Source: Eledone cirrhosa (Eukaryota). Taken from it: DNA of 64,000 nt. Position 1 is the stretch's first letter. Every line of letters begins with the position of its first letter. A model generated the notes under the pieces. That model saw nothing but the letters and a program-made list of their open reading frames with translations. It ran no database searches and had not been told where the DNA came from. The stretch is taken from the NCBI GenBank assembly GCA_964016885.1, contig OZ024740.1, positions 386,942,001-387,006,000 of the forward strand, read 5' to 3'. Below, in pieces: positions 1-64,000 of the stretch. Both the position numbers and the translations under genes were made by a program.

Positions 1-59
1 GGACAGCATGTGCAGTGTCGGTGCCACGTAAGCAGAAAAACATCCCAAAAGTGCAATTT

Positions 60-1555
60 GGGAGACTGCAGCAGTCCGTCTTGCCAGGAAAGAACGTTGT
101 AATGCTGAACGTGAGTGCAAACTGCATAAATCAGTTATCAATAGGAAGAAGTGAAATAAATCATCCAACCATCTCAAGCAGGTGACAAAAAAAGCAGTGT
201 GTGAATTTGAACAGCGCATAGCAACCAGCCCTGACAGTAAGGTGTTCTGGAAGTATGTTCACTCAAAGCAGAGGCCTCACTCTCCAGTTGGTCCTCTTCG
301 CAATCCCCACACAAGCCAGATTACTGACGACCCCAAGGAATGCGCAGAACTCATTGCTGAATGCTATGCATGCATTTTCACTGTTGAAGACCAAAGTGTA
401 TCATCTCCACCACCTCTGACATCAGATTCTATTACAACTATGGAATTTACACCTGCAATGCTGCGACGTCACCTTAAAAATAAACGCAACCATGCCTCTC
501 CTGGTCTTGATGGTGTTACATACCTGCTTCTCAAACGCGGTGGGTATATCCTTCTGCACCAGCTATCACGCTTCTTCCAATTTTGTCTGAACACGGTGCT
601 ACTCCGGAGCAGTGGAAAACTGCCAGTGTCATTCCTCTGTTCAAAAAGGGTGACCGCATGTCACCTGTCAACTATCGTCTAGTTAGTCTTACTAGCTGCA
701 TTGCCAAACTGATGGAATCCTGTGTCAGAGAAACACTTTGGAACTTCTGGAACTCTCACAGTCTTAGCCACTCTTCGCAATTTGGATTTATCTCTAACTC
801 CAGCTGCTGTGATCAACTTATTGAGTTTCTTGAAGACATCACCCAGATCACTAATGGCGGCTCATGGGTGGATGTTGTTTGCCTTGACTTTGCTAAAGCT
901 TTCAATGCTGTGTCACACAAAAGACTTATGGTAAAACTCTCTGCAATGGGTTTGAAGGATGATCTTTTTAACTGGTTGAAGTCCTTCATTTTCAGTCGAA
1001 GAGCGGTAGTCATGGTTCTAGGACAGCATTCCTCACCATATAAGATGTCATCCCTGTGGTATGTACCACAGGGATCTGTTCTTGGTCCCCTTTTGTTTGT
1101 GGCATAGATGCCAACTTAAAGAATGCCACTAAAATATGCAGATGACATCAAGCTGTACCTTGAGATAAAAAGGACAGATCCTGAACACTATAGATTTTTC
1201 CTGCAATCAGACCTGGACACAATGCAATAATGGATCACGGACTGGCAATTCAAGTTGGCTGTGTACCCATGACTTTCGGGAACATTTTTTCACGCTCAGA
1301 GTTGCTGAAGCATGGAACAAACTTCCTGCATCAGTTATTAGCTGTCAAGACACTGCATCCTTTAAAACCTCCATGCTTCTTGAAATTCGCCAACACTACA
1401 CCTGATGTCCCCTCTCCATACACACGCACACATGTATTTCATGACTCGTACACTGTTTATTTTCCTGACATTTGAATATTATTCTATGTACTATACATTC
1501 ACCTTTGATGAATTGTAGTGCACCTGAGCACTATACACAATAATTTCATTATCAT
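60..1555 (+). mobile_element. Degraded CR1-like LINE (RT region plus 3' end, internal deletion near 1262)
   Basis: Frameshifted ORFs 182-682 and 583-1107 carry PLFKKGDR..NYRLVSLTS, DFAKAF, QGSVLGPLLF, and YADD follows at about 1135-1146. The 3' end with (ATT/ATC)n tail matches a second copy at about 27220-27520. Confidence 0.85.
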
Positions 1556-1870
1556 CATCATCATCGTTTAACGTCCATCTTCCACGCTAGCATGGGTTAG
1601 ACGGGAGTTGTGCCACTTGAGGTAAGGTTGGTCGGGTGACCGTGTCTCGCTCATATAGGACTATCTGGCAGGTTTTCTACAGTTGGATGCCCTTCCTAAC
1701 ACCAACCACGTAACAGTGTGGAACTGGGAACTTTTTACCATGTTACCTACACGGCCACATTACAGCGTGGACTGCGAGTAGTTTTTTTTTTTTTTTTTTT
1801 TTTGTGACACCTACACGATCTCAATCTCATTATCTTATTTATTTGGACTGGATGTTGTGGTACCAACTTT
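1553..1870 (-). mobile_element. RTE-LINE 3' UTR/tail fragment (or SINE sharing that tail)
   Basis: Reverse complement matches the 3' UTR and (ATG)n tail of the RTE at about 39570-39991. Similar pieces lie at about 2500-2640, 2690-2880, 25176-25350 and 33150-33420. Confidence 0.75.
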
Positions 1871-2050
1871 ACAGAGTAGAGAGTGTGTGTTTATCAAGTT
1901 ACAGGGAATACCACTAGCATATCTCTATATTATATTTGAAGAGCCCAGGATTCTTTTTCCTTTGAGCTCATGAATTACAGGGACTAACACGAGTTTCTGA
2001 CTCTGTTACTTCATTTTGTATATATATGTATATGTGTATATATATATATC

Positions 2051-2495
2051 ATAAACGGAAAAAGTGAAACAAAATTTCATTTCCCACTCTTAGTACTGCT
2101 GTTACTTAAATATAAGTATGTACACGTACATACATATATGTATACAGACGTACAGTAGTATGTATATATATATACATACATGCACACATATATATATGTA
2201 CGTATGGATTCACCGAACATTTATTATAATGCTCGATGTGTTTGTAAACAAACGTCCCGTATTAAGCCGTAGTGTCCAGCAACCATCGTTGCTCATTTGT
2301 TCAACACTGACAAAGGAATGCTGTACTAGTTTCAAGCTTATTAGCTATCGTCAGCAACGTATACCTTCCTGCCAGATTACCTTATGCATATAAACGGCTG
2401 AGTAGCCCAATTTGCATATCGAGTGGGTTAATCGGCCGGGTGCACCGAAAACGATAAACAGAAAAAATGAAACGAAATTTCATTTCCCACTCTTA
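2051..2495 (-). mobile_element. 403-bp unit with 42-bp terminal direct repeat, embedded in (TA)n, carrying a hammerhead motif (retrozyme/Penelope-like)
   Basis: Direct repeats at 2051-2092 and 2454-2495 (ataaacRgaaaaaRtgaaacRaaatttcatttcccactctta), TA runs on both sides, and a hammerhead core at 2318-2360. Confidence 0.65.
2318..2360 (-). ncRNA. Minimal type I hammerhead ribozyme motif
   Basis: The minus strand reads ACGUUG-CUGACGA-U-AGCU-AAUA-AGCU-U-GAAA-C-UA-G-UA/CAGCAU. This gives the CUGANGA and GAAA cores, stem II, a palindromic stem III (ACUAGU), a GUA triplet and stem I (GUUG/CAGC). Confidence 0.65.
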
Positions 2496-2884
2496 TATAT
2501 ATCATCATCATTTAACGTCCATCTTCCATGCTAGCATGGGTTAGACGGTTTTGTTCCATTTGATGCGGGAATGGTCGTACGGAAGTGTCTCTGGCAGGTT
2601 TTTTTTACCGTGTCTTCTACACGACCACCTGACTGTTTTGTCATCGAACATATAGTGTTTTTTCGTTTCTATATTATACATATATATTCATCATTTTACG
2701 TCCGCTTTTCCCTGCTTGCAAAGGTGGGATGGGAACTGATTCTGGCTTGATTTCTACAGCTGGATGCCCTTCCTAATACCAACCTCATTTACAGTGAGTG
2801 CTGTGTGCTTTTTTTACCATGGCGCCTACACGTCCACTTTACAGTGTGGGCTGGGTGCTTTTTTCTTGTGACACCTCCACATCC

Positions 2885-3010
2885 CATTTTTACAGCTGAG
2901 TAAACTGGAGCAATGCTCAAGGAAACAACACATCACCTGGTCTGAGAATTGAACTCACAACCTTTCGATTGCAAGGCCAATGCTCTAACCACTAAGCCAT
3001 GTGCCTCCAT
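2885..3010 (-). mobile_element. tRNA-derived SINE with CORE-like domain (partial)
   Basis: Reverse complement gives a tRNA-like head (ggcttagtggttagagc...gagttcaattc) plus a CORE-like segment. A longer copy is at 60666-60975. Confidence 0.65.
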
Positions 3011-3019
3011 GTATGTATA

Positions 3020-3020
<1 letters not shown>

Positions 3021-3102
<82 letters not shown>
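3021..3102. repeat. Compound (GT)n(AT)n(AG)n microsatellite
   Basis: Read directly from the sequence. Confidence 0.95.
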
Positions 3103-3108
<6 letters not shown>

Positions 3109-3233
3109 ATAACTTCTTAACTATTTGCCCAAATTACATAAATTACATAAATTATTTAGAATATACTTAATGAAATAAAAATCATAAAAATGAGATTTAA
3201 AAATAATGCCTTTCTTTCTATCTTTTTGTTTAG

Positions 3234-3390
3234 GCCAATGAAAATACTGACTGGTTGTCTTGCTGTTATTGTTATTGCTATCAATCTTTTCTTTGTGGTA
3301 ATCTATATGAAGACTCTTCCAGCACACTGGGCAGTTTATTTATTTGTCATCCTTGGTACTGTATTATATTTGTTGTTTGTTATATATTTG
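3234..3390 (+). CDS. SLC11A2: NRAMP/DMT1-family metal transporter, exon encoding TM11-TM12
   Basis: Acceptor ttttgtttag and donor gtaagt. PMKILTGCLAVIVIAINLFFVVIYMKTLPAHWAVYLFVILGTVLYLLFVIYL resembles the SLC11 C-terminal helices (INMYFV..YL.FV.YL). The symbol is family-level only. Confidence 0.85.
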
Positions 3391-3464
3391 GTAAGTACTT
3401 TCTCTTTTTCTCTCTTTCTTTTTTTCATTTTTTTGTGGCCTTCACTTTTTATCTTTATTTTTCT

Positions 3465-5385
3465 CTGTTAAGTTGATCCTGTCGCCTGCAAATTCCAGCC
3501 AACTAATTTTACACCTGCCAGGTGTGATACCACTTCGAACCTGGCTGTGCATGTCAATTCTGTTCATGAAAATAATGAATAAGGGAGGTGACAGTATGCA
3601 CCCTTGACAGAGTCTGACTCCCACATTGAATGGTTTTGATTTAACACCATTTATCTGAACACAAATACTTGGGCATTTGTATAGAGACATCAGGGCAGCA
3701 AGAAGCTGACCATTGATCCCATACACTGGCAGAACTTTCCACAGCAGGTCCCGAGGAATGCAGTCATATACCTTTTTGATGTTGACAAAGCAAGAGTATA
3801 TCTCTTAGCAATACTTTCACAATTACTCGAAGACCTGCTGCAGTGTGGATATTTGGTTGACTGTGCTGCATCCAGGGCAAAAATGCACTGTTCATTAGCT
3901 AACTTGGACTTAAGAATCTCCCAATATCTCTTTGCCAAACACTTAGCATAGATGTTACTGGGGAGGTCTAACTAGGAGATCCCTATATAATTGGAACAAT
4001 CTCTTTTGTTTCCCCTTTTGAAAATTGGGATTATTACTCCCGATTGCCATTGTTTAGGTACCATTCTAGAAATCCAGGCCATCCGGCACACACAAGTCAG
4101 CCAAAGAATACCTTCTCTATTTAGGGCTTTTAACATCTCAGGCTGGATTTCATCTTCCTCGGCAGCCACATTTGAGCTCTTTAACTGCTCTTGTGACCTC
4201 AGCCTCTGAGAGATTAGTCACCACTCCCAGATGCACCTCGTGTACATCAGAAGATGGTGTTGTGATTGAGTTTTGGAGATCAGCAAATTATTCACTCCAC
4301 CTTGCTAGGATGCATCTCTCTGAAGAGAGAACCCCAGACATGTTCCTGATAGCAGGTGTGGAGGAGGACTTATTATTATGAAGTCGGTGAATGGTCTGCC
4401 AGAACACTTTATTTGCTGATCTAAAGTTGGATTCCATCTTCACCCAAAAGTCCTCCCATGGATGCCTTTACTGTCTCTGCTGTGATTATTTGTGCCTGCT
4501 TGTACTGCAAGTGCAAGGAGAACTTATTTCCAAGCCAATCTTTGTAGGCCTCCTTCTTTGTTCGGATGGCATCTTTGACCTCTTGATTGAACCAAGGGGT
4601 CCTCCTGCCATCCGAAGCCATGTCAAGTCTCTTTCACCTACAGCATTTAACAGCTGTAGTAGAAACTGCTGAACTGAACAGTCTCAATGTCCTCCGTTTT
4701 CTCAGAGTATTTTCTGAATTTGGATGCAATAGTATCTGCATACCTGGTCCTAACTTCCTTATCCACCAATGCTTCCCACTTTATCCTGCTAGTTTTGTGG
4801 GCTTCTTTGGTTTTAGGTAGTTTCAAGTTGCAGATAACTAGGTGGTGATCAGTTGACAGCTCAGCCCTCTCTTAACACGAACATCCAGCACAGAATCGAA
4901 GAGATTGGAGACGATAACAAATCAATTATTGATCTCTGCCCCTGATTCCCCTTATACCATGTATATTTATGGATGTCGTTGTGCTGGAAGAAAGTGTTCA
5001 TAATAGAGAGTCCATTGCTACAACAGAAGTCTAATAAGGCCTCGCCTTTTGTATTTAGATTAGGGTCATCATTCCTTTCAATCACTCCTTTCCATGCCAG
5101 GTGGTCTGGGCCAGCATGTGCATTGAATCATATATCCAATCAGGATATATGATTCAGTTTTAACTACATCTAATGCTGCAGTGACTTCACCAAGGAAGGA
5201 TCTTTTTTCAGACTCCTTGTTTGGTGCATAAACTGGCACCACTCACAGACTTATCTTTCAGCCTAAGCTTTAAGCTTCATGTGGCAAATCCTCCTTCCTA
5301 ATGGGATCCAGTCCATAACACATTCTGACAGCCAGGGGCTTGTGAGTATCCCCACTCCCACTTCTGCAGTTGATATGGTGTTACT
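3465..5385 (-). mobile_element. RTE-clade LINE, inverted 5' segment (APE endonuclease to RT catalytic motif)
   Basis: Minus-strand ORF fragments VGILTSPWLSECV, MNTFFQH..HKYTW, PWFNQEVK, PIFKRGNKRDCSNY and QGCILSPPLF...EFAGD. Confidence 0.85.
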
Positions 5386-6082
5386 TAACTCGACAGAAGG
5401 TGATCTCTGACTTGCATTTGATAGGTTTGATGCTAAGTGCTGCATGGCTGGAATGGAAATCAGTGCTGTGAAAACTGAGACTCTCATCCTCTCAAGGAAG
5501 CCTGCGCAATGCACTCTACTTATGAATGGAGTTCCACTGAAGCAGGTAGAGAAGTTTAAGTATCTTAAGGCTGTGTTCTTGAGTAATGGAAGGCAGGAGG
5601 CTGAATTAAGTGCAAGAATTGCAGGAGCTCGTGCAGTAATGCGCCAGCTTCAGCATTCAGTAATCAGAAGAAGGGAGGTAGGTGTAAAAGCCAAACTTGC
5701 TATCTATGTGCCAACCCTTACCTATGGTCATGAATCTTGGGTAATGACCAAAAGAATACAATCATGAATACAAGCAGCTTAAATGGGGTTCTTCCGAAGG
5801 GTCTTTGGAGTAACATTATTTGATAGAGTGCATAGCTCGGAGATCAGAGAGTCACTTCAATTAGAGCTGCTACTTCTCTGAATTGAGAGATCACAGCTCT
5901 GATATCATGGGCATGTGGTTAGAATGTCTCAGGAAATAATTGGTGGACAGATTTTACAGGCAAAACCAACTGGAGATCCAGCTGGATCATTTGGAGATGG
6001 TTGCTTCTGACAGGATCTGCTGTAAAGAGTGTTTGAGGACTCTGTCCCCATGTCCTTTTGGGAATAAGTTGGTGAAGAAGTT
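5384..6082 (+). mobile_element. RTE-clade LINE, non-inverted 3' segment
   Basis: ORF 5444-5767 contains AGMEIS..KTE, VEKFKYL and PTLTYGHESW. It continues the protein from the point where the inverted segment stops. Confidence 0.85.
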
Positions 6083-6285
6083 TATCATCACTAGTAAAGT
6101 AGACTTGTACTCCATGTTACTAAGTTGTTTAAATATCGTGTTTAACCAACTTAGTAACTAGTTACTAAGGTGTTTAAGTATAGTGTTTAGCCAGCTTGGT
6201 AACCTGTTGCTAAGAGGTTTAGACATATTTTCTTTAAAAAAGAAAAAAATTTCCTTATCATTTTCTCTCTATTATATTTTTCCAG

Positions 6286-6336
6286 ACATACTTCTGTTTA
6301 CTCACAATGGGTGTTCAGTGCCTTCTAAAGCTACCA
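6286..6336 (+). CDS. SLC11A2: NRAMP penultimate coding exon (TYFCLLTMGVQCLLKLP)
   Basis: Acceptor tttttccag, donor gtaagt, phase 0-0. It corresponds to the W.CL.ALG segment after TM12 in SLC11 proteins. Confidence 0.75.
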
Positions 6337-8134
6337 GTAAGTATTTTTGAACTTTTTTTCTTAAATATGTCTTCTACAGTCAAGGCCTATGTTTCACTGC
6401 CCTGTAGCATCGAAGTTTGCATGCAGTCCACTCTTTTCTCTGAGAGAGAAGCCCTTTGTTGTCAGCAGAGCCACTAGTTCCCTAAACTTCTTACTTTAGC
6501 TACCACACTTTCTGAGCATCCACCTCAACTGCTAAGTGTTGAGCAGACTCTTTAATTCTGTCAAGGATATGACAACCTTTCTCGTGTTGATGGCACAATA
6601 AAACATATCCAATACACTTTGTAAAGTGATTGAAGATAGGAAAGGCATCCAGCCATAGAAAACTTGCCAACCTAATTGTTGAGAGGTCTCTTTAGTTGTG
6701 TCAAAGACACAACAACCTTCCTAGTGCTGGAGCTATGATAAAATGCCCTCAGTGCAGGAATGTATGTAAACGAGTTTCAGAAAAGTCAGTAGCTCTGATT
6801 AAGTACTGATTCCATCTCTGATGACCTGTCCAACTCTTGCTGGCAGGCCAAGTAGATGATGATGATGATAAACGTTAAATAAAATGAAATTAATAAAAAT
6901 ATACTTCATCATAAAGCTTTGCCTTCGAATGTTGTGCTTTGTACAGAAAGAGACACTGACTCTTTCAAAAAGCCAAATTTAGTTTTTCCGAAGGTTCCCC
7001 ACCCATGACTTTACCTTTTTCTTTAGTTCAGGTACCTTAGGACTACATTATTTCAATGCATCCTTTGCTATGAGAGTAGGGGAAATATGATAGTAGGGAA
7101 ATTTGGCTGCTATTTTCTAGAAGGTCATGCGACTACATAAGGACTCCCTCATTGACTCATCATTAGATATGTATCTGGAAGTAATGAATGACTTTGTGCG
7201 TTGTTAAATCCAGAAGATATCACAGCAGTATCATCTGTTAGTAATTGGATCCTACATCATAGCTTTAGCTGTTATGATAAGCTAAGGTAGTATCTTATGA
7301 TAAGAGCATAATAGTGTAAAAAAGATAGACATTGACAAGTAAGAGAGATTTTACAGTAGAATATGTTATCAAAGGGAAATATACACTCAAGCACAGATAC
7401 CTTAGATAAGATTCAGTGAGGAGCATTCCAGACAATATCTAACTTAACATAGTATCACTTGCTTTAGTCAATATTACATACACTGTACATTTTTATTTTT
7501 TCTTCAATCAAAGAATTATTGCTTAGGGAATTTTCTTTAATATATTGTGACCAATTCTTATATAATATATTGCTGTGTAATAATGATTTCTTCTTTTGAA
7601 AGCAGTTCCTTAAGAGGGGCTTTGGAAATATTTTATAATATTTAGAGATATTGTATTGATTTCTAGCACATTTTATGGGCCACCATCATTGATTAAATCA
7701 ACCCCTGTATTTGACATGTACTTTATTTTATTACCAACCCTATTTCAGAATGATAAAAAGCAAAGTTTACCTGGGTGGGATTTGAGCTAAGAAAGTAAAG
7801 GGCCATAACTAAACGCCACAAGGCATTTTGTCTGATTCTAATGATTCTGCCATCAACCTTCTATATTACACTAGTATTGATTTGACTAGGCACCTGGCTA
7901 ATATTTTATATAAGGAAGAATGTATTTGACAGACTCTCAACTTCAGTAGAATTTTTTCTCACCCAGTCGTTTATTGCCTTAGCTATTAGCAGTAGCTCAA
8001 TAGTTCATTACAGTTGAATTAATAACAACTTACATCATTATTAGTTTTTTTAACCAATTTTAGTTCTAGAATTTTTGTATATTTTATGTTTCATTAATTT
8101 TATTTATTTTTACTTTTTATTTTTTTCATTTCAG

Positions 8135-8236
8135 TGTTCAAATACCCTTGGTATGAAATATGATTTGAATAATAAAACTGAGTCAGAAATTTCAATTGAT
8201 AACTTATCCAGCTCTTACAGAAGTTTAAATGATTAA
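8135..8236 (+). CDS. SLC11A2: NRAMP probable terminal coding exon (CSNTLGMKYDLNNKTESEISIDNLSSSYRSLND*)
   Basis: Long pyrimidine tract plus cag acceptor, phase 0, open to TAA at 8234-8236. No family-specific homology supports this tail. Confidence 0.55.
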   Translation, partial: CSNTLGMKYDLNNKTESEISIDNLSSSYRSLND

Positions 8237-8542
8237 TAATAATTATTTTATATATATATATTTTTAAAGAAATAATTAACAGGAAATATTTTTCAAATTT
8301 TCATCTTTCATTTGGAAAATGGCACAAACATGTTATCATAAAACATTTTATAATTTCAAACCATGAACATTACATCTCTAACATAATAATAACATGTAAG
8401 AATGTGGAATGATATATATCTGTAAATTTCCAAGTGTACGAACTATTGCTATCTGCCTTAACAAATGATCAATTAACTGATTGTTACCCCAGAAAATCAT
8501 AGAATCTAAATTACCAATCAAAAATGGACAAAAATTTGTGTG

Positions 8543-8574
<32 letters not shown>

Positions 8575-8661
8575 AATTTTGTATACATTTTTGGGGAAAA
8601 CCCTGTATATGTATGTGTGTATATATATATATATATATACACATATATACACACACATATA

Positions 8662-8795
8662 CAGGGTTTCCCAAAAATGTATACACACTTTAACCTCATT
8701 CTAATAAATATTGCTTGTAGAGGTAATTGCTTGATGATGTAATATTTATTGTAGAGGTAATCAAAGTGTGTATACATTATTTTTGAACACCCTGT
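8662..8795. mobile_element. Tc1/mariner-type MITE with CAGGG.. TIRs in (TA)n
   Basis: TIRs cagggtttcccaaaaatgtatacacacttt and aaagtgtgtatacattatttttgaacaccctg, with TA on each side. An extra solo TIR is at 8581-8605. Confidence 0.7.
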
Positions 8796-10447
8796 ATATA
8801 TATATATATAGTAATAACATATATATATATATATGTTATTACTAGTCTCGCCGAAGCTAATTGGCTTTTCAAAACACACACAAATATATATATTTTTATA
8901 GATTTTATTTCTTTAAGATGCAAAATATTTATCTAAACTAAGTGATTTTCTTAATGTTATCAAAAGGACTGAGCTACTGTGTCTTAGTTTGTCAAACAAC
9001 AGTTGAACTACACTGTAAGTGTTGTTTGTCAAACATCATACTTTGACTGCATTATGAAGTTGCATTTCAGTTTTCCATATTGAAGTTTTCCATGAGTTAT
9101 CCCTTTAAATACCTATGTACTATGTACAGTAAGATATATACTGTCTTAAAGAATTATGTACAGCTAAAATATATTTTTGTAGCATAAAATTCTCAGTGTC
9201 ATGTTTTTAAGGTGGCGTGGGGGGTGTCACAATCTGTCTGTCCATTGCAGTTGATTTTTTTTCCCTCTAAATATCACAAGCAGTTTTTTCATCTCTTTTA
9301 ATATACTCCTTTTTTCATATCTAAAAACATGAGCACAAAAATGTGAAAATAGGCACTGTTGGTTTTATTTTACTAAATTATATTTTAAACTTATATACAT
9401 GTCTGTATATACATTCATATCTATGTATATATATATATATATGTATATATATATAACAAACGCAGGGTGTCCATGTAAGGTTGGATTTAAACATGAAATG
9501 TAATATATGTTCCATAAGCAGGGCCTTCAAAAGAATGTTTTCTTTGAAGCCTTGAAGGGAGCAGAGTTTCTTTTTTTTTTTTTAGGTGGGGCTGTCGGCT
9601 ATTAGCAAGCTTCTGTTTGAAACACCACTTACACAACTAATGTACCAGATCTTATAGATCCTGCCCATAAGACTGACAGGCTTATGGAACACACGCTGTA
9701 GGTATTTGTTAGACACACAAGAAGTGTTTCAAGCCCATTTTCCCTGCTAAAGCTGGGGTTTGTCTTGCAGGCCCTGTGACAAGTTTCATATTCACTATGG
9801 GGTACTTTTACAGGCAATATTTTACAGACGCCCTTCCTTGTGTCAACTTTTTTAGTTGTCGATATTTCTTAAATAAGAGTTTAAAATATTATAAGACTTG
9901 TCAAAGAGTCTGGGTGAGGGACTAACAGGAATGATAAACTGACCAAGTTGATCACTTAGGCATGTGGTTTAATTTCTGTTGGGTGAAACAAGAATAATCA
10001 AAAACAAGGTTACTACCAAAGATTTATGAACAATAAACTAAGCGAGCTACAAAAATATGACCAAGATTCAATAGTTATTTTTCATACTGCCGTCTAGGTT
10101 TTTTAAATGTATTTTATCAAGGTTTAGTGGCTGTACATAGAATATGCTGTAATGGTTCCTATCCATCGACTAGGAAAATTTGATACAATACTCAAATATT
10201 CGTGAGAGTAAAAGATATATTCATGAGAGTAAAAGATATATTTTCATTTGTTTTTGAATGCTGATAAAGGGAGCATTTAAAGAAATCACATCACCGAGCC
10301 AATATGAGCTGCTAAAGAGCAAAGTTGTAAATGTAAATTTTAAAATGATTATTAAAAAAAAAAATATTGTCCTTATTTTTGAGATTTTGTTTTTCTTTTA
10401 TTTAAAATTACACATTATTTTGTAGTATGTATTTATATATATAATCA

Positions 10448-10592
10448 TGGGTAGAGGTGGTGAGAGCTGACCCCAGATTGCTGAAGCTCACAGAGGAGAT
10501 GAAGGACCATGAAGAATGGAGAGATATTGTGCTGAATAGGACCCGTCCACTCTTGCAAGTAAGGAAACGCAGACGTAAATTGATGATGATGA
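10448..10592 (+). mobile_element. RTE LINE 3' end fragment
   Basis: W.EVVRAD..LLKLTEEMKDHEEWR plus an (ATG)n tail. Same family as 17845-18670 and about 61160-61280. Confidence 0.75.
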
Positions 10593-10637
10593 TATACATC
10601 ATGCATATACATAAATATATATACCTATATATATATA

Positions 10638-11000
10638 CAGGGTGAACCCCCAAAATAACGCTCCATTTTATTTTTGTCTACATTATTTATTATGTGCCAA
10701 AAACTGATGAAACTGAATATATCTTGGTCAAACCATTGAAACATCATATCTAAAATTCACTATCTTCTGATGTTTGTATCCTGAGTTACAGTACATGTTC
10801 CAAGTGATCCCCCAATTGAATCCATGCATTTTTTTGAGGTGCATGGTGAAGCTTAGAATAATTAATAGCTTTACAAACAGGCCTAGGGATGGCTTTGATC
10901 TCCTCCCTGATGTTTTTCTTTAGTTCAGAGATGGCCCTGAGTTTAATGACATATATACTGTCCTTCAGATACCCACAAAGAAAGAAATCTGCCATAGAAA
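10638..11000 (-). mobile_element. Tc1/mariner transposase C-terminal remnant with TIR
   Basis: DFFLCGYLKDSIY...ELKKNIREEI...GDHLEHVL matches the DFFLWGYLK..GGHFEH C-terminus of mariner-like transposases. It ends in TA-CAGGGTG. Confidence 0.75.
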
Positions 11001-14000
11001 ATAGATGTAAAGTAGAGATAGTATGCTGCTGCTAAGTCTAAACTATAATAAAGAAAGGAGTGTGGGACTGCGTCCAGAATATTTTTTTTTATGCCATTTG
11101 TAAAATAAGTTGGATTACTTTGAATGAATAATGAATGATTATTACATAATTTATCTAAATTTCGTAGCTCTTGATTAAATATATTTTATTGCTTATTTAA
11201 AGATTTACTTCTTTAACATTTTCAAATGTCAACACTTCCGGTTAGCAATCACTTAAATAAAAATTCATATATTTCCGTCACTAATTTTCTCCTAATGCAG
11301 TTTATATATATCGTCTTTTTTTAATGTACCATGGATTTACGTTATTGATTACATAAGAGAGTGTAACACAGTCTTCGTTCAATTTCTGTGGATATTGTCA
11401 ACTACGATTTTATTTGACATATATCTACATGCATATATACTTGCGTATAATATCAATATGCACACTACATATGCTAGCAGAAAAACCACCTGAAGGGTGT
11501 TTTTTCTGCTAGTATATATAAGAAATGTAAATCTGAGTTTTTTGAATATTAATAATATTTGATTCGTTTGCAATTATGCAAACAGCTTTTTAAGTCATGT
11601 GAGTAGAAAAACCTCGTCATTCTTGCTCTTGTGTAAGCATATAAACAGAACTGCAGATGCTAATGTTTCTGGGTGATTACTCTTCATCAATATGATACTG
11701 TTTACCTGCCAACTGTCAGAGCTAGTGAAAATATACATTTTCTGGAATATACAGTGATTGGCCTGATTTGCATATTAGCAGACAGGCCAGTCAATTTTAT
11801 GTATACAAGCAATTAATAGCTTCTCTAATCACATCCTTCATTCCCCTCCCCCATACTATCTAAATGTCATTTTTTTTTAGGGAAACTTGGGATCTATCAG
11901 TCTCCACTTCCATCAGATCATCATCCACCCTATACCCATTGAAAGATTCTGCCCATATAAAGAGGATTGTCTTAGCCCTGTATATATATATCCACCTATC
12001 ATATGTGGGGTGTAGGGAGTAGATTCATGAGTTGCTAGTTGTCACTCCCTCTCTTCAAGGTCACCTCCACTACCCAACATTTGTTCTCACTCTTTCTATT
12101 TCCTTCAACATGTAGCTGGCATTGCTCCACGCCAACAATTCCACCCTGCAGTGCACTCATCACTGCTCCTTCCCTCCACAGTGCCACTTCTACAATGCTC
12201 TCATCAATGCTTCTCTCTGGCTGACTGATGACACAATGATTGCCCTAGTGTTGGTGCCACAATAAAATGCACCTAGTGCACTCTGTAAAGTGATTGTGAT
12301 GGTACTATAATGAAATGAACCCAATCCACTCTGAAAAGTGATGTGGCAAGAAACTTATCAAAAAATGATCCCTGAATGGATACAAATTCCACTTTTCACC
12401 AAGATCAAGTAAAACTGTACATTGGGTATGTTCTACAAGCAGCTAGTGTCATCAAGAGCAAAAAGACTTGTTACTTCTGTAGTATGGCACTATGTCATCC
12501 GAAAGCTCAAAAAGCAGTCCAGCACAAACATTACTTGAGTAATACAACAGTAATTTAGGAATGGATCAAACTTATACAATATTTCTCTTCGGGTGAAATG
12601 CCACTTCACATGCAGCCAAAGAAACCGTGTTAAAATATGGAATGTTTGAGCAAGACGTTATCTGATCTGTCTTGTCTCAGAACATGGTAATCCATGTCAA
12701 ATGGACATAAAATGATGATGATAATACAAGCAAACTATATTTATTGAATATGGCTATTTAAACTGAAAATCTTTTTAATTATTTTGAAATATTAAGAAAA
12801 TAAAGTGACATTTTACAAACATTCCTGTTTAAATTTTCACACCTGCAATAGAGACTTGTACTTAAAGACAACCATTGACCTTGCCTTCAATTTTACATCT
12901 GCTTGTAAATGTAGACATATTTGTAAACCAGCAGCCTTCACATTTCTTTTATTCAACACTTACCACCAGTACAGTACTGGCTTTGTATGTTTGACAGATA
13001 TGTTGGTTCTTTTGTTATTTTTCTCTATTTTTTTCTTATTGTTAATTTGTATAACTGCAGGCCAAAAATAATATGAAGTTCTTCACACCCGCAGAAGCAA
13101 AATCTTGGATACATCGTGAGTGTTGTATTCTGGAGTCACTGGGTGTTTCAGTTCTTACAACAGACACTCACATCCAGGTGACCCAACTGAGGTTGATTAA
13201 ACTTCAGTCTGTAAATCATCTAAACTACTATCATATATACCACATCAACCCTTTTGATACCATTCCATCTCAAACTGACCCTGGTTCTATGATACAAAAC
13301 TATTTTAAAATTATATTTATCTAAAAACATAACTTTATGTAAGAAATTTTGCTGTTATACTTCAAACACCAGCTTAATAAAAAGAAAGTTATATTACAAA
13401 ATCTTTACAAAATATTGATTATTTTCAAAATGATAGATTGTTATTCATTAGAAATATGGCAATGAAACAGAACATTTTTGCTTTTTTTTCTGTCATTCTT
13501 AATCTCTTGTGCTGTATCTATAACAAAGACAAATCTAGCTGGTCCAGTCTCCCTAGCTATATAAATAGAATAGGTATTTTGGAAACATACAGATCATTAC
13601 AAGGAGTGTGAACACTACACTATATGATTAATTTACTAGTCTGCAAAGTGACTTCAAATCTGGTAGGTTTGGGCTAAGAAAGAAGCCTTAACATTACTGT
13701 CGTTTCAGTCAAGTTTGTTATCAGGTTTTCTCTTTTTTACTGTTTACACAGGAAGGGCAATACCCATGACCCTTTTCAGAGACTAATGAGGAGGAAGGTA
13801 TCTTGAAACTAAAGACCTGGCCCAAATTATTGCAATAAAGTGAAACTCTAAAGGCACCCAAGGGTCATGTGGTGGTATTAAAAAGGCAATGAATTAGTTA
13901 TTTAGTTATTTCTAATGAAAAATCAACTGCCTACAATTTTCAAATCATTTAAAAAATAATCAAGATTCTGTAATATATTTAACTTTCTCATTAAACTGGT

Positions 14001-14784
14001 ATTTGGAATGATAAATATACACACTTTAAAACAAAGTTTTGTGTCATTACAACCAGGAGTGGTTTCAGGTAATTTGGTTTTGAAAGGTTGAAGTCTGCCA
14101 CCTAAATAGGCCACAACAAGATTTGAACTCCAAGAACAGAGTGTTGGAACAAATACAAGACATCTTGTTCAATGCTCTTACAATTTTGCAGATCTACTGT
14201 CAAATGGATGAAAGGGTAAAGTTTACCATTATGGGATTTGAACTCAGAACACAGAGCCAGAACGAATACTGCAAGTACAGGATATGAATGAATTTGAAGA
14301 AAAAGTAGAAACCACTAAGACCAACTAATTATGACTGATTTTTGAAGCTAAATAGAATAAACTGATGAATAGATTTATATACTGTGGAAGACAATGAAAT
14401 ATACTAAAAATTATTTCATATTTCTAACTCATGAACATAGAAACTTGTACACAAAACAGTTGGACTTGTTGATTTAATGTTTCCTTTACCATATTTTAAT
14501 GGAATGAACTGTGGAAGGATTTCATAATATAACTTTCTCATTATTAAACTGATATTTGGAATATAATGTTTCTTACATAGAATTATGATAGAAAGAAAGT
14601 GTTTTAGATGAATATAAGCACTTTAAAATAAATAACTTTGTATCATAGAACTAGAAGTGGTTTCAGGCAGTTTGGTGTAAAAAAAATGTCAACATGTTTA
14701 GAAACAGATCAATCAACTAATTTTTCCCCATACATTCTAAAATTGGCCACTTAAAGCCAGTCTATTCCTAAGTCTTTGTTATAA

Positions 14785-14955
14785 TTGTTTCTACTTTTAG
14801 GCACAAGGCCAGAAATTACCCAGTACATTACTTTATTGACCCCGTAAGGATGAAAGACAAAGTCAACCTCGGCGGGATTTGAACTCAGATTGTAAAGGGA
14901 CGTAACTATGCTGGAAAGCATGGCGTCTGACCCTCTACCGATACTGCCAATCCAC
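14785..14955 (-). mobile_element. tRNA-derived SINE (abundant family)
   Basis: Near-identical to copies at 20830-21018, 29270-29452 and 59460-59642 (-), and 23191-23410 and 47657-47880 (+). All have a tRNA-like head with gagttcaaatccc, a central ctttcatccttacggggtcgataaaa and an (ATT)n tail. Confidence 0.8.
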
Positions 14956-16579
14956 TTTGTTATAATGATGCACAACAATATACAACAAAGATTGTACATA
15001 AAACAAGAATAGCATTTCTAATCAACATAAGGGTTTTAAAACCATTTTACCTACTAAAGCTTTTCTATTTTGCCCTATTATCTACAACTCCCTCATCAAC
15101 ATACTGACTTCCGTTTCCTTCACCATCTTTAACCATGTATTTCTTGGTCTTCTACTTCCTTCTCCCATTCCTCTTATTCAATCACTTTCATCCTTCCTCA
15201 ACACATTACCCACACAACTTATTCCATTCATCTTCACATTTGTCACTGGCTCTACTCCCATCACCTCTTGCAATTCATTGTTTTTCTTCCTCGTTCTGAG
15301 CAAACAGCATTTCTAAGAAGACTACATATAAAATAACAAAAGATCTTTAGGATGGAAATAAAAGGTTTTATTTTCTTAAATGTTGACAGCAATTAGAATT
15401 TTGATCATCTTATCAAAAATGTCATTGTTATTATTTACATCCCAACAGTAATAGATGTCAGGTGGAGTCAGATTATTTGTGGTAATATTTTACATATGAA
15501 AATATTTAAATTGAGTCATTACTTAAGGCCGATTGACAAAAAAAGTGGTGTATAACCAAAGTAGATAAGAATCAGTGAAATACTGAGATAAATGTAACAT
15601 TTTGATTTTAAAAAATGGGGTGTTATTAAAACAAAATAAATGTATTAAAGTATTTGAATCACTAAAAATAATGTGTTAAATTAGAAAATCTCTCATCTGT
15701 GAAAAAAGAATGAACTTAAATTTAATTAGACCATAAGTTTTGATTATATTTAGAAACTTTACCTCACTGATTCAACAGAATGGTTTTTTTTTTTCAGTAT
15801 TTTGCCCCAGCTTACATAAAATTTACTGAAACAAGTAATGTTAAAAATTTAATTGAATTTAGACTATCTGCTCAACAGTTCTCAGCTGGTTATTGTTGTT
15901 TCGTCCCAGGTCTGCTTTGATAGATCAGGCCAATGATCAAAGGCTTTCCAACCATGACAGTTAAGTCTTCAACAACATAATTTATCCTTTTTTATAAGAC
16001 GATGATAGGGTGTGATATGAGGGAGATTGAGTAAGCTCATAAAAGCTTCTGCATTGGCTTGATAAGCTGGTATCGCCATAAAATGTAACATGTTTGTAAT
16101 TTGTTAATAAAATTAAAATATCTTACCATTTTATTTTTTCTGGGAGAAGTTTTAATAATTGCCAGTATCATGAATGATTTTTTTTAGTGCTTATTAACAA
16201 AATGTTAAATCTGTTTCTGTTAAAATTTAACATTTTTTTTTACCGCATCCAGTTAACTGCAGCTACAGATATTTAAACTTTTGTTTAATTTAATTATTAT
16301 TCAGAATTACCTTTAAATATATATAGATATAGTGTATATAAGGAATAAAAAAATTAAGCACACTGCAAATATTTTTATTTGAAAAAAAAAAAAATTTTAG
16401 AAACAGGAAAAAAAAAAAAAAAAAAAATAGTTTTGTAACTCTTATTGAATGATTTTCCAAGAAAGTCTGCACAAGTTGTTCAAGTACATTAAAATGTGTA
16501 TATTATATAAATATTTCTTAATTGAGTTTGACAAAAAAAAAAAAAAATATGGTAATATAGCTGATTAAACTGCACTCTA

Positions 16580-16746
16580 CTATGAGGGACATCCTGGAAA
16601 GGTGAAGCGTGGTGGAAATGTTCCACATCGTTGTTTACCAAAGATAGCAAGTGCAAAGTCTTGTGCAATATTTACTGTACATTCTTGTTCTATTTGAGAT
16701 CCCAGGAGAGGATTAACCTCAACTATATCAAGAGCAGACAATCTCC
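16580..16746 (-). CDS. ARG: Arginase terminal exon (RLSALDIVEVNPLLG...FGKQRCGTFPPRFTFPGCPS*)
   Basis: Acceptor ttttctcag, the LD.VEVNP ureohydrolase motif, and tandem TAG TAG stops. Confidence 0.92.
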
Positions 16747-17606
16747 CTGAGAAAAACAAAACAAAACAAAAAGGAGTTAAGTTAATGTCAACATATTTGA
16801 TACAGGGTGTAATAGAAGGCTAACTAGAAATAATTATGCAGTAAGGAAAAAAAAATCCTATTAGTCGATTACTACAATAACTTGCCATGAAGTCCCTTTT
16901 GAAGTATTGTTTCCCCGATGCCAAATCTTTTAGATGTCTCTTACAATATGCAGAGATATGGTGTACCTATTCTAAACCAGATACACAGGAAATATTAATC
17001 AATTACTAATATTTTAATTATTTCAAAAACTCTAGACATGTTTCAGTTTTATTGTGACATCATAGAAATCTAATTTTTAATGTATGTGCTTGCATAGGTT
17101 AGATGGGCTGCCATGTCAGGTGACTATACCTCAGTGTTGACTAGGAGCTTTGTTCATGGCACCAGCACTGCCAACTTACAGGGTGGACTGGCTGCTTTTT
17201 GTTGTGTAACTAGTATGGCCACCTATACAACATTGTACATTGGTTGGTATAGAAAAATACAATTATTTCGAGAATAAATAACTCAGATGCCATTCTTATA
17301 AACAAAAAAACAAGATTTAAATCAATATTAACATATTTAATTGGTTTAGGTTATTATAGAACGATTTTCACTACTAAATAACTTTCTAATGCAGCACATT
17401 TTCAAGACATCAGCAGGCTAGACTCTATACAAATTCACATCTTATAAATGTCAGGTTTGGTTCAAAAGTTTAATGTAGCACCTGGGTAGTCACATTGACA
17501 CCTGACTGAGGGTTGATATTAACCACCACGAGGACCCCTGCTGTAGACAAAAAGATTTCTAATTTATGAGTTGTACAAATTAAGATAATATCTAAAGTAT
17601 ACTTAC

Positions 17607-17666
17607 TTGTCTGAGCTAAAATCTCAGCAATATACATGCTTTCTCTGTAAGTGAGCCCGCCAGGTG
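17607..17666 (-). CDS. ARG: Arginase exon (PGGLTYRESMYIAEILAQT)
   Basis: cag/gtaagt boundaries, GGLTYRE motif, phase 1-1 consistent with neighbouring exons. Confidence 0.92.
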
Positions 17667-17844
17667 CTGAAACCATTCAATTATTAATTGATAAGTTATT
17701 ACAACAAAGGAGTTAATATAAAAACTAATAACAAAAACTTCAATAGGAAGCTTAGAATTGTTTAGAAAGGATTTCTATGAAATATTTTAATTACATTATA
17801 ATTTAATATATACACACACACACACACACATATATATATATGTA

Positions 17845-18036
17845 TCCCAGTGGAAGGAAGATGCAATAGAGGAAGACCATGAAAAACATGGGCGGAGGTG
17901 GTGAGAGCTGACCTGAAATCGTTGAAGCTCATAGAGGAGATGACGAAGGACTGTGATGAATGGAGAGATGCTGTGCTGAAGAGGACCCATCCCACCCTTG
18001 CAAGCAAAGAAAAGCGGACATAAAATGAATGATGAT
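17845..18036 (+). mobile_element. RTE LINE 3' end fragment
   Basis: PVEGRC.RGRP.KTWAEVVRAD... with an (ATG)n tail. Confidence 0.8.
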
Positions 18037-18670
18037 ATCATCATCATCATTTTACGTCCACTTTTCCCTGCTTGCAAGGGTTGGACGGGTCCTATTCATC
18101 ACAGCATCTCTCCACTTATCATGGTCCTTCGTCATCTCCTCCGTGAGCCTCAGCGATCTGAGGTCTGCTCTCACCACCTCCGCCCATGTTTTATGTGGTC
18201 TACCTCTACTGCATCTTCCTTCTACTGGGATTTCTTGGCACTTCTTTACCCAGCGGTCATCCTCCATGCGCATCACATGTCCATACCATCTCAGCCTTCT
18301 CTTCTGCACACAACTTATCCCTCTTATACCCAGTTTCTTTCTCAACTCGTTTATGCTTGGTCATTCATGCACATTGATATTGCACATCCAACGAGCATAC
18401 TTGCTTCATTTCTTTCCAGCCCTCACATATCCTCTGCAGTTGCTGCCCATGTATCACTACCATGCAGCATCGCGCATCTCACACAGGCATCATATAACCG
18501 TCCTTTCGTATGCAGGGAGGAACCCTACTTTGTCAAAAAAGGAAGCAGCTCCCTAAACTTATTCCAACCCGTCCTTATTCTAGATACTATGGCCTCGGAA
18601 CACCCCCCTCCCATGCTAATCTGATCACCTAGGTGCCGGAAGCTATCAACCATTTCTATAGAACCCACCT
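18037..18670 (-). mobile_element. RTE LINE 5'-truncated copy
   Basis: Minus-strand RRLRWYGHVMRM...RGRPHKTW and the upstream GRLYDACV..MLHGS region. Confidence 0.85.
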
Positions 18671-20034
18671 GCATTGGAAAAACAAAGCGAGGTTTCACAT
18701 TAAGGTTTTTATTGATAATACACAGATGGGTGGCTCAGGATCTATGTAAATGCTATAAACCCGACTCCAGCCCGATCTGCTCATCAGACTTGTTAATCAA
18801 GCAAAACCAAAATCTCAAAATTTCATATCTTACTATATCCCATACCAAATATGGGTATTGATCAATCCCTGTGTATACTGCCATAGCATAGAGTGTTGAT
18901 TTTGGTACTTTTCTCAGTAAACAATGAATCTACTGAACCAATATATATATGTATATACACACACAGAGTAGAGTAGGACTCTTCAGTCATCGCTATTGTT
19001 GGTGCCATGATAAAACACATCCAGTACATCCTGTAATATGGTTGGCATTAGAAGAGACATCCAGCCATAGAAACTAGGCCAAAAACAATTTAAAAGAATA
19101 AAAAAGGGAATATATTCAAGGAAGTCTTGGTCCCCTGAACACCTCAGAGGACTGTGGTTCCAATAAAGCACTGACTTTGTTTATAACAACCCACGCCATT
19201 AAATGAAAAGACTGATGTAAATTTGTCAAGATTCAAATTCAGAATGTAAAGAACTTAAGTAAATACCACAAGGTATTTTTTCCAATGTTCTAACCATTTT
19301 GTCAAAACAATATTCTTGTTTAGCATCAGATCAGTTTTGATCAAGCAGACTGACCTCTTAAAAGTATTCCAGTCAGGACTATTTTTAGATCTGTCTAAGA
19401 CAATATAAGCTAATATGCCCATCCCTTTTTTGTTAAGGTTGTAGGGTGTGCTTTGAAGCAGATTTGGTTTCTATTTCTAACATGTTGAGAAATTACAGAG
19501 AAGCTGCTTCTTGTATATAAAGCAGGTTGTGAGAAGAAATATGGGCTAACACTTTATCCCTTTTCTCCTACATTACCTGATCTTTAAGAAACTGTTTCTT
19601 TTCTCATTTTCCACACTGAGACCCTATTTCTTCTACTTCCGATATCTTTAACAAACCTCTCAGGTTGAATCATCATTTTACATCCATTCTTCTATGCTGG
19701 CATGAGTTGGATGGGACATCATCATCATTTAACGTCCATCTTCCACGCTAGCATGGGACGTTATAGATAAAATTAGTACTTAATTGAAGCTACTGACCAC
19801 GTCTCATTCAATATGCTCCATTTTTGTTATGGTTTCTACAGTTGAATGTCCTTCCTAATGCCAACCACAGAGTTTACTGGGTCCATTTTATCAAGGCACC
19901 AGCACAAGAGGGGTTGTCATGCCCTTGGTATAGCTGAAAAGCTGCTCTTTTGACATTTTTGGCATGCTATCTACAGCTGAATACCCTTTTTAATGCCAAC
20001 CACTTTACCCGTTACTATATTAAGAAACACTAAC

Positions 20035-20111
20035 CTGGTGTTCCAGTACTTCCTGCAATCAATGGATCAACACTGTCTATATCAAAACTGACATGAAGTG
20101 GCCGATTTCCT
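20035..20111 (-). CDS. ARG: Arginase exon (GNRPLHVSFDIDSVDPLIAGSTGTP)
   Basis: Not in the ORF track; found by hand. Boundaries tttcag/gttagt, the SFDID Mn-ligand motif and TGTP, phase 2-1. Confidence 0.93.
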
Positions 20112-20372
20112 CTGAAATTAAAGGAAAACACAATATTTACTTAATATTCCAAAGTTTGATTTCTTAATTTTTTTATGTCATGATTCTTTTTTGATATATT
20201 GCTTTTATATCCAGTTCTCCATTGATTGGACAAAACATTTTAAAAGTACTTTTACTATGGTTGGGTTCCCTTCCTAATACCAACTCATACTTTATTTCGT
20301 TAAAGTATGGCATATACTGTTCATTTTGGTCAACCTGTATAGCTATGAGACAAACACATGCCACTGCTTGTT

Positions 20373-20584
20373 TTAACCGTTTAGCATTTAAACCAGCCGT
20401 ATCTGGCCAGAATTCTCTCACCCCTTTCTGTTCAAACCAGCTGTAACAGGCCACTCATACTGATGTTAAGCTATTGTTCTCAAAATAATATCAAAATTTC
20501 ATAGATTTGATATTATGTGAGATAAAGCCTTTACCATGAAAATATAATAGTATATATAGAGTAATGTAAATGCTAAAGGGTTAA
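20373..20584. mobile_element. TTAA-flanked MITE (piggyBac-like non-autonomous element)
   Basis: ttaa-ccgtttagcattta ... taaatgctaaaggg-ttaa. Opposite-orientation copies are at 23718-23915 and 44266-44490. Confidence 0.75.
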
Positions 20585-20829
20585 ACAATATTAATATAAA
20601 GATGCACAGAAACAGGCACTGTCACACAAGAGAGAGAGAGAAGACTCATCCAACTCATGTAAACACATGAGTGACTGAAATACGTGGTAAGACACTGAGT
20701 TGGAGAAAACTTATCCAGCTCATGCAAACATGAATGACAAACATGTGGTGAGACAGCAACATGTGATAAGACACTGAGTTGGAGAAGACTTATTGAGCTC
20801 ATGTAAACAAGCATAACAATGAAAATAAT

Positions 20830-21018
20830 AATTGTTTCTACTTTAGGCAAAAGCCCAGCAATTACCCAGTGCATTACTGGTACTTTATTTTATCGACCCC
20901 GTAAGGATGAAAGGCAAAGTCAACCTCGGCGGGATTTGAACTCAGATCGTAAAGGGACGTAACTATGCTGGAAAGCATGGCGTCCGACCCTTTACCGATA
21001 CTGCCAATCCACCGCCCT
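20830..21018 (-). mobile_element. tRNA-derived SINE
   Basis: Same family as 14785-14955. Confidence 0.8.
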
Positions 21019-21092
21019 TGAAAATAATAATAATGATAATTGATTGACTGATTGATTAAGAAGTTTCAAATAAGTAGTAGAAAGCTAATTAC

Positions 21093-21197
21093 TTAGGATC
21101 AATTGCTGATAGGGCCATCTTCAGTACAGTTGAAATTCCTAAAGCATCCACTTCTTGCATTGTAAATGTACAAATCCCAAGTTTTTCAATAAGCCAC
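21093..21197 (-). CDS. ARG: Arginase exon (WLIEKLGICTFTMQEVDALGISTVLKMALSAIDP)
   Basis: tttttag/gtaatt boundaries, matches the LGI..F.M.EVD.LGI..V region, phase 2-2. Confidence 0.9.
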
Positions 21198-21232
21198 CTA
21201 AAAACAAAAAAAAAAGTATTATATACAAAAAG

Positions 21233-21404
21233 TACTGTATTTCCTGGCGTCGAAGATGCTACTTTTCCCATAAAATAGGTCTAAAAATCTACCATGCATC
21301 CTGGAGGCTGAAGGTTATTTATTATTTTTTTTTCAAATTTTTGGTTGTCAAAATTAGGGTGCATCCTCAAGGACGAAGCATCTTCAGTGCCGGGAAATAT
21401 GGTA
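21233..21404. mobile_element. MITE with about 28-bp TIRs and TA ends
   Basis: Left end tactgtatttcctggcgtcgaagatgct versus the reverse complement of the right end, taccatatttcccggcactgaagatgct. Confidence 0.75.
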
Positions 21405-21486
21405 AATAAAAAATATTTTAATTCTAAATGAATATGTAAAAAATTTTAATGATACATTCATACAGATTATATATATATATATATAT

Positions 21487-22281
21487 ATCATCATCACCGT
21501 TTTACGTCCGTTCTTCCACGCTAGCATGGGTTAGACGGGTTGTCCTGTTGTGGGCAGTGTCTGGTCGGCTGACCATGCCTTGCTCATACAGGAACTGATC
21601 TGGCTTGATTTCTACAGCTGGATGCCCTTCCTAACACCAACCTCATTTACAGTGAGTGCTGGGTGCTTTTTCGTGGCGCCTACACGTCCACTTTACAGTG
21701 TGGGCTGGGTGCTTTTTTGCCGTGGCACCTCCACGACCACCTTGCGGTGGGGGGGGGGGGGGCATATTGTTTATATGCTTCAGCATGTACCCATGGGAGG
21801 TCGGGTACCCTGTATTACTGCGCGACGCCAGAAGTCACGGTCGTGTGTCATTGACTTTGAGAGGTGTAGTTGGGTAAGGTCGGCTTTTATCACCTCATCC
21901 CAAGTCATCTTGGGTCTCCCCACTCCGCGGTTTCCATCAACTTCTAGTGCTCTGCACCTTTTTATGCAGCTGTCATCCTTCATACGCATCACATGTCCAT
22001 ACCAGCGTAACCGCCTCTCCTGCACGCAGCATTTGATTCCTCTTATGCTCAGTCTCTCTCTCAATTCATTTATGCTTTGTCGTTCACGTATATTACTGTT
22101 ACACATCCATCGGAGCATGCAGGCTTCGTTTCTCTCTAATCTACGTAAGTCTTCCACCTTCAGCGCCCAGGTCTCACTACCATGCAACATCGCTGTTCGG
22201 ATACACGCATCATACAGTCTGCCTTTCATTCTGAGGGAGAAGCCTTTTGCAGCTAGCAGTGGTAGTAGTTCCCTAAACTTC
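21487..22281 (-). mobile_element. RTE LINE 5'-truncated copy
   Basis: ORF 21780-22229 (MKGRLYDACIRTAMLHGSETW...RLRWYGHVMRM) is closely related to 39030-39466, followed by 3' UTR and tail. Confidence 0.88.
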
Positions 22282-22325
22282 TTATATATATCTTCTTATA
22301 TATTTATATATATATATATATATAA

Positions 22326-22529
22326 AAGCTATCGCCGTATTTTGACTAAAGAAATTAAAGAAAATTATTTAACCTGATAGTGGGGTTAAGAAACCTCGGA
22401 GAAATGGAAAAAGATGAGTATTGACGTACGTCAATACTCATCTTTTTCCATTTCTCCGAGGGTTCTTAACCCCACTATCAGGCTAAATAATTTTCTTTAA
22501 TTTCTTTAGTCAAAATACGGCGATAGCTT
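22326..22529. repeat. 204-bp spacerless palindrome (two 102-bp arms, 2 mismatches)
   Basis: Centre is ttgacgt|acgtcaa at 22427/22428. Mismatches are at 22372/22483 and 22393/22462. Confidence 0.95.
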
Positions 22530-22573
22530 ACATTTATAATTTCAAACTCACTCCCTGTTTCGAAAATATTCTT

Positions 22574-22605
<32 letters not shown>

Positions 22606-23190
22606 CTTACATACATACTTGTATGTGTGCTTGTCAGGAGGGATGGGACGAAATGTCTTTGATAACATATTGTTAACTAAGCTACCTCTGTGTCATTTAT
22701 CTGGTAGTTGACGATAACATGTTATAAGTCTATATACTTATAACATTTTGTAGATATTACCAGCGGAGCTAAACTGCTATAACTCAGTTTAGTAATGCCA
22801 GCCTTTACTACTACTAGTTCTAGCACCACCACCACAACTACTACCACAACTAAATGAAATGAAGTTTATTAAGCAATATATACTGAAAAAAAATATATAT
22901 AATCCCCCCAGAGAGGCTATCTTCAAGGAAATTAACCAGTAAGTAAAGGAAAATATACTTAATGCAGGGCAAACAGGTCTAAGGGACCATGGCTTTTTGT
23001 AGGGTTTTTTCATGTGTAACCCTCAGAAGTCCTCCCCTTATTGTGGAATTTCTTTCTTTTAAATTTATTATCTCTTTCTCATCTTAACATGTTTCCAAAA
23101 AACCACACTATCATATTGTACCACCCTTAATGTGCTTTTGTAAACACTTTATGATTAAGAAATTATTACATTTATGTAATTATTATTATT

Positions 23191-23410
23191 AGGGTGGGAG
23201 ATTGGCAGTATCGGTAGAGTGTCGGACACCATGCTTTTCAGCTTAGAGTTATGTCCCTTTATGTTGTGTTCAAATCCTGCTAAGGTTAGCTTTGCCTTTC
23301 ATCTTTAGAGTCAATAAAATAAGTACCAGTAATGTACTGGGGTTGATTTAATTGACTTTCCCTTCTCCCCAAAATTGCTGGCCTTGTTCCTGAATCAGAA
23401 ACCATTATTA
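23191..23410 (+). mobile_element. tRNA-derived SINE
   Basis: Same family as 20830-21018, in the opposite orientation. Confidence 0.75.
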
Positions 23411-23445
23411 TTGTTGTTGTAACATTAAATTAACATGATTCCTAC

Positions 23446-23502
23446 CTCTCTGCAGCATCAACATCTCGAAGGCCAATGTAGACAAGGTCACATGCCGATA
23501 CA
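23446..23502 (-). CDS. ARG: Arginase exon (VSACDLVYIGLRDVDAAE)
   Basis: Not in the ORF track. Boundaries cttgtag/gtagg, the VYIGLRDVD motif, phase 2-2. Confidence 0.93.
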
Positions 23503-23717
23503 CTACAAGAAAGAATTAACACATTTTAAAATATGTAGAAAAATATAACTGATTATCACACACTGCAGTTATTTAGAAATTATTAAATAACTAAGAAACA
23601 AAACAAAAAAAGAAGAAAAAAATTAGAAGCAAAAAAGAAAAAGTTAAAACGTTTTTTTACTGTTTATTTTATCTTCTGAGGTGTCTACATTCTATGTTCA
23701 TATTTGATAATGTTTCT

Positions 23718-23915
23718 TTAACCCTTTACCATTTACATTACTCTATATTTACTATTGTATTTTCATGGTAAAGGCTTTATCTCACATAATATTGAATCTA
23801 TGAGATTTTGATATTTATTTTGAGAACAATACTTTAACACAAGTATGAGCAGCTGGTTACAGCCGGTTTGAACAGAAATTGGTAAGAGAAATCTGGCCAC
23901 ATACAACTGGTTTAA
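23718..23915. mobile_element. TTAA-type MITE (one end decayed)
   Basis: Homologous to 44266-44490 and to the reverse complement of 20373-20584. Confidence 0.7.
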
Positions 23916-25392
23916 AATATTTTGAGACTCATATTTTCAATTGTAGAAGCAGTAGCTCTAAGAATCCATCAATCTTCTGATCTTCCAAATTGTTATTGGA
24001 GTTCTGTAAATTGTCACAGTGAAGTGAATTAGAAGAGTTAGAATGTCACAATTCTTTGTGGTATTCATTCCGGCTTTCTGCACTCTGAGTTCAAATCCTG
24101 CCAAGGTCAACTTTACCTTCCACCCTTTAAGGTCAATAAAAAAAAATGGCCAGGGATCAATTCTTCCACAATATCTCTTTCTCACTTCCCCTCTCTTCTC
24201 TTGAAGAAATTGGGTGTGTTCTGACCTAGAGTGGGGTTGGGCCCTACGAGTTTATCAAGGGCTATAGGTCCATATATGTAAACAAATTGTCACACAGATT
24301 GCATCAGCAATATTGATCAGTATTCCTTCATTAGTTATTAAAAAATAAATTTCTTCTACACAGCTGTAGAATGAGCCCCTAGAAGGATGAAAATTTGTGA
24401 GCTAATAATCTCCACGGGTAATATATAACAGCCGCTAAATAAACTAAGTCACTTAGCTGTATGTGCTTCTTAAATATAGCCACATCAAACAATCATACCT
24501 GATCTTAATTATTTATATTAGTTAATTACAAAATATTGATGCTTGCAAAACATGTTAATCTTCTGTTATTTTTACAGTATAACATACATAGATGTTGAAA
24601 ATCCTGTTTGTATAGATGAGAGTATATCAGTTATAAAAACGCGAGTGACCTGAAAGCTAATTATTTTTCTATCAGTTGCTTTTGACATCAACATCAAAAC
24701 TATTAATTAATCATAAACAGTTATTTGGCATGTGGTTGAAAGGACTAGGTGTGTTGTTGTAACCACCACCAAACATAAATACAACAGACATGTCTTTGTG
24801 GTTTACAATCATGTGGTTTCAAGTTCAAATTGTCACCTTGGCAAGTGTTTTCTACTATAACCTTGGGTTGATCCAAAACTTGTGAAAGGAATTGGATAGA
24901 CAGAAATGGTTCAGAAGGCCACTGAATGGACTGCACAGATTCTTGGGTAGCAGGCTTAATCCATCACTCAGTTTAATACTAGAAATTCTTTGGAAGGAAG
25001 ATTTAAAACAGAATTCTGTTACTTTAGAGGCCCTGCAACAGACTTTTGATATTACCTTTTCTCCTTTGACTTGGCCAAAAAATAAGGTTTTATAAATAAG
25101 GGAAAAAAATAAAAAAACACCAACATATCAGAAAAATTTCTAAAAATCAAAATATTTTATTTGATTATATATATATCATCATCATCATCATCATTTAACG
25201 TCCGTTTTCCATAATAGCATGGGTTAGACGGGTTGTCCCATTTGAGGCAAATCAAGTCAGGTGATGATGTCTTGCTCATACAGAACTATTTCTGGCTTGG
25301 TTTCTATGGCTGGATGCCCTTCCTAACACCAACCACATTTACAGTGAGGCTGGGTTGGAAGTGGTATTATGACTGGCAGGTATTGGATCAAT

Positions 25393-26080
25393 CAGCTGGA
25401 ATTTGCAGATAACTTGTCAAAAGGTGAACTCCAACATGCACTTAATAGGAAGTGAAGCATGGCAACAATGAAAATTAGTGTTGCAAAGACTGAGATGCTC
25501 ATACACTTAAAGAGGCCTGTGCAGTGCACTACATATGAGTGAATTTCTACTGAAGCAGGTGGAGAAGTTCAAGTGTTTCGGAGTCGTTTTCACAAGTGCA
25601 AAGATTGCAGAAGCTGGTGCAGTATTGCATTAATTAGAAGGGGCGATAAGTGTAAAAGCCAAACTTGCTATCTTCAATTTGGTATTTGTGCCAACCTTTC
25701 CCTCTGGTCATGAATCTTGGGCAATGATTGAGAGAATATGATTGCAAATACCAAAATGGGGTTCATCTTAAGGGTCTTTGGAGTAACGTTACTTGATAGA
25801 GTGCATAGCTCAGAGACCAGGTTGTTGCTCCAGGTAGAGGTGCTGCTTCTCTAAATTATGGACATGTTGTCAATGTTGCAGGAAAGAATCACTGGACAGA
25901 TTTTATGAGCAAAATCAACCAAGAGAAGGACCCTCCTCCCAAGAGCAAGATGGTTGGATAACATCCATGAGCTTGGCTGTTGTTGCTTGGGGATCTATCC
26001 AGATCAGTTGGAGAGCTACTTTTGAAGGCATCCTTGACGACTGCCAACATGACCCTATCTCAGGATAAGTGGGTGGCGGA
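25393..26080 (+). mobile_element. Degraded RTE LINE 3' portion (family of 3465-6082)
   Basis: Nucleotide similarity to 5400-6080 (ctgaagcaggtggagaagttcaag, ggtcatgaatcttggg, gatagagtgcatagctc). Another 3' fragment is at about 45500-45700. Confidence 0.75.
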
Positions 26081-26250
26081 AGAGAAAAAAAAAGAAAAAA
26101 GAAAAAGAAAAAGAAAAAGAAAAAGAAAGAAAAAAAGAAGAATGTTTGGTGTTTTGTAACTCCAGATGAAATCAAAAACAGCAACAACAATAAAAATACC
26201 CAAACAAAAAACATGTAAATATATATTAAAAAATGAATAGAATGTTTACT

Positions 26251-26385
26251 ATTTACAAGTGTTGTTGTGTACACGCGTGTGCGCTCAATATAACAGTTTA
26301 CAAGTCTTATTGTGTACATGTGTGTGCTCAATATAACAGTTTACAAGTCTTGTTGTGTACATGTGTGTGTGCTCAATATAAAAGT
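26251..26385. repeat. About 44-bp tandem repeat, 3 copies
   Basis: Units of tttacaagtcttRttgtgtacatgtgtgtgctcaatataacag. Confidence 0.8.
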
Positions 26386-26677
26386 CTGTTTGCCTGTGTA
26401 TGTATGTCTCTGCCTAGTACTTTAAGATTAGATTTTAGTAAAGTATAAGGACATATGACTTTAAAGAGAAATCAGAGAAGTAATCTAAACTTTGCTTACA
26501 CTGCTAGAAGAAATTCTTCAGTGTATTCTCATAAATCTCTAATCACTATTTCATCAGATTACCCTCACTGTTAAAAGTACATTAGTCTATACAATGGAAC
26601 GTTTTCAAATATTAGATTCTTTTGACACTAGGTGAGTGGGATGTCTTATATAACATTCAGCTTGTCTTTATGTATTC

Positions 26678-26682
<5 letters not shown>

Positions 26683-26717
<35 letters not shown>

Positions 26718-26815
26718 TGTGTGTGTGAGTGTGTGTGTGTGAGTGTGTGTGAGAGAGAGTGTGAGTGTGTGTGTGTGAGAGTGTGAGAGAGTGTGTGTGT
26801 GTGAGTGTGTGTGAG
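26683..26815. repeat. (TG)n/(AG)n compound microsatellite
   Basis: Read directly from the sequence. Confidence 0.95.
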
Positions 26816-27129
26816 TTGCTTAGAAAGAAGCCTGAAAACACTGTAAATCTTTTACATTGAAGAGAAGATAGAAGAAAGAGAGAGAGAGAGACAAGGAGGA
26901 GTCAGAGGTATGTAGAGAAAGAGAGAAGGCTAAGTGTTTGTGAAAGCATTTAGAAATAGATACTTTGCTGAAGAGGCAGTCCTCTGTCATTGCTATCACT
27001 TTTATCACTAACAAAGATCAGATTTTCTCACTGAGCATGAGAATTCAATTTATAATTTCTTGAAATTATCTCCCTGTTTTTGTGAGTTGCTAATGAATGC
27101 CACGAGATTTTCTTTTCTTTCTTCAACTA

Positions 27130-27520
27130 AGGAAATTTCGAATCATTACCGAGTACCTTTTTGATTTCCAAGTGTCTAACACATGTGGGCATGCCCACAA
27201 ATTCAGAAAACAGTACAGTTCCCATGACTTTCGGAAACCTTTTTTCATGCTCAGAGTTGCTGAAGCATGGAACAAACTACCTGCATCAGTTATTAGCTGT
27301 CGAGACACTGCATCCTTTAAAACCTCCATGCTTCCTGAGATTCGCCAATACCACACCTAATATCCCCCCTCCATACACATACACACATGTATATCATGAC
27401 TCCTACACTATTCACTTCCCTGACATTTGTATATTATTCTATGTACTATACATGCAACTTTGACGAGTTGTTGTGCACCTGAGCACTGTACACAATAATT
27501 TCATTATTATTATTATTATT
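27130..27520 (+). mobile_element. CR1-like LINE 3' end
   Basis: GHAHKF..FRKPFF.LRVAEAWNKLP plus a 3' UTR matching 1266-1550 and an (ATT)n tail. Confidence 0.8.
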
Positions 27521-27795
27521 TCATTAAGATTTGTTGTAGTACGTACATTCTTAATTTAGAAATATATGTAACATTTCAGTGTATAGACTAATGTACGTTT
27601 TACAAAATATGTGTAACAGTTGTTTACAGAGAAAGAGGGGGGGGGGGGGGAGAAAGAGAGAAACAGAGTTACCATAAACATCTTATCGACACTTCTTAAA
27701 AAAGCAAGCAGTAATATTTCTTTGTTTCCCATCAACATTATGCCATATAGTATATTGGTTTGATAAATGTCAGCTGTATATGACAGACTTAACAC

Positions 27796-28009
27796 TTAAC
27801 ATCCTGTAATGATTTTATGGAAATGTCTAACAAAAAGTGTGTTCATTTAAATGTTTAATGTTTAGAATATTTAGAATATTTTTACTAGTGGAAATTTGCA
27901 GTATACTAAAGTAAGGACTTTAATGTTTAATGCGATACAGTCATACAGGTGTTTTGTATTTTGCAAGAAATGTCTTGCTAATGTGGTTTCATGTACTACA
28001 GATTGTTAA
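27796..28009. mobile_element. Second TTAA-flanked MITE family (CATCCTGTA TIR)
   Basis: ttaa-catcctgta ... tacagattg-ttaa. A diverged copy is at 28858-29067. Confidence 0.6.
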
Positions 28010-29269
28010 GAGTTAAAATAAGGTATGTATTGGCACCAGGAAGAGCATCCAGCCATAGAAAAACTGTCTCAAAATGTCTCATCCAACCCTTGCAAGCATG
28101 GAAAGTGTGGATATAAAAACAATAATAATGATGATGGTAAATTGAAGAAAAATATAGACAGGCTCAATTTAATCTATTTCTTTTATAAGAGTATATGCGA
28201 TGTGTACCCTAGTTTTTAGAATAGGTACACTGCATTCCTGTGTGGTTTAAGAAGTGATTAAAAGGGTTGACATTGGGAAGGGTATCACACTGTAAAAACA
28301 GTCTCAAACCATTCCATCCAAATCCGTGCCAGCATGGAAAAGATCTAAAAGGAATGATGGTGATGATAATGATGTAATAGTGTTATTGATGTTTAGAAGC
28401 TACATTAAGCTCAAGTTATGTATACACAGAGCTTTGAAGATTTGTCTAGAATTGATTAGATAATAAAACATCAAAAGTACAACACATACACACACTAAAC
28501 TCACAGAACACCTACACAGTGAAATAAAAGTATTAAAATGTAAAACCATGACATGAAACATTTAATATAGTTCATAGCTACTGTCTTTACCAGCACATTT
28601 AGCTTTTGTAATTATAACTGGAAAAGTGTTCAACCACCAACAAACTCTTTTAAACATTATAACACATAATTATTGATCCCTGTGTATTAAAATGCTAAGT
28701 AATGGGACATAAACAAATCAGTGTAAACACAAACAAGGACACACACGCACAATTTTTTACATCTACTTTTCCCTGCTAGCATAGGTTAGTATGTGAACTT
28801 AACCCCACAACCATTCCTACATAAATTTATAGATCTTTGTAAATTTGTTTTAAAATATTAAACATCCTGTAAAGATTTAGCAAAATATATCTAAAAACAG
28901 GTTTGTTAATTCAAATGTTTATAGTATTTTTATTAGTGGACAGATTGTTGTGAAAATTTGTAATAAACTAAGCCAAAGCCTTCAATTTTAATATGATACA
29001 GTCAGTGTGGTTTTATACTTTTGAAGAATGTCATGCTAATGTGGTTTCATGTGGTACAGGATGTTAAGATTTTGATTATATTTTTGATTTGGGTACAAGA
29101 TTGTTTTAAGTGGAACAGTTGAACATGCAATCATCATAACAAGCTGAATAACATTATAGATAATGTAAATAAACATTTTGACTTATAGAGCAATGGGAGA
29201 ATTATAAATTTGAAATGTGAGCATCCTAATGCAGAAATGACTGTAATAGCAGTTAATCACTATAAATAA

Positions 29270-29452
29270 TTGTTTCTACTATTGGCACAAGGCCAGAAAA
29301 TTACCCAGTACATTACTGGTACTTTATTTTATCGACCCCGTAAGGATGAAAGGCAAAGTTAACCTCGGCGGGATTTGAACTCAGAATGGCAAGGGCCGTA
29401 ACTCTATGCGTCAAAGCATGGCGTCCGAACCTCTACCGATACTGCCAATCCA
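29270..29452 (-). mobile_element. tRNA-derived SINE with 13-bp TSD (cactataaataat)
   Basis: Same family as 14785-14955. The TSD is at 29258-29270 and 29451-29463. Confidence 0.8.
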
Positions 29453-31120
29453 CTATAAATAATAGTTAAGAAAATTAGGTAAAAAACCCTTGGAGACATG
29501 ATTTTATAATTGTCTTCAGATGGCTAACTCATCGTATACATATTTCCCAACACTTGATTTGAACTTACGACCCTTTATTTCTCATGAAACATTTCAATAT
29601 TTTTTTACTACTATGCCACAACTCCATGATAATGATTTGAGTTCAAATCCAGCTTATGAAAATATATATGACAAAATACAACATGTATTTAATTGGAGAT
29701 TGAACTAATAGAGGTGATACTGTCCTTTTTTTCTGTTTCCAGGGGCTTATATCCCTCTTGTTTGACCATTTCTCATAGTTAAAAGCCTGTGTTGTAGCAG
29801 CTTACATTAAGTTAACATACTTCCAAATATAAAAATGACTTGTAAGTTCATACAAATATAAAATATGAGCTCCAGCAGAGATTACAAAATGATTGCTCCA
29901 GCATTACCGAGTAAATCTCTCAAGTGTTCTAAGCAAACCAAAGAGCCTCTACATTGTCTACAGAGGAAAAATAGGCATATGAAATTGTTTGGAGAAAGAA
30001 TGGTAAAGTGAGAAGAGAATAAGACCATTATAGAAAGAGTATAAGAAACAGGACACAAACGCAACAATAAATAATAGATTAGAACTCAGCACACAATATC
30101 ATCATCATCGTTTAACATCCATCTTCCATGCTAGCATGGGTTAGACAATACTTAACAAAAATACACACCAGCACACAAACTTGTGGGGGAAAAAACCCTG
30201 AACACACCTGCGTAACTAAAAGTGGACTAGGTGAAAAGTATAAATAAGAACTAAAATGAACTGTCACGGGAACTGTGTGTATGGAGTTTCCTTGTAGTTT
30301 CTCATTTTGTAGTTCGTGAATACCTTGGGTTTTACCTTCGTTTCGTACAGATATACGAAACAGGTGTATCAAACCATTATAACACACAAGTCATACAAAA
30401 AAAAAAAAAATGAAAGAAAATCGATTCCATGAAAAACTACATTGGCAATTGACGTCATTCTCGTGAATAGCAAAGTAACCACCAAACAACGCTTGAAAGC
30501 AGTTTAAGAAATTTAAATCTAAATTTAATTCCAAAGAGAAGAAATCTGAACATTTTTTCTCTGAAAGTTCCTTATACTCTGAAGAAGGGAATTTTAAGTC
30601 CTGAAATATTAGGACGAAAGAAACAACAGCAACAACAACAACAAATAAAACAAAAATTACCAACTAACTTACTTTTTCGTTACCTTCATCTTACAGTCCA
30701 TTTTGCATTGTTTAGCTTTCTATCTCTTTACATATTATATACAATGCTTCAAGCAAACTACAACATTATATTATAAGTAAGTAGTTGAAAGAGTATAAGA
30801 AACAGAAGGACACAAACGCAACAATAAATAATAGATTAGAACTCAGCACACAATATCATCATATTATAAGTAAGTAGTTGAAAAGTATTGTTAAATGAAA
30901 GCTTGCCAACTAAAGATGATCTTTTATGAAATACAGTTCAGAATATGTAGAGACATTATTTTACTTTAAGGTATATTTGTAGTTTATATCGTCAATGTAA
31001 GCAAATGTTTAGATAACAAGTATTTTCTGGCTTTGAAAACATTCTGGCTACATGAGCAATAGGAGATTGTTAGCCAGTTAAACACTTGGGAACTAATCAA
31101 AGGTTTGGGAGTACAGGAGG

Positions 31121-32846
31121 AGTGATGGTGGTGGTGATGACAGTGGTGGTAGTTGTGATGGTGATGGTAGTCGTGATGGTGGTGGTGATGACAGTGGTGG
31201 TGGTGGTGATGGTGATGGTAGTCGTGATGGTGGTGGTGATGACAGTGGTGGTGGTGGTGATGGTAGTCGTGATGGTGGTGGTGATGACAGTGGTGGTAGT
31301 GGTGATGGTGATGGTAGTCGTGATGGTGGTGGTGATGACAGTGGTGGTGGTGGTGATGGTAGTCGTGATGGTGGTGGTGATGACAGTGGGGGTAGTGGTG
31401 ATGGTGATGGTAGTCGTGATGGTGGTGGTGATGACAGTGGTGGTGGTGGTGATGGTAGTCGTGATGGTGGTGGTGATGACAGTGGTGGTGGTGGTGATGG
31501 TAGTCGTGATGGTGGTGATGATGACAGTGGTGGTGATGACTGGTGGTGATGACAGTGGTGGTAGTGGTGGTGATGATGGTGATGACAGTGGTGGTAGTGG
31601 TGATGGTGGTGGTGATGACAGTGGTGGTAGTGGTGATGGTGGTGATGGTGGTGGTGATGACAGTGGTGGTGGTGGTGGTGATGGTGGTGGTGATGACAGT
31701 GGTGGTGGTGGTGGTGATGACAGTGGTGGTGGTGGTAGTCGTGATGGTGGTGGTGATGACAGTGGTGGTAGTGGTGATGGTAGTCGTGATGGTGGTGGTG
31801 ATGACAGTGGTGGTGGTGGTAATGGTGATGGTAGTCGTGATGGTGGTGGTGATGACAGTGGTGGTGGTGGTGATGGTGGTGGTGATGACAGTGGTGGTAG
31901 TCGTGATGGTGGTGATGATGACAGTGGTGGTGGTGGTGGTGATGACAGTGGTGGTGATGACAGTGGTGGTAGTGGTGATGGTGATGGTAGTCGTGATGGT
32001 GGTGGTGATGGTGGTGGTGATGACAGTGGTGGTAGTGGTGATGGTGGTGGTGATGACAGTGGTGGTAGTGGTGATGGTGGTGGTAGTCGTGATGGTGGTG
32101 ATGATGACAGTGGTGGTGGTGGTGGTGATGACAGTGGTGGTAGTGGTGATGGTGGTGGTGGTGGTGGTGATGACAGTGGTGGTAGTGGTGATGGTGGTGG
32201 TAGTCGTGATGGTGGTGATGATGACAGTGGTGGTGGTGGTGGTGATGACAGTGGTGGTAGTGGTGATGGTGGTGATGGTGGTGGTGGTGGTGGTGATGAC
32301 AGTGGTGGTAGTGGTGATGGTGGTGATGGTGGTGGTGATGACAGTGGTGGTAGTGGTGATGGTAGTCGTGATGGTGGTGGTGATGACAGTGGTGGTAGTG
32401 GTGATGGTGGTGATGATGGTGATGACAATGGTGGTGGTGGTGATGACAGTGGTGGTAGTGATGACAGTGGTGGTAGTGGTGATGGTGGTGGTGATGACAA
32501 TGGTGGTGGTGGTGATGACAGTGGTGGTAGTGGTGATGGTGGTGATGATGGTGGTGGTAGTGGTAGTGGTGATGGTGGTGGTGGTGGTTAGTGATCATGA
32601 TGATGATGGTGGTGATGATAATGATGGTGGTGATGACGGTGGTGATGATAATGATGATGAAGACAGTGGTGGTGGTGAGTGATCATGATGATGACAATGG
32701 TGGTGATGATGATGACGGTGGTGATGATAATGAGGATGATGGTGGTGGTGAGGATGATGGTGGTGGCGAGGATGATGACAGCGATGATAATGATGATGGT
32801 GGTGGTGAGGATGATGACAGCGATGATGACGGTGGTGGTGATGACA
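31121..32846. repeat. Compound trinucleotide repeat (GGT/GAT/AGT with GATGACAGT and AGTCGT modules)
   Basis: Read directly. The long ORFs here are artefacts of the lack of stop codons. Confidence 0.95.
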
Positions 32847-35800
32847 TGCTACCTCTGTAGTCTCAAACTTTTGATTAGCTTCCAAATACTTGACTAGCTA
32901 TCTCTATGTTTCCCAAATGTTTAATGGCTACCTTAGTACAGTAAGTATTAATCTGGCAACTTATGCCTTAGGTGCACACAACAATATTTAAAAGAGATTA
33001 AACAATTCAGCAAATAGCACATCATTTACTTTTTATGAAATCAGATTAGAATGCAAGTATTTGTTTTCTCAACAGGAAAAAAATAAATTGAAAAAAAAAA
33101 AAAAATGAAATTTACAACTCGTATCTCAGCAGGTTTAGCTGCCCTCCTATCATCATCATCGTTTAACCTCCATCTTCCACGCTAGCATGGGTCTGGACGG
33201 GAATTGCTCCACTTGAGGCAAGATTGGTTGTCTTGCTCAGAACTGTCTGGTGGGTTTTCTACGGCTGGATGCCCTTCCTAACACCAACCACTTTTACAGT
33301 GTGGACTGGGAGGTTTTTACTGTGACACCTACACAGCCACATTACAGCGTGGACTGTGTGTTTTTTTGTCATGACACCTACACACCTCATTTATTTAGGA
33401 CTGGATGTTGTGGTACCAACATAGCTCCTATGAAGTTGCATTCTATAGGAAGTTTCTTAGGTGTTTTAATGACAGGGACCCCAGTTCTGTCAAGAAAGAC
33501 AACATGAAATGAAACTTCCTGCTAAAGAACACAATGTCACTTAGTCCAGTATTTGTAAAAGGCAGAAGAATCTTAATTCTCGGTAGAGTTTTAACTAAGA
33601 TTAGTTCCAGGTGAGATTTACCAAACTGCTGCCAAAACTATGTGCTTTCTATTAAAAATACTAAATATTGGTGTAGAAGCACTAATGCTAGTAATGTCTC
33701 AAGGAATGATAAGGATATATTTTTCAAGAAAAACAATTCTTTAAAAAAAAAACATCTACAATTACGGAGGCACCGACTTAATATATATTCTGTGTACTAA
33801 CAGTATTTAACTTAGTTATGTAATTTGACTCATAAGAATGCAGTCAGAACTTAAACACTAAGATTAGATATATTTTTAAAGTAGTTAACATAACACTGAT
33901 AAGTATTTATAAAAATACAACATATTCTTAGCATGTCAAGGATAAGCATTTGTTTTTATGGCAAAACAATAATATTTATATAACCTTTATCTTGACAAAT
34001 GAATATATACTTCGTTTTAACTAACTTTTCAATAAACAATACATTTGTCTAAAAATAATTGTTCAGCAAGTTTCACTGCAAAAACAAACATAATACTTTG
34101 CAAAGAAAAAAATTGCATATTGTAAGGTTGAACACTTATATTATCCTCACCACCACCACCTTGACCATCACCCCCCATCACCACTACCATGATCACCCTC
34201 ACTGCCACCACCATCATACTGGTGTGTCATTATGTTCAAAGTCGGTTCTTATTTGGTTTTACTGTCTACCCATCCCAGGATAAACTGGAGACCACATCTC
34301 ATACTTACACATTCTATCTTTGACAAGATTTTTATGGCTAGAAGTCCTTCCTAACACCAACCACATTATAGAGTGTACTGGGTGTATTTACATTATCAGT
34401 ATTTAGTGAGGTTACTTCAAAACTAAAGGGTCTCTCTACCTTATTTTCTCTCCATTTGTTCAAAGAAACATGACTAAGAGAATGAATAGATGACTGTATG
34501 ATGGTAGAAATATAATGGTAGGGATGAGAGGGTGGTAAAGGGGGAAGTAATAAACAGCTATATGTTGATAATTGGTAAAGAAATTGGACAGAAAAATAGC
34601 ATGAGTGGTATTGTAGGAGAAAAGAGACTAATAGAAAGATCAGGTGATGGAAGAGAGAGAGAGAGTGATGTATATTCAGGGTGAGTGATAGGGGAGGATG
34701 TAATGTGTGTGATGTGTGAGAATGCTGTCCTAAAACTACATCTCTCAAAGGAGATGAAATAAGAAAGAAACAAAGCAAGAAATCTGTACTGGAAAGGATT
34801 CATTTAACCCATAGACAAAGTTGATTATTCCATAATATTATCTGTTGAGTACTGCTTCCTGGATTCCTCTCATCTAACTCTAGAATTTTCTTTGGGATTT
34901 TCTGTTGATTCCAGAGTATTTTACCTATCAAACAATACTGATAGTGGGCAGAATATCTGCTGTCTGCCCCAGAATAATTCTAAAGATATAGAACAACATG
35001 AGATACACCTTTGAACCAATAAAAATTCCTACAAAAATGCTATCAGATGTAAGAATATTGAATTTTAGAAGAAATCTAGGTGCATTTCATACTCATTTTA
35101 TATTCTTCTAAATACATGGTTTTCTTTTATTAAAAAAAAAGAAAAAAAAAAAATGACCCCTAGCATGGCCTCAGCCAGGTGGCTGGAACAGGTAAAAGAG
35201 TAGAATAGCTAATGAAAAATTCAGAGAAAATCACTTGATATATATACTTCAGATGAAGACTTAAAAATGCAACAGAGTGTGAAATTGAATGTTTTATCCT
35301 TTAACAACATGAGATACTATATAATTATATTATACACATACAGAAGTTGTACTTATCTTCAGTTAACTTTATTAAAAGAATACATTTCCATTCAACTGAG
35401 CTGCATGTATTTTCATTCACATAATTTAAACAAATGCCTCTACAAAGTTGCTTGACCTGCTAGAATTAGCAGACAAATCTCTAAATATCTCAAAGAAAAA
35501 GGACACAATGGATAATGTAGTCCTAGATATACAAAAAGACAAGATGTTTATGGTTGGAATGCCTTTGATCATAGGTTTGCTTAATCAGAGCTGACTTGTG
35601 GTAAAACAACAACTAATTACCCAACAAAAGTATATATATTAAAAAAAAGCTATTTCAATATCAAACCCAAGATGTTTGGTAGTTCAACACTGAAATGGAA
35701 ATTTATGGTAATCTAGTACGCAAAAACACTAAGTATTAAAACTCTAAGCCAGCATGGACCCCCCCCCCCCCATGTTGATTAGGTAACTTAGCTAATAGAA

Positions 35801-36157
35801 GCTGTCAACAACTTCTAGCAAACTTTCCAAATATTTGAAAGAATTCACTTCATGGCTGCTCTTGACTGACAACAATTATAAATGATAAAAATAGTAATGC
35901 CTGTAATGAAATACAAATGTCGACCCATGTGCCAAGTATTTGTAATGAGAGTTGTAAGCTGGCACCAAATCCAATCTGCTGTGCAAGTATCTCCATGTAA
36001 TCATTGATATGGAATATATAAATATCAGTAATGACTAAGATTATTGAGAGACTAGATTATAGCACCATATCATTATGTTTCTTAATACTTAATAAGTATT
36101 AGTATAATAGGTTTATTTCAGTCTTTATAATGTTCAACTGGTACATATATATATATA

Positions 36158-36968
36158 TTTAAAATCCCATTATTCGCTTATTATTACTGTTATATGCTTG
36201 TCCAATTATGCCCAAAATTCGAAGATTCTATTTAAACCCTCTCGTAAAATACCTCATTTGTTTTTCTAAAATAACAATCTCGTCTGTTTAATTTTGGCCG
36301 AAAAATTCTAGGATTTATAAAATGGCCTCCTTGTCCCTCTTATTCTTTACCCTCCCCCTCCTATATCATATTACACGCCGGCTAGTTCACCCTTTCAAAC
36401 ACTCCCTTCTCTCACCAAATATAAATAAACCTGTTACAAGGTACGGATCTCAGAATTTGTCAACGCTTATTAATGGTCAGACCCCCCCCCCCCCCCCGCG
36501 AAATGTAATGTAAATGCCATTTTTTTCTAACCTATCGGTCCATTCATTCATATATCCGTATCATCGCCCGGAATCCAATCTTTTGCTCTCTCTCAATGCT
36601 ATTCTATAATTCTGTCTGGTTGTTCTAAATAATCTTCTTGTATTTTAAAATCCCATTATTCGCTTATTATTACTGTTATATGCTTGTCCAATTATGCCCA
36701 AAATTCGAAGATTTTATTTAAACCCTCTTGCTAACTACCCCATACACCTCCCACCCGCCCCCACTCTCCACCATTATTATTATGACCAATCATAAGTCAG
36801 CGGTCTATACTATCACTTCTGGTTGCTTTTCGATATGATGGATGGACTATGGAATTCTGGAGAGTCTGAAAAATCTGGACACTCAGTGACAATGCCAAAG
36901 ATAAAGACAAATTCACCTCATGCTGCCGGACGAAAAGGCAAGGACTCCCCTCTTTGTTTCGGCCGCGA
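36158..36968. mobile_element. Unclassified element with an 85-bp direct repeat (486-bp period) adjacent to (TA)n
   Basis: 36158-36242 equals 36644-36728 with 1 mismatch. It abuts the truncated 5' end of the RTE. Confidence 0.5.
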
Positions 36969-36969
36969 A

Positions 36970-39900
36970 TGTGACGCAAATAACCTAACTATCTGTAACA
37001 CTAACTTCAAAAAACGAGACAATCACTTGATCACCTATAGATCAGGGGAAGACGCCATTCAGATAGATTATATCCTTACCAGAAGACGTGATAGAGTGTC
37101 TTTTCTAAACACTAAATCCCTCCCCCATGAAGAATGCACCTCCCAACAGACTCATAGTCAGCGACCTCATAGTCAGGACAAGACGTACTCGACAACAGAG
37201 GCGGACTATCCTCAGGAGAAAAATATGGAAGCTAAAGGACCCCACAGCCAGTAATAAATTTAAAAGCATATTACTTGATGCTTTCAACAGTAAGGAAGAG
37301 CAATTAGAGTCGTACAATATAGAGGAACAGTGGGAATTCCTGAAAGCTAACCTGCTGAAGGCGGCAGATGAAGTCTGTGGCTGGAGCAGGCCTATAAGTA
37401 GGAGGAGAGTAACGTGGTGGTGGAACAGTAAGGTGGAGGAGTCAATTAAGGCCAAAAAGCAGGCTTGGAAAGTATAGCGGGATGAGGGAAGTAGAGAAGA
37501 CTATCAAGTGGCCAGGAGGGAAGCTAGGAGACAAGTGTACTTCGCAAGAAGGGAAGCAGAGGAAAGAAAGTTCAAGCATGTTCTACAACGCGAGGACCAA
37601 AAACGTGAGGTGTTCAGGATTGCTAGGCAATGTGTCAAGGAAAACCGTGATATTGTCGGGGAGAAGTGTGTCCTTAATGATGGTGTACTTGCCATCACTG
37701 ACGCTGATAAGAAGGTAGCTTGGAAGTGTCACTACGAAAGGCTACTAAATGAGGAGAATAAATGGGAGAAAGACAGTCTCTCCCACATTGATCCAATAGA
37801 GGGACCAGCAGTGCTAGTTGAAGGTAGTATAATAAGCAAGGCAATCAAAGATATGAAGACGGGTAAGGCAGCTGGCCCTTTGGAAATAGTTGCTCAAATG
37901 CTGAAAGCATCTGGAACGGTGGGACACACTATGGTCACCCGGATAGTAAACCAAGTCATACAGAATGGGGCCGTTCCGAAGGACTGACGTAGCAGCATCA
38001 TCATTAACTGCTACAAGGGTAAAGGAGATGCCCTAGATAGGGGTAACTATAGAGGCATTAAATTAATCGACCAGGTCATGAAGGTCACAGAAAAAGTAAT
38101 AGCGCAACTAATCAGAGAGCGAATTGATCTAGATGAAATGCAGTTCGGGTTTGTGTCAGGTAAAAGTACCACAGACGCTCTTTTCATTGTACGACAACTA
38201 CAGGAGAAGTACCTATCTAAAAGTAAACCCCTATACTTAGATTTTGTTGACTTGGAGAAAGCCTTTGACAGAGTCCCCCGTTCCTTTATCTGCTGGGCTC
38301 TTAGAAAACTAGGTGTTGATGAATGGCTTGTGAGAGCTATACAAGCCATGTATAAAGAAACAGTCAGCAAGGTTAGAATTAACAACGAATATAGTGAAGA
38401 GTTTAGCGTAAAAGTTGTTCATCAGGACTCCGTTCTTAGCCCCCTACTATTTATTATTGCCCTTCAGGCTATAACAGAGGAGTTCAAGACCGGCTGCCCA
38501 TGGGAACTCCTATATGCAGATGATCTAACGCTCATAGCTGAATCAATGGCTGAACTAGAGAAGAAATTCCAAACATGGAAGCATGGCCTAGAATCAAAAG
38601 GCCTTAAAGTTAACTTGTCTAAGACTAAAGTTCTAGTTTGTAGGAAGGAAAATAGGGCACCGGTCCCATCTGGGAAATGTCCATGCTCAGTGTGTAGGAA
38701 AGGAGTAGGCAGAAACTCCATTTTATGTCCCAAATGCAAAGTATGGGTGCATAAAAGATGTAGTGGGATCACAGGTAAGTTAACTAAGAATATAGATTTT
38801 ATATGTGGCCGGTGCTCTGGTGCAATAAGTAGCAGCAAGTGCCCACAGAATACTAGCTCATTCCATTGCACAGATGGTTCTATAAAAATAGTGGACACCT
38901 TCCGTTACCTGGGTGACAAAATAGGCAGTGGGGGAGGATGCTCTGAAAGTACAGTAGCTAGAGTCAGAACGGGATGGAAAAAGTTCAGAGAGCTTATACC
39001 ACTATTGGCCGCTAAAGGGTTCTCTCTAAAAATGAAAGGCAGGCTGTATGATGCCTGCATACGAACAGCAATGATACATGGCAGTGAGACCTGGGCATTG
39101 TGTGCAGAGGATATACGCAGACTGGAGAGAAACAAAGCTTGCAGGCTCCGCTGGATGTGTAATAGTAATATACGTGAACGGCAAAGCATAAACGAACTAA
39201 GGGAGAAATTAAGAATAAGAGGGATCAGATGTTTACTCTAGAGAAGACTACGTTGGTACGGCCACGTGATGCACATGAAAGAAGACAGCTGTACAAAAAA
39301 GTGCAGGGCAATAAAAATAGACGGTAGCCACGGATTAGGCAGACCCAGAAAAACCTGGGACGACTTGATAAATTCTGACCTCACACACTTACACCTCTCC
39401 AAGACAATGTCACTGGACCGAGATCTTTGGCGTTACACAATTATAAAGAAGACCCGTCTTGCCTAAGCACAAAGCGAAACCTACAGTCAGTCGGCACCTC
39501 TAACAAAAATACACCCCCGTCCCACTACCCCCACCCATCCACACCACCCCCTTAAATGTGAAGTTATGTTGGTACCACAACATCCAGTCCTAAACAAATG
39601 AGGTCGTGTAGGTGTCACAACAAAAAAAAAAAAACACAGTCCACGCTGTAATGTTGCCATGTAGGTAACACGGTAAAAACCTCCCAGTCCACACTGTAAA
39701 TGTGGTTGGTGTTGGGAAGGGCACCCAGCCGTAGAAAACCCGCCAGCCGTGTAGGTGTCACGACAAAAAACACACACAGTCCACGCTGTAATGTGGCCGT
39801 GTAGGTAACACAGTAAAAACCTCCCAGTTCCACACTGTAAATGTGGTTGGTGTTAGGAAGGGCATCCAACTGTAGAAAACCCACCAGACAGTCCTATGCA

Positions 39901-39991
39901 AGCAAGACGACCACTCTTGCCTCAAGTGGGAAAACTCCCGTCCAAACCCATGCAAGCGTGGAATATGGACGTTAAACGATGATAATGATGA
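36970..39991 (+). mobile_element. RTE-clade LINE, 5'-truncated, about 3 kb (APE C-terminus, RT, PHD finger, C-terminal region, 3' UTR, ATG tail)
   Basis: CNTNFKK..QIDYIL, GNYRGIKL, QFGF, DLEKAFD, LSPLLF, LYADD, FRYLG, WYGHV. About 4 disabling stops or frameshifts (about 37146, 37475, 37985, about 39238). Confidence 0.92.
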
Positions 39992-40442
39992 CACACACAC
40001 ATATATATGTAGTGTGATTCAATGTAAACATTTTTTTGCAACATACTGCAGCTGTTACAGTGTAGTGACAAATGAAAACAAATTTTTTTTCTCTCCATAT
40101 ATTATAACAGTCCTTTAAAGGTATACTAAGTACAAATAAAATTGCTCCGCTGAGGCGATCTAATAAGACTAAAACATGTTTGAAATTGTTATTGTACTTA
40201 CAAACTAAATTTCAGACTCATTTCGCACCGCATGCTTCCATTCCCTATGTATATTAGCTTCCATTTATATTCAAAAGGCATCCGGAGTAAAGTTTTCTAT
40301 GTCATTATTTATAAACATAAACAAATGCTAAATAATGCAAGCATTTGAAAAATAATAAATTTCATTCCATATCAAAATTTTCTATTTAAATATTGATTAA
40401 TGAAATAATTCATTAGCTAATAAAATAAATATTTATATATTT

Positions 40443-40696
40443 TTAACCCTTTCATTACCAGATTTCTAATAAAAGACACTGCCTACGGGTTTCAAATATC
40501 TTTGAAAATATTCAAGTATTTGGAGGGAGTTAGTAATGTAACTAACTCTTATTAAGGTGACATTTGGAACATAACTTAACAAAAATTCCTACATAAAATA
40601 TGATGGAAGGTTTTTAGATTAATACGAACACTTTAAAATAAAATTTTGTATTAAAACCAGAGGTGGTTTCAAGCAGTTTGGTATGAAAAGGGTTAG
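40443..40696. mobile_element. TTAA-type MITE (CCCTTT TIR), third family
   Basis: ttaaccctttcattacc ... ggtatgaaaagggttag. Related decayed pieces are at about 13245-13400, 13960-14090 and 14520-14690. Confidence 0.6.
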
Positions 40697-40742
40697 ATTG
40701 TAGGTGAAGGTAATTTCTGCAGAGGTTATATTTTCCACTTAC

Positions 40743-41008
40743 CATGGCTCCACCCAGTCAAAGGGTCCGACATCATTCAAATATGGTTGTACTTCTTTTA
40801 TCAGAAATGACAGTGGCATTCCATGCATATGACCTGATAATGATGCTGCAGGTGTGTTAATGTCGGCATGGGCATCGACCCACACAATGACAAGATCAGG
40901 TTGCACTTGGGCATGGCCATGAATAGCCCCCGTGGTCAGACTGTGGTCACCTCCCAATGTGAGGCATATTTCTCCACCATGGATCACTTTCTTTACAGCC
41001 TTGGATAT
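40743..41008 (-). CDS. ARG: Arginase exon (ISKAVKKV...LGGDHS...WVDAHADINTP...SGHMHGMPLSFL...WVEP)
   Basis: cttgtatag/gtaagt boundaries, GGDHS and DAHAD Mn-ligand motifs, phase 0-2 joining the 23446-23502 exon. Confidence 0.95.
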
Positions 41009-41430
41009 CTATACAAGAAATAAGTATCACATTGACAGAAAAACATGCAAACAAAAGACTGCAACCAAATATAAAAAAATATGATATGGATAAGAAAGTA
41101 AGCAGAGAAAATGTTAAACTATAGCTGTAACAGGACTGATTGCTAAACAAACTTAGATTAACTATTAGACTCCAAAAATATTTTGAATTTCAAATAGTAA
41201 CCTTAAGTAAAGTGTACTCTTTATACAGTGGCGTTTGACCATGGCCATTTTCAAAATATCTGCATGTTGTTTAGTCATAGGTTATTCTCAGTCAAGCAGA
41301 TCTATGACATGTAATTAGGTGGTAGAATGACAAGGTGCAATCCACAAATTCATTGCACCAGAAATACCATGTTTTTGTCTAATTGAGGATCATACTAAAT
41401 ACTCCAATATGCTGTGCTCTATTGTATGAA

Positions 41431-42217
41431 GCACAGTGTGATTATCTGGAATTATGTCAACTCATCTGTACACTTGTTGGTTCTGATGGTGACCATAGCA
41501 GAAGACAGCACAGTGTGACTATCTGGTATTATAATGTCAACTCATCTGTATACTTGTTGGTTCTGATGGTGACCATAGCAGAAGACAGCACAGTGTGACT
41601 ATCTGGTATTATAATGTCAACTCATCTGTACACTTGTTGGTTCTGATGGTGACCATAGCAGAATACAGAACAGTGTGACTATCTGGTATTATAATGTCAA
41701 CTCATCTGTACACTTGTTGATTCTGATGGTGACCATAGCAGAAGACAGCACAGTGTGACTATCTGGTATTATAATGTCAACTCATCTGTACACTTGTTGG
41801 TTCTGATGGTGACCATAGCAGAATACAGAACAGTGTGACTATCTGGTATTATAATGTCAACTCATCTGTACACTTGTTGGTTCTGATGGTGACCATAGCA
41901 GAATACAGAACAGTGTGACTATCTGGTATTATAATGTCAACTCATCTGTACACCTGTTGGTTCTGATGGTGACCATAGCAGAATACAGAACAGTGTGACT
42001 ATCTGGTATTATAATGTCAACTCATCTGTACACTTGTTGGTTCTGATGGTGACCATAGCAGAATACAGCACAGTGTGACTATCTGGTATTATAATGTCAA
42101 CTCATCTGTACACTTGTTGGTTCTGATGGTGACCATAGCAGAATACAGAACAGTGTGACTATCTGGTATTATAATGTCAACTCATCTGTACACCTGTTGT
42201 TTCTGATGATAGCAGAA
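41431..42217. repeat. 80-bp minisatellite, about 10 copies
   Basis: atctggtattataatgtcaa recurs at 41521, 41601, ... 42161, plus a degenerate first copy. Confidence 0.95.
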
Positions 42218-44265
42218 GTAGGCTCAATGGACTCAGTCAGTGTGACAGTGCTCTTCAGTCATATTACTATTGTTGATTCTATTTTTATTGTGTGCACATA
42301 TTTTTTTGGCTTATATGAACTAAGAAGGCATTTTACTAAGTGGGGGATTTTAAGGTGGTATTTTAGTTGTGTTTTTGTTTTTTAGCCACAGGTCAAACAT
42401 GATTGAACAGATCAATGATCAAAGGCATTCTAGTCTTTAACATCCCATCTATGTTTCTACAAATAGTGTATTAACAACTGCACTGTCAAATGTGTCCATT
42501 TTTTTAAAGATGGTAGGGAATAATTTGAGGCAAATTCGATTGCTATTTCTAGTAGCTGGAAATATCACAGACTTCCTTTGTGGTTCATTGGTATTGTAGA
42601 CAAATCTAAAAGTTTGAGGTATTGTGCATGCAGTGACAGTGGGTGGCTGCTTGCTGCTGCAACAAACTGCACCTCATATGTCCAGCTGATTTCTCATTAT
42701 AAGTGTGTTTGTTTTGTTATGTAGGAGGCCCTAAGAAATCGCCAATGATCCACCATTTTGTATTTTTTGTAGTTTATTGAGAGGAAATTAGAAGAGCAAG
42801 CAGGACTGGTATAACCGCCGATACATTTAATGTATTCTTTGTATGTAAATATTTCTTTCTGTTGATCAAAAGTAATGTCTGTGAGAGCTCTAGGTATGTT
42901 TATTTGTTGTTTTGTTTTTTTTGCTATGCATTTTATATACTGTGAAGGTGAAAAAGTTGCTATATATGATTCCTAGTATGTTTGTCATCTGTCTGTCTGT
43001 CGTTTATTTTTTGTTTAGCATAAGGTGAATTCTGATCAAGCAAACCTCTCATCAAAGGTGTTCCAGCCATGACTATTACATTATTTACAAACAAAATATA
43101 ATCAGGACTAAATTACTTAATATAAAGATTGTATGTATGGTCCTGCAACTCCTGATAGAGTTGTAGGGATGCCGCATGACACACAGCGCTTCATGAGCAC
43201 CCCTAAGCCTGGTGGAACCCATCCCTCTCCAGGTCTAAGTACAGCAGATTTCATCCAGAGAAAGCTAGAAAGTTACAAAGAGAGAGAGAGGAAATGAAAA
43301 AGAAATACAGAGGAAGAATCTACCCCAGTACTAGACTGGTACTATTTTATCGACCTCAAAAGGATGAAAGGCAAAGTTGATCTCGAAGGGATTTAAACTC
43401 AGAGAGCAGAGAGTCGGAACGAATACCCTAAAGTATTCTATCCAATGTTCTAACAATGTTCGCCGCCTAATATAAAGATTAGGAACCTATATCTAGCAGA
43501 TTAAGCAGCCATGTAGAAACTTCCTTGTAGGATCATGTTTGTTTCCATTTTTGAGCATGATAGTTTGCTTTATTTGATGTTCTCTGGTGCTGATGATAAA
43601 GACAGATGTTGAATATGGTGGGTGCTGCTTTAAGTCTGCTTTGAAGCAAGTTTCTAGGTCCATGGTTTCCAAACTGTGCACTTCGGTGCACTGACTCACT
43701 GCAAGATGTAATTAGGTGCACCATGAAGGAATAAGATTCTATTTCAAAATGTGAAAAATACAAATTGAAATTTGTAATAAAGTCCATGTATAACTGTCAA
43801 AGTGGGAAACAGCTAAACTAATGAAAACATTGCCAAAAACACCAGGTGCATGTTTCTCATTAATAACTTGGTTCCATTTACTGATGAAAAAAAGAAATAC
43901 ATGCATTTTCTATTATTTATATTTCTACTTTATGCAATGTTAATATGTATAAATATCTTTTTTTAATAAAGTTTCAAAATAAGGTAGAAATATTCTACAA
44001 TTGACATAGGATTGTAGTTGTTCTATAATTGGTGTATGGAAGGTCTACATAGGAGGTTCTGTGTATATTTTTGGAAGATGTGAACAGGTTGTGCAGGTGC
44101 AGGTTAAGAAAAAAGTTGATGAGAAGATGAATACCAGTCAGGTGTTGATATGTTGCTTGTAGTTATTGTATTATATGATGTGGTGTGGCTATTGTTGGAA
44201 TTCTGGATGTTGTTTATTATCTAGCATAGTGTTTTACAGCTTGTTTTGTAGTTTATCATCATTAT

Positions 44266-44490
44266 TTAACCATTTAGCATTTACATTACTCTATATTTAC
44301 TATTGTATTTTCATGGTAAAGGCTTTATCTTACACAATTATCTCACATACTATTGAAACTAAGAGATTTTGATGATATTTATTTTGAGAACAATACCTAA
44401 ACATCAGTATGAGTGGCTGGTTATGGCTGGTTTGAACAGAGGTGAGAGAATTCTGGCCAGATACAGCCAGTTTAAATGCTAAAGGGTTAA
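44266..44490. mobile_element. TTAA-flanked MITE
   Basis: ttaa-ccatttagcattta ... taaatgctaaaggg-ttaa. Confidence 0.75.
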
Positions 44491-47400
44491 TGTCCACTTT
44501 TACCTGTAACCAAGGATTGTACAGGTCATCACAGACCAAGTTATTACTTAATCAGAGCTACTAACTTATCAGATGGGACAAGGGCCACATCTAGCTTACA
44601 TATGCTCCTGCATTCTAGACTTCACTGTGCTTTCTACTGTGGCACCAGCACAAGGGAAGTTGTCATGTCTTTGACAACTCAAAATACCTTGTGAGCCTTT
44701 GTTTGGCAAGTTTTCTATGGCTGGATACCCATCTTATCACCAACCACTTTACAGAGTGTACTTAGTGCATTTATGGCATCAACTCTAGATAGGTTGTCAT
44801 GCCCTTGACACAACTAAAGAGTCCTCTCACTCCCTTTTTTAGCATGGTTTCTACAGCTGCAAACCACCCTTCCTAACACCAACTATTTTACAGCATGTAC
44901 TGAATGCATTTTATCATGGCACTAACACTAGAGAGGTTGTTGTCATTGACTCAACTGCAAAACCTCTCTACATTATGGGGATTGGCAAGCGAAATGACAT
45001 GTGTTGGGGGGGGGGGGCAAAGAGGATGGAGGAAGCAAGAAATTGTATACAAATGTATTTTTGTTTTTTTTTGTTTGAGTTTTTACCTGTTGTATGATAT
45101 GTGTGTTGTATTTAAGGTTGCCTGTACTATTCATCATATTGGCTATTTTAGTTGTATAAATGGGATCAGATTTTATTTTGCCACGTAGGATGTGTTTTAA
45201 AAATGAAATCCCCAAAAGTTCCCTCAACTTGTTGAAAATAGCAGCCAAATTTCCCTTAAACTTTAACCAGCCACCTTAAAAATATCTATATATTATGATG
45301 ATCATGATGATGATGTTATAAATTATATGATATAGATTTTTTCTTTTGAAGAGGCCACAGTTTGAGAAAACATTCTGAATTAGACAAATTCCTTCAACAG
45401 TCCTATAATTTGCTCAATTTGTTATCTCAGTGTAGACAGCATCGGAATAATACTTTTATATGGTGTAGCAATCGAAGATAAATTAAGTGAATCATAAATT
45501 TTATTGGCAAAACCAACCGGCAGGAGACCCAGGAATAGACCCTGAGCAAGATGGTTGGATAACATCCATGAGCTTGGCTGGTCTCGCTTGGGGATCCAGT
45601 CAGAACAATTGGAGATGGTTGCTTCTAACAGGCCCGCTGGAAGTCGTGCTTGAGGACTCTTCCCCCATGACCCTCAGGAATATGTGGGCAAAGAAAAAGA
45701 AGATAAAGTTATTTAACTTTATGTGATTTTACAAATGATGATTCCTTTTCTCACTGTATTGATTTCTGAGAAAGAATGAATAACTTTGTGAAATGATTGA
45801 TTTATTGGTTACATATAGTATGAGCAGTTTACTAATCTTTATTCAGGTGCAGATATGGCAGCGTAGCACCTTGAGCCAGTTTCTTCTACTATAGCCTCGG
45901 ATTGTCTAATGACTTGTGAGTAGAAGTTGAGAAATTGAAACTGTAGAAGCACAACATATTTAGAATAGGTATACTGTATCCTTGCATGTTGTAAGAAGTG
46001 ACTAAAAGGGTTGGTGTCAGGAAAGGCATCCATTGTAAAAATATTGCTTCAAAAAATCCTGTCAATCCATGCCAGCGTGAAAAAGTCCATGTAAAACAGA
46101 TGAGGATAATGATATACTTATTGCATTTTGCTCAAACATTGTTATTTTTTATGATTATTGAAACTGAACAATAAAAATAAGTTTTAGAAGAAAAGTAGGG
46201 AAGGGAAATTAAATAGCCTAAACTAAAAATGCTACATGTCATTTTTGATGTGGTCTATCTATTAATGAGAATCCTTGGGAAGGAGAATGTCAGTAGTGAC
46301 GACAGAAATGTGTGCTAGTCTCACTATTCCCAGACATTTGCATCCTTAATGTAATACTCAGAGTCAATCTGACATAATTACAAGGCTGGGTCTTTGAATT
46401 ACATGTAATGGGCTTCAACAAATTTTGTGCCAACCTAATTTCAGTGACAAGGAGCTTAAGTCGACTAGATACTAATAGAAGACGTATGCCCAATCAAACC
46501 TGGGAGCTCCTGATTGCAAAATATAAGAGAGTATGCTGCACATAGATTTAGATTCTTTAACTTTTATTCTAACAGAATGCAGTTATTTACAACATACAAT
46601 TGTTTTGAATAGCTTCATGATCAAACTAATAAAAGATTTACAAAAAGACCAATTCTAAAAAAAATAAAATAAGGAGAGAAAAAAAAGATAATTTTATCTG
46701 ATTGAAGAAATCTTTCAACAAGGATAAAACAAAAAAGAGTGAGAACTGAGAAAAAGAGGAATGAAATCAGAAAACCAGATCAAAAGACAAATAAATAAGC
46801 AGAAATAATTCTTAGGTTTGATAATATGTAAAATAAATCAAATTAACTTTGGAGAATTAATTAATTCACTTCATATATAGCAGCCATATAAAATTTTAAA
46901 TATAACATATATTTAGAGGACAAAGAGTAGTTGTGGTAGACAATGAATAAGGTAGATGTTCTATCTGAGAATTAAGAGCAAATGAGCGATGTCATTGTTT
47001 TATTATCTGTGAAATATGGAACAGAGATGAACAAAATAAGATCTCTTTGACCCCTCTAATCTTGGACTGTAAGAACAAACAACCTATTCAACTCATGCCA
47101 GCATGAAAGGTGGATGTAAAATGATGATGATGACTTCCAACTGTAGCCATTGTATATTTATGAGATGGCATAACTCCAGTTAGATAGTGAAATCTACAAT
47201 CAAGTTCAAAATACTATCTCATACTCACACACACACACCACAGAGCTGATTAGTTTACAGTATTGAACATGATGTAGCTGACATATATATACTTATAGTC
47301 TTATGTTAGTGTGTGTATATCTTCTTGTTCATTTTCCAAGAAAACTTGACCTCAGTATTATTACAAACTTTGTGCAATCTTTCTATCATCTCTCCTTCAC

Positions 47401-47656
47401 CTTTTATCCCACTTATAACTACTTTTCAACTTCAGCTTACATAAATCTGCAAAAACTTTAAATATTTTATTCTATTTTTCTTTTACCATTTAACATGATA
47501 AAAAAAATACTCTCACTCTCTGAAACACGATTCTTTCACTCCTGGACGGATTGGCATAAACTTACCAAACTTTTCTCTACAAAGATTTCAATGACTATCA
47601 TAGATTGATGAGTTTATAGTCCTGGGGATTATTATTATTATTATTGTTATTAATAA

Positions 47657-47880
47657 CGGCGGTGGATTGGCAGCTTTGGTAGAGCGCCAGAAAACATGCT
47701 TTGCAGCATAGAGTTATGGCTCTTTACATTGTGAGTTCAAATCCTGTTGAGGTTAGCTTTGCCTTTCATCCTTATGGGGTTGATAAAATAAAGCACCAAG
47801 TAATGTACTGGGGTCGATTTAATCGACTTTCCTTTACGCCAAAATTGCTGGCCTTGTGCATATAGTAAAAATCATTATTA
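47657..47880 (+). mobile_element. tRNA-derived SINE
   Basis: Same family as 23191-23410. Confidence 0.75.
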
Positions 47881-48825
47881 TTGTTGTTAATACTCTTCTT
47901 AGGCCAGTACATTGGCAGAATTGGTGGAGCATCAGATAAAATATCATTATGAAATTTGTTCTGGCTCTTTATGCTGAGTTCAACCTTTTCAGGATTGATA
48001 AAATAAAGTACCAGTTATGTACTGGACCGATGCAATCAACTTTCATCCTCTCCACAAATTGTTGGCTTGTGCCTAAATTAAAAGTCATTATCAGCACTTC
48101 TCAACTGGAAAGTATCACTTCAACATTTTGATGCCATTCACACTGGTCTTTAGCAACTCTTTGTTCTCTGACCTGTGTAAGTTTCCTTTAAATTATATAT
48201 AATCAAACCATATCTGTCATATGGTTAATAAACTTAAACAGTAGAAAAAAGGCATATTATAAATAAACAGTTAAAAATGGAAACTGAAAAATAGGAAAAT
48301 ACCTGCTCAAATATCATGGCAAAGTTTATGATTAGTTTTTGTTTATGGTAGCTTCGTTAGAAAAGGAGACTAACTGCCTATAACATTTTGCAGAACCTCT
48401 GACTTTAATCAGAAGAAAAGGCAAGCTGCCTATAACTTATTGCAGTATCTTCAACTTTAGTAAGAGGATAGAAACTGGCTGTAACTTATTGAAATGTTTC
48501 CAACTTTAGTAAGAGGACTGGTGAGTTGCTGCAATAGGAAGAAGTAGATAAAGATATTGAGTTATTCTCAGGCAGATCTAATCCAAATGTTTGCAACAGT
48601 GTGGACTCTGCTAAAAGCACCTAACAGCAAAATGGTGGTCACCATCATCAGTTTATGTTCAATTTTCCATGCTGACATGGATTGATTAGGCTGGTGTTGT
48701 TCAATCAAAGAAAACAATGGATTAAGTCTATCAGCAGAGAACACAGGTACAGTCTAATAGACTTCCATACAGTTTTCCATTTACTCAGTTTCCCCTCATA
48801 ACAGATAAATGAACAAAAGACAAAC

Positions 48826-51800
48826 CTAGAGCTATATGATTGAAGTGAACAACTCTAGAACCTCACGACTGTAAAGTGAACAGCTCTAGAACCAAACAAC
48901 TGTGAAGTGAACAATTCTAGAACAACATGACTGTAAAGTGAACAATTCTAGAACAACATGACTGTAAAGTGAACAATTCTAGAACAACATGACTGTAAAG
49001 TGAACAACTCTAGAACAACATGACTGTAAAGTGAACAACTCTAGAACATGACTGTAAAGTGAACACCTCTAGAACATGACTGTAAAGTGAACAACTCTAG
49101 AACATGATTGAAGTGAACAACTCTAGAACATGACTGTAAAGTGAACAACTCTAGAACAACATGACTGTAAAGTGAACAACTCTAGAACAACATGACTGTA
49201 AAGTGAACAACTCTAGAACAACATGACTGTAAAGTGAACAACTCTAGAACAACATGACTGTAAAGTGAACAACTCTAGAACATGACTGCAAAGTGAACAA
49301 CTCTAGAACAACATGACTGTAAAGTGAACAACTCTAGAACAACATGACTGTAAAGTCAACAACTCTAGAACAACATGACTGTAAAGTGAACAACATGACT
49401 GTAAAGTGAACAACTCTAGAACATGACTGTAAAGTGAACAACTCTAGAACAACATGACTGTAAAGTAAACAGTTCTAGAACAACATGACTAAAGTGAACA
49501 ACTCTAGAACAACATGACTGTAAAGTGAACAACTCTAGAACAACATGACTGTAAAGTGAACAACTCTAGAACCACATGACTGTAAAGTGAACAACTCTAG
49601 AACCACATGACTGTAAAGTGAACAACTCTAGAACCACATGACTGTAAAGTGAACAACTCTAGAACCACATGACTGTAAAGTGAACAACTCTAGAACCACA
49701 TGACTGTAAAGTGAACAACTCTAGAACCACATGACTGTAAAGTGAACAACTCTAGAACCACATGACTGAAGTGACCAACTCTAGAACAACATGACTGAAG
49801 TGAACAACTCTAGAACAACATGACTGTAAAGTGAACAGTTCTAGAACAACATGACTGTAAAGTGAACAGTTCTAGAACAACATGACTGTAAAGTGAACAA
49901 CTCTAGAACAACATGACTGTAAAGTGAACAACTCTAGAACAACATGACTGTAAAGTGAACAACTCTAGAACAACATGACTGTAAAGTGAACAACTCTAGA
50001 ACAACATGACTGTAAAGTGAACAACTCTAGAACAACATGACTGTAAAGTGAACAACTCTAGAACAACATGACTGTAAAGTGAACAACTCTAGAACCACAT
50101 GACTGTAAAGTGAACAACTCTAGAACCACATGACTGTAAAGTGAACAACTCTAGAACCACATGACTGTAAAGTGAACAACTCTAGAACCACATGACTGTA
50201 AAGTGAACAACTCTAGAACCACATGACTGTAAAGTGAACAACTCTAGAACCACATGACTGTAAAGTGAACAACTCTAGAACCACATGACTGTAAAGTGAA
50301 CAACTCTAGAACCACATGACTGAAGTGACCAACTCTAGAACAACATGACTGAAGTGAACAACTCTAGAACAACATGACTGTAAAGTGAACAGTTCTAGAA
50401 CAACATGACTGTAAAGTGAACAGTTCTAGAACAACATGACTGTAAAGTGAACAACTCTAGAACAACATGACTGTGAAGTGAACAACTCTAGAACAACATG
50501 ACTGTAAAGTGAACAACTCTAGAACAACATGACTGTAAAGTGAACAACTCTAGAACAACATGACTGTAAAGTGAACAACTCTAGAACAACATGACTGTAA
50601 AGTGAACAACTCTATAACAACATGACTGTAAAGTGAACAACTCTAGAACAACATGACTGTAAAGTGAACAACTCTAGAACAACATGACTGTAAAGTGAAC
50701 AACTCTAGAACAACATGACTAAAGTGAACAACTCTAGAACAACATGAATGTAAAGTGAACAACTCTAGAACAACATGACTGTAAAGTGAACAACTCTAGA
50801 ACAACATGACTGTAAAGTGAACAACTCTAGAACAACATGACTGTAAAGTGAACAACTCTAGAACAACATGACTGTAAAGTGAACAACTCTAGAACAACAG
50901 GATTGTAAAGTGAACAACTCTAGAACAACATGACTGAAGTGAACAACTCTAGAACAACATGACTAAAGTGAACAACTCTAGAACAACATGACTGTAAAGT
51001 GAACAACTCTAGAACAACATGACTGTAAAGTGAACAACTCCAGAACAACATGACTGTAAAGTGAACAACTCTAGAACAACATGACTGTAAAGTGAACAAC
51101 TCTAGAACAACATGACTGTAAAGTGAACAACTCTAGAACCACATGATTGAAGTGAACAACTCTAGAACAACATGACTGAAGTGAACAACTCTAGAACAAC
51201 ATGACTGAAGTGAACAACTCTAGAACAACATGACTAAAGTGAACAACTCTAGAACAACATGACTAAAGTGAACAACTCTAGAACAACATGACTAAAGTGA
51301 ACAACTCTAGAACAACATGACTAAAGTGAACAACTCTAGAACAACATGACTAAAGTGAACAACTCTAGAACAACATGACTAAAGTGAACAACTCTAGAAC
51401 AACATGACTAAAGTGAACAACTCTAGAACAACATGACTAAAGTGAACAACTCTAGAACAACATGACTGTAAAGTGAACAACTCTAGAACAACATGACTGA
51501 AGTGAACAATTCTAGAACCACATGACTGTAAAGTGAACAACTCTAGAACAACATGACTGAAGTGAACAGCTCTAGAACAACATGACTGTAAAGTGAACAA
51601 CTCTAGAACAACATGATTGTAAAGTGAACAACTCTAGAACAACATGATTGTAAAGTGAACAACTCTAGAACAACATGATTGTAAAGTGAACAACTCTAGA
51701 ACAACATGACTGTAAAGTGAACAACTCTAGAACAACATGACTGAAGTGAACAACTCTAGAACCACATGACTGTAAAGTGAACAACTCTAGAACAACATGA

Positions 51801-54800
51801 CTGTAAAGTGAACAACTCTAGAACAACATGACTAAAGTGAACAACTCTAGAACAACATGACTGTAAAGTGAACAACTCTAGAACAACATGACTGTAAAGT
51901 GAACAACTCTAGAACAACATGACTGTAAAGTGAACAACTCTAGAACAACATGACTGTAAAGTGAACAACTCTAGAACAACATGACTGTAAAGTGAACAAC
52001 TCTAGAACAACATGACTGTAAAGTGAACAACTCTAGAACAACATGACTGTAAAGTGAACAACTCTAGAACCACATGACTGTAAAGTGAACAACTCTAGAA
52101 CCACATGACTGTAAAGTGAACAACTCTAGAACCACATGACTGTAAAGTGAACAACTCTAGAACCACATGACTGTAAAGTGAACAACTCTAGAACCACATG
52201 ACTGTAAAGTGAACAACTCTAGAACCACATGACTGTAAAGTGAACAACTCTAGAACCACATGACTGTAAAGTGAACAACTCTAGAACCACATGACTGAAG
52301 TGACCAACTCTAGAACAACATGACTGAAGTGAACAACTCTAGAACAACATGACTGTAAAGTGAACAGTTCTAGAACAACATGACTGTAAAGTGAACAGTT
52401 CTAGAACAACATGACTGTAAAGTGAACAACTCTAGAACAACATGACTGTGAAGTGAACAACTCTAGAACAACATGACTGTAAAGTGAACAACTCTAGAAC
52501 AACATGACTGTAAAGTGAACAACTCTAGAACAACATGACTGTAAAGTGAACAACTCTAGAACAACATGACTGTAAAGTGAACAACTCTATAACAACATGA
52601 CTGTAAAGTGAACAACTCTAGAACAACATGACTGTAAAGTGAACAACTCTAGAACAACATGACTGTAAAGTGAACAACTCTAGAACAACATGACTAAAGT
52701 GAACAACTCTAGAACAACATGAATGTAAAGTGAACAACTCTAGAACAACATGACTGTAAAGTGAACAACTCTAGAACAACATGACTGTAAAGTGAACAAC
52801 TCTAGAACAACATGACTGTAAAGTGAACAACTCTAGAACAACATGACTGTAAAGTGAACAACTCTAGAACAACAGGATTGTAAAGTGAACAACTCTAGAA
52901 CAACATGACTGAAGTGAACAACTCTAGAACAACATGACTAAAGTGAACAACTCTAGAACAACATGACTGTAAAGTGAACAACTCTAGAACAACATGACTG
53001 TAAAGTGAACAACTCCAGAACAACATGACTGTAAAGTGAACAACTCTAGAACAACATGACTGTAAAGTGAACAACTCTAGAACAACATGACTGTAAAGTG
53101 AACAACTCTAGAACCACATGATTGAAGTGAACAACTCTAGAACAACATGACTGAAGTGAACAACTCTAGAACAACATGACTGAAGTGAACAACTCTAGAA
53201 CAACATGACTAAAGTGAACAACTCTAGAACAACATGACTAAAGTGAACAACTCTAGAACAACATGACTAAAGTGAACAACTCTAGAACAACATGACTAAA
53301 GTGAACAACTCTAGAACAACATGACTAAAGTGAACAACTCTAGAACAACATGACTAAAGTGAACAACTCTAGAACAACATGACTAAAGTGAACAACTCTA
53401 GAACAACATGACTAAAGTGAACAACTCTAGAACAACATGACTGTAAAGTGAACAACTCTAGAACAACATGACTGAAGTGAACAATTCTAGAACCACATGA
53501 CTGTAAAGTGAACAACTCTAGAACAACATGACTGAAGTGAACAGCTCTAGAACAACATGACTGTAAAGTGAACAACTCTAGAACAACATGATTGTAAAGT
53601 GAACAACTCTAGAACAACATGATTGTAAAGTGAACAACTCTAGAACAACATGATTGTAAAGTGAACAACTCTAGAACAACATGACTGTAAAGTGAACAAC
53701 TCTAGAACAACATGACTGAAGTGAACAACTCTAGAACCACATGACTGTAAAGTGAACAACTCTAGAACAACATGACTGTAAAGTGAACAACTCTAGAACA
53801 ACATGACTAAAGTGAACAACTCTAGAACAACATGACTGTAAAGTGAACAACTCTAGAACAACATGACTGAAGTGAACAACTCTAGAACAACATGACTGTA
53901 AAGTGAACAACTCTAGAACAACATGACTGAAGTGAACAACTCTAGAACCACATGACTGTAAAGTGAACAACTCTAGAACAACATGACTGTAAAGTGAACA
54001 ACTCTAGAACAACATGACTGTAAAGTGAACAACTCTAGAACAACATGACTGTAAAGTGAACAACTCTAGAACAACATGACTGAAGTGAATAACTAGAACC
54101 ACATGACTGAAGTGAACAACTCTAGAACAACATGACTGAAGTGAACAACTCTAGAACAACATGACTGTAAAGTGAACAACTCTAGAACCACATGACTGTA
54201 AAGTGAACAACTCTAGAACCACATGACTGTAAAGTGAACAACTCTAGAACCACATGACTGAAGTGAACAACTCTAGAACAACATGACTGAAGTGAACAAC
54301 TCTAGAACAACATGACTGAAGTAAACAACTCTAGAACAACATGACTGAAGTAAACAACTCTAGAACAACATGACTGAAGTGAACAACTCTAGAACAACAT
54401 GACTGAAGTGAACAACTCTAGAACCACATGACTGAAGTGAACAACTCTAGAACCACATGACTGAAGTGAACAACTCTAGAACAACATGACTGAAGTGAAC
54501 AACTCTAGAACAACATGACTGTAAAGTGAACAACTCTAGAACCACATGACTGTAAAGTGAACAACTCTAGAACCACATGACTGAAGTGAACAACTCTAGA
54601 ACAACATGACTGAAGTGAACAACTCTAGAACAACATGACTGAAGTGAACAACTCTAGAACAACATGACTGAAGTAAACAACTCTAGAACAACATGACTGA
54701 AGTGAACAACTCTAGAACCACATGACTGTAAAGTGAACAACTCTAGAACAACATGACTGTAAAGTGAACAACTCTAGAACAACATGACTGTAAAGTGAAC

Positions 54801-57350
54801 AACTCTAGAACAACATGACTGTAAAGTGAACAACTCTAGAACCACATGACTGTAAAGTGAACAACTCTAGAACAACATGACTGTAAAGTGAACAACATGA
54901 CTGTAAAGTGAACAACTCTAGAACAACATGACTGTAAAGTGAACAACTCTAGAACAACACGACTGTAAAGTGAACAACTCTAGAACAACATGACTGTAAA
55001 GTGAACAACTCTAGAACCACATGACTGAAGTGAACAACTCTAGAACGACATAACTGTAAGGTGAACAACTTTAGAACAACATGACTGTAAAGTGAACAAC
55101 TCTAGAACAACATGACTGTAAAGTGAACAACTCTAGAACAACATGACTGAAGTGAACAACTCTAGAACAACATGACTGAAGTGAACAACTCTAGAACAAC
55201 ATGACTGAAGTGAACAACTCTAGAACAACATGACTGTAAAGTGAACAACTCTAGAACAACATGACTGAAGTGAACAACTCTAGAACAACATGACTGTAAA
55301 GTGAACAACTCTAGAACAACATGACTGAAGTGAACAACTCTAGAACAACATGACTGTAAAGTGAACAACTCTAGAACAACATGACTGTAAAGTGAACAAC
55401 TCTAGAACAACATGACTGAAGTGAACAACTCTAGAACAACATGACTGTAAAGTGAACAACTCTAGAACATGACTGAAGTGAACAACTCTAGAACAACATG
55501 ACTGTAAAGTGAACAACTCTAGAACAACATAACTGTAAAGTGAACAACTCTAGAACAACATAACTGTAAAGTGAACAACTCTAGAACAACATAACTGTAA
55601 AGTGAACAACTCTAGAACCACATGATTGAAGTGAACAACTCTAGAACAACATGACTGTAAAGTGAACAACTCTAGAACAACATGACTGAAGTGAACAACT
55701 CTAGAACAACATGACTGTAAAGTGAACAACTCTAGAACAACATGACTGAAGTGAACAACTCTAGAACCACATGACTGTAAAGTGAACAACTATAGAACAA
55801 CATGACTGTAAAGTGAACAACTCTAGAACAACATGACTGTAAAGTGAACAACTCTTGAACAACATGACTGAATTGAACAACTCTAGAACAACATGACTGA
55901 AGTGAACAACTCTAGAACAACATGACTGTAAAGTGAACAACATGACTGTAAAGTGAACAACTCTAGAACCACATGACTGAAGTGAACAACTCTAGAACAA
56001 CATGACTGTAAAGTGAACAACTCTAGAACCACATGACTGAAGTGAACAACTCTAGAACAACATGACTGTAGTGAACAACTCTAGAACCACATGACTGAAG
56101 TGAACAACTCTAGAACCACATGACTGAAGTGAACAACTCTAGAACCACATGACTGAAGTGAACAACATGACTGTAAAGTGAACAACTCTAGAACCACATG
56201 ACTGAAGTGAACAACTCTAGAACCACATGACTGAAGTGAACAACTCTAGAACCACATGACTGAAGTGAACAACTCTAGAACCACATGACTGAAGTGAACA
56301 ACATGACTGTAAAGTGAACAACTCTAGAACCACATGACTGAAGTGAACAACTCTAGAACCACATGACTGAAGTGAACAACTCTAGAACCACATGACTGTA
56401 AAGTGAACAACATGACTGAAGTGAACAACTCTAGAACCACATGACTGTAAAGTGAACAACATGACTGAAGTGAACAACTCTAGAACAACATGACTGTAAA
56501 GTGAACAACTCTAGAACAACATGACTGTAAAGTGAACAACTCTAGAACAACATGACTGAAGTGAACAACTCTAGAACCACATGACTGAAGTGAACAACTC
56601 TAGAACCACATGACTGAAGTGAACAACTCTAGAACCACATGACTGTAAAGTGAACAACTCTAGAACAACATGACTGAAGTGAACAACTCTAGAACCACAT
56701 GACTGAAGTGAACAACTCTAGAACCACATGACTGAAGTGAACAACTCTAGAACATGACTGTAAAGTGAACAACTCTAGAACAACATGACTGTAAAGTGAA
56801 CAACTCTAGAACAACATGACTAAAGTGAACAACTCTAGAACCACATGACTGTAAAGTGAACAACTCTAGAACCACATGACTGTAAAGTGAACAACTCTAG
56901 AACCACATGACTGTAAAGTGAACAACTCTAGAACCACATGACTGAAGTGAACAACTCTAGAACAACGTGACTGTAAAGTGAACAACTCTAGAACAACATG
57001 ACTGTAAAGTGAACAACTCTAGAACAACATGACTGTAAAGTGAACAACTCTAGAACAACATGACTGTAAAGTGAACAACTCTAGAACAACATGACTGTAA
57101 AGTGAACAACTCTAGAACAACATGACTGTAAAGTGAACAACTCTAGAACAACATGACTGTAAAGTGAACAACTCTAAAACAACATGACTGTAAAGTGAAC
57201 AACTCTAAAACAACATGACTGTAAAGTGAACAACTCTAAAACAACATGACTGTAAAGTGAACAACTCTAGAACCACATGACTGAAGTGAACAACTCTAGA
57301 ACCACATGACTGTAAAGTAAACAGATCTAGAACAGGATTGTAAAGTGAAC
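48826..57350. repeat. 8.5-kb satellite of 31-bp (ACTGTAAAGTGAACAACTCTAGAACAACATG) and 29-bp variant units, roughly 280 copies
   Basis: Read directly. Copy number is estimated from length. Nearly every unit contains TCTAGA. Confidence 0.97.
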
Positions 57351-59459
57351 ACAGTGCCATGCCTGTGCTTTTAAAAATTGGCAAGTATACACATAATTAT
57401 TTAAAATTGTTAGGAAATACTTCCCTGAACAATATTCAAGTAATTAAGCAGAATAAAAAAAATTAAACTTTGATGAATCTCAAGAACCAGCAGTTGAAAT
57501 AAAAAATATATCAGAATAAATCAAACCAACAAGATCTTTTAAAGAGATACTCTGAACTCTTTTGGTAAGAACATGATTTTTAAAATATATAATAATTAAC
57601 TTATTACTAGTTCTATAGTTTACAGATTCAAATGTAAATATGACATAAAAAATACTATACATTGAATTACCACAAACCAAATCAAAGCATTCATCAGAAT
57701 AACAATGATGCAATTTTATAGTAAGCAGGATAGATATACCAACAGCTATTTAATCTAGACAACAGAATTCGCAGAATACTTTTATATGATACAAAAGAAA
57801 AATTTAATATAGATATACTTTAGAAAACTAAAAGAGCAAAAGACATTTTACTTTTCCTTCTATTGTAATAGTTTAAGAATAAATTAAATTTTCAAAGAAA
57901 ATTCAGAAGAGAACCTAAACAAGGTTTCCAGAATTACAAGACACCCTGAACAGTTCCTCAAATACTATGTTTCTGTTACACACTTTACACTTCCAACCAA
58001 ACCTCCAAAATATTTCTGACCAAACCTCCAATGTATTCCACAAGATGATCTGCCAGACTATTTTGTTCCTTGCTTGTATTGCTTCTCTCAGGAATAATAC
58101 TTCTTTCAGTTATGTTCGTTTTAGCATATGATCTGTGGTGGTTCATGCTCAGTCTTTTACTCTTCTTCTAAAGTTCATGCCTTTTTATGTGTTCTTTTAT
58201 TGAGAGAAAAATAAAAGAGGAAAAACAATCAATGAATAAAAATTGAAAGTAGAAAATTGCTAAATAATAAACTTTACATGATTAGTAAGGTCCTATACTC
58301 CTCAATGAATATTGGTTTTCTTTTAGACTATATAATGTTGGATATTGGAAGCTACAGTTCTAAAACCCTAATATATAAGAAAAATAACTACTTTATAATG
58401 TATATATCTACATATTTTAATTTGACCAGCTCCTTGTTGCTAACTTAATTAGGTAGTTAAATCAAGAAAACTGAATAATTATTTGAAACAAAAGAAATAT
58501 TGATTATTTACTTCAAATTACCCAAACCAGAAATTTTGGTTTCTCTTGTGCTACATTTGTGGAAACAATTTAAGGCCTTGTTGGGTAAAATGTTTATTTT
58601 TTTTTTTACCCTGCCAGAATATGAACAAGACTGAACAAGAAAAGTCAGCCATCTCAACTAAACAACAGAAATATATAAAAAAAACTTTATAAAGATTCCA
58701 TGGTTATTTTGATATATGAAATGAATTTGTTAATCCAAACTTCTAAAGATAGCTATCATTAAAGCAGTATGAAACTTTGATGTTTAAAATGGGAAATAAT
58801 GTCAGCTCTACTAACTTTACCTCTCTTAAATTTATTTACCTGCTTCCATTTTCCCTCTTATAAAAAGACAGAACTGTTTGTATGAGTATTGGTGAAATCA
58901 GAAGAGAATTTAATTACAAGTTGGAGGGCTGAACACAAATGATTCAAAAGTATTTTAGACAATGAGATACAAGAATATTTTACTAGATAATATGAATTGA
59001 AAATCTGAAAGATTAAAAACAACCTTTTCATGCAAAAACTAAACAAACTTTACAAACCTTTCATTATTTCTAATTTAAAAAAAAAAAAAATGTTTTTTAA
59101 GCATTATCAACCAGATTATTTTCCCTGCATAAATCTCATTTCACTACATTTTTAAACTGAAGCATGAAACAAACAGCTAATGTCTGTGTAAGCATAAATA
59201 CATCACAAAGCTGGTGTTTATAAATTTAGTAGCATGAAGCAGATTAGTGGGTTGATCACATTCTAGATAGGATAGCAGTCTAATGCCAGCAACATTTCCA
59301 AAAGAGCTGATCACTACTGACAACAAATCAGGTTGAATGTAGTGTTCTGTCTACCTGACGGACTTATCACATTGCATGCAACAGATTAACTCACAATACA
59401 TCATTTAAAGTGAGGTCAATTGTAATAATAATTATTATGATGATAATGATAATAATAAT

Positions 59460-59642
59460 TGTTTCTACTTTTTGGCACAAGGCCAGCAATTACCCAGTAT
59501 AATTACTGGTACTTTATTTTATCGACCCCGTAAGGATGAAAGGCAAAGTTAACCTCGGCGGGATTTGAACTCAGATCGTAAAGGGACGTAACTATGCTGG
59601 AAAGCATGTCCGACCCTCTACCAATTCTGCCAATCCACCGCC
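59460..59642 (-). mobile_element. tRNA-derived SINE
   Basis: Near-identical to 20830-21018. Confidence 0.8.
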
Positions 59643-59674
59643 TGATGATAATAATAATGATGATACTATATATC

Positions 59675-60225
59675 TTCTTCATCACTCACATATTCCTGGG
59701 AGAGGGGTACTGGGGGGTTCTTAAGCATGTCTTCCAGTGGGTCCTGTCAGAGGCAACCATCTCCAATTGATCCAGTTGGATGCCCAAGCAAGACTAGCTA
59801 AGCTCATGGATGTTATTCAACCATCTTGCTCAGGGTCTAACCCATAGTAAGAGAGCTGTGATCTCTCATTAGTTGGTTGTGCCCCTAAAATCTGTCCAGT
59901 GATTTTTTTCCTGAGACATTCTAACCACATGGAGTGTTCTGTAGAATATCTACCAACTTCATAATAAGCCATCCTGCACGCCTGCAATCAGGAACACATC
60001 TGGGGTTCTCCTCTCTTCAGAGAGATACAGCCTTGTGAAGTGGAGAGAATACTTTGTAGATCTAATCTCAGTCATAACAGAATCTTCTGATGTACATGTG
60101 GTGTATCTGGGAGCAATGAATAACCTTTCGGAGGCTGAGGTCACTAGAGCAATTAAAGATCTCAAATGTGACAAGGCCGCTGGGGAGGATGAAATCCCGT
60201 CCAAGATATCAAAAGTCTTAAAGAA
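59675..60225. mobile_element. RTE LINE remnant with internal inversion (3' end on -, EN-RT linker on +)
   Basis: 59675-59930 is the reverse complement of the family 3' end. 59955-60225 (KWREYF..EAEVTRAIK.LK..KAAGEDEI) is the reverse complement of about 4130-4390. Confidence 0.7.
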
Positions 60226-60624
60226 GGTATCCTCTGATACTATATATAATATATCTGAAAATAAGGGAGTCCCCAATGCAAAAAATAACTTTAACAACAG
60301 TTAATCACTATAAATAATAGTTTATAAAATCAGGTAAAATACCCCTCGAGACAGAAAAACGTGGCCACTAGCTGCTATGGAGAATTGAACTTTGTATCAC
60401 TTGAATACAATGTGACTATTATACTAAGAGGCAACTGGCCACACAAACTGTCTAAATTAAGGTACTGTACTAAATAGCTTGCAGCTAGAGCCAGAAGTAA
60501 ACAAATCTTATGAACTATTGAAGCCCTAGGTGATTTAAAACTTGAAAATGAGGAAATCCCAAATGCAGAAAATATCTAACAGCTAGAAAATCAGGTAAAA
60601 TCAGGTAAAATACCCCTAGAAACG

Positions 60625-60665
<41 letters not shown>

Positions 60666-60670
<5 letters not shown>

Positions 60671-60975
60671 AAGACCCCCTTTGGTCATGAATGACGATGG
60701 GATTTGAACCTAGAAGGCACAAGTCCAGGCAAGGATGTTTGTGGAAGACCAGAAGTTGCCAATACATACTAGTCTTCCTTCTCTACGCCACTGATGTTGT
60801 CCAAGGGAAAGGCAATGGCCAATACAGCTTGGCACCAGCATCGCAACTCATTTATACAACTGAGTGAACTGGAGCAACGTGAAATAAAGTGTTTTGCTCA
60901 AGAACACAACACAAAGCACGGTCTGGGAATTGAACTCACAACCTCATGATTGTAAGCCTGATGCTCTAACCATTA
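60666..60975 (-). mobile_element. tRNA-derived CORE-like SINE, near full length
   Basis: tRNA-like head at about 60925-60975, CORE-like segment at about 60850-60910, located between TA runs. Confidence 0.65.
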
Positions 60976-61285
60976 ACCCTTATATATACACACACACAAA
61001 ATGCCTGAAGAACTCTTGATTCCTTTTATCCACTGGACCGAATAGCCCTAGACATTGATAAATTTGTATAGTTTTAATACCTTCCCTGCTTCAAATATAC
61101 ATCTCTACATTTATGAGGGAGATTTGTCCACTGAATGAAGGACTCTGAAATCATTGGTAGCACACAGACTCACAGAAGTGATAAAGGATCAATATGTCTG
61201 GAGAGATGCCGTGCTGAGAAGGACCTGTCCAACCCATGCAAGTGTAGAAAAAAGAATGTAAAAATGATGATGATGATGACATGAT

Positions 61286-61322
<37 letters not shown>

Positions 61323-61334
61323 TTTTCTTCCAAA

Positions 61335-62135
61335 TACAACATGGGAAGATACTGACATACTTGGATTTTGCAGATCTAGTTCTACTGGGTACCAAATGCA
61401 ATTAATGATAGATAAACTAAAGGACAACAGTGAAAAGGTTGGTCTGAGGATTAGTATTAAGAAAACAAAACTTCAGAAGATTGGAGATCTGGAGGATGAT
61501 TCTGATATTTGTTTGGAGGTGGTATTTGTAGAGGTTGCTGAAAACTCCACGTACTTGGAGAGTGTACAATCTGACACTGTTGATAATGAAAAAGATGTCA
61601 AAACCAGGTTAGCAAAAGCCAGTTCAGTCTTCAAATGACTTCAGAAAATCTAGGTGTTATATGCGATCAACCAACATATAAAGCTCAAACTGTACTACAC
61701 AACAGTTCTCTCCTCTGTTTTATATGAATGCAAGACTTGGAAATCAACCTCAAAAGTTATTATTCAGTTGGACACCTTCCATATAAGATATCTTCATCAA
61801 ATCATGGAGAGACAGAGTGAAAAACAATGAGTTGTTGAGGTATATACATAATCAAGAAGACTGAACGAAATAGTTGCTGAAAGGTGCATCCAGTTTACTG
61901 GTCACATTTTGTGCCGCCTTGTTAGTTGTCTTGCTAAGATTGATATGTACCGAATACCACCTTGGAGCAAGAAACCTAAAGGTAGACCACTTGGCATAAA
62001 CTATGAAAGAAAACCTGTGAAAAAGAAAACCCAACTGGTACCAGGCTCCAAAACTTGGTCAAGACTGATCAAAATGGAGACGGATTGTGGCCCTTTACTG
62101 TACATCAGCTGGAGGAACAATGAAGGTAAGGTAAA
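61335..62135 (+). mobile_element. Old RTE-like LINE 3' fragment
   Basis: LDFAD.VLL, VGLRISIKKTK, YLES, DVKTRLAKA, many stops, and a short taagg-type tail. Confidence 0.7.
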
Positions 62136-63138
62136 GATATGCTTTGATTTTATGCCATTTTGTTTTATGCTGAGTGACAATAACACCAGTTCCAAATTTA
62201 CCCAAGTTATTCGTACATTTACCATGGCATCACCTGTGCAGTTTTGATCAATCAATATAAAGTTAATGAGAGCATTCATAGATTGATCATTTCATTTCAT
62301 TTACACAATGAATTTGTATATTATCCTTTGTTTTGAATTGATGCCCGTTATATACCTTAACAATTCATATGCAAAAGCTTGTACAGCGGTTATTCATTTC
62401 TGAATAAGTGTTATTTAGCTACTTCAAGAGGTATTTTGTGATTTAATGGTGATTACAAGCAGTAATCACTGTTTACTGTTCATTGGGTATCTGGCCATTT
62501 TAAAATGAAGTTATGTAATAATTCTAACATTGGCACAAGGCCAGCAATGCTGTAGGTGTGGGGAAAGTCACCAAGGATACATAGTACTTAACTGGTACTT
62601 TTTTATTGACCCTAGGAGGATGAAAAGCAAAGTTGACCACAGTTGGATTTGAACTCAGAATGAAGAACATCTTAACTAGTCACCACAAAGTATTTTGTCT
62701 AACGATACCAATACTATCAATCCACCACCCCAAGGCAAAGCTAACCTTGATGGGATTTGAATTCAGAACATAAAGGGACATAATTACATGCTGCAAAGCA
62801 TATTGTCCGACACTAATAATAAGAATTAAAACAGAACAGTATGGTATCTAGAGGAAATTATTGAATCCAAATGCTCAAATTATAATAAAAAAAAAAAAAA
62901 AAAAAAAAACCACCATAAACTTTTTGAAGATAAAATGGAAGTCATTAACCTAATGGTAAGTGGTGACTGCATGGCTAGTGTTTGTAGGGCTGTGATGTCT
63001 TTGTTGCTAAAAGGAAAATCATGAATGTAGAGTAAATAAAAAGTTCAATGAAAAAATTTACCAGAGTAAGTGTGATGCAAGAGAGTTAGTCTCATAATAA
63101 ATTACCATATTTATTTATACATAAGCCGATAAATATGA

Positions 63139-63175
<37 letters not shown>

Positions 63176-64000
63176 GGTAAAATAGGGGTCAGCTTTTATT
63201 CACGGTATTTTACTGATTTTCACCAACTTCAAATTCTACATAAATGAGGGGCTATTTTCCTTTTAGAGGTGAATATTTCACAGGTTTCACTTTGGAGGTG
63301 AAATTTCTAGTATTTTTTGTGTTTTGAATGAATATTCCATTACGTAATGGAATCCTGAAACAAAAACTATACTCTAAATGACACTTAAAACATTTTAAAT
63401 ATCAAAATATTAAAACTTCATAAGTATATTCCCCATTCATGAGAATTTCAAAACAATACCATCTAAACATGTGTTGGTTAGCTGCCACGGCTTATAAACG
63501 GGGTTTGGACTTTTGCCCATAGTAGTTGGCTTATATTGGAATGTATATGGTAATGAAGAAGTTATTAATATTGTAGATGTAAAGTTTGAATTTGAAAAAA
63601 TAAAAACAACAGAAAAGCACTCTATTGAATCAAGTTGTTGAAGATTAACAGTGATGCTACAAAACTTACATTATTGACTTCAGTTCAGAACCAATATGGC
63701 TTGTATGTTGTTAATTGAGTTATTTTCTTTTAAATATTGATTTCTAATTTAGGTATAAGGTCAACAAAATTAGGGGAAGGGCAAAGTTGATTAAATCAAC
63801 CCCAGTACTTGACTGGTACTTTATTTTATCAACCCACAAAAGATAAAAGTTAAAGTTGACTTTGACAGAATTTGAACTCAGAACAAATACCACAATGGCA
63901 TTCTACCAATTTTGCCAGCCCGTATTAAAATGTAAATGTACATTAAAATGATTTCAAGAATAAAAAAAAAAAAAATTGTGGATGCCTGGAATGCTTCCCA

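Follow-up and report, generated by a model that had tools for sequence, protein, structure and literature searches.

A predicted type I hammerhead ribozyme in a decayed member of a ~420-bp non-coding tandem family of Eledone cirrhosa, likely inserted by a borrowed Penelope-type enzyme

The element described here occupies positions 2051..2495, minus strand in RNA sense, of a 64,000-nucleotide window of the Eledone cirrhosa genome (contig OZ024740.1). A preliminary description of this DNA had placed the element antisense in an NRAMP intron, and the surrounding exons bear this out: six Pfam Nramp exons lie on the plus strand upstream of the window, and a downstream exon of the host gene lies at 3234..3390 (+), where the frame 3235-3393 matches NRAMP2, albeit weakly (E = 0.0064). 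Since the Nramp exons are on the plus strand and the hammerhead is on the minus strand, the ribozyme strand is antisense to the host gene. Other repeats share the neighborhood. Broken LINE-type reverse transcriptase (RT) sequence was read by eye at 1-1260 (+), a tRNA-like SINE head is present at 2942-2999 (-; Rfam tRNA, 28.1 bits), and a repeat that starts with (CAT)n occurs in two copies, 1553-1830 and 2503-2880, the second of which adjoins the element.

The insertion consists of one unit plus 42 bp of the preceding unit (2454..2495). The reported terminal redundancy was recovered as a 42-nt direct repeat (2051-2092 and 2454-2495) with 93% identity and a spacing of 403, although it is not a fixed feature: the length of the overlap varies among copies and reflects a variable 5' truncation point, which in the window copy is 2495 (family position 379). 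TA flanks had been described on both sides; a degenerate (TA)n target run does lie on the left (2017..2050), whereas the run on the right is only 7 nt long (2496-2502). The 403-bp monomer likewise holds for this copy but not for the family to which it belongs (family A), whose unit is ~420 bp. The window copy is shorter because it carries a 17-bp deletion of family positions 78-94 (junction at 2376..2377), with which one arm of the predicted outermost helix is lost; it otherwise differs from the majority unit by 10 substitutions. As judged from its letters, it is a decayed member of a ~420-bp non-coding tandem family.

Read from its 3' side, the copy begins at a fixed end, E2 (2051; family position 420), a presumptive RT start beside the degenerate (TA)n. 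Between E2 and a second fixed end, E1 (2107-2110; family positions 361-364), lies a "tail" of the type found in Penelope-like elements (PLEs) (2051..2110), with a predicted terminal hairpin at about 2062-2083 that is common to family B, a sister family described below. Next comes a TA-rich predicted long hairpin (2121..2207), which is kept in family B even though its letters have changed, followed by the hammerhead core (2318..2360) within a predicted extended helix I (2307..2375). Farther upstream, at 2410..2417, is the octamer ATGCAAAT, which families A and B carry at matching positions, 110-130 nt 5' of the predicted cut, and which is intact in 131/159 A units and 137/174 B units. This octamer may resemble the snRNA-type promoters of newt satellite 2 and is a candidate promoter element.

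The hammerhead had been reported on the minus strand at 2360-2318, and a type I descriptor does match there, on that strand only; 0/3000 dinucleotide shuffles of the element match. All on the minus strand, its parts are the 5' strand of stem I (2360-2355), CUGACGA (2354-2348), stem II with its loop (2347-2334), GAAA (2333-2330), the palindrome ACUAGU (2330-2325), and A17 (2324), with a predicted cut at 2324/2323 after GUA. An Rfam scan of positions 1500-3000 found no hammerhead at E ≤ 10. Low-complexity miRNA and snoRNA matches in the same scan were rejected as composition effects, the spurious miRNA matches arising from the TA-rich predicted hairpin at 2121..2207. When 111 bases of locus L006 were used, Rfam HH9 aligned over 1-77/77, with 15.4 bits against a gathering score of 52. 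The isolated hammerhead fold was uninformative (z = -0.7).

Stem covariation, which the preliminary description had proposed as a check, was observed. Among 11 lineage representatives, which span the family A subfamilies and two other families, 9/12 pairs change on both sides, and 91.7% of cells pair, a value reached by 0/500 shuffles and compared with 18 to 45% in slid controls; the representatives were hand-picked and the rows are related, so this result does not amount to a probability. The core is conserved at 99.2% over 1299 cells, a figure biased upward by the many loci chosen by their core.

This ribozyme had been called minimal. The minimal hammerheads of PLEs have a helix I of 4-5 bp, a helix II of 7-8 bp, an extra base between positions 9 and 10.1, and a G10.1-C11.1 pair (PMC4209133, which sets out the canonical and minimal geometries). 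In contrast, helix lengths here are 6/4/2 bp, and helix I is predicted to extend distally, helix II in family A having 4 bp; there is no extra base between 9 and 10.1, a U.U mismatch stands at 10.1-11.1, and the alignment to Rfam HH9 is full length, although far below the gathering score. The geometry read from these letters is therefore canonical type I rather than minimal, and self-cleavage is predicted for the family hammerhead.

Both mismatches noted earlier, U.U at 10.1-11.1 and C.A in stem I, are present in the window copy, but only the latter is damage. The U.U mismatch is carried by 115/119 family A insertions and recurs in family C (below) and in one local coding PLE family, whereas family B has G-C; moreover, the axolotl ribozyme HHR_Amex2 has the identical mismatch and cleaves, better as a dimer (PMC7229834). 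The C.A mismatch at 2319 is specific to the window copy, in which a single substitution breaks stem I pair 1.5, the pairing G being present in 106/118 insertions. The suspicion that this copy is dead thus stands in part: it is probably impaired or inactive and otherwise ordinary, with C.A as decay and U.U as the family state.

Family A is large. A genome-wide homologue search returned 2,033 candidates, and among the 40 scored, the best copies were 86-96% identical. Exact matches to a 34-nt ribozyme core number 5,653, and those to a 26-nt 3' segment number 18,773 (control, 0 for each); this gradient fits 5' truncation, although the two patterns differ in length. The majority unit, built from 57 monomers, is 420 bp with a GC content of 37.6%, and identity across subfamilies ranges from about 80% to 100%. 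Tandem copies, which the preliminary description had proposed to look for, range from dimers to arrays of 17-18 or more units, and variable partial repeats are found in place of any LTR-type organization. Portions of the unit are also represented in contigs of four sequencing runs of unknown kind (from organisms A, B, and C), with a likeness of under 90 to 99% in runs X4 and X6 (organisms B and C). Because two other organisms thus yield contigs that match it in part, family A is not confined to this species.

Two further families, of which B is the sister of family A, were found in the flanks of the examined loci, which were best hits or first places on contig C1 rather than a random sample. 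Family B has a 466-bp unit collinear with that of family A, ~99% identical copies, and 4,893 exact core matches; it was seen at L144, L182:994-1925, L231:410-9669, and L232-L233 and is very young. It shares with family A the predicted fold, ends, target, and octamer, and the A and B majority units fold as circles of similar layout (z = -9.4 and -11.6; 40 shuffles each). Unlike family A, it is younger, has G10.1-C11.1, a GUU triplet, and a tail of ~70 nt, and gives a clearer A>G signal (see below). Family C has a 310-bp tandem unit that ends at (TA)n (L166:1570-2165; L060:298-388), and its type I hammerhead has U.U at 10.1-11.1, a CGCG loop 3, and GUA. The same (TA)n tracts hold clusters of several ribozyme-bearing families; one more hammerhead-like motif, whose helix II is very long, adjoins A and B copies at L144:3760-3900.

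The ends of the insertions are highly structured. In family A, RNA-sense 3' ends cluster at E1 and E2, ~57 nt apart, and 5' ends are scattered. Overlapping duplicate loci and insertions that reached the edge of a locus were excluded from these counts; an earlier segment-level count (33/37) held BLAST artifacts and was replaced by an insertion-level count. TA runs adjoin 131/176 A ends at E1 or E2 and 100/104 B ends. The 135 A insertions comprise 65 head-to-head inverted, 69 single-armed, and 1 complex insertion. E1 was paired with E2 in 47/50 inverted A insertions with both ends classed (P = 4e-11), the remaining 3 pairing E2 with E2, and in the other 15/65 one end lies at neither site. Family B behaves similarly (38/41 E1-E2 and 3 like-with-like, with 3 more having an end elsewhere). 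We infer that each target strand has one RT start site. Few 5' ends fall at or close to the predicted cut, at a distance of 5 nt or less (A, 1/199, with 5.2 expected; B, 1/108, with 2.5 expected). Since 5' ends are rarely at the cut site, the linear self-cleaved monomer is not the template.

The preliminary description had read one monomer plus a short overlap as the product of copying slightly more than once around a circular RNA, but a 5'-truncated copy of an uncleaved dimer looks identical. The element could be a non-autonomous PLE passenger whose template is an uncleaved linear multimer transcribed from tandem arrays; template switching or unequal crossing-over would let the arrays regrow, and the hammerhead would cut rarely or serve another step. 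We consider this unlikely, albeit well short of negligible. A multimer would give read-through of the cut site and sharing between arms just as readily, the two arms might be copied from one and the same set of units on a linear RNA, and the subfamily haplotype, mostly common to all units of one insertion, is allowed by circle and multimer alike. Higher-order periodicity in A arrays (L169, L004, and L290) and B arrays (L232, L237, and L248) shows DNA-level expansion or multimer templates, and one insertion (L010:900-2180) changes partway from an old subfamily haplotype to a young one, a chimera that suggests a template switch between RNAs. Uncleaved RNA was also the main substrate of PAc, and ribozyme mutants still inserted (PMC11167929).

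The fixed A>G changes provide an internal marker for telling a circle from a multimer. In octopus, repeats are reported to undergo heavy A-to-I editing (PMC5625713). Edits on a multimer should give an excess of A>G changes in single units. An initial test of concordance, based on "diagnostic" variants, gave noisy results and was superseded by a strict test, which counted rare variants (present in ≤3 insertions) fixed in all units of the same arm, with ≥2 units per arm. Rarity thresholds of 1, 2, 3, and 5 were tried, family A positions 264-361 were masked for variant calls, and 50 family B insertions with same-arm cover and 68 family A insertions were included.

In family B, the 19 fixed-in-all rare variants include 11 A>G and 1 T>C on the ribozyme strand (P = 0.006, binomial test), or 8 A>G and 1 T>C when arrays of over 8 units are omitted, whereas the 120 single-unit variants include 9 A>G and 17 T>C (P = 1e-6 versus the fixed class, Fisher's test). 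In family A, the fixed class has 4 A>G and 0 T>C of 10 (P = 0.125, not significant), 2 and 0 of 7 without long arrays, and 1 and 0 at the private-only threshold; the single-unit class has no excess (25 A>G versus 24 T>C), and a ratio of 9 to 1 emerges only when arm-to-arm sharing, which a linear template can also give, is counted. Since the strict test in family A reaches only 4 versus 0, the case for a circle in this family rests largely on its homology with family B, a point in favor of the multimer.

Individual insertions illustrate the pattern. Two-armed family B insertions reach 20 and 23 or more units, each insertion having its own unit length and A>G changes common to every unit; in L231, the 20 units on the two arms are nearly identical, and all carry the same three rare A>G changes. 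Long arrays of this perfection might also stem from recent expansion at the DNA level or from smoothing during assembly. The short B insertions L234, L243, and L247 have a rare variant in all units and other changes private to single units, which, together with the A>G bias of the fixed class and its absence from single units, argues against a multimer. An A>G skew could alternatively arise from transcription-coupled mutation at source loci, although such a skew is usually much weaker. A>G changes in every unit rather than in single units fit one edited monomer copied around repeatedly.

Coding PLEs with RT and GIY-YIG domains are abundant in this genome, and 5/7 local PLE proteins examined have a Cx4CxxC linker, by which we read them as Neptune-like following PMC8557442. 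Four local coding PLE families also end at two points beside (TA)n. One Neptune-like family (L092, L091, L099, L100, and L104) combines long open frames of 844-938 aa with a pair of 3' ends separated by about 70 nt and, at about 6150-6330 of L092, a hammerhead-like motif read by eye in the 3' region with U3/A8 in place of C3/G8; it is a candidate partner enzyme for the retrozyme. The repeat could instead be the pseudo-LTR (pLTR) of a coding PLE whose body lies outside the sampled loci, given that target, tail, and inverted structure are the same as in PLEs and that about 135 of thousands of insertions were examined. We regard this as very improbable. As the preliminary description had proposed, the unit is not a simple pLTR: in 0/134 loci does the same-strand DNA up to 1.5 kb upstream show homology to any of seven PLE proteins from this genome, and what lies upstream of a unit is another unit, in rows of up to 17-18 or more. 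Moreover, 0/50 GIY-YIG loci (from 150 scored of 10,595 candidates) carry the unit as their own 3' end, and the six clusters into which BLAST of their downstream DNA grouped them include no homologue of the unit, with a pyrimidine-rich likeness of ends seen by eye only. A DNA minisatellite that spread without an RNA step and merely resembles a hammerhead by chance would suit the long higher-order arrays and the subthreshold Rfam score but is largely refuted, and hardly credible, against fixed 3' and scattered 5' ends, a strand-specific A>G bias, covarying stems, and 0/3000 matching shuffles.

Our preferred reading (probability roughly 0.68) is that the copy in the window is a degraded member of a tandem family with ~420-bp units, no encoded protein, and a predicted type I hammerhead. 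A borrowed Penelope-type enzyme likely inserted it into (TA)n, and likely did so by reading around a circular RNA. A tandem source array would be transcribed, neighboring hammerheads would cut out monomers, and these would be ligated into circles, with editing of some of their adenosines to inosine. After a Neptune-like PLE protein had nicked (TA)n, RT would begin internally on the RNA, from E1 for one target strand and from E2 for the opposite one; every cDNA would pass the ligated cut site and stop at a variable point. The window copy would be a single-arm product begun at E2 and stopped after about 1.1 units, and some long arrays were likely expanded later at the DNA level. In a more specific form, to which we give even odds, the insertions would be fossils of twin-primed rolling-circle reverse transcription, in which a PLE dimer would use two fixed sites on a single ADAR-edited circle to prime the two strands of a broken (TA)n, so that edits become heritable in every unit and feed subfamily evolution. 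Ways in which animal retrozymes might be copied, and the use of circular templates by PLE enzymes, are proposals in the literature. Families A and B give start sites to the base, strand pairing, and candidate local enzymes, and their structure makes the proposed PLE/circle mechanism directly testable.

With PLEs, these families share an inverted 5'-truncated partner copy, an AT-rich or microsatellite target, and a hammerhead upstream of the 3' ends. In vitro, a PLE used two internal RT starts and extended both target strands (PMC11167929), and inverted PLE insertions have the tail at one end (PMC8557442); in Neptune-like and Poseidon PLEs the tail lies between two RT starts, often at one end only, as here. 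Family A thus has the tail, inverted partner copy, and microsatellite target of PLEs but, unlike an autonomous PLE, no RT and GIY-YIG open reading frame (ORF) between repeats (0/134 loci), and its tail is ~57 nt rather than 30-40 nt.

The likeness to animal non-LTR retrozymes is closer. Two 3' ends, paired inverted arms (E1/E2), (TA)n targeting, and all-unit A>G changes are not part of the retrozyme descriptions in the consulted portions of PMC7229834 and 10.64898/2026.07.22.740005. No cephalopod is named in the main text of PMC7229834, whose supplements, like those of PMC4209133 and 10.64898/2026.07.22.740005, may list molluscan or cephalopod families, and a literature search, in which subscription papers were thinly covered, found no report of paired ends, fixed A>G marks, or an octopus retrozyme. 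Mobilization by PLEs and RNA editing have already been suggested for animal retrozymes in these two sources. No pLTR homologue was found for family A, compared with 21 PLE matches for Xenopus families, and 8/9 retrozyme dimers did not cleave in vitro (10.64898/2026.07.22.740005). The features held in common with PMC7229834 and 10.64898/2026.07.22.740005 are non-coding tandem units that measure a few hundred bp (420 bp here; class range, 150-450 bp), a GC content of 38% (37.6% here, with no LTR-type organization), a type I hammerhead in each unit, here with a conserved core and covarying stems, a short palindromic helix III, thousands of copies, and a self-paired predicted circle; even the U.U at the base of helix II is that of axolotl HHR_Amex2 (PMC7229834). 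The preliminary assignment to a retrozyme-type element, a non-coding tandem type I hammerhead repeat of 420-bp units with no PLE ORF, is upheld, and, as known from DNA sequence, family A is on every testable feature a new member of the animal non-LTR retrozymes.
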